The translations under genes were made by a program, and so were the position numbers. The notes under the pieces were generated by a model. It saw nothing but the letters and a program-made list of their open reading frames with translations, was not told where the DNA came from and did not search any database. This document shows positions 1-64,000 of a stretch of DNA of 64,000 nt, piece by piece (within the stretch, counting starts at the first letter, position 1; each line of letters opens with the position of its first letter). The DNA is from Eledone cirrhosa. Its lineage: Eukaryota. Where the stretch lies: assembly GCA_964016885.1 (NCBI GenBank), contig OZ024740.1, positions 223,262,001 through 223,326,000 on the forward strand. Reading direction: 5' to 3'.

Positions 1-1830
1 TCTTAAAAAAAGATGCCATGCCAACACCTACACATGGGAAAAATGATGTTAAAAATGTTGTTGCATGCTGGTGTCTACAATTTTCAAGTAATTTTGAAAT
101 AATCTGAAATTTGGAGGGATTTAGCAATGTAAGTAGCTTTCTCTTTAAGTTGATGTTCAGAGCATGACTTAAGAAAAGTTTTTACATAAAATCATGATGG
201 AAAGTTTTCCGATAAATATAAACATTTTAAAACAAACAGATTTGTATTGTAGAATCAGAGAGGGTTTCAAGCAGTTTAAAATCAAAAGGGTTAATTAGAA
301 GATTGTAGATATTCTTGTTACAATATTTCTCTATTATAAAAAGAAAACAATTTTTCTTTTGAAATGCTTCAATAACTCTATTTTGTCTGTATCGATAACA
401 TAATAATTATATTATATTATAATTGTATGGTTTTAAAGTAGAAGAACAGTTATCAAATAGTAAATGTGGGCAATATAAAGCAGTCATATGCTAGTATGGT
501 GCAAAGTAGTTGGGAAATTTCAATCTGATGGTGGGAAGGTCTGTAGTGGTTCAAGAGAAAAGGCAAATATTTTTGTATGAATATGAGTTAAACTACTGTA
601 TATAATCTTGTATATGTTGTACAGATAAATAAGTCACACCTACATTTTGCATACAGTATTTACAACCATTATCATAATCATTATCATTTTACAGCAGTTT
701 TCTTTGTTGACATGGGTTGAGCAGATTGTCACAGTCTAAGACTAGATGAGTTAAATTAACATGTCATTCTCATACATTACATATTTTTATATGCTTTCTA
801 CAGCTGGATGCCCTTCATAATGCTTGCCACTATACAGAATGTAGTGGGTGTATTTTATCATGGTACTAGCACTGTTAACTTATAGAGTGTGCTGGGTGCA
901 ATGTACCATATATTTTGAATGTAGGCTTTGTATGTCTATTCACTCTATGATCATGTTGCATCCAGCCAAAGGAAACATGTCAAAACTAGAATGTACAAGA
1001 ATGACAGGTTTTTCCAGCCTGCCCAGCCTTAAACTTGATATACCCATTCAGCCCATCCCAGCATTGATAGCAAGTACGACATGATGATGATGATGATGAG
1101 TGTAAAATCAAATGACAATGATAATGATGATGATAACAATGGGAGTTGGATATTTCAGTGATATTGAGTTATGAATTAAATAATTAAATATTCATATACT
1201 CTAAATGCACCTACAACCAGATGCCCTATAGAGGTCACTGAAGGACATATCAGATTATACCTTCAAATGCAATCAGGCTTCCCTGAAAGAAGGCAGAGAT
1301 AGCCAACAAATTTTGGTGTGTCTCCATATAAATTCCATCCTCTTGTTCCAGTTCCTTATCAGTAAAATTATTTGCAGAAAGTGACCCAGATAATTATAGA
1401 GCTTGTATTGTTAATGATAATGACACTGATTGGGATGTCACAAATGATTCACCCTTAGTCCTGAGGTGATGGACATTAACTCTACTTCAATAATTGCATT
1501 ATTGTCAAGTAATTTTCTTTACTTGTTTCCATTGATGAGAATGTGTTCCACTAAAATTCTGTAGAAATTTTTTTTTGTGTTATGAGAATATTGTTAAAGC
1601 CAGTAATATTTGATAATATCAACTAATTAGCAACAAATCAGGTATTAATATTTGGCAGAAAAAATATATATAACATCTAAATATTAACTGCAATTTAATC
1701 AATAAATGTAAAGGATGTTATTCACATTAGTATTCTTTTGTTAAGATGAACAAAATAATAGAGTTAAAATTAACAAAAGGTTAATTTAGAATGGAACATA
1801 TTTGAAATAACACAATATTACCCAAAGCAT

Positions 1831-2038
1831 GAGGGAGTGCTGAAAAGTTCCTAGCTTTCGGTAAAAGAAAATGTAGGAGGATCAGTTAATATTCAACATA
1901 TAGCCCTCTCGGATTCACACACTTATTGCAGAAGTCCTTTAGTTTTTCTAAGCCCTGTCAAATGAACTCGGAATGTTGGGCTTCCAACCAGTCTCTGTAG
2001 CAGCAATCAAGCCAGAAACTTTTCAGCCCCAGCCCTCG
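1831..2038. mobile_element. Mariner-derived MITE
   Basis: Terminal inverted repeats GAGGGAGTGCTGAAAAGTTCCTAGCTT / AAGCCAGAAACTTTTCAGCCCCAGCCCTC. Confidence 0.7.
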
Positions 2039-2964
2039 AATATTTGGTATAGTAACAATGTTGAATAACTCCTATAAATGAAAATATCAATATAAATGTG
2101 TTTTTGATTCTATTATGTTCAGTCCTTGTTAGGAATTTTTTAATAATCTTCAATTATGTATATCACAATAAATTATTTATTTGCAACATACTTATTATCA
2201 GTCCCTTTTATATAAATAAATTGTTATGAAGAATATCTGTTAACTGCTAGTATGATCTGTGTAGGTTAACAGTCTGAGGAAAATAGCTAAGATTTAGATA
2301 AATAACCTTGTAAGAAATGCTCCTTCTAATTTTCCCAATTATTGCATGGAAAACGTTTGCTGTGTGCAGCAACATTTTGACATAAATAACAATAGTATGA
2401 TGCTCTGTATACGTGATTTGATTCATATACATGAGTGTGAGTCCATGAAACATATACATATACACAAGGTCTGAACAGAAGAGAACCAAACTCCCACTGT
2501 CACTGCTTCCATCCCTCCAGCTCTCCCCATCTCTCACAATTATGAGCAAACAGGGCCGACATACTGGCCACCTCATTGTCCTGGCAGACAAAATGGAGTA
2601 GGCATTTTCCCAGTGGATCATGAGGGGAATGCACTGGAAGAGCCATTCCAGCTTGCGTGTGAGGCAAACCATAATATGTGACACCCATTAAGTGACTGCC
2701 CAGCCAAACGCCTACACAGCACAGAGGAATGTTGCTTGAAAGTGTTAATTAAAAAATGGCTAGTATTTAAATCTCATTTTCTAAGTACATTCGTATATTT
2801 TGTCTCACATTAGTGTTTACAAAGTCTCATATCACTTCACATAATAATACTAAAAAATTAATGAATGTATATATTCATGTGTAAGTCACCACCTTTCCAT
2901 GAATTAACTGTTATATCAAGCTTCTACTATAATAATTAGCAGCATTATGAGTTTTTATATCAAG

Positions 2965-3310
2965 ACCAACTTCATTAGATGTGCTATGTAAATGTGAGAG
3001 AAAGACACAGCATGGATGAACTTAAAGAGAAACTAGGAACCCAAAGTGGGGTGCAAGACAGGAGATTGCAATGGTGCAGACGGGTGATGTGTATGGATAA
3101 TGATTGCTGGGTGAAGAAGTGTCACAAAATCCAAGTGAAAGGAAGCTATGGTAGAGGTGGAGGTGGTGAGAGCTGATCTGAAATTGCTGATATTCACAGA
3201 GGAAATGATGAAGGAATGCAGCATATGTAGAGATGCTGTGCTGAAAAGGATCCGGCCAATGCATGCAAGCATGGAAAAACCAATGTAAAATTGACGATGA
3301 TGAATGATGT
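2965..3310 (+). mobile_element. RTE LINE 3' fragment
   Basis: MCYVNVRERHSMDELKEKLG...VQDRRLQWC followed by the CATGCAAGCATGGAAA...GATGATGA tail. Confidence 0.75.
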
Positions 3311-3913
3311 TTCTTAACGAAGATGAATTAGTTTTTCTTAGCGATCTAAAATAATAATATTAAAAGAAGCTAAATTAAGAAAACCCATATTCAGAATCTA
3401 AAGAATACACGTTCCTCTAACAATAGAATATTTCTTTAAGAGATTTTATTTAATCTCGTAACTCCTGGGGAAGTCATAGGTATGCCATATTGACATACAG
3501 TGTTTCTAGGACATTTTAAAACCTGGCGAAACACATTTCCTCTCTATGTCTGAATACAGCTGATTTCTTCTAGAGAAGGATAGAAAGAGCGAAAGAATGA
3601 AAATGAGAAAGAGACGCAGAGGAAGACTGGTACTTTTTTATCGACCTCGAAAGGATAAAAAGCAAAGTTGACCTCAGCAGCATTTGGACTAAAAAAGCAG
3701 AGAGCCAAAGTGAATACTGCAAAGCATTCCATCCGGTGTTCTAAAGATTCTGCCAATTTGCCATTAAGAGATTTCAGCCACTTTAAAATGTTTACTTGTG
3801 TTGTTTTGTCTTAACCCTTTCATGACTACATTTGTGTTAATTTTGAAAATAATAGAGAATTCAAAGTGATTTACATAATTTCCCCATTATTAACCTGGCG
3901 TTTGGAAAACAAC

Positions 3914-3959
3914 TTAATGAAGGACATATATAAATTAATTTATATATGTCCTTCATTAA
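3914..3959. repeat. Perfect 46-bp palindrome
   Basis: TTAATGAAGGACATATATAAATT|AATTTATATATGTCCTTCATTAA. Confidence 0.95.
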
Positions 3960-4194
3960 CCTTATATAAATAGATGATTATTTTCTAATTAATTAATACA
4001 TTTATTCATTTAAGTCTTGGTGTCAGTAAAAAACATCCAATGTTGTATATATATATCATCATCATCATCATCATCGTTTAACGTCCGTGTTCCACGCTTG
4101 CATATATATATATAATAAAAGAGCACATTCTGATTTTTTTTTTAGAGGCTATTACAATATTTCCAGACTTAAAAAAGGATTCCTACATAAATAA

Positions 4195-4602
4195 TACTGA
4201 TCAACAAAATTTTCTTTCTGCTGGCCTAAGTTTAAGACCTGTTCTTGAGTTATTTTGGACAGCTGAGTTTTAAAATGACAATACTTTTTTTTCTATCAAA
4301 TCAAGTGTTTTATCTATGGCCTTGTCCATATTGGCCCAACCCACCGACAAAAGATAGCAAACTGGTCAACAAAATTTTGCTTCTTTTTTTCTGCTGACCA
4401 AATTTTGAGACCTGTTCTTGAGTAATTTGGGTCCTCTGAGTTTACAAATACAATACTGTTTTTCTATCAGGCCACGTTTTTACTTGGTCAACATCTGATG
4501 AGTTAGGAAAAAATGGATGCCATATTTGAAATTGGTATCTCAAAATTAGCTAAAAACAACAACAAAACCTAAGTCAGCAAAAAGTGTGTTGACCAGTGTA
4601 AT
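4195..4602. mobile_element. Non-autonomous DNA transposon remnant with duplicated left end (possibly CMC/Chapaev-like)
   Basis: ACTG(A/G)TCAACAAAATTTT at about 4196 and 4361 (diverged ~165-bp duplication) and inverted TGTTGACCAGTGT at 4587-4599. Confidence 0.5.
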
Positions 4603-7600
4603 TGATGAAATGGTTTAATTTAAATTTCAACTCTTTAAATGTGTGGTTTTGTATCATAGAGCCAGATGTGATCCTAGGTAGGTTGGTATCAAAATGCTTA
4701 ATCAGGACAAAACACAGAAAGAGATCAACAAGGTCCATATAAAAGCCAAATAGAAGCCTGTCCTGTTCCATAAAACGATGTTGGGTTGTGAACCTACTAT
4801 AATAGATTCTATAAAACTTATGTCTGCTGTGCATCAAACACGATGAGATTCTTCTATTTTCACAGCATTAAGCATCTGGATTTCAAGACATAACAACAGA
4901 CTGGACAGCAAATTAGCTAGAACATACAATAAATGTTTCATCAAAATACTGAAACAGAGTATGTAATGTAGTCCCAGACCAGACCGGAATACATATTTTA
5001 TAAATTCTTCTCAATAATAACTTCAAATATTCTTATGACAATGTCTTAAAAGTAAAAAAGACTGTCTGTGTATCTATCTATCTGTCTCTCCCTCTCCATA
5101 CACACGCATGTGTATATATATGTGTATGTGTGTGTGTGTGTGTGTGCATATGCATGTAAAAAGTAAAAGGAAAACAACACAGCAAATGATACAGTAAGAT
5201 ATATATATTAGTTTAACACTTGATATAGTAGGATAGGAAAAAAATTCAATGTTCTTCATCAGAATATAAGAAAGAGAAATAAAGGAATAAATAGATAGAG
5301 GAGAATGAGAGGAGGAAGAAATAGAAAAAGAAATTGGGAGAAAAAGCATGTGTGTTCAGTTTGTCATTATATCTAGAATATATGAATCATGTGTCTTGGT
5401 TTGTAGTATCATCTTTATCACCATTAAACGTCCATTTTTCCATGCTGGCATGGGTTAGACTAGTTAACCTGTTGTGAGCACTGCTAGGTCAGGAGACCAT
5501 GTCATGCTCATACAGAACCGATTTTAGCTTGGTTTCTAAGCTGAAAGCCCTTCCCAGTGCTAACCTCGTTTACAATTAGTACTGGGTGATTTTTGTTGTG
5601 ATGCCTACAGGACCACTTTAGAGTATGGGCTGGGTGCTTTTTGCCATGTCATCATCACGGCCACTTTACAGTGTGTGCTGGGCGCTTTTTGTTGTGTCGC
5701 CATTATGACCACTTTACAGTGTGGGCTGGATACTTCTTAGTATAAAGGGTGATGAATTAGTAGAATCTCGGATATGACAATGTAGTGTATTTTCATGCTT
5801 TTTACATTTTGAGTTAAAATCACACATAGGTTAACTTTATCTTTCATCCTTCCAGAGGCAGCGACATAAAGTACCAATCATAAAATGGAGTTTATTTGCC
5901 CTTCCTCCAAATTATCTGGATTTTACTTAAATTAGAAATTAATATTTCTAGATAATAGTAATTAGTTCAATGTCCAATAATAATTTTTGTTTTAAAACAC
6001 TAAAAGCAGGAAGTATTTTGTTGGATGCAAATTTGAATGCTTATGTTATCTGTGTTCCATAACTTTAAACTTACGTTTGGTATTCCTAAAACTTCTGTAG
6101 CTAGAAAGTATTGTTTGTTATTGCTCTTTGTCATATTTCTCATGTTTGATGTGTTAAATGACATTGAGCTTGTATACAGTTTGTGTGTTTTAGTTTACTT
6201 ATGTCCCATTCTTACATAGTTATTAAGAGCATCTGTGATAATTTGCTTTTGTAAACAGTATATTTTCTGTGTAAAAAGATCTGTTTATTTTTCAAGAATA
6301 TCACACAATGGGAAAAAGCAGACTTCATAACATTTTCATGACCATATTTCTAATGAAATACATTGCATTTGAATTAACCAATGTAGAAAGATTTACTATA
6401 ATTATTAATTATTCCTTTATTAAAATGGTATTTGTAACATATTTTAACAAAAAGTTGTGTCAAATTGTGTCAAAGATTTTACTTTAAGAATGGACCTTTG
6501 AAATAGTTAGTTTTGTTTCATATAAAAAGAAGCAATTTTTGGGTGGTTTGGTATCAAAATTATTGATGTAAATTTTAGGTTGAATTAATATGACTGAGTT
6601 GAATATTTGAATTAGTCACAATTCATCTGATGAGCTTTCCCAGAGATTTTGCCAAGTCGATTTCACTCATGAGGTTTGTGTTGACTCAAGGTTATGGCAA
6701 AGACAGTTTCTCAAGATGCTTCACTGTGGAATCTAAACTGGCACCTTAATATTACAACATAAACTTCTTAACCACTCAGCCATGCATTCGTCCTCATCAT
6801 TACAGCACCATTTATTCAACTAGGCAGAAAATTGGCAAAGTTATTAGAGTGTTGGATTAAATGCCTAAGTATCATTTTCTGAGCTCTGAACCCAACTTTA
6901 CCTTTCGTCCTTTTGAGGTCAATAAATAAAGTACCAGTTCGCAGAAAGTGTATTGACATTCTTTTTAAAGAGTTGTACAGCATGAGTTGTGCTTGATTTG
7001 GCTCTGACACTGAGTTCAAATCTCACCTACCTCTGTCTGTGCAGAGTTGCAACCAGCAGATAATATCACTAATGAAAAGACCAATGGAAGCATAATTCCC
7101 TCGGTTTGATTTGATGATCGCTTCCTTTCATTTATAAAAAAACTGTAACACATATCCAATCATCTCTATACCAATAAGCTGACTACCATCACAACTGCTG
7201 CTACTTTAGCTATTCCGCTGTCTAAAACAATTATAATTAACAACAATAGCTTTTTTTTACCATTTCTCTATGGGGGCTTGTATTACTCATGTAAAGTGGT
7301 AAATCAAATGGAGATATCCTTTAATTACATGATTCTGTAGATAAGATATATTATATCTATTTGTTTATAGACAAGTGTATGAAAACAACACAAATAAAGC
7401 ATGAGATAGAATTAAGGGTTGTGGTATTATCATTGCTGGCATTGTATCAGTAATTCCACTATATACCATCTCATTGTTTATATTTGTAAATTTGTGCATG
7501 CATATGTGTGTGTTATTGTGTGTGCATGTGTGTGCAGCTTGAGTAGCTATGCAATGTGTATGAAAATATGATTTCCAAGATAAAAATAACATACTACCAC

Positions 7601-7674
7601 CACCATTATCACTATTTCTACTACTAATACTATACCCGATTTTATTGTGCTTGTATTTATAAATTTGTGTGGGC

Positions 7675-7939
7675 ATGTATATATGTGTGGATGTGTATGT
7701 ATGTGTGTGTATATATATGTATGTATATATGTATGTATATATATATATGTATTTATATGTGTATATATATGTGTATGTATGTGTGTGTGTATATATATAT
7801 ATATGTACATATATGTATGTATGTACGTATGTATTTAATGTAGATATGCAATGTGTGTGATAATATAGTTTCCATGATAAAAATAACATACTACCACCAC
7901 CACCACTATTATCACTACTACTAATACTAATACTACATT

Positions 7940-7983
<44 letters not shown>

Positions 7984-8015
7984 ACACTACATCCACTACT
8001 ACCACCATTACTACT
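7675..8015. repeat. TA/TG microsatellite and (CTA)n/(CCA)n trinucleotide tract inside an old tandem duplication
   Basis: ATGCAATGTGT...GATAAAAATAACATACTACCACCACC occurs at about 7549 and 7846. Confidence 0.85.
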
Positions 8016-8926
8016 CCTTGGCACAAGGCCATAAAAATAATAATGATGATGAAGATTTTGTATATTTTGTACACAGGAAAGAATTTATCAGAAGAGGAAT
8101 ATACTTTATTGAATGGTACTACATTATCAACACTGGAAGAATGAACTCAAGATAAATGATAACTTCGTTTTCTTAGAGTTCTGTGTTATTATTATAAAAC
8201 AGGACTCTAAGAACAAGAAAGAAAATATTCAGAACATCTGAGTTGCCAAGGAACCTATGTCTCCATTGGTCTTTATATTGCTCATTACTCCAGAATACAG
8301 AATACCCAGTTTGAAATCATTATGCAGAGAGCCAGAACAAATATCACAACGCATCCCATCTAATGTATTAACCTTCTACTGCCCCTGGATTGATACTTTA
8401 TCAGCCCCAAAAGGATGAATCAGAAAATTAACTTCAGCAGTATTTGAATTTGTAGTAACAAACTTTGAACAATTACCAAAGAATGTTGAGTGAAATAAAA
8501 AAAAAAAAACATTTGATAGTGATGTTATTCACGATGTCAGAGCCTCTTTGATTATTTGCAATGTTAAATTAGGGTGGAAAAGGCAAAGCCTTTGACCCTT
8601 GTCAGAATTCCATGACTGGTAGAACAAGGATCAAATGCTTGCAACAGAGTTAACTCCACTAGTCACCAAATGATCAAGTAGTGGTGTTAAAGTAGGCAGT
8701 GGATTCATTATACCACATTTGTAGGCCACTAAGATTTAAAAGAGTTGGAATAAATGTCTAACACTCCACTAATCCACTTCATTATGGTACTTTATTTTAT
8801 AAGCCACAATAGGATGAATGGCTAAGATGATCTTACGAGTTGAATTCAAGAATCCAGAGGACTCGTACTAACGGCATATATATACAGCTTGCAATAATGA
8901 ATTACAGGCATTCAAATTAAACAAAT

Positions 8927-8996
8927 AAGAATAGAACATAAAGTAACCAAAAGAATAGAACATAATGTAACCAAAAGAATAGAACATAAAGTAACC
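8927..8996. repeat. 24-bp tandem repeat x3
   Basis: AAGAATAGAACATAAAGTAACCAA at 8927, 8951 and 8975. Confidence 0.9.
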
Positions 8997-9295
8997 TTAT
9001 ACAATGCCTATGTTATGTAACATACCAAACATGAGATACAATTACAAGCAGTAATAAAAACAATATTTTGGGGCCCATAAATTTTAGGGAATGACAATAC
9101 TGAGTTTCAAGCTATGAAACACTTGTAACCTGAGCATTAAAAGTGGTGTCCTCTCAAATAGTTGAAGCCCCTTCCCAACTACTTGCATCATACTGCCAGT
9201 GTCCATCAAATTAAAAAAAAATTACTAAAAGATGATGAACTAAAAACCAATAACTAACCATATCACATAGATGCTACACCTGGAACAAATATATA

Positions 9296-9378
9296 TACAG
9301 GATGTCCCAAAAAATGTATACACACTGCAACAGCATTCTAATAAAAGTGTGTATACATTTTCTGGGACATCCTGAGTG
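9296..9378. mobile_element. Tc1-like mini-MITE (TIRs only)
   Basis: CAGGATGTCCCAAAAAATGTATACACACT / AGTGTGTATACATTTTCTGGGACATCCTG within a TA run. Confidence 0.7.
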
Positions 9379-9807
9379 TATATATATATATCTCAAAATG
9401 AGGTTGATTAACATGGTAGCTTCCTTGAGAATATCAATCCACCCAAAAATAACAAAACACACACAAGCATACACACACATAACTGCAGAGTAGCAGATGA
9501 AAAGAGTGATTGAAAATCTAACATTGACAATAAAGAACGTAGAAAAAAAAACTAACCCTAATAAAATAGATCAATGGAAAGGAATTCCCACAACGCAAAT
9601 AAATAATAAAAAAGAACTTCTCTCTCCAGAAACAACATGTACTAATTTACAAAGTAGACATAGCAGTATTGAGGGATGATGGGTTTGATATAGTATCACT
9701 ACACATCTAATTCCACCAAAATACAGCAGAGTCAGGTAAGCCACAACCCTATACTTTTGAGAAGACAAACTTACCTCAAGTTCTTTTATTCTGTTCTGTT
9801 ACTTGTT

Positions 9808-10060
9808 CATGAAGATACATGCCTTAGTGGTAAGAGAGTTGGATTCACAATTGTGAGGTTGCGAGTTTGATTCATGGACTGGGCAATGCATTATCTCCTT
9901 GAGAAAGCCACTTCATTTCCCAATGCCCTCTACCAGGAGTTGTGATCAGTAGATAGTATCGAGAATAGGGAAACCAATGAAAACATTATTTCTTTGGTTC
10001 TATTTGATGAGTTCCACCCAACTCCATAAGAATATGAGGCCTGAGATCTTGTGAATTATC
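9808..10060 (+). mobile_element. Second SINE family copy with 8-bp TSD
   Basis: Homologous to 56258-56470; TACTTGTT on both sides (9800-9807 and 10061-10068). Confidence 0.65.
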
Positions 10061-10659
10061 TACTTGTTAGTATATTTTGTACACTCATATGTATTTAGCA
10101 CTGATTCATAAAATATTTAGAGCATAATTTGAAATGGCTGCATACATTTTACATATTGCCTGGACCAATTACCAGCTGAGCAGAGTTCTTCATTTTACAT
10201 CTGGCCTGGACCTATTACCCAGCTAGGTGGGATGCTAAAATTATACATTTAGCTTGAGCTATGACCAAGGCACCACACTAATGTTTAACCCAGTCCTTCT
10301 CCCACAGAAATTCAGCCCTCTGAAATTCCCCTTTTGACAATTCCTTTTCCTTCAGACAGACATGAGTAATGTCAATATCAGTGGCATTGGAGGTCTGGCA
10401 AAAGCTATGATCCCGATACCTTTTCCAGACCAAATCATTAAAAAACAAATATATAAACAATCACAAAAAATTGAAAATATCCAAACAATTAAAAATAAAA
10501 AGAATAGAAATAATAAATTCTAGCAAATACTTAAACAATGAGACATTTTGAAAGACCTGTGTGCTTCAATCAAAATCGGATATCTGAAATATATTCTGTA
10601 GGGACACCAACAAAAAATATTGAGCTAGAACAGAAAAATACTACCAACCAAAAAAAAAA

Positions 10660-10752
10660 AAAGGAAAATCAACATTAATTACATAAACCAAATAATCCCC
10701 TTCCCGAAAACTACAGTTCAATAACCTGTTCACTAAACAATATATGAATCCC

Positions 10753-10783
<31 letters not shown>

Positions 10784-11275
10784 GAGATACTCATACATTG
10801 TATTGCTGCCTACTCATCTGTGTATTTATTTATATATATATATATATGTATATACACACAAACATACACACACATTGTAATGCTGCTTACTCATCAGTAA
10901 AATAAAAATATGACCAGTTACTGAAGGCAGCAAAGAGAAAAATGAAAAAATAGAGCTTTGCATGGATTGATTACTGAAAAGACTTTGACATGATACTATA
11001 CCACTAGATATTGGAGATCATTGCACATAAATAAAGCTGCCTAAATATCAAGAGACAATATCAGTTTGACAATATCAAAATGAAAAACAGTAACAACACA
11101 GCAGTGCATCCTTATAAGAAGAGGAAGATTTCAGAGAGACACCTTATCCCCATTGATTTTATCTATATTTCCACTTCCATAAACAACATCTAAATCCAAC
11201 CACCAATGGTTTCAAATGCTATGAACAAACTATAAACCATCTACTCCATAAAATTGATTTAAGATTATTCACAAT
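10660..11275 (+). pseudogene. Fossil reverse transcriptase of an R4/Dong-like non-LTR element
   Basis: GKSTLI (10663), PENYSSITC (10703), SFAWIDY*KDFDMI (10954), IRRGRFQRDTLSPL (11114) and TINHLLHKIDLRLF (11229) in canonical RT order; interrupted by microsatellite 10752-10900. Confidence 0.7.
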
Positions 11276-11775
11276 AACAAGCGTCTTAAGGGCATATTCC
11301 ATGTAATTAAGGGCTCAGTTTCTGGGCCCTTTGACAGGCTTCATATGCATCATGGGATCCTTTTTTAGGCAACGTTTTATGGATAGATGCCCTTCCTAGC
11401 GTCAGCTCTTTTAGTTGCTTTTTACTATATGCAGGAATGTGTGTACAGAATTCTATGTTAATTGTAACCCTGATATTTCTTACTCTCTTGTGTACTTAAA
11501 ACTTTACAAGACAAATAATATATCAGGATCACAATTGACATAGAATTCTCAAGAATACCCACACACACATATAGAATATACCCACACACACATAGAAACA
11601 GGTCATATTAGACAGCAGGTCAGCTAAGTCAGTTAGCATAGCCCTACACTTTTGAGAAGACAGATTCACTTTAAGTTCTTTTATCTCTTCTTTTAATTGT
11701 TAGTACACTACAATATCATAGCTCATATGTATTTATCCCAACATACTAAAATATCTAAAGCACAATTTTAACTGT

Positions 11776-12110
11776 GTGCATACATTTTGCATCTGTCTTG
11801 GACCTAATACCAATTAGTAGGTGCATACATTTTACATCTGTCTTGGACCTAATACCAATTAGTGGGTGCATACATTTTACATCTGTCTTGGACCTAATAC
11901 CAATTAGTGGGTGCATACATTTTACATCTGTCTTGGACCTAATACCAATTAGTGGGTGCATACATTTTACATCTGTCTTGGACCTAATACCAATTAGTGG
12001 GTGCATACATTTTACATCTGTCTTGGACCTAATACCAATTAGTGGGTGCATACATTTTACATCTGTCTTGGACCTAATACCAATAAGTGGGTGCATCATT
12101 TACATCTGCT
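11776..12110. repeat. 45-bp minisatellite, 7 near-identical copies plus a partial copy
   Basis: Unit GTGCATACATTTTACATCTGTCTTGGACCTAATACCAATTAGTGG at 11776, 11821, 11866, 11911, 11956, 12001 and 12046. Confidence 0.97.
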
Positions 12111-12242
12111 TAGGGTTTATGGCCATCTTTACATAGTCTTACACAAACACACACATATTATATATATATAAGGTATGTACGTTTTTGTAAGACCATCTTT
12201 ACATGGTCTTACACAAACACACACACTATATATACATTTTGC

Positions 12243-12436
12243 CATAGATTGGCAGTATCAGTAGAGTGTTGGACAACATGCTTTGCAGCATAGAGTTAAA
12301 ATACTGCCTAGATTAGCTTTGCCTTGCATCCCTACGACAACAATAAAATAAAGTACCAGTAATGCACTAGGATAGATTTAATCAACTTCTCCCTCCTAAA
12401 AGATTGTTGGCCTTGTGCCTAAAGTAGAAACTATCA
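12243..12436 (+). mobile_element. tRNA-derived SINE
   Basis: TTGGCAGTATCAGTAGAG head, family body, GGCCTTGTGCCTAAAGTAGAAAC end. Confidence 0.8.
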
Positions 12437-13999
12437 TATATATATATATATATATATAAATATTTATAATCATCACCATTTAATGGCCATTTTTCTATGC
12501 TAGCATAAATTATACAAGTTGTCCCATTGTGAGACAAGCCAGATCAGATGACTGTGTGGGCTAATTATCTGGTGAAGAGTGGGGGAATTTGATGACTTAT
12601 GGAGTGTTAGGATGTGGAAGGTGTGTGGATGGTGTGTGGAATGGGGCGGAGTAATATGGGAAAGTGGTGCATACTAGATGTATGCTTCAGAAAACACAAA
12701 AACATACATCCATAAAGAATGTAAGATTGTATGTTTGTCGGTCAAATGCAGATAACTGTGTGAAAGAAAAATATTTCAATATAATTCTCTAAGATAAGAA
12801 TTGGTCAATTGAACTATTATGCCATTTGTCAATTCTGCAAATTTGATTGAAATATCTTTAAAAATATTCTATTGACCACCTTCCTAAAAATTTGATATAT
12901 CTGATAATCATAAAAGACCTCCTAGAAAATGTCATCCAAACGATGAAATAATTTTAATGTTATATTTCAAATTCAAAATAAATTTAAAAATATTTAATAA
13001 AGATAAATCAGAGAGGAAATTTATTTCATTTTGTTGCTTTGTCTCTTCAAAATGATTGAATATATTTTTTTAGTAGAAATTCACAAAAGAATTATAGGAT
13101 CTTACCAAATTGATTTCTTAATAAGAATACATTCAATGAGAAAATGTAAGAGAGACAGTAGCCACTTGAGGATATTTAGTAATTTATTTTTTCTATCATT
13201 CCTTGGAGAGTAGCTTTTATAATATATATATATATACAATGCTGCTATATGGTTCGTATTAATGCTATTTCTTTTTGCTTATAAATTTACCTGAAACAAA
13301 GTAATTTCTTCATACCAATTCTTATATGCTGGCGCCATTATCTCAGCCAAATACAGTTACAATTTTCTTTTCGAACATCACTGGAGAATATTTAAGGATG
13401 ATTCATGTACATTATCGACTTAGTGCTTCCCTCTAAGCTTACCATTCAATTTGCATTTCCCTAAAGATGAAATTGATAATGAAAAATATTACTCTATGAG
13501 ACATTGTAGGTCACGTTTTAAAAACTAACTATAATGCTTTACTTTTAGTCAGCCTACTTCTTCATGTATAAAATTTAGTAAATATCAGGAGATTAACGTC
13601 TCTGTAACAAAAATGAAACTTTTGAAATTAATTCTAGCATTAGTTATATTACCCATTTGGGTGATAAAAATATAATTTTGTCTTTGGAAAGCATTGATTG
13701 TATTGACTTGTGATGAAACAACCTTTCAACAGAAAATGAAGCTTTCAAAGGTTCATGTTTGACATAATTATATTTTATTATTATTTTAATCTTTAGTTGT
13801 GTGAAGGGTATGACACTCTCTCAATTGTTAGTGATATACATGATATACACCCCCGATGCTCTCTGTAAAGTGATTGGTGATTGGCTATGACTAGATATCC
13901 AGCCTAACAGGAACAAGAGAACTGTACAGATATTTTGAGGATATGATAATATTTCTAGTGCTGGTACCACCATCAATTATGATTGTTAAATGATGATGA

Positions 14000-15135
14000 G
14001 GATAAACTATCTGTTTTCCCTGCCAGCAAGATTTGTTTGGGTCATCACTAACCAGGTGAGCACATAATCAAAACTACTGACCTCTCAGATCATTTTTGGA
14101 ACTGCATCTCACATATGTTTCCCCAGTCTACAGAGGGAACCAGGTGCATTTTATTATGGTATCAGCACTACAGAGGTTATGTTTTCAATACAGCTGATGA
14201 GTCCTCCTATTGCAAGATTTATATTTTAAAGGGTGTACCGAGTTCATTTTATTGTGACACCAGCCCTAGTGAGATTGTCACATGCTCGGCTATAATAAAG
14301 GGTCCTCTCAAACACTATATTGCTTCCATTCAGGTGCCAACACAGTAGTCTTACGTTTCATACTAAATTTACTTTTTGTGTTGTACAAGTGGGTATTTCT
14401 TTTATATCAGAGCATATCACCAATCAGCTTGGTCATGTGTCATCTCCTTCAGGAAGGTATTACTCTATTACATGTTCCAGCCAACAGGCTGGGGCCATGC
14501 TGGGGTGATTATTCACAATTTCTTTCTAAGTCTATCCATGACTCCCCCTTTTCATGTTCCATCCACCTTAAGCACTAGGCATTTTTTGCTTTATACAATA
14601 CTAGCTCTCCCTATGCATCACAAGACTAGTGCAGTTGTCTCTCTCTTGCACACTAACATTATACATCCAGTGTAGCTTGAAAGCTTGATTTTCTTTTAGC
14701 CGCCACACATACTCTACACTCAGGGCCTATGTCTCACTGTAATGCAACAACAGTTCAAATACAATACAAGCATCATATAATTTGACATTCTATCTGAAAG
14801 TGAAACATTTTATTGATAACAGAAGCTCCATGAAATACTTTAACACTGTTCTCACTGTGACTATGACATGTTACGCACATCCAGCTCCACTGTTAATGAG
14901 GCCACTAAGATAGAAAATGTTTTGTAACACTTCTAGTGAGCCACCTGATAATCTGAAAGAGTTAACTTCTTGAATACCCTTACTGGTGACTACTCTTGTG
15001 CATCTGGCACATACAAAGTCTACCATCCCAGTCACTCTATCTTTGATCCTTTTAAATCCTTTGTTTCCACAGCCTACACTGTGTACACCATGTGATATTC
15101 CTATTTGTTCCTTTTCTACAAATAGAAATTGCACC
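14000..15135 (-). mobile_element. Old decayed RTE LINE 3' portion (PHD-containing family)
   Basis: ORF 14871-15134 contains FVCARC...SLEVLQNIFYL...NSGAGC, resembling the PHD/FCYLGD region of the 52-55 kb element; left boundary approximate. Confidence 0.55.
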
Positions 15136-15167
15136 TTTGTTAGAAACGCTTATAATTATTATTACGA

Positions 15168-15350
15168 GAGAGGTGATTGGCAGTATCGGCCGTACAATGT
15201 TTTGTAGCACAGAGTTATGGTCCTTTATGTACTGAGTTCAAAACCCGTTGAGGTTAACTTTGCTTTTCATCCTTATGAGGTCAATAAAATATAGCACCAG
15301 TAATGCACTGGGGTAATTCCTGACCTTGTGCCAAAATTAGAAGCAATTAT
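15168..15350 (+). mobile_element. tRNA-derived SINE, followed by an older partial copy
   Basis: TGGCAGTATCGG, GAGTTCAAAACC and family body. Confidence 0.8.
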
Positions 15351-15570
15351 GAGAGAGGTGATGGCAGAATATGTAAAAGGGAAGGTCAAAATGCATTGCA
15401 GTATACAATTATGTCCCTTTATATAAAGACTGACTTTACTTTGCACCCTTCAACTATCTATCAGTATATATGTGTCGGTGTGTATGCAAAACATAAACGG
15501 AAACTACAAAGCAAACAACACAGTACAATGAAGAAATATATTAGTTTAATGCTTGATATACTAGGATAAG

Positions 15571-15610
15571 TGTCTTAACGTTTTGGATTCTAGTCCTTCA
15601 TCAGAAGATA
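15571..15610 (-). ncRNA. Decayed minimal type I hammerhead motif of a Penelope-like element end
   Basis: Minus strand reads TATCTT-CTGATGA-A-GGA-CTAGAA-TCC-AAAA-CG-TT-AAGACA: stem I TCTT/AAGA, stem II GGA/TCC, palindromic stem III ACGT, GUU triplet; GAAA has become AAAA. Confidence 0.55.
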
Positions 15611-16884
15611 AAATGTGAAATAAAAGACGAAATAGAAAGAGAGAGAGAGAGTGAGAGAGAAGAGGAAGGAACTGAAAAAAAGTTTTGAGAAAAGTCACAT
15701 GGTCAGATCTATATCTATTCTATCTTTGCAAAGATTTGACAGCCAGTTATGTGATGGTTGCTTGCTTCTATATGATGATTATCATAATCTGTATTTGTCA
15801 ATAGCCTCTTGTTTTGAGTCATTGTTGCTTTTCATATTAGCTCATATTGTCTGTGTCTAGTTTTGTCTTGTAGTATATTAACTAACAATAGATAAGTATT
15901 TTTCTCCAAATCTTCTGAACTAACATTTCGAGTTTCACTTCGATTTTATCTTTTGTATTAAAAAATGTATTTTTTGTTTTTTGTTTATAAATGAATCTTT
16001 TTTCCGTGCAATTAGCTTCTATTTGTACTTTGTTTCCTTATATATATATATAGATATAATTTTTTTCTATTATTGCCTTATTGTATTAATCATTCTACAT
16101 TTTATTGCTTCAAGATATTTGTCTAGACCCATTGTAGTTATTTTGTATATGTGTATATTTCAATTTGATTTCTACCTGTGTACATGTGGTGGGTATATCA
16201 TATCTATATCATTGGTAGGTCTCTACTATTAAACTAATGAAGCTTAAGATTCAGTGTCTTTAAGTCCAGAGGAGTCCCCAAAACAACTTATTGTCATCCT
16301 ATTGTTGCTGATTCCTAAGGGATCCCCATAAGAGTCCAAGATTCGGGGCTTCGAAATTGTGCATCTGTGACTGCTTTATGTTTAATATTGTTACAATGTA
16401 TTTATAAACCAGTGAGAAGGGTCTTCTATTTACTTTTCTACTTTCATATATTAAAACTTTAATTTATGACTGAGATGATCAGACACAATATAAAATGAGA
16501 GAGTAAAACCTTTTGAACATAGTTCTGCTACAATGTATTTACTTAGTTTCAGTCATTAGACTGTGACTATGCTGAGACACCACTATTAAAGATTCTAATC
16601 TAATATATTAATCTTTGGATGTATTTGTTCTAAGTTGGTACATATTTTGTCAATCACTGTTTGTAAACCCACAAAGCTACAGAATATGTAAACACACATA
16701 CACGGATGCATATACATATACACACAGCAGGTTACCATATACCATCATACAAATTTCACTCACAGTACATTGGACATCTATAGTAGAAAATACTTGCCCA
16801 AGGTGTCACACATTTGAACTGAACATGAAACAATATAATGTTGACGCAAATGTTTTAACCACATAGGAATTCCTGCACCTACTT

Positions 16885-17095
16885 GGGAAAATTTAGGTGC
16901 CAGGCCAACAATTTGGGCAAGGGAAAAGTCGATTAAATCAACTCCAGTACATTGCTGGTAGTTTATGTTATCGACCTTGAAAGGATGAAAGGCAAAGGTG
17001 ACTTTGGCAGAATTTGAACCTAGATTGTAAAGGGCCGTAACTGTATGCCATGAAGAATGATGTCCAATTCTCTACCAATTCTGAAAATCCACCAC
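16885..17095 (-). mobile_element. tRNA-derived SINE
   Basis: AGGATGAAAGGCAAAG...GAATTTGAACC family blocks. Confidence 0.8.
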
Positions 17096-18383
17096 ACTTT
17101 TTCTGTAAATCATAATAGATTGAATCTTTGTTTAGCTTAATAGAAGCAATGAGCTGTTGATAAGATGGTGACCAGAGTAGACAAAGATCTGTTAACAGTA
17201 ATCAAATTTGACAAGCTAATGACTACTGTTAGCCAAGAGTGCCAATAGAAGAAGCAATGGTGGACAATGCAGTAATAAAATGTGTGAAAGGAACAGAAAA
17301 TGAATATGAAATGAACTAGTTGGAATGGGTAGAGGAATAGTTATAATTTAAAAAAATATATATATAAACAAGTCACAAAATATTAACAGGAAAATCTGAA
17401 GTGGTCATTGACCAGCACATTTAATTATCGTTATATTTATTATTCAAGGTTGGCAGAATTGCTAGAGATTTGGACAAAATGCTTTCAGGCATTTATCTCA
17501 GTTCTTTACATTTTGAGATCAAAACAGGTTTCTGTATAAATGCAGACAATAAACAACCCCAGTTTAGTGAGAATACAGACAAGCTTAGCATACAGTTTTG
17601 AATATAAAGGTAGAGATATCACTGAGACTAAATACAATTTGCAATTGATTATGCACAGATTTTCATAAGGTGAATATGTGCTTGTTAGTGTGAATGTGGA
17701 CTGATAATGGTAAGTTTGAGAGGGGTTTTGCTGTGTGCAGAACAATTTATCTGATGAATGTACTACTCAGAAAGCTAACTCTTTTTAAAGAGTTTGGTAA
17801 GGGGATTCTGAAAAGGTGGTTCAGATTACCTTAACATATCAGAACAATCTAACTGCAATTTGGAAAGCAAGAAGCAATACAATGAACAATCCTCTTTTCC
17901 TTTCCTGGTGGCCATATGTATATTATAGACATGGATGACCACTTCCCAAATAATGATTGGGAATGATTTTCAGCAGATATTATAAGCAGTGTTTGTTGCT
18001 TGTACAGTTCTGGAGTGTAGCTGTAGGTAAATGACTCAAGATTTAGAACAGTGAGCTTTGTTTTTGTGAATGATGAGGGATACCTTTGTACAATAATGTT
18101 TGACGCACCTTCTTAGCTGTCTTGGATTGATCAAGAATTACACAAATTTATTGCCAAGGATAGTCCATGTAGATTTAGTCGAATCCCAATCAAATTTAAG
18201 TATGTACACGTACATACATATATGTATACAGGCATACAGTAGTATGTATATATATATACATGCACACATATATATATGTACGTATAGATTCCCCGAACAT
18301 TTATTATAATGCTCGGTGTGTTTGTAAACAAACATCCCATCCCGTATTAAGCCGTTGTGTCCAGCAACCATCGTTGCTCATTT

Positions 18384-18470
18384 GTTCAACACTGACAAAG
18401 GAATGCTGTACTAGTTTCAAGCTTATTAGCTATCGTCAGCAACGTATACCTTCCTGCCAGATTGTTGAAC
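18384..18470 (-). ncRNA. Type I hammerhead ribozyme motif, second copy
   Basis: Reverse complement equals the + copy except CAGCAT vs CAGCGT, giving one stem I mismatch; core identical. Confidence 0.8.
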
Positions 18471-18732
18471 GTATATACTTACCTTATGCATATTAACGGC
18501 TGAGTAGCCCAATTTGCATATCGAGTGGGTTAATCGGCCGGGTGCACCGAAAACGATAAATGGAAAAAATGAAACGAAATTTCATTTCCCACTCTTAGTA
18601 CGGCTGTTACTTAAATATAAGTATGTACACGTACATACATATATGTATACAGACGTACAGTAGTATGTATATATATATACATACATGCACACATATATAT
18701 ATGTACGTATGGATTCACCGAAAAGTATATAC

Positions 18733-18819
18733 GTTCAACAATCTGGCAGGAAGGTATACGTTGCTGACGATAGCTAATAAGCTTGAAACTAGTACAGCGT
18801 TCCTTTGTCAGTGTTGAAC
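18733..18819 (+). ncRNA. Type I hammerhead ribozyme motif (minimal palindromic stem III, extended stem I)
   Basis: Core CTGACGA 18764-18770; stem II AGCT-AATA-AGCT; GAAA 18785-18788; stem III ACTAGT palindrome; GUA triplet with predicted cut after 18794. Stem I pairs: ACGTTG/CAGCGT, AAGG/CCTT, CTGGCA/TGTCAG, GTTCAACA/TGTTGAAC. Confidence 0.85.
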
Positions 18820-20715
18820 AAACGAGCAACGATCGTTGCTGGACACTACGGCTTAATACGGGATGTTTGTTTACAAACACAGCGAGCATTATAATAAATG
18901 TTCGGTGAATCCATACGTACATATATATATGTGTGCATGTATGTATATATATATACATACTACTGTACGTATGTATACATATATGTATGTACGTGTACAT
19001 ACTTATATTTAAGTAACAGCCGTACTAAGAGTGGGAAATGAAATTTCGTTTCATTTTTCCGTTTACCCAATCAAATTGTTTAACAGAAATATTAAGAGGA
19101 TTGTATGAGAGAAGGTTGATGAAGGATGGGATACCTTGATTAGGAAATAGATGATACACTCAATGAAAATTACTGAGATAATCAAGGGTTTCAAATGAAG
19201 TAAAAACAATGTGATCCCAGAGAAATAAGGAAGGCAGATTTTATGTCAGATTAAGTAGATGCCTTTGTTGCTGACATCTATACAGAGAGAGAGAGAGAGA
19301 TTTTGTATAACTGCAGATTTTGAAAGAAGAATCTGTGTAGCATGTAACCTAGATGATACAAATGTATCAGAAATAGATTTTCTCTCTCTAAGTTTAGATA
19401 CTCTGATATTATTTTGAAAATGTAGTATATGTGATGAAGATGTCATATGTTTAATTTTGCATAGTCGTAAAACCTGACACTTTTAGACAAAGTGAATGTT
19501 AAACATAATTTCTAAGAATTAACAACTTAAGTGTAATTAAATAATTCTAATTAGAAAATGAAACCATATCCTAGTCTTAGTTAATCTGAAATTTGCTTCC
19601 ACTTTATAGTATAGCTTTATAGTATACATGTATCCCATAATTTTCTATATACTCCTCATGTGAACGTGTAGCATCTATGATTTTTTCTTAAAAGTATTTG
19701 TGATATATAGAGAAACTATTTTGATAGCAACCAACCAACCTGAAACTGCTACTTGTTCTATATAATATACATATATTAATACTTATATTAGAGTATTCAT
19801 ATTTATATTAAATGTTTTCAACACTGTTTTATATTAGAACTTTTTAAGCATTGTACCAAACATCAGCTTAATAATGAAAATGTTAGTTATTTGACTAACT
19901 TCCTCCAAAGTTTACATTATTTTCAAAATTAATTAAATCACATTGGCAGTGCATGTCATTAAAAATATCCTAACAAAGGGGTTTGTTTGTTCAAACAGAA
20001 AAATATAAAACAAGTCAGATTGTACAAGATGTAGTTCTTTCGAACCATGACAACCCATCCAAACCATGCCAGCTTTGAAAACAAGTGTAATATAATGATG
20101 ATGATGATGTAAGCATATTGTTAATCTGTGTGACTCACAACAGAAATAGTAACGAAAGTAACAGTGATAACCTCTCTGACTAATACTATCATTTAGAGGG
20201 GATAAATCAAATTACACTATGATTACATATGCCACTAAATGATAAGGAAAGTAAGACTTCAATATCAGAGATACTATTGACGAGAAAGCTTCATAAATTG
20301 TCAAAGATAAACTACATTTCCATCTTCTGTTCTTTGAAATGTTTCCTTGTACAGAGCTAGAAAATTAACTAATTCCAATATAGCAAGAATTATTTATTAT
20401 CTCAGCTGTTCTATGATTAGTTTTTAATTCCCATAACATTCAACTTGTTTAATCATTCACACTTGCTTTCAATATTACATCTGTACATTTGGAACTTCAC
20501 AGAATATTGTAGCTAAATAAACAGGTGACTCTGTTTTTACTATGCCAATCAGAAAGTTAACTACATGAAAGAAACATGTGACTGTGCTTTCTCAATACGG
20601 CTATTCCTTTTTATCTTTCTGTTGCCAATCTCTAACTTATTTCATAACAGAATCTTTTATCCATACACATAATAAATACCATTACTACTTTAAACTTTTG
20701 AAATATGCTTATGAG

Positions 20716-20764
<49 letters not shown>

Positions 20765-20916
20765 TTAGAGGAGTATGCATGTGTGTGTAGTTGGTACATA
20801 TTAAAAAAAATCGATTTATTGAATGTTCAAACACAAATTGGATCATAGATTTAATTATTCGAAAAAACCAGTCTTCCTGATTAAATATCTATACCTATCT
20901 ATCTGTCTTTATATAT

Positions 20917-20961
<45 letters not shown>

Positions 20962-21619
20962 GATAAAACCTGGAACCTGAAACAATGTGGTTGAAAGCAA
21001 AGAGATTAACATCAAATCTGTGCCTGCATCCATATATACACTTTTGGCAGTCATCCCGTGAATAAGTATAGAAATTAAATGACCACAGCTTACTTTGTGT
21101 GGGTGTCGTGAATGAATCCAGCCATTCACATCATTCAAAAGTCATATGATATTGAGTAATGCCTGTGCGGGAATGTTTCCTAGTTGTGAAAGGCCTTGCA
21201 CTAGACCAGTCCCACTCACTGAGCAACAATAGCTATAATCTGAAAAGAATAGATCAACATCATTGGTTTCATCGAATTTTAGATCACAATTTCTGTACCC
21301 TAGAGAGATATCCTAATGGGGACAAAGGATCTCTCTCTCCTAGGGAGCTTAACATATACACATTGACTCTCATGAGTTCCTCTGCCATTTGAGAGATTTT
21401 GTTTTTCATCCCACAAGATGTCCCAAAATCACCCTCCTCTCCAATTTAGTTTGTTGGGGTTGTCAGTTTAGTTGCTGATGACTCAAAGATACAACAGGTT
21501 GTGCTGGGTTACATTTTATCAGTTGAACTTGAGAGCAATCTGACCTTCATCCATAAATACATACATGAATGCATGTAGGTATGTATATCGTGTGTGTGTA
21601 TATATTTATATCCCTTCTT

Positions 21620-22300
21620 TACCCCCTTATTCCTGAGAGTGTTGTGAGGGCTGAGTCCTCATCCACTCCGTCCAGTGGGTCCTGTTAGGAGCAATTGTCT
21701 CCACTCATCCAGCTTGATCCCAAGTGAGACCCGCCAAACTCATGGATGTTATCCAATCATCTTGCTTGGGGTCAACACCTGGGTCTCCAGCCAGTTGGTT
21801 TTGTCTGTAAAATATGTCCAGCAATTCTTTCCTGAGACATTCTAACCCTTTTGGGGAACCCCATTTTGGTTGCTTGTATTCGAGATCGTATTCTATCATC
21901 ATTACCAAAGATCCATGACTATAGTTGGCATAAACACCGAATTGAAGATAGTGAGTTTGGCTTTTACCTCCCTCCTTCTGATTGCTGAAGCTGGTGCATT
22001 ACTGCACCAGCTGCTGCAATTCTTGCATTTAATTCATCCTCCCGCCTTCCATCACTCATGAACAAGGCCCTGAGATACTTGAACTTCTCTACCTGTTTCA
22101 GTGGGACTCCATTCACATATAGAGTACACTGTGCAGGCTTCCTTCAGTTATATCCCATTTAATTATATTTCTTGTCTTCTGAAATGGTTGCGGACCTCAT
22201 CGCCAATCTAGTCTGTTTTGCACTTATCAATCAAACTTCTGTTGCCAACATTCTGCCACAACTTACCAGAGTCTTTATTGACTTTCTTGCTCTCCCTAAT
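21620..22300 (-). mobile_element. Decayed RTE-like fragment of a second subfamily; 3' end shared with 37570-37890, 61440-61640 and 62640-62920
   Basis: FKYL-like remnant near 22070-22090; shared 3' block TTCCTGAGAG...TCCAGC...CATGGATGT in four loci. Confidence 0.6.
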
Positions 22301-23095
22301 CGTGTAGTGTTCCTATCAGCACCATTGTCAGAAGTCCAACAGCCCTCATCAGGTGTACAAAGTATTCCCTTTCATCAAGCCTATGGCATTAAAAATATTA
22401 GATTAAGTGGTGTAACATGTTTAAATAAATATGGAGATTTTTTTGTTGTATGATACTATGTGTATAGGAAAAAACTGTGATCATTATAGTGCATTTGCAA
22501 GGGAAATGGAAGCTGTTTTATGTCTTTGGTCATGTAAGTAAAACTGTACGATGAAAACATCATCATTAGAAAATAAACATACATCGTCACTTGCTTACTA
22601 TGGTGTTGATATGGAAGCATATAGATACACACACATGGCTGACTTTCTCAGAGGTTTTGTTGATCAAATTCACCTGCAAGGTAGTTGTCAACCTAAGTAT
22701 GTTGTAGATGGTGTTGCACAGTGAGATCAAACCATATATAATGTGTTTACAAAACACACTCGTTAACTACATAGCCAACCCTGCATATAGAAAATCATGT
22801 TTATTTGATCTTGAAGAGTGAGGACAGAGACTATGACCTCTTTCAGTCTTTTCCCACACTGAGGTGGGTAATACAGTTGACATCTGTAAGAAGTATGTTC
22901 ATCGTGAGAGAATTTAAAAAGATGCAGTTCTAGATGAGAAACAGTTAGTATGGAGATTGGATGGAAAGATTGACTAGAGGTGTTGTACAGATTGCTAGTT
23001 TAGAATACCAGGAGCTCTTATAGAAGAAGTAGGAAAATAGTTAAAAAAAACAGTATATCTGTGAGCTAGTAGTTGTAGTGTAAAAATATATGGTT

Positions 23096-23138
23096 TTAAT
23101 CAGAGTTACTGCCCTAGGAGGGTAGTAACTCTGATTAA
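23096..23138. repeat. 20-bp stem hairpin with 3-nt loop
   Basis: TTAATCAGAGTTACTGCCCT-AGG-AGGGTAGTAACTCTGATTAA (one G-T pair). Confidence 0.9.
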
Positions 23139-24804
23139 GTGCTGATATAATGACTCTGCCAAACCATGTCATCATGGAAATTGGATGTAAAATTATAATA
23201 ATGAAGTAAGATAGACAAAGAAGTATACTGGCAAAACAAAATGTTTAAAGCGATAACTAACATATAACATTTTAATATTCAAAATCAGAAGCATTTAATC
23301 AATGAAGACGAAACCATTTTAAAGAAACTTCAATGAAACTTAAATCATATTCTTCCAAATTTATAATTTTCCTAACGTTTTAACAAAAAACAACAACAAA
23401 AAAACAAACAAACAAAATTAATATATGAAGTAATTTTGACATCTTTAAATATTAATAAGTTATAACACTTAATATAATAAAGCAATTATGTTGATATTGT
23501 TTCTATTGAAAAACACTTCGAGGTCACATTGGCTTCTTTCCATACATGTTTTTAGAACCTTAAGGAGAAGCTTCTGTGCAGATATTATAATAAGTGCTTT
23601 TGTTTACTTCATTCTGTATCCCTAATTAGAATGGTTAATTTAGCAATTAAAACATTGACATCATCTACTGAATCCTACTCAACTTTTATCATTTTACATC
23701 GTTGTATTCATGCTGTCATGAATTAGATGAGTTTAGTAGGGCTTTGTCACTGCTGCAGTCCATTGTAATCAGACACACACAGCAACAAATAAAATAATCC
23801 ACTTTGTTGTGTATATATGAATAATAAGATTTTATTCATGACAGAACTAATTATTTTCTTTACAAATTTATAATTTTATTAAAGGTAGAAAAAAAAAAAA
23901 AAAAAGAGCCATGCTGAAACAAGTTTTATTTTAGGAAACTTTATAAAGTTGATGTAGATTGTTTCAACATCACTAACATCAAATCATTCATAATATCAGT
24001 AATGTATATATTTTTTTTTATCTTAAACTGATTTCAATTATTGAACTGCACCCATACTGGTGTGCCATTGTCAAAGGTTTAAATTATCATACTGAACCCA
24101 TAACTTATTCTAGAATCATATGTATAAATTGCACAAAAGGAAAGAAAGTGACTATTGTTAGGGCTGTTTTATTATTATTGAATAACTGAAATATTTCAGA
24201 GAATGACAAATCTATTATATACCAAATAGATTATTTCGGAAAATACTCAGTAAATATCAAAATTTCATTAATTCTGAGCTGTAATAGGATGTTATATTTA
24301 TCCGAGATACAAAATTCACTTCATCATGAGCCATCAATATAAATGTGTGCTTATATTAATTGCTGTGGATGATGTGATCTTTGCATTGTTTTTGCATGTG
24401 AATAGATGTCACATGTTCTATGTATAAAAATGTGAAAAACATTTTCTAAAAGTATTTTGACAAGAATCAAGTTATGATGACTATGTATATTTTGATTTGT
24501 TTAGTACATTTCCTTAAATATTGTCACACTGCTTCCTTTCTTCAAATATTTGAATAAATGGTAATGGGAAACTCAGAGTAAGGGTCATAGTTGTGTCAAA
24601 GACATGACTACCACTCTAGTGTTGGTGTCATGATAAAATGCACATGGTAGAATGCAGAACCATATGTGGGTGGGATGCCAGCCCAGAACCTGTCTAGAAG
24701 GTCAGTGGCCCTACCTTTGTACAGACTTGGTCTGTGAGGAGTTGTCCAACTCTATCAGGGTAACTGGGCATTAAATTATGCTAATTACATACATATATAT
24801 ATAT

Positions 24805-25640
24805 ATATCTAGGGCAGGTAAATATCCCAAGATCCATGGACGAGTTCTCTCCAGCGGTCTCTGTCCCTCATTATCGCTGCCATGTCCTGCATCTCCAAGA
24901 GATCAGTGTCTGTCCTTAGGGCATCAACATATGTTAACCTCGGTCTTTCTCTTCCAGTGTGTCCATGTAGGGGCTCCCACAGGAGCACTGAGTGCAGTGT
25001 CAACTCTGGATGTCAGTGAGCATGTCCAGCTAACCTCAGTCTCCTCTGTGACTTTTGAGCTGACGTTTGGGAGGCTCCCGTACAGCTCTGAGTTTTTCAT
25101 CCTCAGTGTATACTGATTAATGTTCAGAGCCATCCTCAGCATTCTCGTGTAGCACCCATTCACCATCTGAGCGAGTTTCTTGATCAGTGTCCAAGTCTCA
25201 GACCCGTACAGCAGTACAGACTCCACTACAGCAATGAAGAGGCGGATTTTCACGTCTTTACGAAGGTCCGACTTCCACACCGATCTCAAGCTGTGCCACG
25301 CCACCCAGGCTTTGCTCTTCCCCTCGACCACATCATCTCTCGTGTTCCCAATCTTTGCTCCCAAATACAGGAAGCTCTCAACCAATTCTAGCGGCTTCCT
25401 GCCTACATTAGTAATCTTCTTTGGCTTCTTAATATTCTCTATCTGATATTTCGTCTTAATCTCATTCATTCTCAGCCCCACACTCATTGACACAGTCTCC
25501 ACCTCCTGCATCAAATCCTCTGCCTCCTTCACTGTGTTTGTCACCAAAACTATGTCGTCAGCAAATTCAGCATCCAATATCTTTTTCACCTTAACTCTCC
25601 TGCTCTGAGCCAGTGCTACAGTAAAAATCAACTCCGATTG
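24805..25640 (-). mobile_element. 5'-truncated RTE-like LINE (RT C-terminal half)
   Basis: ORF 24924-25694 contains FADDIVL, VGLRMNEIKTK, FLYLG, LLYGSETW; frameshifted continuation LWEPLHG...RDRDRWRELV. Confidence 0.85.
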
Positions 25641-28325
25641 GTGGATTTTCGATGTATACTGAGAGAAGACCACAGGTAAAAAAAAGATACTCAATACGTT
25701 AGTAGAGGATAGGCAACTATATTTTATTACTGAAATTACATCTACAGGACTTGAACTGTTTCATTTCTAAGAAATCATTATATATATATATATATGGGTG
25801 GGGTGTAACAATGGGCTTCTACACAGTTTCCATCTGCCAAACTGCCCTCACTGTTTATTGGTCAACCTGTGACTATTGTATAGACACAAGCTGAATATGC
25901 CCCATACATGGTGTTTAACTTTGAATTGCAAGATTACAAACTAAAACTCTTAACCACACAGCAATACCTGCAACTCTATAGAAGTTAATTTAATCATGCA
26001 TATCCTTTGACTCAAACAAACACTGATTTTTTCTTAAACATGAAAGAATGAACTTCTCTATCATTTTCAGTTTATTTGTCAAATACCAAAGGGTGTTGGA
26101 AATTATTTTATTGTCTTGATATAGTCAGACGATGTCATTTTATCATAGTAATATATTTGAGTATATTGAAACAAAATATTTTCACCTTATATATATATAT
26201 ATCCTGGTTTTAATTCCCATTGAGACCTCTGGTATCTTCAATCCATGAACTGTCATTTTCCTCTGCAAAATCAAGACAAGAGTATTACATCTGAGGAAGG
26301 GTTTTTATGGGAAGGAATAACTAATGCATTGGATATCACTAGCTATTCTGCTCAGCAATGTTTTCGTGTTCTTGCCTACATGGCATATCTAAGATATGCT
26401 GTTCAACCAAGAGCATAGAGCCTTCATATTCTTATTTTCTTCTTTTTATTTTTTCTTATATGAAAGTTTGTTTGTTTTTCATGGGGAATTTTGAATAAAA
26501 ATCTCTGTTGATATAAAAAAAAATAAATTCCTTGTAGAAAGAGGTATTTGTAATGCCACCAAGAAGAACCAGAAATTAAAATCGTTTTGCCTTTCAAACA
26601 TTCCACATTCAATAAAATATTGTACCAGCGAATTTCTGAAGTAGAATTAATGACAAACATTTTCGTCAAATTGCTGCCTGTATATTGTAAGATTTACATA
26701 TAATTGTAGTTAAAAGTCACCAGCATGTGGGCATGTCTCCCCACTCTCTCTCTCAAAGAAAGAAACAAACAAACACAGACACATGTGCATATATATGCAT
26801 TTTTGTGTTTATATCTATGTGTCGATATTTGATAAATGCTGGGGACTGTTTATAATTACCATTGTATATAAAACTTAGATAAGCACATTTAATCTACCTT
26901 GACCATTAAGTACCTTTTTTTACTTCCTATAAGCCTTTGTTTAGCTCTACACATGGCTGGTTACTGCAAGATCAAATCCATTTATCAAAACCCAGAGCCA
27001 TTGAAGTTAGCTTTTCAAAATAATTTCTATAGAATTTTCTTTTTGTCTGTTGACCATTTATCCCTGAATACCCTATCCTACCACAGACACATTTTCTTTT
27101 TCTTATTCACTTAAATATTCTAGTTTCAATTAAAAATAATTTCTCTTCCTTCTTACTCCTCTTCGTTCATTCCCTTTCCTTCATTGCCCCTCCTTCTTCC
27201 TTCTCTTCTTCAATAATAATTTATACTTCACATTCAATTTTTCCTTACACCAAATTCCACTACTTTATAAACTCTACCTACATAGTACATACAAGATAAC
27301 ACTAAGCATAAACAAATATCCATGATTGCAGAAATTGAAGATGGATACAGCCAACTGCTGGCAAAATTTTGAAATGATTGCAAACTATTTTTTTGTAAAT
27401 GTATGTGTACTGAGACATGTGTGTAGGGAAATTTTAAAATAAATTTCTATGCTTCAATATAATAAGCATATATTTTGTCTCATTCTAAAAATAGACAAAG
27501 TGTTTAAACCACCACATGTAGCACACTACATAATAAAATGAAGTAGAATAAATGTGATAGTTATGAGCACACTAAAGATGATGGTAGTAGGTATAAGATA
27601 ATAACAGGTCTGATGCAATTCCTCATACATAAGCATATTTATGGGAACAAAAACAAGAGGCAGGAGTGGTAATATTCCTTTAAACTTTTACATAAGATTC
27701 TGGCGACATCATTAGATTCAGATTGCATAATTAGTTAATCAATAAAGGAATTACGGCAAACACAATCAGAGAATAGTGAAAATATATGATTTTGAGATGG
27801 CTGTCGAAATAGGTGTTATTGTTGCTGCAGACAATAAAAAGCTCATCAATCCAAAGCATTATGGGTTTGGTAAGCATGACCAAGATGGGTGGTGGATTTG
27901 TGTGGTGGCAATATACATTCCGCTGATATAGATACTACTATACTGTTAATGAGAGCCAACCAGTCTGCTGCCACAGAGGTTAGGGGTAATACATTCTGTG
28001 TAAATATATCCTGGCCCAAACCAGCTAAGTATGACCATGGAGAAAATCATATTAAAGGTGATATGTTCTATGGAGGTTAAGAAAGATATAAATATATATT
28101 AAAATTTCATGAACAGTAATGAACGTTGGGTTGCAAGTCGTGTTAAGTGAACTTTTTATAACTGTCTTGATGTCCATAGAACATATCATCTTTAATTTAA
28201 TCAACATCAACGATGGATGAGTTGCATAATATTGACTGCTTTTTCTACTATTACACCATGGTTAGCTGAATGGAATGATCAATTCATCCATTGGGAAACC
28301 ACAGAACTTAAATATATATATACAA

Positions 28326-28434
28326 TAGCATAGCTTAGATGGGTTGTCCTGTTGTGGGCAATGCCAGGTCGAGCAAGACAAGATCACCCAACCTGGCATT
28401 GCCCACAACAGTACAACCCATCTAACCCATGCTA
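28326..28434. repeat. About 46-bp-arm fold-back inverted repeat at the 5' end of an RTE 3' UTR fragment
   Basis: 28335-28371 pairs with 28389-28425 (2 mismatches in 37), 17-nt loop, extended by TAGCAT/ATGCTA. Confidence 0.9.
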
Positions 28435-28471
28435 CCATGGAAGAATGGGTGTAAAACTGTGATGATGATGA

Positions 28472-28931
28472 CATACATGTATATATACATGTATGCATAT
28501 ATATACACACACATATATATATATATATATACACACATGTATATGTATATATACACATGTACACACACACATATATATATATACACACATGTATATGTAG
28601 ATATACACATGTACACACATATATATATATATATATATACACACACGTATATGTATATATACACATGTACACACACACATATATATATATACAGACACAT
28701 GTATATATACACATGTACACACACACATATATATATACACACACATGTATATATACACATGTACACACACATATATATATATATATACACACATGTATAT
28801 ACATACACACATATATATATATATGGATATATATGTGTGTATATATATATATGTATATATATGTGTGTGTGTATATATATATGTGTGTGTATATATATAT
28901 ATGTGTGTGTATATATATATATGTGTGTGTA

Positions 28932-28974
<43 letters not shown>

Positions 28975-29412
28975 GTATATGTATATATACACATGTACAC
29001 ACACACATATATTTATGTATATATACACACACATGTGTATACATACACACATATATATACACATGTATATGTATATATACACATGTACGCATATATATAC
29101 ATACATATATACATATATATATTCATATACATACATACATATACATACATATACATACATATACATACATATATATATATATACATACATATGCACACAT
29201 ATATACATATATATATAACCCATGCTAGCGTGGAAAATGGATGTTAAATGAAGACGATGATGATGAGATGATGATATACACATACATACATGCATATATA
29301 TATAAATACACACATGTATATATATACATATATACATACATTCATACATACATACACAATATATATATACATACATTCATACATACATACACACAATATA
29401 TATATATATATA
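28472..29412. repeat. Compound TA/CA/TACA microsatellite array with an embedded RTE tail at 29217-29270
   Basis: Direct inspection. Confidence 0.95.
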
Positions 29413-29812
29413 TGGTGGCTGCCAACTCGTTTTCGAGTACGGCCACTACTTTATATCCATGTAGGAGAACCCCTATCGATGCGCTGAACGAGTGTGACTT
29501 TTTAGTCCAGCCAGCGACTTGAAAACTCTCGTACAAACACTACACTTGTGACAATGATTGACACATAATACTGGGCCCATGGTACCATGTGACGAGGTGC
29601 AGAGAGATCTCCAGATATAAAGCAATGTCTGTGCCATGAAGCTTTTATAGTGAGCAAAGGCACTGCACAAAGCCAGTCCCATTCTCTTAACCAAGATGAT
29701 ATTTACCAAAAAGAAGAACAAGTCAACATCATTGGATACCATCAGGGTTGCAGGTGTTATATCAGAGTTTTCCTACTCCTAGAATTCTGCCTTGACAAAG
29801 GCTAAGGGGTCA
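29413..29812 (-). mobile_element. 5'-truncated copy of the same non-autonomous RTE-like element
   Basis: Colinear with 55462-55864; ORF 29473-29742 ends CHKCSVCTRVFKSLAGLKSHTRSAHR; microsatellite on both sides. Confidence 0.7.
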
Positions 29813-29845
29813 TACATACATACATACATACATACATACGTATAC

Positions 29846-29879
<34 letters not shown>

Positions 29880-32800
29880 CACTCACACACACGCATATAT
29901 ATATATATCTTAATGCCTGTACTCACTATTTTCGATATGACAGCAATTGTTCTATCATCACCTGACCACAGAAAACTTCTCCAAATTGTTTGCTATTTAT
30001 CTTTCACATTACTACTTGTGTTATGTTATTATTACAATCTAATAACATTTTGTAGTCAGGGGATTTTTGCATTACACTTCCTTCACAAACTATTGCTTCT
30101 AAACATCGTTTTTTATGTGCCTATATCTCACACTTTCTAATATTGATGTAAAGAAATCACTTTTCAAATTATATTAATGAATTAACGTGTACTTTTTTGA
30201 CAGGAATTAGAAATAAGAAAACTGAATTAATAAATCATTTGACAAGGATAAAGCAAAAAATATAAATAATAGAATCAACTAGAGTTATTGACAGCAAGTA
30301 AACTAATGAAATTTTGATGTGCAATTTCATATGAGGTCAGAGTGATGTGTCAGTCTATAAAGTTTGAGCTATTTTACTTATTTTCGGCATTTATTCAACT
30401 TAATGTTATCCTTAAGAGATTTAGAATTTAATTGGAAAATAAATTTTTCATGAAACAAATATTTTATATTATAGCATGGCAAAGTCTCATAACTACAGCA
30501 ATTCTTCAATATAAGACCAAAGCATTTCAAAAGTAAAGCATGGCTTTGAGGGGAAGCTTCTATCCAGCCACAAGACTTGCTAGAAACAGCAGAGTTTCCC
30601 TCAAATCACATTCTTCTATTTTAAAATCAATGAAAGACACATTGGGCAATGTAGTCCTCATTAGAAAAGATAGGATGATCCCTGCTTGTTCATCCTTGAT
30701 CATACACCTGCTTAATTGGGTAGTAGAGTAATTCCATCACTTGGTTTAACACCACTCAGACCTTTCTGTGTCCTTATCAAAGTCCACACTGTTGAAAGAA
30801 TTCAGACTTGGGTTTTTTACTTTAGGATACCTTCCATAACATGCAGACAAACACTCTCACATTCACATACACACACCTGTCACAGAGGCCTTGAAAAATA
30901 TCATGGGTACTCTCATTCCCTTCGTGACTAAAAGCAGTAAACAAATAGACTAACATAATGCTAAATAACACAAAAAAGAAACAGAGAAAGAGAATAGTTA
31001 AAAATATGTATGGAAAACCATCTTCCCTCTCATCATCTCTATCATTTCTCACTCATCTAACTACAAACTATGTACCAACTATTTGAACATATCCTTCAGC
31101 CTCAGGCCTACACTCTTCTTGTATTTTCTAAACAAGAATCAATTGGCAAATGTTCAAGTTGAACATCAACCATATCAAACTAATTGATGTTGGAAGGACT
31201 GCTCTAGCTAACAGCACTGACAATTATCATTAAATTTAAACAGGCATTGGCAAACATTTTTTGAAGATGGGTAGGATTCAAGATATTTTTATGTCTTTGC
31301 CAAGGCAAATAAAAAATGAAACCATGATTATTAAATAATTAAGAAAACAGCTAATTTTAAAGTTACATTATGGAGTTTTATTTAAAAGAGTTTATTGTAG
31401 AATAAAATATGCATTTTTCACCAGTGGTATGAAAAATTATTAGACTCTTATACCAACTATTAGAGTGACAGAGTGGACACCAACTCAATGAAAAAGAACC
31501 AGAGTGTGGCCAAAGGCACGATGGTGCAATAATCTGACCTGACACTTCGGCCACACATGACCTAGGATGGCCAGAGAGAGGAAGCAGTAGAGCTCACCCA
31601 GAGGAAGCAGTAGAGCTCAACAGGAGTGAGATGGCCCTGGAAAAGGATATAAAGGATATCCAAAAGGGCATGTCTTTTGTAATATCAAAATGTTGTTTAA
31701 TGATGTTAATAGAAATATTTCTTTTGCACAGATAACATTCTGCTAATCAAGGATTGATAAAGAAAACAAAGAATGTTTGTGTGCAACACAACATATTCAT
31801 TGCCAAAATTTAAAACAAGCAGGCTGAGTGAAAGGAAGCTGCAGGCTAGATTTGGCTTGCATGTTATACTTTGTTGACCCACTGGATATTTATTATTCAA
31901 TAGACATTTTATAGACAGCTATAATTAAAATGTTGTTCAGAATCTTTTAGTATTTTTATGTCATTTAAATTAAGTTTTATCTTCTATTTCAATTTTGTTA
32001 CTATTTTCTAGTTATTGCATTCATGATCTGATCTGTTGTTTATGCTGATGGAGGTTCAAGCAAACAAAACAGAGAGGGATCAAATCTGATAATTGGACCT
32101 CTCTTTTGTAATATTAATAATAAACTTTCCTGGTCTGCTTTCAAACCTTGGTTCAATATAGGGTAGAGAAGTTTCTGATGCTACTAAGAAAACTTTAGTG
32201 CTGCTGAAAAAATAACTGCTAGTGGTCTGTAATACAACACTAGATTAGGTAGCCAGTCCCCAAACAGAAACAGCAAAATCACAAGCTAAACATAGCAGGC
32301 AAAAATACTAGTAAAATATATACAAGACTACAAGAGGATACATTGCCATTTCCAATTGTTATCACTAGAATTCAAGTTGTGCAAACTACATTGCAAATCC
32401 ACAAGATGAGAACACCAACAACCACAACAACAAAAAGACTATATTTATAAGCATTTGATTATTTTGTTGGTTTTACATTCTTTTTTTCCATGGGTTGGAA
32501 TAAGGCAGGAACTTATCTGGGCTTCATGTGGAATTAAGTAGCTGAGATTATGCGACTTCACAATAGACAAAATTTTAGTCTGTCACGCTGGTTCTCATTT
32601 TCAGATGAGCTGATTGGAGTAACAAGAAATGAAGTGCTTTGTTGAAGAGCATAACACACCAGCCCATTCAGGGATTCAGCCTAAAATCTTACAGTTAGGA
32701 GACCAACTAATGTTAAATAATAGTCTAACTCACTAACCAATAGTATACATGCCTTCATATTTATAAACTAATACATGTAATTTAGGGTAAATGAATCATT

Positions 32801-34940
32801 TAAAATACATGGAATAATATTTAGTTTGTTTATAGTTAAAGATATAATATTCATCTACTGCTACAGGCATTTTGTGGTACATTGTTTTTTTGTTTTTTAT
32901 TCTTCTATATTCTAATTTACAGAATAAACATCTCACTGCATAGTACAGTGGGTAGTGCTTAAGAAAACATTAAAGCTTCCTTCCCTGTCTTCCAAAAACC
33001 ATGATTATATTTCCAGCAAGCAAAGAAAATATTGTTTTAAAAACGAAAAAACAAATGTCTTACAGGAATTGTTTGTAAATGATTGCAGCTGAAAAGAGCT
33101 TAGTCTATCATGGATTAATTTGTACTTTTAAAATTGTTTAACAAAATACACAAACAAGGTTCCAACCCATGACTATCAAGAGATTTAAAAATAACGCATA
33201 TTTATAACAATAATAACAAAAAACAAAACAAAAAAAAAACAGTTGTTAAAGTGTACATCAGGTAGAGAGATTTTCAAGCTGGAAATCAAAATCGTCGTTT
33301 TTATATGAGCAATATTTATTTTTTATTTCTCATTACAGTACTAATTATCAACATCATTTTATCATTTTACTTCTGTTTTAATTCAAGAAAGCAATATTAA
33401 TTTCTAATATAGGCACAAAACTGAAATTTGGTAAAGGGTTACACCAATTATATTTTTATATTTGCCCCAGTATTTGACTGGTACATTATGTTATCAAACT
33501 TAGAATGATGAAAGGTAATGTTGACCTGAATAAGAAAATCTATACAAGAATTTATCAGAATATAAAGGAATGTAATTAAATATCAGAAGGCATTTTTCTC
33601 AACCAAACCCCAATTCTGCCATTTAAAAATAACAATAGAAATCAATTATTCTATTTTACATATGGTGTTCAACATTCTCATTAAACACTGTATAGCTCTT
33701 CCCATTTCATAATTGAAGATACATCCTGTTAATTTTTATCAAAAATATGGTTGGCATTAGTACGAACATCCAGCTGTAGAAACCTTGTAAAAACTGGAAC
33801 TTATGCAAGTGAGATGTGGCCCCTGACCCAACTATAATGATATTAGTTCTGATTAGGTACTTACTTGGTCTGTATCAACCCACCCAATCCATGCAATCAT
33901 TGAAACACTGACATAAAACATGACGATGACGATGATGAATGTAACCTCTGTCTATTTCTATTTTTGCTACAATTATTTCTTTGGTATCTGTTAGGCTATC
34001 ATCGGGTGTATTGGATTTTTAATGTTTATAATAATCCTATAGATCTTTTTATTGGATTCTGTTTACACGAATGTCTGGAAACATTGCGATAAACATCACT
34101 ATTGACTGATTACTGACCTGCATTTTGGCATTCATATATATGCCTTATATATTCAAAACAGTTCAATATTCTCCACCTAATTTATTACTGATGGAATCAG
34201 AAGGAAAGTAAGATAACTTTTATTAAATAACTAAATCAATAACTTTTATTATTTAAGAAAATGATATAAAGCAGCGTTATATCTCAGATAATATACCCTC
34301 ATATGAACAAAATTATTATTATTGTTCAATTAAATTATTTCGGGATTTTATTTTGAAGTCTGAAAAGTGGTTTTGTCCAGAAAGCATGAACATTTTTGTT
34401 AAATATGATAAATGAAATGGAGACACCATAGGATACAGAGTGCCCTTTAGTCTAGTTGGGAGCATGACAACCTCTCTTGTGCTGGCGCCACAATAAAATG
34501 TACCCAATACACTCTGTTAAGTGGTAGGCTTTAGGAGGGGCTCCCAGCCATAGAAACAATGCAATAAATTGAAACTTACAATTGAGATGTGCTCCTCATG
34601 ATTGGTTTTGGAGTATAGTAACTCTGAATAAGATCTGATTCAGACTGTAGAAAACTGTCCAAACCATGGTAGCATGGAAAGCAGAAGTAAAATGATAAAA
34701 CAATGCCGATAATTAGTACGGTAATGACAAATAAAAAATAAGTTTTGCTCATAGAAACAAGATCACATGGGAAGAGTGGAATCCAATTTGTTTCATCAAA
34801 TATTTGGGGTTTGATTTCTTTCTGCTTTGATATATCGAGCAGGCTGTTCAGTTGATTATATCAACTGGAGCACTCGTTGTCATAACTGGCAGAGTGCCAG
34901 TGTTGTAAATTAGTTTGTATTAGCTGCAAAATTAGCATTT

Positions 34941-35138
34941 TATGAGAGTCGGCTGAAAAGTTCATAGGCTGACTATGAAGGAGTGATGTTTGATCTGTGA
35001 AATTTTTAATGCAATAATTTCAACTCTTCTTAATAACTACAGTGTTTCCTTCCAGGCACGATGTTGAAAAATAAGCCTCATTTGGTGATTCTAAGAGAGT
35101 ATCTTGGTCAACCTATGAACTTTTCAGCTTACTCTCAT
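34941..35138. mobile_element. Mariner-derived MITE
   Basis: TIRs TATGAGAGTCGGCTGAAAAGTTCATAGGCTGAC / GTCAACCTATGAACTTTTCAGCTTACTCTCATA with TA ends. Confidence 0.75.
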
Positions 35139-37569
35139 AAATCCCTGCACATTATGCAAATGATTCCTGATCCCAAAATTTGAGAAAAAAATATGTGCCG
35201 AAATTGCTATTCCACCTCATAAAACTGCTTCTCGTGGTGGACCATCTCCATCTGGATCAAACTGAGGAGGGATGTATTTTAGCAACACAGGGCATGAGAT
35301 ATCTATTCAAACTCCTACTGGTAGAAATTTGAATGAATATCTTTCAGAGAATACCTTGTAAATAATCAGTATCTGATGTTCAGCCTGTTGTGCAGTACTG
35401 CTTAGTTCTGACACAAATTTCACCAGGTTGTTACTGGAAAACATATCACTGTAGGCTGAATCCAAGGTTAGGAACAAGTGTCTTGAAACTGAAAGAGTGC
35501 AATACCATACTGTTTTATTGCCACCCAGTCTAACATTGACATTACTAGCATCCTTGGAAAAATGACATCTTATGATTTTTTCAGAGCACATGCTGGTTCT
35601 GTTTCACAAATAAATGAGTATTAATCATTGTTGTAACTCATAGAAAAAACATTCATTCATTAGACTATCATATTATATACAGAGCAATTATAGTGAATGT
35701 GATGATAAATTAAATTAATTTATGTAAAGATAAGCAAAAAATCTAAAAAAACTGACACTCTTTGAATTAAGTCCTTTATAATATTTGTTCTGCCCTGAAA
35801 TACAGACACTCACTTGTCACTCATGTCATGAGAAATATAATGAACTGTTGAAAGCCTGTAACCAACAATGGAAATGTTCGTCATTTACAATATAAAAAAA
35901 TGAAAAGAAAAAACAATAATCTTCAAATAAATTTTCTCTATAGAAGAATAGTAGGATTATTTAATGATATTAATTTAGAGTGGTGGTGGTGGAAAGGAAG
36001 GATACCATAACTGAAATATAACATTTCACTCTTGCTTTTATTCAAAGCAAGCTTGAAGGAATATTGCTGTGTTTTCTCTTCAGAAACCAGTGTGAAAATG
36101 TTAGTCTTTTCTGGTTAAAAGAGGAAAAATCACGGAAAGAAGGAAATTATTTTTAGCAAATCAGCTTGAAAGGCTTCCTGTTTTATTTTCAGCTTAATTA
36201 AAATAATTCAGTAATCTTTCAACCTGATGAAACTTATTCATTGTTAAATGAAATGACTGCAAGCAGTAACTGAGACCTATCTGTCTCAAACAGAAATGGT
36301 ATTTGTTATGTAACTAATTTTTTTTTAATGTTTGTAACAAGTGTGTTAATGCAATACAATCTGATGTTCCTGAAATAATTCATTTCACGTGAATAACATT
36401 CATCCAAAGGAATTTACTTGTATTCCAGTGTTGGTGATAGAGATGCTCAGTTAAAAAATCAATATCTATGTAATTTAATAACTAAGTTCACATTAACCCT
36501 TTCATTACCTATTTCAAATGAAATAGAAAATAAAGAATACATTTAAAATAAAATACTTGATTTTCTATTAACTTTGAAAATAATCAAGAATGTGAATAGA
36601 TTTAGTAATATTTCTAACTAACATTGTCATGATTGGGTGAGGGAGGTGTGCAGAAATGTGGCAGCGCCATGTTAATGTTGCATTTCTTCATAAAAAACTG
36701 AAACAAATGATAATAGGGATCAAATTGGCTTTAATTTGTTTAAACCTGTGCTTCACAAAGTAAACTAAAACATGCTAGTAAATCTTTGATTCACAAATGG
36801 TGGGAGGTAAAACATATACCAGCATCTTTTTTTAAACTAAAAAATCTTACCTACTATTTTTGAAATTAATATTACTTTTCATCAGAAGAATTTATAGTCT
36901 AATATTAGATAGTATGTAAACTTTAGTTTGTTCTTAAAAAGAAGTGCATGGAATGTGATAATTTGCTCAATGCAGGAGGTAAATCATCATCATCATCATC
37001 ATTGTTTAACGTCCATCTACATTTTTGTACATTATTTAGAATAATTAAATGTCTGATCATAATTGCTGAGCTTCACAGATGAGTTGACAACAAAAATCAA
37101 ATTGTGTTGCAATTTACTGTAGGTTGGGCCTGAATGCCAGCGTAGAGAAGATTTTAAAACAAATATGATGTTAAAAGGCAGGACTGTGAAATGGGAAGAA
37201 TGTTGAAAAGCAAGTCTTATATTTACAAATACTTGAAATGATGATATGTATCTTGAACACTTAGGTAAGCAAAGAGAATAGATATTATTGTTGCTTTATA
37301 TAGTCTGTACAAAGTGACTGCAACTTGTCAGCCTAGAATTTTCTAAATAACATTTCTAAGAATTCAGAACATTCTTTTTAGCATAAAGGCAGTAGTATAG
37401 CTAGAGTGTATGTGTAGCACTGGGCATTTTTTGATTGTCTACTCACTGCCTGAAAAATAACAATAGACACCAATCATATATAAATCAAAAAGTATCTCCC
37501 AGGGTGATTGTGCCCTCCCTTTCCCTCAGATATGCTACTGTATAGTGGCTAAGAAAATCTTTGCCCACT

Positions 37570-37885
37570 TATTCCTGAGAGGGTCATAGGGACAGAGTCC
37601 TCAAACACTCCTTCCAGCAGGTCCTGTCAGAAGCAACTGTTTCCAACTGATCAAGCTGGATCCCCAAATGAGACTAGCCAGGCCCATGGATGTTAATCAA
37701 CCATCATGCTAGGGGTCTTCTGGGTCTCCTGCCGGTTGGTTTTACCTGTAAAATCTGTCCAGCAAGTATTTTCTAGGACATTCTAACCACATGGCCATAG
37801 TATCAGAGTTGTGATCTCTCTATTCAGAGAAGTAGCAGCTCTACCTGGAGTGACTTTCTGATCTAAGAGCTACATAGTCTATCGA
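37570..37885 (-). mobile_element. RTE-like 3' fragment (second subfamily)
   Basis: Similar to 21625-21850 and 62640-62920. Confidence 0.6.
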
Positions 37886-38505
37886 GAAAATTATTGGTTA
37901 AAATGGTGGCGCCATGAACTGCAGGTTACAGATTCAGCAGTAAAGTCAAATTCCAAAAACATTGGTATAACAAAGACTAAATATAATATAGCACTAGTAA
38001 AACATTTTAACCTTTTTGATACAACCTCTTCCTCCTCCTATTGAGTAATCCCTCTTGCGATGGTGAATCATTCATTTTGTTTTCTCTGATGACTAGAATA
38101 TATGCAGCTTGCCCCACTCGCATAAACATCCAGGCCACTGATGTTGTTCAAGAGAAAGGCAATAGTTAATATAATGACGTTTGATACAAACCCACCCAAA
38201 ACTGCCTCTGGTTCTATGAAATCACTATTTTAAAGAGTTCTATTTAAATGTAAACTTTTTAGCATAATTATATATAGGAACCATATGGTACAAATAACAA
38301 CTAAATAATGAAACAATATTTTTAGTAAATCCTTCAGATTAGAAATAGGGTTAAACAGTATATAACAGTAAGGCATAAATCTGATTGTTATTCAAACACC
38401 TGTTTTCATACCATTACTCCTATGACAGCTATGGTTCTATAGGACAAACATTCTCATTTTAAAGTATTTAATTGCAAACCTTCCATCATACATTAATGTA
38501 ATAAC

Positions 38506-38696
38506 TAGGGCGGTGGATTGGCAGTATCGGTAGAGGGTCGGACGCCATGTTTGATGCATAGAGTTACCGCTCTTATCATTCTGAGTTCAAATCCCGCCGA
38601 GGTTAACTTTGCCTTTCATCCTACAGGGTCGATAAAATAAAGTACCAGTAATGTACTGGGTAATTGCTGGCCTTGTGCCAAAAGTAGAAACAATTA
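38506..38696 (+). mobile_element. tRNA-derived SINE (young copy)
   Basis: A box TGGCAGTATCGG 38519-38530, B box GAGTTCAAATCC 38583-38594, body GTTAACTTTGCCTTTCATCC...GATAAAATAAAGTACCAG, 3' GGCCTTGTGCCAAAAGTAGAAAC. Confidence 0.9.
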
Positions 38697-38702
38697 ATAT
38701 AA

Positions 38703-38894
38703 TAACTGTTTCTACATTTGGCACAAGGCCATCAATTACCCAGTACATTACTGGTACTTTATTTTATCGACCCCGTAGGATGAAAGGCAAAGTTAACCTC
38801 GGCGGGATTTGAACTCAGAATGATAAGGGCTGTAACTCTATGCGTCAAAGCATGGCGTCCGAACCTCTACCAATACTGCCAATCCACCGCCCTT
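38703..38894 (-). mobile_element. tRNA-derived SINE (young copy, inverted partner)
   Basis: Near reverse complement of 38506-38696. Confidence 0.9.
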
Positions 38895-40324
38895 TACATT
38901 AATGTAATAACGTTTTGAAGTCATGTTCCAAATGCCAAATTAATGAAAAAGTAATTTTACCCAATCCTTCCAAGTCCTTTAATATTTTAAAAATTAATTG
39001 AAATTTATCAGTAGAGTATTTCATTAAAAAAATGGTCAGGTAAGGGTAAATGAAAACATAATTATTAATTAGATTATAATAGGTATTATATTATTTCTAT
39101 CAATTTTATCAAACATGCAATTTATTTTCCAATTTTCACTTTCTATGTTTAATTCCTTCTTTTTCTCTCAGTCTCACTATTTCCCTATCTCTCTCACTCT
39201 CAGCACACACACTTTCTCACTCATTTTGATGTATTTTTCTGTGTTGAGGTGTGCATAAATTTAAACATATAGATGTGATTGTGCCTGAATGTGTATGTGT
39301 CATTCAAACTTTATAAAACAATCCATGCTGACATAGGTTGGCCATGTTGCAATCATCCAAATTAGTTCTTATTACTGCCCTCCTAAAGGAGTCATATAAC
39401 CATGTGGTGTTTTTATGCTCCATCTTTTTGGCTTCAATTCTATGGTTGGATGTCTCGTAACTTCAATTACTTTACAGAATGTACTGGGTACATTTATCAT
39501 GACACCTTCACTAGGTGATGCAAGGCTAAGAAAAGCTATCTATATCAGAGCTTCAACATTTTCCCAGTTACATAGCATTCTTATAATCAGCTCGGAATAT
39601 GTGCCAGAAATTATATATTATAACTGATATTGTGCTCTGCTTTTAAACATAACACCAAAATTCTTCCTTTCTATCTTAATCATTTCATGACACTATTTCT
39701 TATGAAATATATTCTATTTTAATTAATTAATGAAGAATTTTGAGGAATTTACTAGAATAATTCATTATTCCCTTACTAAGATAGTAGCTTAACATGTGGT
39801 TCTTATTGAAAATTATGTTGGAAGATTTTAATTTAATTAGTAACTCTTTAAAATAGGTGATTTTGTTTCATAGAACCAGATGTGGTTTTGGGTGGGTTGG
39901 TATCAAAAAGGTTACTCGATACAACTACAAGGAGTGTTGATTTCTATCATAAATACAAAGCCTCACATTTTGGGAAAGAGAGTAGTTGATTGAATCCTTC
40001 ATTACTCTTTGCTGGCATCTTATTTTATGAAACCCAGAAGTACAAACGGTAAAGTTAACCCTTGTTGGATTTGTACCCAGAACATAAAAGGATGTATAAT
40101 AATGCCCCAAAACACTTAGACAAACAATATACCAATTCTACCATCAATTACCCTACATAAATATTAAGTAGCAAAAGGGAGGTAACTTAATGATAGATAA
40201 TGAATCAATAAAAAACTATCAAATTTAAGGTTATTAATTTTGGTGTGTTTCAGAATGATACTTTAGTATTTGAACTTAAATTCTGAACCAGACACAAATT
40301 AAGAAGCAATATAAATTAAATTAA

Positions 40325-40977
40325 TAATTGTTTCTACTTTTGGCACAAGGTCAGCAATTATCCAGTGTATTACTGGTACTTTATTTTATCGCCCCCATAA
40401 GGATGAAAGGCAAAGTTAACCTTGGCAGGATTTGAACTCAGAATGGCAAGGGCCGTAACTCTATGCATCAAAAGCCTGGCATCCGACCCTCTACCAATAC
40501 TGCCAATCCACCGCCAGTAATAATGGTTTCTGATTTAGGCACAAGGCCAAGAATATTTTGGGATGAGGAAAGTCAAATAAATCAACCCCAATACATTACA
40601 GGTACTTTGTTTTATCAACCCCTTAAGGATGAAAAGCAAAGCTAACCACAGTGGGATTTGAACTCAAAACATAAAGGGATGTAACTATGCCATGAAACAT
40701 CGTCCAATGTTGTATGGATTCTGACAATCCACTAAAGTAGTAGTAATAATAATTATTATTATTTCCACTATAGGCACAAGGCCAGCAATTTGGAGGGAGG
40801 GGAAATTTGATTAAATTGACCCCAAATGCATTACTGGTGCTTTATTTTATTGACCCTGTAAGGACAAAAAGCCAAAGCTAACTTCTGCAGGATTTTAACT
40901 TAGATCGTAAAGGGCCATAACTATGCCATGAAGCATGTTGTCCAATGCAGTATGGATTCTGCCAATCCACCACCCTA
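40325..40977 (-). mobile_element. Three tandem copies of the tRNA-derived SINE
   Basis: Copies at about 40325-40516, 40520-40735 and 40758-40977, each with GGCACAAGG...GGATTTGAACTC-like...CTGCCAATCCAC-like blocks. Confidence 0.85.
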
Positions 40978-42052
40978 AAATTATAATGATAATAATATAC
41001 TTTAGTTTAATAATGATTTAAACTCATATGTACACACAGCACCAACAACTTGTTTTCTATCAAATTTCTTGCTAAAACAAAGTTTCCCAAAGAGGGTTCT
41101 TCCAAAAAGTTTGGTTTCCACAAATTAGGAGGTCTGTTAAGATTTAAGATGAAATTTATTTATGTATGAATGAATTCTCTAACACAATGTTGTTATATAT
41201 CTTTTTATTCTAATGTCTTATTTTTAAATATGGTATTGAAGATTGTCTGGAAATAGAAGTATAGTGTTCATGGATTTTTTAAAGTTGTATAAGGGTCACA
41301 CAAAAACTAGAAAATGGATGGACTAGATATACTATATCTAAAAAAAAAAAAATTAGTATGTCGTTGAGCATAGGTTTGCTCCATCAAAACTGACCTGGGG
41401 TTAAACAACAACTATGATGACTGGCATTTTATTAATTATAACCAATAATTAAAAACAGTTAAATTTAAACGAGGCAAAATAAAATAAAATAAAAGTGATA
41501 AACTATTTAATGATGCATCAATAAAATTGTGACTGCTATCCTAGATTAGAGATTTTAAAATCAAACAAAAATTTGTAAGTAATGTGAGATAGTAAGATAA
41601 CACACTAAAGTAGAATTTATATATATATATATGCATGTATGTATATAAAGGATTTTATTTGTTTGCTTGGCTATTTTCCAAATAGTTAATCAATGTTTAT
41701 CTTGCCAAACTGCAACAACAAATTAATCAATAAATACTTGAAATAAGTGCTTTCATCTCTAACGATTACAAATAAATGTTTAAGATTTTAAGAATAATGT
41801 TAACCTTAACAATTTGCCTTTAGCAGACAGTTTAATAGCCAAGGTACAACCTGAAATCTATAATTTAGATAAGCATAAAATTGCATTGCCCACATACACA
41901 AACAAACATATATATGCACATACATACATGCATATAATATATACACACTTATATGCACACACATACAAATAAAAATGTATTTTATCACACATATTGCCAC
42001 TGATATCTGATATATGTAAAATAATTAAGAGAATGATTTTGATAATAAAAGC

Positions 42053-42083
<31 letters not shown>

Positions 42084-42089
42084 GCAACA

Positions 42090-42620
42090 ACAATGATTTC
42101 TTTATTAATATTAACCATAAGGGTTTACATAAAATAGACATTAAGCACAGTGCAGGACAATACAGGACGGTACAAATGGGCATTTCTGCATGTAAAAAAC
42201 AAAAACAGAGGATGTAACAAAAAAATAACAATGAAAAATTCCCCAATAGGAGGGAGACTTCGGAGGGACATTTTCGGAGAAAGCCCATTAAAAGGCCACA
42301 GTGACCCTGATCACCAAGGCAAGTGCCCTCTCCAAGTTTTCCACCTTTAATTTACAGACACATACTCAGAGAAGCCCCATTCACTCGGGCCATACTTGCT
42401 TCTCTCACCCATCTTTCAACAAAATGCTGGGAAGAGAGCACTTCCCTCTCTACCCTGATTTTCCTTTTCAAATGAAATTTGAAAAAGTCAATCAGGGCAT
42501 CACCGAAGAGGTAAGTGCTAATCTTCAGCCCTTTCAAACGTGTCCACCATACTATCTCTTTCACCATGGCCACCAGACAGATAAAAACTGCCTGCCCTTC
42601 CCGGCTAAAGGAAGAGGCAA
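42090..42620 (-). mobile_element. 3' end of an L1/Tx1-clade LINE (ORF2 C-terminus plus 3' UTR)
   Basis: GC-richer block; minus ORF LVAMVKEIVWWTR...FFKFHLKRKIRVEREVL...FVERW fits the Tx1/L1 C-terminal pattern; AATAAA followed by a (TTG/TTA)n tail. Confidence 0.6.
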
Positions 42621-42647
42621 CAACAATGACAACAATAAAGATGATAA

Positions 42648-42840
42648 TAATTGTTTCTACTTTAGGCACAAGGCCAGGAATTAAACAGTACATTACTGGT
42701 ACTTTATTTTATCGACCCTGTAAGGATGAAAGGCAAAGTTAACCTCCACGGGATTTGAACTCAGACCGTAAAAGGGATGTAACTATGCTGGAAAGCATGG
42801 CATCCGATTCTCTACCGATACTGCCAATCGACCGCCCTAG
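42648..42840 (-). mobile_element. tRNA-derived SINE
   Basis: Same family blocks as 38703-38894. Confidence 0.85.
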
Positions 42841-43884
42841 ATAAGATAATAATAATGATGATAATAATGAGTACCATCAGGATGGTGAGGAGTGAATGAT
42901 TATTCAGGATTTTCTTATCTTAAGTTGCCTTTTGTCAAACTATTCATGAAATTGCACATTTTCTTTTATCTCAAATTGTTTTCCACTTTGGGCTTAATAT
43001 GCAGAGTTACTTTTAATGTTATTCCAATATAGGTCAGTAGCAGGTGTGATATATCTAAGCACTCATTTTCTGTTTCTCTTTTGATATTACTATTATTTAA
43101 ATCTAGGTTTCTTCTTTCATTTGTTACATACGGCTCATCTATAATTATATCACTTTCATCAAAATTCTGGGAAATATGAATGCTGCAATACTTTCTCATA
43201 ATATTCTTCGTAGACGAACTTCAAATAATTAATTCCTCTTTTATCTATTAATGATAATAACAACTGTACTATTATTAGTTAAATCATTGTACAGTAGACA
43301 CAAACTACAAAATTAAATGTGAATGAATAAAACACATAAACAATTGACAAAAATCTGTTTCTTTCTTAAAAGTTCAATTTGACACCCTGACTGAATTTTG
43401 TTAATTTCTCCTGTCACATTCACAATGACAAAACAAACTCTTGCTTAAATATTGTCTCATATCTAAAGTTAATTTAAATATTTATAGAGTTTTCCTGAAC
43501 AATAGCACAAAATAGGATTGATGCTCTAGAGCAGCACACATTTGATCATGTTTGAATCCTTAAAGCAAGTGGATGCTGCAGAACACACAAGCTGGTTTGA
43601 AAAGAGGCAAAGAAGGGTGAGCCAGCTAAAATGAGGTGAAAACATTATAGAATTATAGGTAAACTATCTGGGAAAAGAGGCTCATCAAATATGCCAGTAA
43701 AAGACAAGAATTGCAAAGTGATTTTGACAGCTGAAGAAAAGACTTCCCATGGGTAGAACACATAATGAACTGGATCAACTGCTTCCAACAGTAGTGTTCA
43801 ACTTTGAAGATGAGCCACATTGGAATGAAGAAATGAGTAATATTAGGGAGTTGGAAAAAGTTTGAGAGAGTGATCAAGGCACTG

Positions 43885-43916
<32 letters not shown>

Positions 43917-43919
43917 CAG

Positions 43920-44770
43920 TGCCTTGGCTTCTATAGTCGTTGGGAGCATCCAAATGCAGAAGCAGCATATATTCAAAATAGTCTATCCATGGTGGCTGTC
44001 AGAAATCTGGTGTAGACATGTGCGTCCATTCTTTGACATTGTCCAACCAACTTTTGCGTTTGCATCCTCTCTTGCATTCACCTTAAATTGTACCTTGCAT
44101 GATGGTCTTGCACAGGCTGTCATGTCGTGTAACATGGCCAAACCATGCTAGTTTCCATCTCTTGACAGTGGCGAGGAGAGGATCCTGGTGATCCACAAAA
44201 CTTTCATTCTTTCTCCGCACATATTCATTGGTTTTCCTTTCCCAATAGGAAATACGGAGGAGTTTTCTTATGCATTTGTTCTCAAATTCAAGGATCCATT
44301 TCTCTGTTTCTGTACAAAGTGTCCAGATTGCACAACCATATAGGAGGATGGAGACTACCAGTGAATTGTACAATCTGTACTTGGCCTGGAAGCTGATTTT
44401 GCTCCTCCATATTCTTGCTAATTTGGCCAGATATCTGCATTGCTGCTACCATCTTTTGACAAGACTGCTCCCATGTATTTGAAACTGTACACTTCCTCCA
44501 ATGAATGTCTGTTCATGATGTGGATGACACAACCTCCATTCCATATGCTCCTGTTTTTCAACTAGTTTGTTGGTCAAGTCTTGGAGCTCATTGTTACTGC
44601 CTGTTATGAGGTTAATGCCGTCTGCAAAACGAAGGTTACAGACGAGTCTACCACTGACAGAGATAGATTGAAGTATCATCATCATTGAGGGATTCTTGCA
44701 TGATTAACTCTAAATCCGGTTGAACAATGTGGGTGAAAGTATGCACCCTGTCTCATGCCTAAGTTGTCCA
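43920..44770 (-). mobile_element. Decayed RTE-like LINE 3' fragment
   Basis: NLRFADGINL, SILLYGCAIWTL, RKLLRISYWE and WFGHVTR in frameshifted ORFs 44083-44685. Confidence 0.8.
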
Positions 44771-44798
44771 AAAGAATTTTATATATATATGTATATAC

Positions 44799-44830
<32 letters not shown>

Positions 44831-45600
44831 TTATAGTAGTATTCAGTTTCCATTAGTGTAATACATTTTTTTAGGTGATTATATAACATGAAACTGAAGC
44901 CACTTCACATTATTTCATTTGGTAAATCATGTGGTAGTTCCACTATAAGGTTGTAAATGTAACAATATATGGAGTATATAAAGACATTTACAAAAATTAT
45001 TATTTAAAGCACCACATTCCAGAATAGTGAATCATCATTTATTGCATGACACCGACATGTGCTTCTTTGCATGTATTATATAATCAGTCTTCGATCGCTA
45101 ATATTTGATTCCTTCAATCAAATTAAATAGAATCCAACCACTCAAAAAATAATATGTAGACACAAAAAGTGTTGAAAGTGGAATAATAACTTTTTCACGT
45201 GTAGAGATATCTAGTCACTATACGAATGCCTGAACATTTGTTTGGATAAATTGTGCTAAATCAAAACCATTCAGTTTTTTAGTGCTTTTTGTTGTGGCAA
45301 TGGCATTGTGGGAGATCAGATGTAGAGCATGTTCAGCTTTCATGCTTGTATGCATAGGTTGGGCAGGCAGGGTGTATCAGGGAGGAGGGTTTGAATGGGG
45401 GACAGGGTGAGGTTTTTTGGTGAAGTTTGAGGGGAAATATATATAGGGTTAAAGAATGTGCCAGACCATCAGTCATATATAACTGTATGGCTATTTCCTT
45501 TATCAATCCTCCCAAATCCCATTAGAGAATTGACAAGCATTATATATTTAATTCACTATTACTATTTGATTTATCAATCACAAGAAATTCCATTTGAAAA

Positions 45601-45806
45601 TTAACCCTTTTGATAAAAAAACTTGTGTTTAAAGTGTTAATCCATGTTACCATTTTTTTAAATCTCTGCTTCCTGCATATATTGATGTAAAAACCTTACA
45701 TCATAATTTTACCTAAGAACCTTAATACTAAATTCATTCAAGTTCTTTTTTATTTCAAAATTAAAAGCAGTGAATTTCATTAAAAATACAGTTACAAAAG
45801 GGTTGA
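45601..45806. mobile_element. TTAA-CCCTTT...AAAGGG-TT(G/A)A MITE (piggyBac-like termini); dispersed family
   Basis: Termini seen here; related ends at 281-293, 3811, 36494, 38008, 39905 and 49262 with shared internal blocks. Confidence 0.55.
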
Positions 45807-48800
45807 CAGACAGTAGAAAGTATGATATTACTACTGCAATGATTTATCAATGTCACGAAAACACATTTACAATTTGACCAACATCACAAATAATCATTTT
45901 GCTATTTACAATTTGATTTGTCCTTCTCAAGAAATACCGTTTGAAAATTAACCAGCATTACAAATTATAATTTCACTATTACTATTTGGTTTATCAATCC
46001 TAAGAAATCTCATTTGAAAATGTCAGTGCTTTCTTTCTACCTAAGTCATCATCAATTCTATGCTTTCTTTATTTTCTTACCAACGATTTTCTCCGCATGA
46101 GCATCCATCAAAGACTTCAAGGAGGTAGCTTTCAATTCCTTTGGTTTCTAAGCACACTTTTAACATATGCAAGCACCTTTGATCTTTCAAGCTGACAATT
46201 CACACTTATTGCACTATTTAGATTTACTTTTCATTCTTCAAAGTCACCATCATAGAGACGTGTACACACCTGACACACATGCATCATTAAAGTTCAAATT
46301 ATGCTGAGAGAACCCTTTCAGAGCTCAATATAGTAAAATTCTGAATTTCTTCCAGCCAACCACTAGAAGAACTTCTCCATCTCCACTCCACGATATTATT
46401 AGCATTAACTTAGCATTAACATTTATGTGAATACCAAGCTAAAAGGAAGTAAAATATTTTTACTAAATGAATCTAAATGATAGGAATTCAATAAAAATAC
46501 TAAGTGATTTTGCATTGTGGCAAACTACTGTCCTAGCAGATTTGCATAAGGATATTAGCATATAGCCTTTAGCTTGTCATTATTTTCAATACAGAACAGT
46601 ATTCTCTATTGTTGCTTGATAATGGATAATGCTTCAGAAATATTGTGTCATTGTTTTAAAGAATCAGTATTTTGAATTACTTGATTTTCATCAATAAGTA
46701 TGAAATAAAAATAGACAAAAAATATCTTTCAAGAAATATAAAGTTTGAAAAAAAGTTTCCAAATCGATACTATATTCTTTCTATTGATCAGGCCTTTGTT
46801 TCTATAGCTTATGAAACAGATTGCAATCTATATATTATTATTGACTTGTCAAGGTGTTTTTGAAGTATTGCAAAAGATAGAACAATTACTTATCCATAGG
46901 GCACTGGTAAATACAATAATGTATGATAGTAGGAGTGGAAATAAATTGCCTTGCTATATCTGTTGTGTTTGATTTTTCTTGGTTATTGTCTGAAGAGTTT
47001 TTACTTCATGTTTTCCATTGTTCCAAAGTACAAATCATGATTGTTCCTTATATATTGTATATTAAAATATTTCTCACAATCAAATCACTTTTGATAATTA
47101 TATGTATTATCAATTAACAGCAGTATCTGTGTATATCATTGTACATTAAACAGTTAAATGCAACAACTGCTATAACAAATATGGGAGATAGACCTATTGT
47201 AATTTTGCTTAGCTCACAAATATTTTAAATCCAAATCAAAAGAACAATTTTCAATAACTATGTTTCTCTAATTATTTATTTATTAAACATATCAATAAGT
47301 TTAACATATCTTTAGCATTAGTAATAATGTAATTATTTCAATAATTTCAGAATTTTAGTTTCAGTTGAAATTTGTTTTTATAACACTTATTACTTTGCTA
47401 TATTACTCTGGTATTTCTTTTGCAATTCTGCATTACAAACAAATTGAAGTAATAAAAAAATGCTTACATCTCCACCATATTTTCTGAATAAAATTTCTTT
47501 ACATAATAGTTATTGCGATTAGCTGCTTTGACATGTATAACTTGAATGTTGGCTTCATTAACTAATAGCTACCATGGCTCATCCATTAAAAAAAACGAGG
47601 GTTGAAATCATCACCAGAAAATGCTTCATTATTACCAATCTAAAAGTAAGCATCAGGAGCTTGATTCAAATCTTAAAGTTTCTTTGTAATATATACTTTG
47701 ATAGGAATAGATCAAACTAAATGTCAATTATTATAATTACTATAATACTATAGTTTGAGATATGAACAGCCAGTCAAGTTGGGCCTTGAGATTATTCAAA
47801 CTGATCAATGTCCATAGTTTGGATTGCTTCTTCTGAAATTGACTAGTTGGTTGTCCCTATAATTAAAACACACAAAATACATCTTAAGAAATACTGCTTT
47901 TAAGGTGGCCAGCTAATAAACCTATGTAGGTTTGAGCCATAACAGCATTATTTTCTGTAATGAAAACTAGCAAGTACTGGGCATTTTGATGGATTAGTGA
48001 AAATCAAAGTGTACATTGTATAGATTATCACGAGTCAACTCTTCAGTAAAAAAAAAATCCTCCAGAGACCAGCTCTGTATTAAACACAGGTTGTTGCTCT
48101 CTTGACCTCTCAAAAGTGATCAAAACAAACAAATCTGAGCAAGCTCAACCAAATGAGTTTCAATCATATCTTTTTGGCAGATAGATATGCTTCATGGCTA
48201 GTGATGTTCTCCATACAAATGTTTTAACTGACTGCCAGTTACAAAATTCAGAATTAATAATTATTTTCAAGAGAAAATTATACGTTTTTAATATCACCAC
48301 ATTTCCATACTCTCTTTTATTTTAGTAATATTTATTATTTCATTGCCATGTTCTTTATTTCATTATCTTATTTTAGAATGTCACACTCTTTTGAGATTTA
48401 AAACAAATAGTTATCTTTAAGACAGAGCTCCTTATTAGGGTTGCATGAAATGTTGAGATTTTATCTGTTTTGTTTTTAGTTTTTCCAATAAATTATCCGG
48501 TGTATGTTTGATGGTATAATGTCAAGGTTGAAACAGGAAGGCTATGAAAGCACAAAATGCCGACAATTCTTCAAAAATGTAATTCCTCACATGAGAGAGG
48601 TTGTCCTGAGAAAAGACATTTCAGCCATCATTAGATTGCACAGCAGTTAGGATTATCTAAAGTACCGTGCTCAATTTCCTATGGAAATCCTCTTTGAAAT
48701 GACATTAAATGATAGAGTGCCAAGTACAGGTTGCTGCACATCAGGCTCAAAAGTTGAAGGCAGAAGGCTTTATACAACATGTTCAAAGATTACCTTACGA

Positions 48801-49444
48801 AATGCTTTTGTGTGAAAGCAGAATGTACAAGATTACAATGCTGCTAAACTCAAAACAGAAATAAATGTAGAGAATGTCATGGAACTGACACCTAAAACCT
48901 TTGATTATTTATTATCGTGTTATTTCCTAGCCTAAGAAAAATATTTTTTTCATTTCTGAAGGTCATATTGGAAGACAATGAATGGAACATAAACCAATTG
49001 TTAAACAGAATGTTTATTAAAAACCATTACATACCTATAACACTCTCATTACAATATATCTAATGAAACACACTATTTTAATTAATGAAGGAAGGATTTT
49101 GAGTGAGTTACTAAAATTATTAATTATTTTATTATGAAGATAATAACTTAACATATAGCTCTCATATAGAATTATGTTGGGAGGTTTTAATTTTTATAGA
49201 AACCCTATAAAATGGATGGTTTTGTTGCATAGAACCAAAGCTGGTTTTGGCTAGGTTTGTATCAAATGGGTTAAATTTCATGAGGACAGAACAAAGAATC
49301 ATATGACCAAAGATACAGTAACTTGACTATAAGATAGTAACATCCTTATAATTTATTAAACATCTAAGAATTCACACCTCAAGGATTTATTGTATTTGAA
49401 GGTTGTAGCTATTTTAATCCTTACCATAATGTGCAAAAATAACA

Positions 49445-49735
49445 TTTATAAACACTCAGAGATTGTTTTTACTGTTTTACCAGGAAGGGAAGAGCAATGA
49501 CAATGACATTTTTGGGGTCCTCCAAATGTGGTGGAAGTGTAGGAGATAAATTCAAACCCGAACTGAGTGAATTCAGCTAAACACACCCATGTTTCTCTGA
49601 TAGTTAGAATCCCATTCTTCTTGAAACAATCATAGAAGCAATTGCAACACAAATGACCCATTTGTTGAAATATATTGAAAGGGTTGGATATCACTTTGAA
49701 CAATTCTGATTTCTCGTTTCTTACAGACATATTTG
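49445..49735 (-). pseudogene. Possible Penelope-like RT thumb/linker remnant
   Basis: FKKNGI... followed in another frame by PKNVIVIALPFL; weak. Confidence 0.3.
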
Positions 49736-51263
49736 AGTTTGGTTTTATCAGGTATTCGGTATCATCATTACAAATGATACTAATAAATCAAGTATAAAAA
49801 TAACAACACTGCCAACACTCATCAATTTTATGATCATCATAATTATCATCCTTGATGGTAAAAGTTAGGTCTGTTAACCATATAAGAGGTGTAGATTGAA
49901 GTGAAAGGTATGGTTTCCTTTAAAATTTGTATATTTCACCATGTATAGTCACACTCATTATGGTCAGGTCAAGTTTCTGGTTCTGGTATTGGTATCATGC
50001 AACCCAGTACAAACAGTTTCATGGTTAAGTGGTTAGTGACTAAACTGGCTCCCTCACTAGACCTCGTCTGGTGAGGTGGGTAAGTGGAATCCCAGCAGCA
50101 CAAAAAACAAAGGCTGGGAAGAGGAACTCCTCAGAGTTAGCGTCCATCCACCCTAAATATGGGTTAAATAGTCTCACCAACCTGCAATTGACCAAGTGTG
50201 GTGAATACAGATACACCCCTGATGTGACCAAACAGAAAGAAGGGGAGGTCAACCACAGAGAGGTTCCTCCAACAGGAGTGAGAGGGCCCTGGATTGCATT
50301 AGATTAATACCAATATAGTGCCCATTTTAAGGCTATGTTTTATGGCTGGGTGCCCTTCTTAGTGCCAACCATGCTAGTTACCTCTTATGACATTTAGAGA
50401 TATGGTGTACATATTCTAAAGCAGATAGGAGAAATAGACTGAGATGGTTGGGTCATGTGCTAAGTAAAGATGGAGTGACTGGGTGAAAAGAGTGATAGAA
50501 GTGAATATCGAATGTTGCAGAGAAAAGAAAGAGCAAGAAAAATATAGCAAAAAGATGGAAGAGGAAATGAAAGCCAGGGGTTTTGATAGTAAGGGATACA
50601 GAGGATAGTGCAAATGAAGAAGATTAATCATGAGGCCTTAAAACTTTTGTTGCATATCCCAAATCGACACAAGGATAAATTATTGTATTCAAAACTGCCT
50701 GCTTCATATTAAGCCATAGAATAGTGTATGCTATTAAAACTTACTTAAGTAAATCTCTTTTACCATTCTCTCCACATGGTCAAGTTATCTCAATCACATG
50801 TATGTATGTTAGAATGACAACTACCTCATTTTCATGATTTATAGCTATTGATTCTCTCCCTCTCGCACACTTGTAACGATATTGCCTACATAACCACCTC
50901 TAATGAAGCTGTGCTGTAATCCTCAGGTGTTATATTCTCATTCACTACTTAACTTGATGGATATATAGCTGAATCATCCCAATTTACAGTCTTTGTAAGA
51001 GCCCAATTCTTAACTACCTTCCTGTTCTGAATTTATTAATTACTTCGCTTGGCTATACATTTTTATTTTAATGCCTCATTTTACAACTGATTTACAATAT
51101 ACTGACAGTCTAGCCAGTCAAACTGTACATTCAGCATGTACTTATACTGCTTCTCCTCTCTCTATCGCCCATCTATATATTCTTCTGATAAGCATAATGA
51201 ACGTATATACATATAGTGATTCAGTCTATATTTATTATTTTGGTGCTCATTACTGCTCATTAT

Positions 51264-51448
51264 ATGGATTGGTAGTATCAGTAGAGAGTCGGACGTCATG
51301 CTTTGACGCGTAGAGTTATGGCCCTTTCGATTCTGAGTTCAAATCCCACCGAGGTCAACTTTGCCTTTCATCCTTACGGGGTCGATAAAATAAAGTACCT
51401 GTAATGTACTGGGTATTTGCTGGCCTTGTGCCAAAAGTAGAAGCAATT
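51264..51448 (+). mobile_element. tRNA-derived SINE
   Basis: B box GAGTTCAAATCC plus family body and 3' end. Confidence 0.85.
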
Positions 51449-51489
51449 ATATCTCTCTCACTACACACACGCATATAGAAAAATACATA

Positions 51490-51562
51490 AATATACACAC
51501 AGATATATATATATATATATATATATGTACATGTATATGTACATATGTATATATATATATAT

Positions 51563-51614
<52 letters not shown>

Positions 51615-51843
51615 CCATACATATATATGTACATATATATATATATATATATACATACACCTATAGATATATATGTATATATATATATACACACATACAT
51701 ATATATGTACATATATATATGTACACCTATACATATATATGTATATATATATATACACACATACATATATATGTACATATATATATATACACACATACAT
51801 TTATATGTACATATATATATATATATATATACACCTATACATA

Positions 51844-51886
<43 letters not shown>

Positions 51887-52005
51887 CTATACATATATAT
51901 GTATATATATACACACATACATATACATATATATGTACATATATATATATATACACCTATACATATATATGTACATATATATATATACACCTATACATAT
52001 ATATG

Positions 52006-52038
<33 letters not shown>

Positions 52039-52070
52039 ATATATATGTACATATATATATATATATATAC
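51490..52070. repeat. Compound TA/CA microsatellite array
   Basis: Direct inspection; recurring TACACCTATACATATATATGTA motif. Confidence 0.95.
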
Positions 52071-55000
52071 TAGAGTTGATTTAGCTTCGTTCCAGTCATC
52101 CATCTCCCTACCTCACAATTTCCCTCCCACCACCATAGCTTATTCGACCAATCAAACCTCAGCATGCCATTTCTTCTGCTACTACTACCTAACTAACTCT
52201 CTCCTCCCCTCTCCCAGCCCAACACACCCTCCCATTATTCCACCACCACTGTTCTTCTAACCCTGAATTTTCCTACCGTTATGGATGGATGAGCTGAGAA
52301 TAAATTTGAACAACTCTGAATTAATAGATGAAATATGAATCTGCAAGCTACCAAGCACCCATGTGAAGCACCAACCAGAGACCCTGCTCTACGAGTGTCG
52401 ACAAATTCCCAAAACTCTAAGTTGGTACCATCAATGTAAGCACAATGAAAGGAAGAGCAGGAGAAATCGTAGAAATGCTAGGGCGAAAGGAAATTGATGT
52501 ATGCTGTGTGCAAGAGACTAGATGGAGAGGAGAGTCTGCTAGAGTCCTTGTAGGAAAAAGTCAGTGCTACAAATTTTTCTGGGTGGGAAATGACGATGGG
52601 ATGGGTGGTGTAGGTATACTACTAGCTGACAAGTGGGTAGATAAAGTAATCTCAGTGTACAGGGTAAATGCAAGAATCATTAAACTCAGACTAGTCCTGA
52701 ATAAAACAATTACCACAATAATATCAGCTTATGCACCCCAATCGGGGTTGCCAGACGAACTTAAGGATGGGTTTTACGAGTCCCTAATGCACACTACTGC
52801 TCTAACAAACGACAATGACTTCCTAATAATCGCAGGAGATTTTAACGAACTTGTAGGTAAACACTGCGATGGCTTCAATAGAGTCCATGGAGGCCATGGG
52901 GTTGGCACAGGAAATGAGGAAGGATTCAGACTTCTAGAATTCTGCGACGCCAATGACATGTCGATATGTAACACAAACTTCAAAAAACCCGACAACCACC
53001 TGATCACCTATAGATCAGGGGAGCATTCTAGTTAGATAGATTTTATCCTCATCAGAGGACGTGACAGATGGACGGTCGTAAACACAAAAGCCTTCCCTAG
53101 TGAGGAATGTACATCCCAACATAGCTTAGTTGTCAGCGACCTCACAGTCAGAACTAGACGAACCTGGAAACAGAGGCCAACCTGGAGAAGAAAGATCTGG
53201 AAGCTGAAAGACCCCTCAACCAGTAACAGATTTAAAGATATTTTACTCAACGCCTACGACAGTAAAGAAGAACAGATACAGACATTCAATGTAGAAGAGA
53301 ACTGGGAGTTCCTAAAAAATAACTTACTAGAGGCGACGGATGAGGTCTGTGGCTGGAGTAAGAACACAAGCAGGAGGAGAGTGACTTGGTGGTGGAACAA
53401 TAAGGTAGATGAGGCAGTTAAGGCCAAGAGACAGGCATGGAAAGAATGGAAGAATGGGGGGAGCAGGGTACATTACATAGAGACCAAGAGGGAAGCTAGG
53501 TGACAAGTATACTTAGCTAGGAGGGAAGCAGAGGATAGAAAATTCAAGCATGTTTTGCAACGTGAGGACCAGAAACAGGAGGTGTTCAAGATTGCGAAGC
53601 AATCTGTCAGAGAGAATTGTGATGTCATTGAAGAGAAGTGTATCCGGAATGATAAAGGTGAACTTGCCCTCACAAGTGCTGAGAAGAGAGATGCATGGAA
53701 GAGTCATTATGATAGATTACTAAACGAAGAGAATACATGGGAAGAAGAGACCATACCCCAAGTAGACCCTATAGAGGGGCCAGCAGTACAAGTCAGCAGC
53801 AGCGTAGTAAGTAAGGCAATCAAAGATATGAAGATGGGGAAGGCAACCGGTCCATTGGGTATAGCTGCCGAGATACTGAAGGCATCTGGGTCTGTAGGTC
53901 ACACTATAACCACACGTATTGTTAACCAGGTAATACTAGAAGGTGTCATACCAAAAGATTGGTGCAGTAGCATCATTGTCAACTGCTACAAAGGTAAAGG
54001 TGATGCACTAGATAGAGGAAACTATAGAGGTATAAAGCTGATGGACCAGGTCATGAAAGTAACAGAAAGAGTTATAGCACAGTTGAGTGTGGACCGGGTG
54101 AAACTAGACGAGATGCAATTTGGGTTTGTGCCAGGAAGAGGCACCACTGATGCCCTCTTCCTTGTGAGGCAGTTACAGGAAAAGTACCTAGCTAAAAGTA
54201 AGCCACTCTACCTGGCATTTGTCGATCTTGAGAAAGCCTTTGACAGAGTTCCACATGCTGTAATCTGGTGGGCTCTTAGAAAACTAGGAGTAGATGAATG
54301 GCTTGTGAAAGCGGTACAAGCCCTGTATAGGGGAGCAGTCAGCAAAGTTAGGATTAGCAATGAGTATAGCGAGGAATTTAGCGTACAGGTTGGGGTCCAC
54401 CAGGACTCTGTTCTTAGCCCCCTCCTGTTCATCATAGTCCTGCAGGCAATAATGGAGGAGCTTAAGACCGGATGTCCATGGGAACTCCTGTATGCTGATG
54501 ACCTTGCACTTATAGCTGAATCTATGGTAGAACTAGAGAAGAAATTCCAAATTTGGAAGCAGGGACTAGAAAGAAGGGGTCTCAAAGTGAACATGACAAA
54601 GACTAAGGTCCTTGTAAGTAGACGAGAAAACAGAACCCAGATCCCCCCAGGGAAATGGCCTTGCTTAGTATGTCGGAAAGGTGTAGGTAGGAACTCTATT
54701 CTCTACCCCATATGCAAACAATGGGTACACAAGAGATGTAGCGGGATCTCAGGAAGCTTAATTAAGAATGTAGGCTTCACATGCAGCAGCTGTGCTGGGA
54801 CAGCAAGCAGCAAACAGCCACAGGAAACAAGTACCACCAATCTCTGGGAGGGCTCTGTAGAAACAGTAGACAGCTTCTGCTACCTAGGTGACCGAATTAG
54901 CAGCGGAGGTGGGTGTTCAGAAAGTACAATAACTAGGGTAAGGACGGGATGGAAGAAGTTTAGGGAACTACTGCCACTGCTAGCTGCAAAAGGCTTTTCC

Positions 55001-55361
55001 CTCAAAATGAAAGGCAGACTGTATGATGCGTGTATACAAACAGCAATGTTACATGGTAGTGAGACCTGGGCGCTGAAGGTGGAAGACTTACGTAGATTAG
55101 AAAGAAACGAAGCCTGCATGCTCCGATGGGTGTGTAATAGTAATATAAGCGAACAGCAAAGCATAAATGAATTGAGAGAGAGACTGAACATAAGGGGAAT
55201 CAAATGCTGTGTGCAGGAGGGGCGGTTGTGTTGGTATGGACATTTTATGCAGCTGTCATCCTTCATACGCATCACAGGTGCAGAGCACTAGAAGTCGATG
55301 GAAACCGCGGAGTGGGGACACCCAAGATGACCTGGGATGAGGTGATAAAAGCCGACCTTAT
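52070..55361 (+). mobile_element. Near full-length RTE-clade LINE: pyrimidine-rich 5' UTR plus single APE endonuclease-RT ORF with internal PHD-like finger
   Basis: ORFs 52445-53035 and 53555-55291 are in the same frame. EN motifs GTINV, VQETRW, SAYAPQ, AGDFN, IDFIL; RT motifs NYRGIKL, QFGFVPGRGTTDA, AFVDLEKAFDRV, GVHQDSVLSPLLF, LLYADD, FCYLGD, LHGSETW. Confidence 0.93.
52421..55359 (+). pseudogene. RTE ORF (endonuclease/reverse transcriptase), disrupted
   Basis: In-frame TAG 53033-53035 and TGA 53501-53503, TAA just before VGTINV (52418-52420), and a 32-bp inversion with frameshift at 55244-55275. Confidence 0.9.
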
Positions 55362-55461
55362 ATATACACACACATACATATATATATATACACATACATA
55401 TATATATATATACACACATATATATATATATATACACATACATATATATACACATATATAT

Positions 55462-56075
55462 ATGGTGGCTGCCAACTCATTTTCGAGTATGGCCACTACA
55501 TTATATCCATGTAGGAGAACCCCTACCGATGAGCTGAACGAGTGTGACTTTTTAGTCCAGCCAGCGACTTGAAAACTCTGATACAAACACTACACTTGTG
55601 ACAATGATTGACACATAGTGCTGGGCCCATGGTACCAAGTGATGACAAGTGCAGAGAGATCTCCAGATATAAAATAATGCCTGTGCCGTGAAGCTTTTAT
55701 AGTGATCAAAGGCACTGCACAAAGCCAGTCCCACTCTCTTAACCTAGATGATATTTACCAAAAAGAAGAACAAGTCAATATCATTGGATACCATCAGGGT
55801 TGCAGGTGTTATTTCAGAGTTTTCCTTCTCCTAGATTTCTAGCTTGACAAAGGCTAAGGGGTCATCTCTCCCAGTGATTTTGGATGGCCATTGACTCTTA
55901 AGAGCTCCTTTTCCCTTTGACAGGTTTTGTTTTTAGCCCTGCAGGATGTCCAAAGTCACCCTCCTCACCAAGAAACCTTGGTGGGTTTGCCAGTTTAGTC
56001 GCCAACGACTCGACCATGAGACAGGTTGTACTGGGATACATGTTACCAGTAGCACCAACTGGTGAGCTGACACAA

Positions 56076-56076
<1 letters not shown>
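55462..56076 (-). mobile_element. Internally deleted non-autonomous RTE-like element (structured 5' leader plus C2H2 zinc-finger 3' end) between TA repeats
   Basis: Minus strand encodes a CSVC...FKSLAGLKSHTR finger. Closely similar copy at 29413-29812. Leader resembles 21390-21535 and 50000-50150. Confidence 0.65.
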
Positions 56077-56119
<43 letters not shown>

Positions 56120-56138
56120 GCACACATATATATATATA

Positions 56139-56185
<47 letters not shown>

Positions 56186-56257
56186 GCACACATATATATG
56201 TATATATGTGTATATATATATATACATACACCCATATATACATATACATATATAAAG

Positions 56258-56470
56258 GTGCAATTGTTAGAGAATTGGATTCACAATCGTGAGGTTGTGA
56301 TTTCAATTCCCAGACTGGGCAATACATTATGTCCTTAGGCAAGACACTTTATTTCACATTGTTCCTCATACCTGCAGTTGCAACTGATAGGTAGTATTAG
56401 CAATTGGAATGACCAATGGAATCACTGTTTTCTCAGTCTGATTTGACGAAAAGTCAGTCGACTGTCGATG
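56258..56470 (+). mobile_element. Second SINE family (tRNA-like head)
   Basis: GGATTCACAATCGTGAGGTTGTGATTTCAATTCCCAGACTGGGC...GGCAAGACACTTTATTTC; homolog at 9820-10050. Confidence 0.65.
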
Positions 56471-56479
56471 TTGATATAT

Positions 56480-57160
56480 ATCATCATCATCATCATCATC
56501 AACGTTTAACGTCCGTGTTCCACGCTTGCATGGGTTTGGACGGGGGTATTCCCACTTGAGGCAAGAGTGATTGTCTTGCTCGCATAGGACTGTCTGGCAG
56601 GTTTTCTACAGTTGGATGCCCTTCCTAACACCAACCACATTTACAGTGTGGGTCTGGGAGGTTTTTACCGTGTTGCCTACACGGCCACATTACAGCGTGG
56701 ACTGTGTGTTTTTTTGTCGTGACACCTACACGATCTCATTTGTTTCGGCCTGGATGGTGTTGCACCAACATAACTTTACATAGAACGGGGTGGTGTGGAT
56801 GGGGTGGGGGTGGTGGGGGTGGGACGGGGTGTATTTTGTTAGAGATGCCTACTGGCTGGAGTAGGTTTTACTATATATTTAGGTAAGGCGGGTCTTCTCT
56901 GTTACTGAGTACCGCCAAAGGTCTCGGTCCAGTGACATTGTCTTGGAGAGGTGTAAGTGTGTGATGTCGGAGTTTATCAGCTCATCCCAGGTTTTTCTAG
57001 GTCTGCCTATTCCGTGACTACCGTCTATCTTTATTGCCCTGCACTTTGTTATACATCTATCGACTTTCATGCGCATCACGTGTCCATACCAACGTAGCCT
57101 TCTCTCGAGTAAACAACATCTGATCCCTCTTATCTCTAATTTTTTCCTTAGTTCGTTTAT
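56480..57160 (-). mobile_element. 5'-truncated RTE LINE 3' fragment
   Basis: ORF 56879-57214 includes ELRKKLEIRGIRCCLLERRLRWYGHVMRM...GRPRKTWDE; 3' UTR and (GAT)n tail at 56481-56500. Confidence 0.85.
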
Positions 57161-57504
57161 ATATATATATATATATCCCATGATTCTGACATATATTAAA
57201 TACACATTTACCACTAGTATGTTCCAATATACACATCATCTAGGATTCTAATGTATCGTTATTGCTTCCTAAACTCTTGCTATAGTTTTAACCGCTCTCA
57301 TTGTTATGTCTGCCACTTACTACAATATACATAACCAGTAACTGAAGGGGGGGGGGGGGGCATATATTTCCTAGAATAGTTGGAAGCTAGCATCAAGAGT
57401 GTGAAAAACAACTTCAATTATATAAGTAAATATATAAATGTTCAACAGACGGATGTAGTAGTATCATTATCATTATTATTATTATTAGTACTAGTAGTAG
57501 TAAT

Positions 57505-57700
57505 GATTTCTACTATAGGCACAAGGCCAGAAATTTTTGGGGTGAGAGGAAAGTCGATTAAATTGACCCCAGTGCATTATTGGTGCTTTATTTTTATTGA
57601 CCCCGTAAGAATGAAAGGCAAAGCTAACCTAGGTAAGATTCAAACTCGGATCAGAATGGGCCATAACTCAATGCTACAAAGGATGGTGTCTGACACTCTA
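57505..57700 (-). mobile_element. tRNA-derived SINE
   Basis: Family blocks. Further older copies near 3625-3765, 5747-5940, 6820-7020, 8330-8460, 33400-33620, 39960-40150, 59200-59415 and 62960-63130. Confidence 0.75.
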
Positions 57701-58660
57701 ACAACAATAACAATAGCAAAGAAAGATAAGTCATGGCCAGGAAAATGTCATGAAGTATGACAAATTATGTCCAGAGAGTGAATCTAAGAATTGATATCAG
57801 TGAAAAGTGTGTATGAAAATAGTGAAATTATGTTATCATGGCACTGAGAATAAATAATGAAAAATGGAAGACTGAATATACTCTGGCATTGAAAATTGCC
57901 AAAAGTATGCATATCAGCAGATTGTTAAAGATTTAAGAAGGTTAAAATTGAAACAGGAATTCAATAGGTTTGGATTAGTCATGTCCCATATAATAGGGGA
58001 ATAGTTTTCTATACTGTGTACTTAAAGTATGGTAGTGTAAGAATAATATAGCATAAAAATCAGGTATGGTAGTTTTTCCAATATTGGCATCCAAAGAACT
58101 AATGTTCTATGACTAAATTCTGTACTCCTCCACGATAAGGTTATTTTTTAAATATATTCAATAAAGATTTATATTTTCTTATGAATATATGCACTCTTTA
58201 AAATAATTATTGTTTCATTTAATGTCTTATTAAAATAAGGGTGGCGGCCATTGTCTCAAAAAAGACTATAATAGGTTTGGGCTCTGGAGATGTTGGAAAA
58301 CCAGATAAGTGATATGTGAGGAAATAATTTTGAGAACCACTGAACTACAATAATACAATAAATGTTGTTTTCTTAGCTTGTTTTGTTGTGTTCAATGTGT
58401 AGTTTAGCCCAACACATTACATATAATCAATTCCGACACATTACATGTAATACTCCAAATATCATGACAGCTCATGACAGTTTATCCAATTGATATCTGA
58501 TGGTGTCTAGTTTTGTGTATGCTTTCAAGAAAGATATTCATTGCATTATTTTTTGCCATCAGTTTGAGATAACAAAAGAACTAATTAATTTACATCTTGT
58601 AACATCTGCAATGTAAACCGCAAGACCTAATAAATATCATCTATAAATTCAATTATATAT

Positions 58661-59045
58661 ATCCAATTGCACCTCTCAAAGGTGATGACACAGGACCGAG
58701 ACCTCTGGCATCACGCAGTAATACAGAAGACCTGGGTTCCCATGGTACAAGCCGAGACAATATGCCCTCACGCCCCTCCCACTGTAAAGTGGTCATGTAG
58801 GTGTCACGACAAAAAGCACCCAGTCCACACTTTAAAGTGGTCACGTAGGTGCCACGGTAAAAAAGCACCCAGTATTCACTGTAAATGAGGTTGGTGTTAG
58901 GAAGGGCATCCAGCTGTAGAAACCGAGCCAAAATCAGTCCTGTGTGAGCAAGACATGGTAACCCGACTTGGCATTGCCCACAACAGGACACCCTGTCAAA
59001 CCCATGCTAGCGTGGAAACATTGACGTAAAACGGGGATAATGATA
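58661..59045 (+). mobile_element. 3' end of RTE LINE (ORF end, 3' UTR, tail); probable continuation of the 52070-55361 element
   Basis: Reads IQLHLSKVMTQDRDLW, continuing TWDEVIKADL in the same register as the paralog TWDELINSDITHLHLSK. Has UTR tandem repeats and the CCCATGCTAGCGTGGAAAC...GAT tail. Confidence 0.8.
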
Positions 59046-61429
59046 TCCAACCACGTTCCAATACCACCCTTAATCCTTTCATGATCATGTTTCAAATGAA
59101 ATACAATACCTTTACCTTTCAATTAATTCTTCAAATAATTAAAAATTGTTAGGGATTTTCTGAAATAATTTATTTTCTCTATTAATAATTATGTGTATAG
59201 GATGGTTGGTTTGCAGAATTAGTAGACCATAGAATAGAAAGACTTTGCAGCATTTGTTCTGAATCTTTACATTCTGTATTCAAATCCTGCTGAGATTAAC
59301 CTTTTTTTTCATCCTTCTGAGGTTATAATAAAGTGCTATTTAAGTATTAAGGCTGATGTAATGAATTTCCCCAACCACTAAATTGCTGGCCACATGCATA
59401 AATTAGAAACCATTATTAAATTTAAAGTTATGATAGATTTAAGCATTTTAAAACAAACTGTATTGTGTCCTGGATGCTCACAGGCTGGTTAGATTAAAAA
59501 AAATAATTACCCACTTCAACACATTACACTAAAGGACAGTAACAATCTACTACTAACATATCTGGTGTACATAGTACTATACAAAATAAGTGTTATCAAA
59601 TCATCTTCATGCTATAAACAATACAACCAGAAAAACAACGCTGTCTAAAGAAGAGAAAATTCAATAAACTTCAAATTACTTAAGATAAACTTTAATATAA
59701 TCAGTATTGACATCAATACATACATTTCAAGTACCATATTTTGAGAGGTTTAAGATACAGTGGTGTAAAAGACACCCACTTATTTTGAAGAAACATTTCA
59801 GGCAAAAAATGTTATAGCATTATTTTAGATAGTTTTATTGACCAAAAATTCAACCTGATATTTATAAAAGACTGTTTAGTTCCAGCCACTACAGAATTCA
59901 AAGGGGTTACTACTAACTGTTTATATATGCTTTCACAGACCTGTCAACTCTCCTGCCTGATAGGGAGATCTCCCACCCACTTTGGGATGGGTGAGAGATG
60001 TCTTCTCTTGTGAAAATGAGTATAGATTTCATTATGTAAAATCTCCCCATTTTGCCTTGTTACCCCCTATTTTGGGGCACTTTTTTTCATGGTACTCTCC
60101 ATTTGAGTTTTTAGAGGTTGGCAGGTCTGCTTTCATTCCGGTATATTACCTACAATTCATTGTTCATTTTTATCAATTAGAGAGTAATGTTAAATAGTTA
60201 TGAAGAAAAATATCAATATTGGTTTTAATTGCATATTACAATGAACTAAGGCTATGCATGCGTCTCTAACTATGCAGCTATCTCTATGTGTAGCTAGTGT
60301 ATAATAAACATGATAATTATTTTATTCATAATATCAATGCATAGAACATTGGAAAATATAATATAGAACTATAGAAGAAAGGAAGCCAGTAAAAACATGA
60401 CAGAAGCCAGAACATATCTCTTACTACACACCATTGCACAAATATGCAGTGCTTTCAAAAAGTATCCAACTTTTCCTCAAAAACTAATGCTGTGTGAGAA
60501 AAATCTTTGGGTGGGATGTTTTGCCAACCTTCCTATGCCTACATGAACATTTTCATGCTGGTAGACTGCATCAACTCTCAGCTGTTATGCACACATTCAT
60601 ACAGAGACATCAGGGCAATAGGAAGCTGACAATTGATTCCCTAATCCTGCACAACCTTCCACAGCAGAGCCCAAGGAAAGCAGTCATGCTTTTTCAGGGT
60701 TTACAAAACAGGAATATACCTCTTTCTGGGTAGAACTGTTCTGCTAGGTCACAGGTGGTGGATAGCGATATGGCCACCAGATAAGATACTCAGTTGCAAT
60801 ATAAGTGTGCAACTGCTGAATGAATAAGCAACCACACACCAACAGCAGTAAATTACTAGGGGAGATAGAGCGATGGGTGACACCTGTAGCTCCCAATCAA
60901 ACTCTCATAACACAGTGACATAGCTGTAACAATGTGAGTAAAGGCTGCCTCTAAAAAACCCCATCTTTGCGGGTTTGACAAAATACCAGATTGGTGACCG
61001 TATGAATAAGACCACCAAAGTTGCAACTGCAATATGGGGAGAGGAATAAAAAAGAACCATACCATATCGTCTTTTATGCGGGTTAAAAAGGGATGTGTTC
61101 AGGACTTAGGTAAAGAGGCTGGTTTGAAAAATTTATAATGCAGTCTCCATTTCTTGCCTCAAAAGCTGGTGATGGGCCTGCAACCTATCCTAGGATGCAT
61201 GGAATGGATGCACAAATATTGTGTATCGCGAGATACCAAAGAGAAGGAAGCAAACCATCACAGTTTGATCCAAATACCTGAGAAACATCCTAAGGGATTC
61301 AGCTCCATAGATGGCTAGTTAAATCTGCATATGTGTGAGCTTTAACTTCATCATCAATACTTGGTTTATATTAATTACTTATAAAGTATTTGTTATTGGA
61401 CATGCCTTTTATTTTCAATGATGCCAATG

Positions 61430-61645
61430 GTTAGAATGCCTCAGAAAAGAATCGCTGGACAGATTTTATAGGCCAAACCAGCCTGCAGATGATTCAGGAG
61501 TAGAGTTGGATAGGATCCATGAGTTTGGCTGCTCTTGCTTGGGAATCCATCTGGATCAGTTGAAGATGGTTGCTTCTGACAGGACCTACTGGAAGGAGTG
61601 TGTGAGGACACTGCCCGACAAACCCTATCAGGAATAAGTAAGCAA
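61430..61645 (+). mobile_element. RTE-like 3' fragment (second subfamily)
   Basis: Reverse-complement similarity to 62645-62860. Confidence 0.55.
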
Positions 61646-62639
61646 AGCAGAAGAACGAGAAGAAATTTGGATACAAGTCTGTTGCAGATGTTAACTCCCA
61701 TCTGCTGCTGATATGGGTTAATTTCCAACAAAGTAGACTAGAACAATTTCAAATTACATGTCTTTCTCAAGAAAAAAATACTGTACTCTGTCCAGGATTT
61801 GAATTTGTGAACTTATGATCATGAGTCCAGCACACTAACCCCTTTACATGTACAAATATTCTCTACAGACAGTAAATCAATGTCATCTGTAGAACATCAA
61901 CATACCTAACATACATTCCCTCTTTTTTTTAAATCTTTTTCACCTAATTGATACACAGAGTAACAGAAGCTGGCAAAATCCTGATAAATACATTTTCAAC
62001 ATTCTTACCCATTAATGTTTGCTGTCTTCCTTTGCAAAATGTTTCATGCATATGTGATATGTCCAGACCCTGTTCTTTTTATTCTACCCACCCACCTTCT
62101 CTGTAAGAATTCTTATTCATGAAAAGTCTTTTAGTAGTAAACTGGGAACTCTAAACATAATCATTACACTATTTTTCTCTTGATTACAGTGTCATGCATT
62201 TATCATTACCAAAGATGCAAACAGGGTTGTGTCATTAAGAAGTTCATTTCATAATCATAGATTATGAAGTTTGATCACATTGCATGGCATCTTGGGCAAG
62301 TGTCATTAACCTAGTTCTAAGTCAACCCAACTCTTTTCAAAATGGGTAGACTGAAACTATATGGACGTTCATCACATGGACTGTATCTATAATTCAAAAT
62401 GACTGCCTTGCCAAATTGTAAAATTGTGGGGGCTTAAGTGAAAGGTACACATGTCTGTAAAATTACTCAACCACTTTTACATTTATTCCTGAATTAAATG
62501 TCCAGGTGATGAAACGACTGAATGCACATCATGGGAAATGAAGTAGTATCCATTATTACTATCATACATTATCCCACATTATTATTTCCACACTTTTTGG
62601 GGTGGTGAATTGGTGAAAGTATTGGAGCTGCTTCTTTGT

Positions 62640-62920
62640 CCACATATTCCTGAGAGGGTCATGGAGGCAGAGTCTTCAAACACTCCTTCCTGCAGATCTT
62701 GTCAGAAGCAACCATCTCCAACTGATCCAGCTGGATACCCAAGCATGACCAGCCAAGCTTATGGATGTCATCAAACCATCTTGCTCGGGTCTAACCTGGA
62801 TTTCCTGCCAGTTGGTTTTGCCCATAAAATCTGTCCTGTGATTCTTTCCTAAGACATTCTAACTGCATGCTCATAATATCAGAGCTGTGATCTCTCAATT
62901 CAGTGAAGTAGCATCTCTGA
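62640..62920 (-). mobile_element. RTE-like 3' fragment (second subfamily)
   Basis: Similar to 37570-37870. Confidence 0.6.
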
Positions 62921-64000
62921 TAATTAGAATATTTGATAACATCTTCTGCATTATTTGTTCTGGTTCTTCATGCCGTGTTCAAATCCTACAAAAGTCAACT
63001 TTGCCTTTGATATGCTTGATAAATTAAAGTACCAATCAAATATTGAATCTATTTAATTAAATTTTCTCTCCCCACAAAAAAAAAGGGACAAAAACAAATT
63101 GCTGACCATGTGCCAAAATCAGAAACCATGCCATTACCACAATATTTCACACATAATCATTATCAACACTTTTATATCTGCAATGCTTTTTCAAAATTCA
63201 TTTACTGAGCATTATTTTCACCACATTACATCCATGTATTTGCCTTCATACAATATATTATTAATTTAAGTTTTATGTCTTTACTATAGCACTAATACTT
63301 CTAAATCATAACATTTTAAAACATGTAATATGATAGCTAGTGTTCAAAACCATCAAATATCTTAATTAAGAAAAATTTCTTAAGAGAAATTATTACTTCT
63401 GTTTTCAATTATTTATTAATTCAAGTGTAATGAGATTTGATAATTTTTCCATTACTGGCTATGAACTGCCATAAAAAGAATTAAAAAGTAGTCCAAAGAA
63501 AAAAAAAGATATTGATTCATACGTGTAAAAAAATATAATTTTAATTAAATTTACAGGAAATATTAATAGTTAATTCTGTTCTCATATAGACATACGGACA
63601 ATTAGATTTTTCTTTATATCTGCATTTTCAAAACAATTTGTACTATGCAAGGAAGAAAGAAAAATGATGATTTTTAATGTATGTAACTGATAAAGTCATC
63701 GCTCTGTTAAAGACTACTTAAACATTTTATTAATGAAGAAGAACATATCAAAGATACGTCAACCATTACAGATAAAAGTCTAAAGATCATGAAATATATT
63801 TCGATATAAATATGTATATTAAGAGTTGATCATTTCCTGAAATAGATATAGAAATATAATAAGTATTATTGATTGAGAAATAGCTTATTCATATCTCCAA
63901 TTCTAGAAAAGAGATTGAGTGGAAATTATTAACAGTTTCTTAAATAAAACTATAATTCCTTTATTTTTTTGTATTTTGTATGTAGAGTAAAAGTTTTGCA

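What the first reader, a model, noticed from the sequence alone, without database searches (positions are those of the whole stretch)
18197..19065. Candidate cephalopod retrozyme: young, TSD-flanked, non-coding 421-bp repeat unit carrying hammerhead ribozymes
Seen: an 869-bp, CpG-retaining insertion between 12-bp direct repeats CCCAATCAAATT. It contains a 421-bp unit (starts at 18197 and 18618) with no real ORF, one type I hammerhead motif per unit, and several internal hairpins (AGCAACGATCGTTGCT 18825-18840, TGTTTG-TTTA-CAAACA, AAATGAAA-TTTCG-TTTCATTT). Established: tandem small non-coding units with type I hammerheads are known as non-LTR retrozymes (newt satellite 2 type; circular RNAs reported in other metazoans including a bivalve), and Penelope-like elements carry minimal hammerheads. 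Inference: this is a mobile self-cleaving RNA family producing ~420-nt linear/circular monomers and borrowing a Penelope or LINE RT. I do not recognise this family as described, but cannot check.
Basis: partly seen in the sequence, partly recalled or inferred. Interest (0 to 1): 0.92.

Follow-up and report, generated by a model that had tools for sequence, protein, structure and literature searches.

The report
Penelope-mobilised hammerhead repeat (retrozyme)
This is one copy of a very abundant 420-base non-coding repeat that carries a self-cleaving RNA motif and was pasted into the genome in the way Penelope-type retrotransposons insert, so it is a new member of the known animal 'retrozymes', with unusually clear signs of which enzyme moves it.

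Summary
The insertion (18197-19065, 12-bp TSD) is real, but it is not two direct 421-bp units. It has two head-to-head arms. The left arm (minus strand) is a 105-nt fragment plus one full unit; the right arm (plus strand) is 283 nt plus a 60-nt tail. Each arm holds one minimal type I hammerhead, on opposite strands, so this copy cannot release a monomer.

The genome holds 10,573 exact copies of the hammerhead core and a younger 465-nt sister family with the same fold and compensatory changes. Two-armed insertions end at two fixed sites, 62 nt apart in this family (21 of 25) and 77 nt apart in the sister (27 of 30), mostly in (TA)n. That is the Penelope 'tail' signature. Penelope-like elements abound here, but none of 80 loci tested shared the unit's ends.

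Verdict: a new non-LTR retrozyme family, most likely moved in trans by a Penelope-like RT. Cleavage, circles and the cephalopod host are untested. My test for a monomer-circle template went against it. A modest sense-strand A>G skew (24 vs 10) hints at RNA editing. The scan earlier noted tRNA-bearing analogues on other DNA, not this sequence.

The parts
18185..18196 (+). left target-site duplication CCCAATCAAATT
18197..18617 (-). left arm, one full 421-nt unit (sense = minus strand). Its 3' end at 18197 is the family's fixed end 'site A'
   Evidence: 97.6% identical to the family majority
18403..18445 (-). minimal type I hammerhead of the left arm: stem I ACGTTG/CAGCAT (one mismatch), core CTGACGA, stem II AGCT-AATA-AGCT, GAAA, palindromic stem III ACTAGT; predicted cut after GTA, between 18409 and 18408
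   Evidence: covariation
18556..18617 (-). first 62 nt of the unit: the 'tail' segment between end sites A and B, with the GAAATGAAA/TTTCATTT hairpin
18618..18722 (-). left arm, 5'-truncated 105-nt end of the preceding unit (long TA-rich hairpin)
18722..18723 (.). head-to-head inversion junction where the two 5'-truncated arms meet
18723..19005 (+). right arm, 5'-truncated unit (unit positions 138-421)
18758..18800 (+). minimal type I hammerhead of the right arm (stem I ACGTTG/CAGCGT); predicted cut after A18794
19006..19065 (+). right arm tail (unit positions 1-61), ending at the second fixed end 'site B'
19066..19077 (+). right target-site duplication CCCAATCAAATT

Best explanation
A non-autonomous, hammerhead-bearing tandem retroelement (animal non-LTR retrozyme) moved in trans by an endonuclease-bearing Penelope-like element. 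Shown: a 420-nt structured non-coding unit in more than 10,000 copies, as monomers, head-to-tail arrays and head-to-head two-armed insertions whose arms end at two fixed points 62 nt apart, mostly inside (TA)n. Inferred mechanism: tandem source loci are transcribed on the hammerhead strand. A Penelope-like RT/GIY-YIG protein (Neptune-type ones are abundant here) binds the tail stem-loop, nicks both target strands and starts reverse transcription internally, once at site A and once at site B. The two cDNAs grow toward each other, stop at scattered points and are joined 5' to 5', leaving a TSD. The hammerheads, whose stem III is only a 6-nt palindrome, should cut only when two copies pair, giving ~420-nt monomers that may circularise. 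Whether the RT template is the uncut multimer or a monomer circle is unresolved (my estimate about 55:45 for the multimer). The window copy is an off-target (non-TA), dead-end insertion.
For: Copy number: 10,573 exact 31-nt cores, reversed control 0; best hits 95-97% identical; median identity of 56 full units to their majority 97.8%. Ends: of 25 two-armed family-A insertions 21 end at site A on one arm and site B on the other; sister family 27 of 30; (TA)4 or more within 25 nt at 43 of 50 and 51 of 60 arm ends. Genome-wide, 3,290 tail ends run straight into TATATA, against 3,535 that continue into the unit; sister family 1,934 tail ends. Craig et al. (PMC8557442, passages and section 15) describe partial tandems, an inverted 5'-truncated copy, a tail at one end and (TA)n bias as PLE traits, and say the tail is not seen in non-LTR TPRT. 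Frangieh et al. (PMC11167929, parts 1-2 of 4) show that a PLE protein nicks both strands of AT-rich DNA and starts RT at two internal sites that bound the tail. Ribozyme under selection: across 16 units of both families, 3 of 4 stem II pairs and 3 of 6 stem I pairs change on both sides, and the base before the cut is A, C or T, never G. Whole fold: 24 of 82 pairs change on both sides, 96.6% of cells paired, 0 of 500 shuffles as high, slid controls 2-5 pairs. Enzymes are present: 150 of 150 scored GIY-YIG matches over cut-off; RT and GIY-YIG in one frame in 7 of 10 proteins; CX2-5CxxC-type linker in 8 of 11. Pieces of the family lie in contigs of two further coded organisms.
Against: No autonomous partner found: none of 50 GIY-YIG loci or 30 loci of a further PLE family carries the unit's ends as its own terminus; the hits were separate whole-unit insertions. 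Only 80 PLE loci out of thousands of candidates were examined. Rfam does not recognise the hammerhead even at E up to 10. The minimum-energy monomer fold pairs the core into an inactive helix. The tail is 62 nt (77 in the sister family), longer than the 30-40 bp in PMC8557442. The covariation reflects mainly one split between two families, and the structure was derived from the same sequences. In the anole PLE, hammerhead mutants did not affect insertion in vitro and no RNA-seq reads ended at the cut (PMC11167929); only 1 of 9 Xenopus dimers cleaved in vitro (bioRxiv 10.64898/2026.07.22.740005).
Confidence: 0.85

Rival explanations
1. The unit is only the pseudo-LTR of an autonomous Penelope-like element not yet located, and the copies are its 5'-truncated remnants.
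For: Same insertion anatomy and a minimal hammerhead of PLE type (PMC4209133 part 1 of 4 and passages). PLE fragments lie near the unit at L081, L089 and L109/L110. In Xenopus, 24 of 57 retrozyme families matched Repbase elements, 21 of the 22 matched elements being PLEs, at their ends (bioRxiv 10.64898/2026.07.22.740005).
Against: Upstream of a unit lies another unit, not coding sequence: arrays of up to 4 full units in the fetched family-A loci, 10 units by listed spacing and 20-25 in the sister family. No shared coding flank among 30 loci. At L081 and L089, the two read in full, the PLE fragments are separated from the unit by TA runs or unrelated sequence, and the family next to L081 shares no end sequence with it.
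Confidence: 0.08
2. Sub-question, template form 1: each insertion is rolling-circle reverse transcribed from one monomeric circular RNA, as the retrozyme model proposes.
For: In young sister-family loci all units of both arms carry the same variants: L195 has 0 unit-level differences in 8,537 nt over 20 pieces, L197 6 in 8,804, and 22 loci show variants fixed across both arms. Family A shares variants within loci more than between them (fraction 0.14-0.18 against 0.044). 5' truncations do not pile up at the predicted cut (0 of 81 and 0 of 73 within 8 nt), so RT reads through it. A clustered triple A>G occurs in 70 of 70 matches, with none showing only the last two changes, so one monomer was turned into long arrays at least once.
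Against: The L195 haplotype is not private: it stands in 70 units at 7 loci. Five of these 7 loci have 7 or more units, against 3 of 27 other loci (p 0.0035), as if array length were inherited from a long parent transcript; age is confounded. No arm exceeds the 17-unit arm on C18. ABAB arrays (L206; 422/420 spacing at C1:49.58 Mb) and a variant with a roughly 3-unit period in L197 point to DNA-level duplication after insertion. Some family-A loci mix subfamilies (L082, L210, L212). The truncation sets were chosen partly on an intact hammerhead, and in 11 tail-chosen loci 2 of 17 5' ends (my count) lie within 4 nt of the cut. Assembly polishing could homogenise arrays.
Confidence: 0.4
3. Sub-question, template form 2: uncut linear multimers from homogeneous parent arrays are the template, and the hammerhead is a relic or acts at another step.
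For: (shared haplotype, inherited-looking length). Unprocessed RNA was the dominant substrate for the anole PLE in vitro (PMC11167929). The monomer folds with an inactive core. In the window, the right arm differs from the inner part of the left arm at 2 places in 166 nt but from the terminal unit at 6 in 109 and 6 in 183, as expected if both arms copied one mixed dimer; this is not significant (p 0.06).
Against: Hammerhead stems and core are kept by compensatory change across two families, which implies selection for cleavage. Circles are abundant for mussel, coral and axolotl retrozymes (PMC7229834, sections 14 and 17).
Confidence: 0.45
4. A DNA-level element: foldback/MITE transposon or a satellite spread by recombination.
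For: Long inverted repeats inside the insertion; local duplication of arrays does occur.
Against: The two ends are different unit positions, not terminal inverted repeats. The inversion point varies from locus to locus while the 3' ends are fixed, and 5' truncation is general. RNA structure covaries.
Confidence: 0.03

Closest known systems
Animal non-LTR retrozymes (Cervera and de la Pena 2020, PMC7229834: mussel 350-390 bp, coral, axolotl; Li, Clavereau and Pollet 2026, bioRxiv 10.64898/2026.07.22.740005)
   Same: Non-coding tandem unit in the 150-450 bp range, low GC, one type I hammerhead per unit, TSD longer than 4 bp, highly self-paired RNA, co-occurrence with PLEs.
   Different: New sequence family. 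Two-armed head-to-head insertions with two fixed ends and (TA)n targeting were not found described for retrozymes in what I read: 'inverted' and 'microsatellite' have 0 hits in PMC7229834, and review PMC7761336 says no conserved motif points to the partner. The preprint's main text covers vertebrates, insects and a coral and names no mollusc. Circles and cleavage are shown there, not here. Supplements were not seen.
Endonuclease-bearing Penelope-like elements (Neptune, Penelope/Poseidon, Naiad; PMC8557442, PMC11167929, PMC4209133)
   Same: Partial tandems, inverted 5'-truncated copy, tail at one end, (TA)n or AT-rich targets, minimal hammerhead with palindromic stem III.
   Different: No RT/GIY-YIG frame; the whole element is 420 nt; tail 62-77 nt rather than 30-40.
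Non-autonomous Chlamys elements such as MRC1 of Chlamydomonas (PMC8557442 passage)
   Same: Non-autonomous PLE dependants forming pLTRs and multicopy head-to-tail insertions.
   Different: Those share 3' sequence with autonomous families and Chlamys mostly lack hammerheads; here a hammerhead is conserved and no partner with shared ends was found.
Newt satellite 2 (hammerhead satellite; its snRNA-type promoter is recalled, not read)
   Same: Tandem unit with a dimer-type hammerhead.
   Different: No snRNA-type promoter found in this unit.

Membership tests
Animal non-LTR retrozyme | type I hammerhead in each unit | tested here: met
   Motif complete in both arms; core nearly invariant in 56 units, partly chosen on it; stems covary. 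Rfam models do not match.
Animal non-LTR retrozyme | head-to-tail tandem units of about 150-450 bp | tested here: met
   Family: 404-436 nt units, arrays of 2-4 full units in fetched loci. This locus has only one full unit plus a fragment per direction.
Animal non-LTR retrozyme | two consecutive units with a complete hammerhead ('active' copy of Li et al.) | tested here: inconclusive
   Met at other loci (e.g. L206, L207); not met at this locus, where the two motifs are on opposite strands.
Animal non-LTR retrozyme | non-coding, GC below 50% | tested here: met
   Longest ATG frame 78 aa; GC 0.36 for 18001-19000.
Animal non-LTR retrozyme | TSD longer than 4 bp where visible | tested here: met
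   12 bp here; hidden in (TA)n at most other loci.
Animal non-LTR retrozyme | self-cleavage of the transcript | not testable with these tools
   Needs in vitro transcription of a dimer.
Animal non-LTR retrozyme | accumulation of monomeric circular RNA | not testable with these tools
   Needs gonad RNA; indirect genomic tests were split.
Animal non-LTR retrozyme | no primer-binding site or polypurine tract | not tested
   Not searched.
Autonomous EN+ Penelope-like element | RT plus GIY-YIG frame between the repeats | tested here: not met
Autonomous EN+ Penelope-like element | inverted 5'-truncated copy and a tail at one end | tested here: met
   21 of 25 and 27 of 30 two-armed insertions.
Autonomous EN+ Penelope-like element | (TA)n or AT-rich target bias | tested here: met
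   43 of 50 and 51 of 60 arm ends. This copy is an exception.
Non-autonomous derivative of a named PLE family | end sequence shared with an autonomous partner | tested here: inconclusive
   None in 80 PLE loci; most PLE families unsampled.
tRNA-derived SINE | tRNA-like head | tested here: not met
   ARAGORN found 0 genes in 3 of 3 loci; degenerate A/B boxes not tested.
MITE / foldback DNA transposon | terminal inverted repeats at both ends | tested here: not met
   Ends are unit positions 421 and 61.
Newt satellite 2 type | snRNA-type internal promoter (recalled) | tested here: not met
   A profile of 9 host U1/U2 upstream regions scores -3.6 to -13.4 on the units, with 8-70 of 100 shuffles as high; no octamer within 300 bp upstream of 16 snRNA genes.

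The most novel reading that the evidence does not exclude
These two families are a still-active retrozyme system whose genomic copies record their RNA life. A circular monomer, edited A-to-I, is rolling-circle copied by a Penelope RT from two internal start sites into two-armed arrays of up to 25 identical units, so RNA editing feeds heritable variants back into the germline genome and founds new lineages (the triple A>G lineage of 7 loci). The conserved multi-hairpin fold would be the RNA recognised by a telomerase-related RT in trans, without end sequence shared with its partner. Support: variants fixed within sister-family loci are A>G 24 against T>C 10 on the sense strand, with equal A and T content (p 0.024), strictly locus-private 9 against 2, while unit-private changes are symmetric, 18 against 21. 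Limits: the contrast of the two classes gives p 0.057, the 11 fresh loci alone gave 6 against 3, and transcription-linked mutation bias or RT error would give the same skew.
Probability: 0.25. Interest if true: 0.8.

Novelty: new member of a known kind. Interest (0 to 1): 0.55.

Why it matters
The enzyme that moves animal retrozymes, and whether circles are the real transposition intermediate, are stated as open in the papers read (PMC7229834 discussion; PMC7761336; bioRxiv 10.64898/2026.07.22.740005, which gives distribution and tree evidence in vertebrates). Here thousands of young copies carry the Penelope two-start 'tail' and two-armed anatomy, which ties a hammerhead repeat to Penelope machinery by insertion signature. 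The sister family has arrays with no internal divergence, so it is probably active now and offers a short, structured RNA for an in vitro test with a PLE protein: circle against multimer, role of the hammerhead, and whether A-to-I edits are written back to DNA.

Tried and rejected
Rfam: nothing at gathering score; at E up to 10 no hammerhead family among 108 matches, which are mostly microRNA-like hits on the TA-rich hairpin. RNA runs: no RNA holder listed, which is no evidence on expression. Four contig sets of unrecorded kind were laid: run X1 covers both junctions of this very insertion without differences and may be the source sample; its summed depth over the unit is about five orders of magnitude above the flanks, but that is not a copy number. 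Partner search: PF26215 is not in the library. GIY-YIG loci and a PLE family beside L081 showed other hammerheads but no shared ends. A looser hammerhead pattern meant to reveal a partner returned a subfamily of the sister repeat instead (96 of the first 100 rows). snRNA-promoter idea from an ATGCAAAT octamer shared by both families (octamer and newt precedent recalled): rejected, since host U1/U2 upstream regions lack the octamer, their profile does not match the units, and the octamer is lost in a young lineage; the paper on the newt promoter was not found. 'Locus-private variants prove a monomer bottleneck at each insertion': weakened. An apparent gap in 5' truncations across the hammerhead vanished in tail-chosen loci and is taken as selection bias. 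Host lineage: the nearest named relatives of one genomic PLE protein are from bivalves, which does not test 'cephalopod'. Literature: eight searches found no description of this family or of edited retrozyme copies; an Octopus vulgaris repeat annotation has 0 hits for 'ribozyme' (PMC13282606, passages). Dfam and Repbase could not be searched. Only 12 short extra sister-family loci (11 usable) were added as a replicate, and the ABAB array at C1:49.58 Mb and the other six triple-A>G loci were not read.
Full report
Observation. The 869-bp insertion 18197-19065 lies between exact 12-bp repeats that occur nowhere else in the window, and it keeps its CpGs (o/e 1.41 against 0.28). It is not a direct tandem. 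On the minus strand, 18722 to 18197 reads as the last 105 nt of one unit followed by a full 421-nt unit. On the plus strand, 18723-19065 reads as unit positions 138-421 followed by positions 1-61. The arms meet 5' to 5'. Each holds a minimal type I hammerhead (CTGACGA, 4-bp stem II, GAAA, palindromic ACTAGT as stem III, GTA cut triplet, stem I), at 18439 on minus and 18764 on plus. No transcript of this locus has two ribozymes in one direction, so it cannot release a monomer. Rfam does not recognise the motif. There is no coding frame.

Family. A DNA search of the 3.0-Gb own genome gave 1,275 candidates; the best 40 were 95-100% identical. The exact 31-nt core occurs 10,573 times, reversed control 0. 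56 full units are a median 97.8% identical to their majority and the window unit 97.6%; CpG sites differ twice as often as others (5.6% against 2.7%). I analysed 58 family-A loci: the 60, less 11 overlapping ones, plus 9 stretches. Of these, 25 are two-armed, 31 one-armed, 1 complex and 1 cut by the edge. Of the 25, 21 end at unit position 421 (site A) on one arm and at position 62 (site B) on the other; 43 of 50 arm ends abut (TA)n. Genome-wide 3,290 site-B ends run into TATATA. The window copy, with a unique TSD, is an off-target exception. Contigs of two other coded organisms hold pieces of the unit.

Sister family. A hairpin like the tail, seen beside a PLE locus, led to a 463-468-nt tandem family with the same order of parts, a 77-nt tail and the same ACTAGT hammerhead. 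A pattern for one subfamily gave 5,774 matches (96 of the first 100 rows that subfamily), and 1,934 tail ends run into TA. Of 44 loci, 30 are two-armed and 27 of these end A plus B (two of the 44 have the same junction and may be one duplicated locus). In a 16-sequence alignment of both families, 24 of 82 predicted pairs change on both sides, including 3 of 4 in hammerhead stem II and 3 of 6 in stem I; no shuffle of 500 reached this and slid controls gave 2-5 pairs. This mostly records one split between two families, and the structure came from these sequences, but it shows that the RNA fold on the hammerhead strand is what is conserved.

What moves it. Craig et al. (PMC8557442; passages and section 15) give partial tandems, an adjacent inverted 5'-truncated copy, a 30-40-bp tail at one end and (TA)n bias as traits of Penelope-like elements, and note that the tail is not seen with non-LTR elements. 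Frangieh et al. (PMC11167929; parts 1-2 of 4) show that an anole PLE protein nicks both strands of AT-rich DNA and starts reverse transcription at two internal sites that bound the tail. The pattern here matches point by point, with a longer tail. The genome is rich in such enzymes: 150 of 150 scored GIY-YIG matches pass the cut-off, 7 of 10 frames hold RT and GIY-YIG together, and 8 of 11 have the cysteine linker that PMC8557442 assigns to Neptune and Nematis. No partner with shared ends turned up in 80 PLE loci, and at the two loci read in full the neighbouring PLE fragments are separated from the unit. The partner is inferred, not found.

Template: circle or multimer. In the youngest sister-family arrays all units of both arms are alike and differ from other sampled loci: L195 has 0 unit-level differences in 8,537 nt, L197 6 in 8,804, and 22 loci have variants fixed on both arms. 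5' truncations do not gather at the predicted cut (biased sets, and 2 of 17 lie near it in tail-chosen loci). I first read this as a monomer bottleneck at each insertion. The direct test went against that reading: the three A>G changes of L195 stand in 70 units at 7 loci, and 5 of those 7 loci have 7 or more units against 3 of 27 others (p 0.0035), as expected if long homogeneous parents give long daughters; youth is a confounder. ABAB arrays and a periodic variant show duplication at the DNA level too, and polishing of the assembly could hide differences. One monomer did become long arrays at least once, since all 70 matches carry all three changes. The question stays open.

A>G skew. Variants fixed within sister-family loci, counted once per site, are A>G 24 against T>C 10 on the hammerhead strand (p 0.024; A and T are equal in the unit); strictly private ones 9 against 2; unit-private changes 18 against 21. 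The contrast of the two classes gives p 0.057, and the 11 usable fresh loci (of 12 fetched) gave 6 against 3. Family A points the same way (7 against 1 before merging repeats). A-to-I editing of the template would explain this and the clustered triple; transcription-linked mutation bias or RT error would too. Ancestral states were set from the nearest sampled loci and may be wrong at some sites.

Comparison. It meets the sequence-level definition of animal non-LTR retrozymes (PMC7229834, sections 14 and 17 and passages; bioRxiv 10.64898/2026.07.22.740005, parts 1-3 of 5, the main text; PMC7761336, passages; PMC4209133, part 1 of 4 and passages). Cleavage and circles, shown for mussel, coral and axolotl, could not be tested. 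It fails membership of autonomous PLEs, tRNA SINEs and MITEs. An snRNA-type promoter as recalled for newt satellite 2 was tested against host U1/U2 genes and rejected. Eight literature searches found no description of this family; Dfam, Repbase and paper supplements were not seen and may hold it or similar anatomy. The scan holds no look-alike sequence but two earlier AI notes on tRNA-bearing repeats with Penelope-type insertions in other genomes, which I did not test.

Verdict. A new member of a known kind, interest 0.55. The value lies in a clear Penelope insertion signature on a hammerhead repeat and in a probably active sister family that makes the circle and editing questions testable.

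Noticed in passing
L125:345-2653; L195; G000 C18:30950487-30961702: Sister retrozyme family of 463-468 nt with near-identical head-to-head arrays of up to 25 units; probably active now.
   Followed up: yes
G000 C1:30.83 Mb, C1:85.31 Mb, C1:322.55 Mb, C6:54.09 Mb, C18:30.95 Mb, C410, C744: A seven-locus lineage that shares three clustered A>G changes in one hairpin, with unusually long arrays; only one locus was read.
   Followed up: partly
L206; G000 C1:49584009-49588404: Family-A arrays with alternating 422/420-nt spacing (ABAB): recent dimer duplication or a dimeric template.
   Followed up: partly
L234:553-1550: A diverged 458-nt subfamily of family A (about 77% identical) with the same hammerhead and tail-into-TA end, next to a sister-family insertion.
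   Followed up: partly
L064, L065, L068, L073, L075 (3' regions); L061, L062, L066, L042: Several coding Penelope-like families carry their own minimal hammerheads with palindromic stem III; some appear to have a TTGANAA core, like the U3-A8 variant in PMC4209133.
   Followed up: no
L066:5706-5825, L235 about 3150-3200, L070, L072: Other short hammerhead-bearing repeats (stem III TGATCA; and a stable CAG/CTG stem III) sit in TA runs beside PLEs and may be further retrozyme families.
   Followed up: no
L131-L133, L151-L164, 100 nt upstream of U1 and U2 genes: Host snRNA genes share a three-part upstream pattern (AATTA near -90, TCAGT near -57, TATA-like near -32) with no octamer; the genes lie in tandem arrays of about 2.2 and 2.7 kb period.
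   Followed up: partly
window 52421-55291 (+): Nearly complete LINE-type frame (endonuclease-like then RT-like by eye) with two in-frame stops; further fragments at 24924-25760, 44083-44445 and 56879-57235.
   Followed up: no
window 11776-12108: 45-bp minisatellite, 7.4 copies, 98% matches.
   Followed up: no
L122 (C2:177.70 Mb) and L223 (C1:331.41 Mb): Two sister-family loci on different contigs share the same inversion junction, so the insertion was probably duplicated as DNA.
   Followed up: no

Follow-up and report, generated by a model that had tools for sequence, protein, structure and literature searches.

What kind of genetic element carries the hammerhead-like motif at positions 18733–18819 on the plus strand, and can the motif act as a ribozyme at this locus or elsewhere in the genome? 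The window, i.e., the whole 64-kb stretch of DNA analysed here, looks like the repeat DNA of an animal: it contains TA microsatellites, a family of SINE-like repeats, and pieces of LINEs, a landscape that suggests an invertebrate host and resembles that of an octopus. The original prediction read the motif alone and missed the element that carries it. Taken together, the data make it fairly likely that a non-LTR retrozyme, a high-copy and non-coding element with a unit of ~420 nt, carries the motif as its type I hammerhead; this retrozyme is most likely moved by the RT-endonuclease of a Penelope-like element (PLE).

A type I hammerhead motif

Every element of the motif lies where the original prediction had placed it. 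In the main copy, C3-U4-G5-A6-N7-G8-A9, G12-A13-A14, A15.1-U16.1, and H17 are all present in the sequence. The C3–A9 stretch CUGACGA occupies 18764–18770 (plus strand), GAAA occupies 18785–18788, and A17 is at 18794; hammerhead numbering predicts cleavage 3' of GUA, between 18794 and 18795. Stem I comprises 6+4+6+8 pairs, all 24 of which are intact (22 Watson-Crick and 2 G-U), with a UAU/U loop past pair 6. Three stems, open ends at stem I, and a proximal stem I of 6 bp define the motif as a type I hammerhead, in support of the hammerhead reading in the original prediction. Stem II (18771–18784, plus strand) has four pairs (AGCU/AGCU; pair probabilities 0.90–1.0) and an AAUA loop. At its base the G10.1-C11.1 pair is absent, and a U-U mismatch is found instead (U10.1 at 18771, U11.1 at 18784). 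The G10.1-C11.1 pair is highly conserved in type I hammerheads but not obligatory, and the axolotl ribozyme HHR_Amex2 is an active precedent for U-U at this place (PMC7229834). An unpaired U1.7 (18801, plus strand) is positioned for a contact between loops I and II. In solved hammerheads U1.7 touches an A of loop II (PMC11875169), and by analogy the main copy may form the same contact.

Stem III had been described as two pairs around a 2-nt loop within the palindrome ACUAGU. The palindrome (18788–18793, plus strand), which sequence and folding mark as a predicted dimer contact, stands. A 2-nt loop cannot close, and stem III is thus better read as a single A-U pair with a palindromic CUAG tetraloop; in the monomer, stem III amounts to this one pair. 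The description of the variant as unusual could not be upheld either, as U-U is known from HHR_Amex2 and a one-pair palindromic helix III from HHR_Amex1 (PMC7229834).

The hammerhead motif is real and beyond chance. A type I descriptor requiring at least 6 bp in stem I and leaving the first stem II pair free was matched in 1 of 300 dinucleotide-shuffled 64-kb windows, and with a stem I of at least 4 bp the real window contains two matches versus a shuffle mean of 0.013. The 106-nt motif region folds with z = −2.71 (2 of 200 shuffles were equally good). In the monomer ensemble most pairs of stems I and II have probabilities of 0.83–1.0 and four helix-end or core-side pairs have 0.45–0.72, while stem III pairs have 0.0. 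Rfam yielded no match at the gathering score in the whole window, and none of the 89 matches obtained for 17500–19600 at E up to 10 was to a hammerhead family. The miRNA-type Rfam matches, all below the gathering score and mostly over an AT-rich segment, were rejected.

A second copy lies on the minus strand (18384–18470), with a predicted cut between 18409 and 18408. The claim of two copies thus holds for an intact plus copy and a minus copy in which stem I pair 5 is broken by a change of G1.5 to A. This change is private to the minus-strand copy; G makes up 99% of the summed depth in sequencing run X1 (see below). A further, antisense ribozyme of the viroid-like kind was rejected: a loose descriptor run on both strands matched the plus copy only, and a variant with a reduced stem I contributed nothing beyond the inverted copy.

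Anatomy of the insertion

Both copies belong to one insertion of 869 bp (18197–19065), which is flanked by an exact 12-bp target-site duplication that is AT-rich and contains ATT (18185–18196 and 19066–19077, plus strand). Among up to 3000 random pairs of 41-nt zones, 6 shared at least 12 nt. The insertion consists of a 526-nt minus-strand and a 343-nt plus-strand part, arranged head to head: according to the repeat alignment the parts abut with their 5' ends at 18722/18723, and each 3' end points outward. The full repeat unit (18298–18722, minus strand) measures 425 nt including a 5-nt duplication, i.e., ~420 nt, and the direct-repeat spacing is 421. It is composed of an AT-rich segment A, a spacer (18481–18556, minus strand), and the hammerhead segment, in this order. 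The minus arm then continues into a second unit with 101 nt of partial segment A (18197–18297, minus strand), so that 1.25 units stand head to tail in the window. The plus-strand part covers ~0.8 unit, namely the hammerhead segment, segment A, and 7 further bases. The unit closes on itself: the joint from hammerhead segment to segment A is present twice in the window and the order A, spacer, hammerhead once. The inverted arm (segment A plus 7 nt; 18557–18722, minus strand) differs from its partner at 18901–19065 by two substitutions and one gap in 165 positions. Relative to the left end, the right end of the insertion includes an additional 55–60 nt of the unit, which gives a one-sided tail (19006–19065, plus strand). 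A template with two units that had already diverged was considered and rejected: substitutions number 2 in 165 positions of the inner arms and 10 in 279 of the outer ones (Fisher p = 0.22; p = 0.11 on the same 105 nt), and private changes occur on both copies.

The unit has a GC content of 0.37, and its longest Met-ORFs encode 61 aa in sense and 78 aa in antisense orientation. No tRNA was found in the 64-kb window and, thus, the unit has no tRNA head. Autonomous PLEs carry, between pseudo-LTRs, an ORF for a telomerase-like RT with a GIY-YIG endonuclease; such an ORF is absent from the insertion, which is not an autonomous PLE. No PLE partner was seen among the 15 window ORFs of at least 150 aa; the three RT-related ones that were scanned are pieces of LINE-type RT or AP endonuclease and contain RVT_1 or Exo_endo_phos and no GIY-YIG.

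The rest of the window contains several other repeats. A LINE-type element (52421–55291, plus strand) consists of three in-frame pieces split by stops, with AP endonuclease and RVT_1 domains, and a decayed LINE RT fragment (24924–25760, minus strand) has weak matches to RVT_1 and DUF6451. A dispersed SINE-like family (D17, D19, D20) occurs at 16904–17024, 38700–38851, 40045–40936, 42645–42797, and 57614–57682. A minisatellite at 11776–12108 has a 45-bp period (7.4 copies, 98% matches), and two tandem repeats of 48-bp period (5611–5729 and 58780–58885) have consensus units that seem related, in opposite orientation. The interrupted TA microsatellites at 28480–29217 and 51503–52069 are very long (570–740 bp).

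The family in public sequencing runs

A search of public runs with the unit gave 20 matching runs from 16 studies, three of the runs with half or more of the words. None of the 20 runs listed is an RNA run, and the list is without bearing on expression. The unit was compared with the contigs of four of these runs, i.e., X1 and X6 (two samples of organism A, which is possibly the source of the window itself), X4 (organism B), and X12 (organism I). Matching contigs numbered 11,216 in X1, 136 in X6, and 8 in X4. Organism I was rejected as a carrier, as X12 contributed no more than a depth-2 contig of 151 nt and an AT-rich piece of 35 nt. The contrast between organism B, where one of the 8 contigs is ~96% alike over 361 nt, and organism A may possibly reflect a recent burst in one lineage, or transfer.

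The spacer is covered in X1, X6, and X4, and the summed depth in X1 is 0.86–1.40 million over the spacer versus 1.05–1.94 million over the hammerhead, these sums being no copy numbers. Record 11 of X4 spans 18298–18658 in one piece, from segment A through the spacer to the hammerhead, with 11 other letters and 5 gaps, and the spacer is also bridged by records 3–8 of X1. The presence of this succession in an X4 contig indicates that the unit order is a family trait. Among the pieces listed no contig spans the whole unit, and two tandem hammerheads in one record were not seen in the comparison, which covered the unit outside the repeat stretch 18659–18722 and its head-to-tail joint.

One end recurs in the family. 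In 51 X1 contigs loose letters precede 18556, with a TA-rich consensus of agreement 0.66 (19 of the 233 loose ends were listed), and the plus arm of the insertion, whose last tail base is equivalent to unit position 18557, matches this recurrent 3' end. Further opposite-strand joints occur once each in X4 and X1, and the inversion points differ among copies (18472/18604 and 18531/18565). A subfamily that differs just upstream of stem I, at 18472, accounts for loose ends in 43 X1 and 4 X6 contigs. This subfamily carries a short palindrome there, near the inversion points of the locus (unit position 18480) and of an X4 copy (18472).

Of the 57 variants 40 were listed, and those within the ribozyme lie at N7 (a C-to-U change), the third position of loop II, stem I position 1.5, where the minus copy has its private change, pair 2.3/1.3, and three positions in distal stem I. 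The predicted conservation of the core across copies is thus borne out: among the same 40 of 57 variants only N7 of the C3–A9 stretch changes, and no change affects the catalytic core or 10.1/11.1 (18432/18419 in the minus copy), while N7, loop II, and the flanks vary at 5–77%. G10.1 is below 5% in X1, X6, and X12, since G at this position would read as an A>C change and all counted A>C places are listed and located elsewhere. The variants listed also agree with the claim that U-U is a family trait. The argument originally given for it, that both copies share the mismatch, is weak because both copies stem from one insertion event.

At pair 2.3/1.3 this locus has U-G, and two X4 contigs carry G-U and U-A, respectively. 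The change at 1.3 reaches 87% in X6, in agreement with 85% for the changes at 2.3 taken together, and the respective values in X1 are 48% and 36%; the pair is broken in the depth-2 contig of X12. The covariation expected across copies was hence seen as compensatory change at one stem I pair only, in an informal comparison that is not a formal covariation test. The three distal stem I pairs vary in 14–27% of the X1 summed depth with no partner change among the variants listed. Thus, the 24-bp stem I reported earlier is correct for the plus copy, but its length is not strictly kept across the family. The constancy of the core among the variants listed while N7, loop II, and the flanks vary, together with compensation at stem I pair 3, points to selection on an active fold. 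Allele shares differ between the two samples of organism A (18406, 87% in X6 vs 48% in X1; 18398, 80% vs 24%; 18442 A>T, 69% vs 24%), and one subfamily is dominant in X6.

The spacer contains an octamer motif (18512–18519, minus strand), one of five in the 64-kb window. None of the variants listed falls inside it, and the neighbouring positions 18505, 18510, and 18528 vary at 41–58% in X1. The octamer motif is linked with snRNA-type promoters. Newt satellite II is cited with a promoter of this type (PMC2220036), and retrozymes appear without promoters according to a review. The conserved octamer may be part of an internal promoter.

Monomer and dimer folds

In a double hammerhead, two molecules share a 6-bp stem III and swap their stems I. 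This structure was computed at −59.0 kcal/mol, within 0.2 kcal/mol of the best two-molecule fold (−59.2), compared with −55.8 kcal/mol for two molecules that each adopt the best monomer fold. The monomer hammerhead with its single stem III pair reaches −21.1 versus −27.9 kcal/mol for the best monomer fold, a penalty of 6.8. The computed energies favour the double hammerhead and agree with the dimer-type stem III of the original prediction, and this dimer-type hammerhead is probably functional. Core bases are mispaired in the best folds of both monomer and dimer. The 24-bp local stem I may also trap the monomer fold kinetically or slow the exchange of strands.

The proposed cleavage of a tandem dimer is compatible with the computed dimer fold but does not apply to this locus, where the two copies lie on opposite strands and a tandem dimer is therefore impossible. 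In RNA across the whole insertion the ribozyme is predicted to be buried on either strand (pair probabilities 0.0), and it is predicted to be free (0.88–1.0) only in RNA that starts inside the insertion, past the minus copy. The circular unit folds with z = −8.2 (0 of 100 shuffles as good), with 66% of its bases paired versus a shuffle mean of 63%. Without the AT-rich part the fold has z = −3.3 in sense and −4.0 in antisense orientation, and its stability is thus not strand-specific. Being self-complementary, the AT-rich part of segment A (18613–18722 and 18901–19010) folds into a long hairpin in the circle, and this part accounts for much of the fold score and for the sub-threshold miRNA matches.

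Comparison with known hammerheads, retrozymes, and PLEs

Each odd feature of the ribozyme is known singly. In metazoan type I hammerheads a helix III of 1–2 bp with a palindromic loop is usual (PMC4209133). HHR_Amex2, the hammerhead of the axolotl retrozyme Rtz_353 (a 350-bp repeat), is likewise of type I with U-U at the base of helix II; as a monomer it is cleaved to 22% in 1 h and far better as a dimer (PMC7229834). Its stem III comprises two pairs and a tetraloop, whereas here one pair and a palindromic tetraloop are found in a unit of ~420 nt. HHR_Amex1 and newt satellite 2 resemble the present ribozyme in their one-pair helix III, palindromic tetraloop, and nucleotides for a contact between loops 1 and 2 (PMC7229834). 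Their cleavage is dimer-dependent, with 6% monomer cleavage in 1 h and far better dimer cleavage for HHR_Amex1 (PMC7229834), while dimer use is predicted from folding in our case. In the available text U-U is given for HHR_Amex2 only; here it coincides with the one-pair stem III. A published description of this combination in one ribozyme, or of the element family, was not found in literature searches that covered listings and main text. Closer variants may exist among the dimeric PLE hammerheads reportedly described by Lunse et al. in 2017, or in the supplement of PMC7229834.

Animal non-LTR retrozymes are non-coding elements of 150–450 bp with GC below 50%, one type I hammerhead, and a target-site duplication of more than 4 bp (PMC7229834; PMC7761336). 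The unit described here agrees with them in its size (425 nt), GC content (37%), single type I hammerhead, 12-bp duplication, and high copy number, and size, GC, and duplication also fit the retrozymes of PMC4918200. Typical members also lack LTRs, PBS, and PPT, form head-to-tail arrays with at least two hammerheads, and give highly self-paired RNA of unit length in linear and circular form; the window has 1.25 units head to tail. As judged from DNA sequence alone, the unit probably works like, and is, a non-LTR retrozyme. It differs in that it is seen here as a dispersed head-to-head insertion of 1.25 and 0.8 units. Inverted heads or tails of retrozymes are not described in the available text of PMC7229834, PMC7761336, or bioRxiv 10.64898/2026.07.22.740005. 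The latter argues for a PLE origin of retrozymes from co-occurrence and trees, mostly in vertebrates, and its available part does not mention tails, molluscs, or cephalopods.

Inverted heads and tails are found in insertions of endonuclease-bearing PLEs, which share with the locus an inverted 5'-truncated copy, a one-sided tail, a variable target-site duplication, an AT-rich target with ATT, and a recurrent 3' end (PMC8557442; PMC11167929). The present insertion differs from them by the lack of an ORF, a full canonical-type instead of a minimal hammerhead, and a tail of 55–60 instead of 30–40 nt.

A model for spread

These likenesses suggest a model in which tandem copies elsewhere in the genome would be transcribed as multimers. 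A single hammerhead would be weak owing to its one-pair stem III and the U-U at the base of stem II. Neighbouring copies could pair through the palindrome, swap their stems I, share a stem III of 6 bp, and be cut past GUA; the cut is predicted from the folding computed here and from the cleavage of the axolotl analogues. A ligase of the host would probably join the ends of the resulting unit-length RNA, and the circle would stay closed owing to the weakness of the monomer ribozyme (cf. PMC7229834; PMC4209133). RtcB circularises axolotl and mussel retrozyme units in vitro.

A PLE protein would then nick both strands of AT-rich DNA and prime reverse transcription at each nick, using two internal start points ~55 nt apart in segment A. 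Two cDNAs with outward 3' ends, a one-sided tail, and a target duplication would result. This anatomy is observed at the locus, and the enzyme is proposed by analogy with the Anolis PLE protein, which cleaves each of the two strands and extends it, has a preference for ATT within AT-rich DNA, and uses two internal start sites whose distance equals the tail (PMC11167929). With 1.25 units in the minus arm, the template would thus have been multimeric or circular. The locus itself would be a dead-end copy, with ribozymes on opposite strands that, in computed folds, are buried by fold-back of read-through RNA.

Several observations speak against the model. The stability of the unit's fold does not depend on the strand, and the long local stem I may delay the exchange of strands. 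The tail of 55–60 nt is longer than the PLE tails of 30–40 bp (PMC8557442). Cleavage was not seen for eight of nine predicted Xenopus retrozyme dimers (bioRxiv 10.64898/2026.07.22.740005), and efficient monomer cleavage is the rule among the type I hammerheads of invertebrates that have been assayed (PMC7761336). Moreover, the ribozyme of the Anolis PLE needed the protein and was dispensable for insertion in vitro (PMC11167929).

Alternative explanations

The PLE-like anatomy might also mean that the insertion is the stub of an autonomous PLE, made of 5'-truncated pseudo-LTR copies in partial tandem and inversion, with the 420-nt period confined to few loci. An inverted 5'-truncated copy, a tail, and a target-site duplication are just what PLE insertions look like (PMC8557442), truncated schistosome PLEs have motifs on opposite strands 100–700 bp apart (PMC4209133), palindromic helices III are known in PLE hammerheads, and only 19 of the 233 loose ends were listed. 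However, numerous X1 contigs link segment A, spacer, and hammerhead, as does a contig of organism B, and the strongest loose end listed (18556) is TA-rich with an agreement of 0.66 rather than one shared continuation. In the ribozyme, too, all 6 bp of the proximal stem I are formed, and a distal stem and U1.7 are present, whereas minimal PLE hammerheads combine a short helix I with a long helix II and G10.1-C11.1 (PMC4209133). We therefore regard a PLE stub as unlikely. A DNA transposon of the fold-back or MITE type, with long inverted repeats at its termini and a chance hammerhead-like core, was rejected as extremely improbable. Arms of 158 bp that are 99% complementary do frame the motif, and a target-site duplication flanks the whole, but these arms are internal, not terminal, and the ends are unequal. 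In addition, the minus arm is a direct repeat of 1.25 units, the inversion points vary among copies, and the motif exceeds chance.

Even if the unit is a retrozyme, its ribozyme could be nearly inactive on its own, also as a dimer, and be aided by a protein or carried as a passenger, the family spreading without cleavage. Two weakening features in one core, the mispaired core bases in the best monomer and dimer folds, the Anolis hammerhead that cut only with protein and was dispensable for in vitro insertion (PMC11167929), and the eight inactive Xenopus dimers of nine (bioRxiv 10.64898/2026.07.22.740005) would all be in line with this view. Against it speaks a core that is unchanged among the variants listed while N7, loop II, and the flanks vary at 5–77% and stem I pair 3 compensates, and both axolotl analogues cleave as dimers (PMC7229834); thus, we consider a near-inactive ribozyme rather unlikely. 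The converse, efficient cleavage as a monomer, would require that the long stem I and the contact between U1.7 and loop II offset the weak stems II and III. U1.7 and the A of loop II are in place, coral and mussel hammerheads cleave as monomers at 0.8 and 0.1 per minute, respectively, and HHR_Amex2 still reaches 22% despite its U-U (PMC7229834). Yet stem III pairs have a probability of 0.0 in the monomer ensemble, the hammerhead fold costs 6.8 kcal/mol, and the one-pair analogue HHR_Amex1 reaches only 6% (PMC7229834), which makes good monomer cleavage very unlikely.

Implications

The non-LTR retrozyme reading, with the PLE enzyme as its most likely mover, may extend further. Possibly, although we would not call it probable, the family is an abundant invertebrate retrozyme that combines a Penelope-type footprint, as direct evidence for PLE-driven spread, with a doubly weakened and strict dimer switch. 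The footprint would comprise the inverted head, the fixed 3' start point, the tail, and the more-than-unit-length cDNA, and the switch would let multimers be cut while the monomer circle stays silent. The ribozyme variant alone adds little, since there is tested precedent for each of its odd features. The value lies in the carrier: the mover of animal retrozymes is still argued for indirectly, and here a Penelope-type footprint is found together with a recurrent 3' end, which names a candidate start of reverse transcription for a purified PLE protein. A natural hammerhead with both weakening features would further offer a handle on how circular RNAs avoid cutting themselves. If the extended reading is true, the family would directly document, at the level of the genome, that retrozymes with canonical hammerheads are moved by PLE enzymes, a link that so far has been drawn from co-occurrence and sequence kinship.
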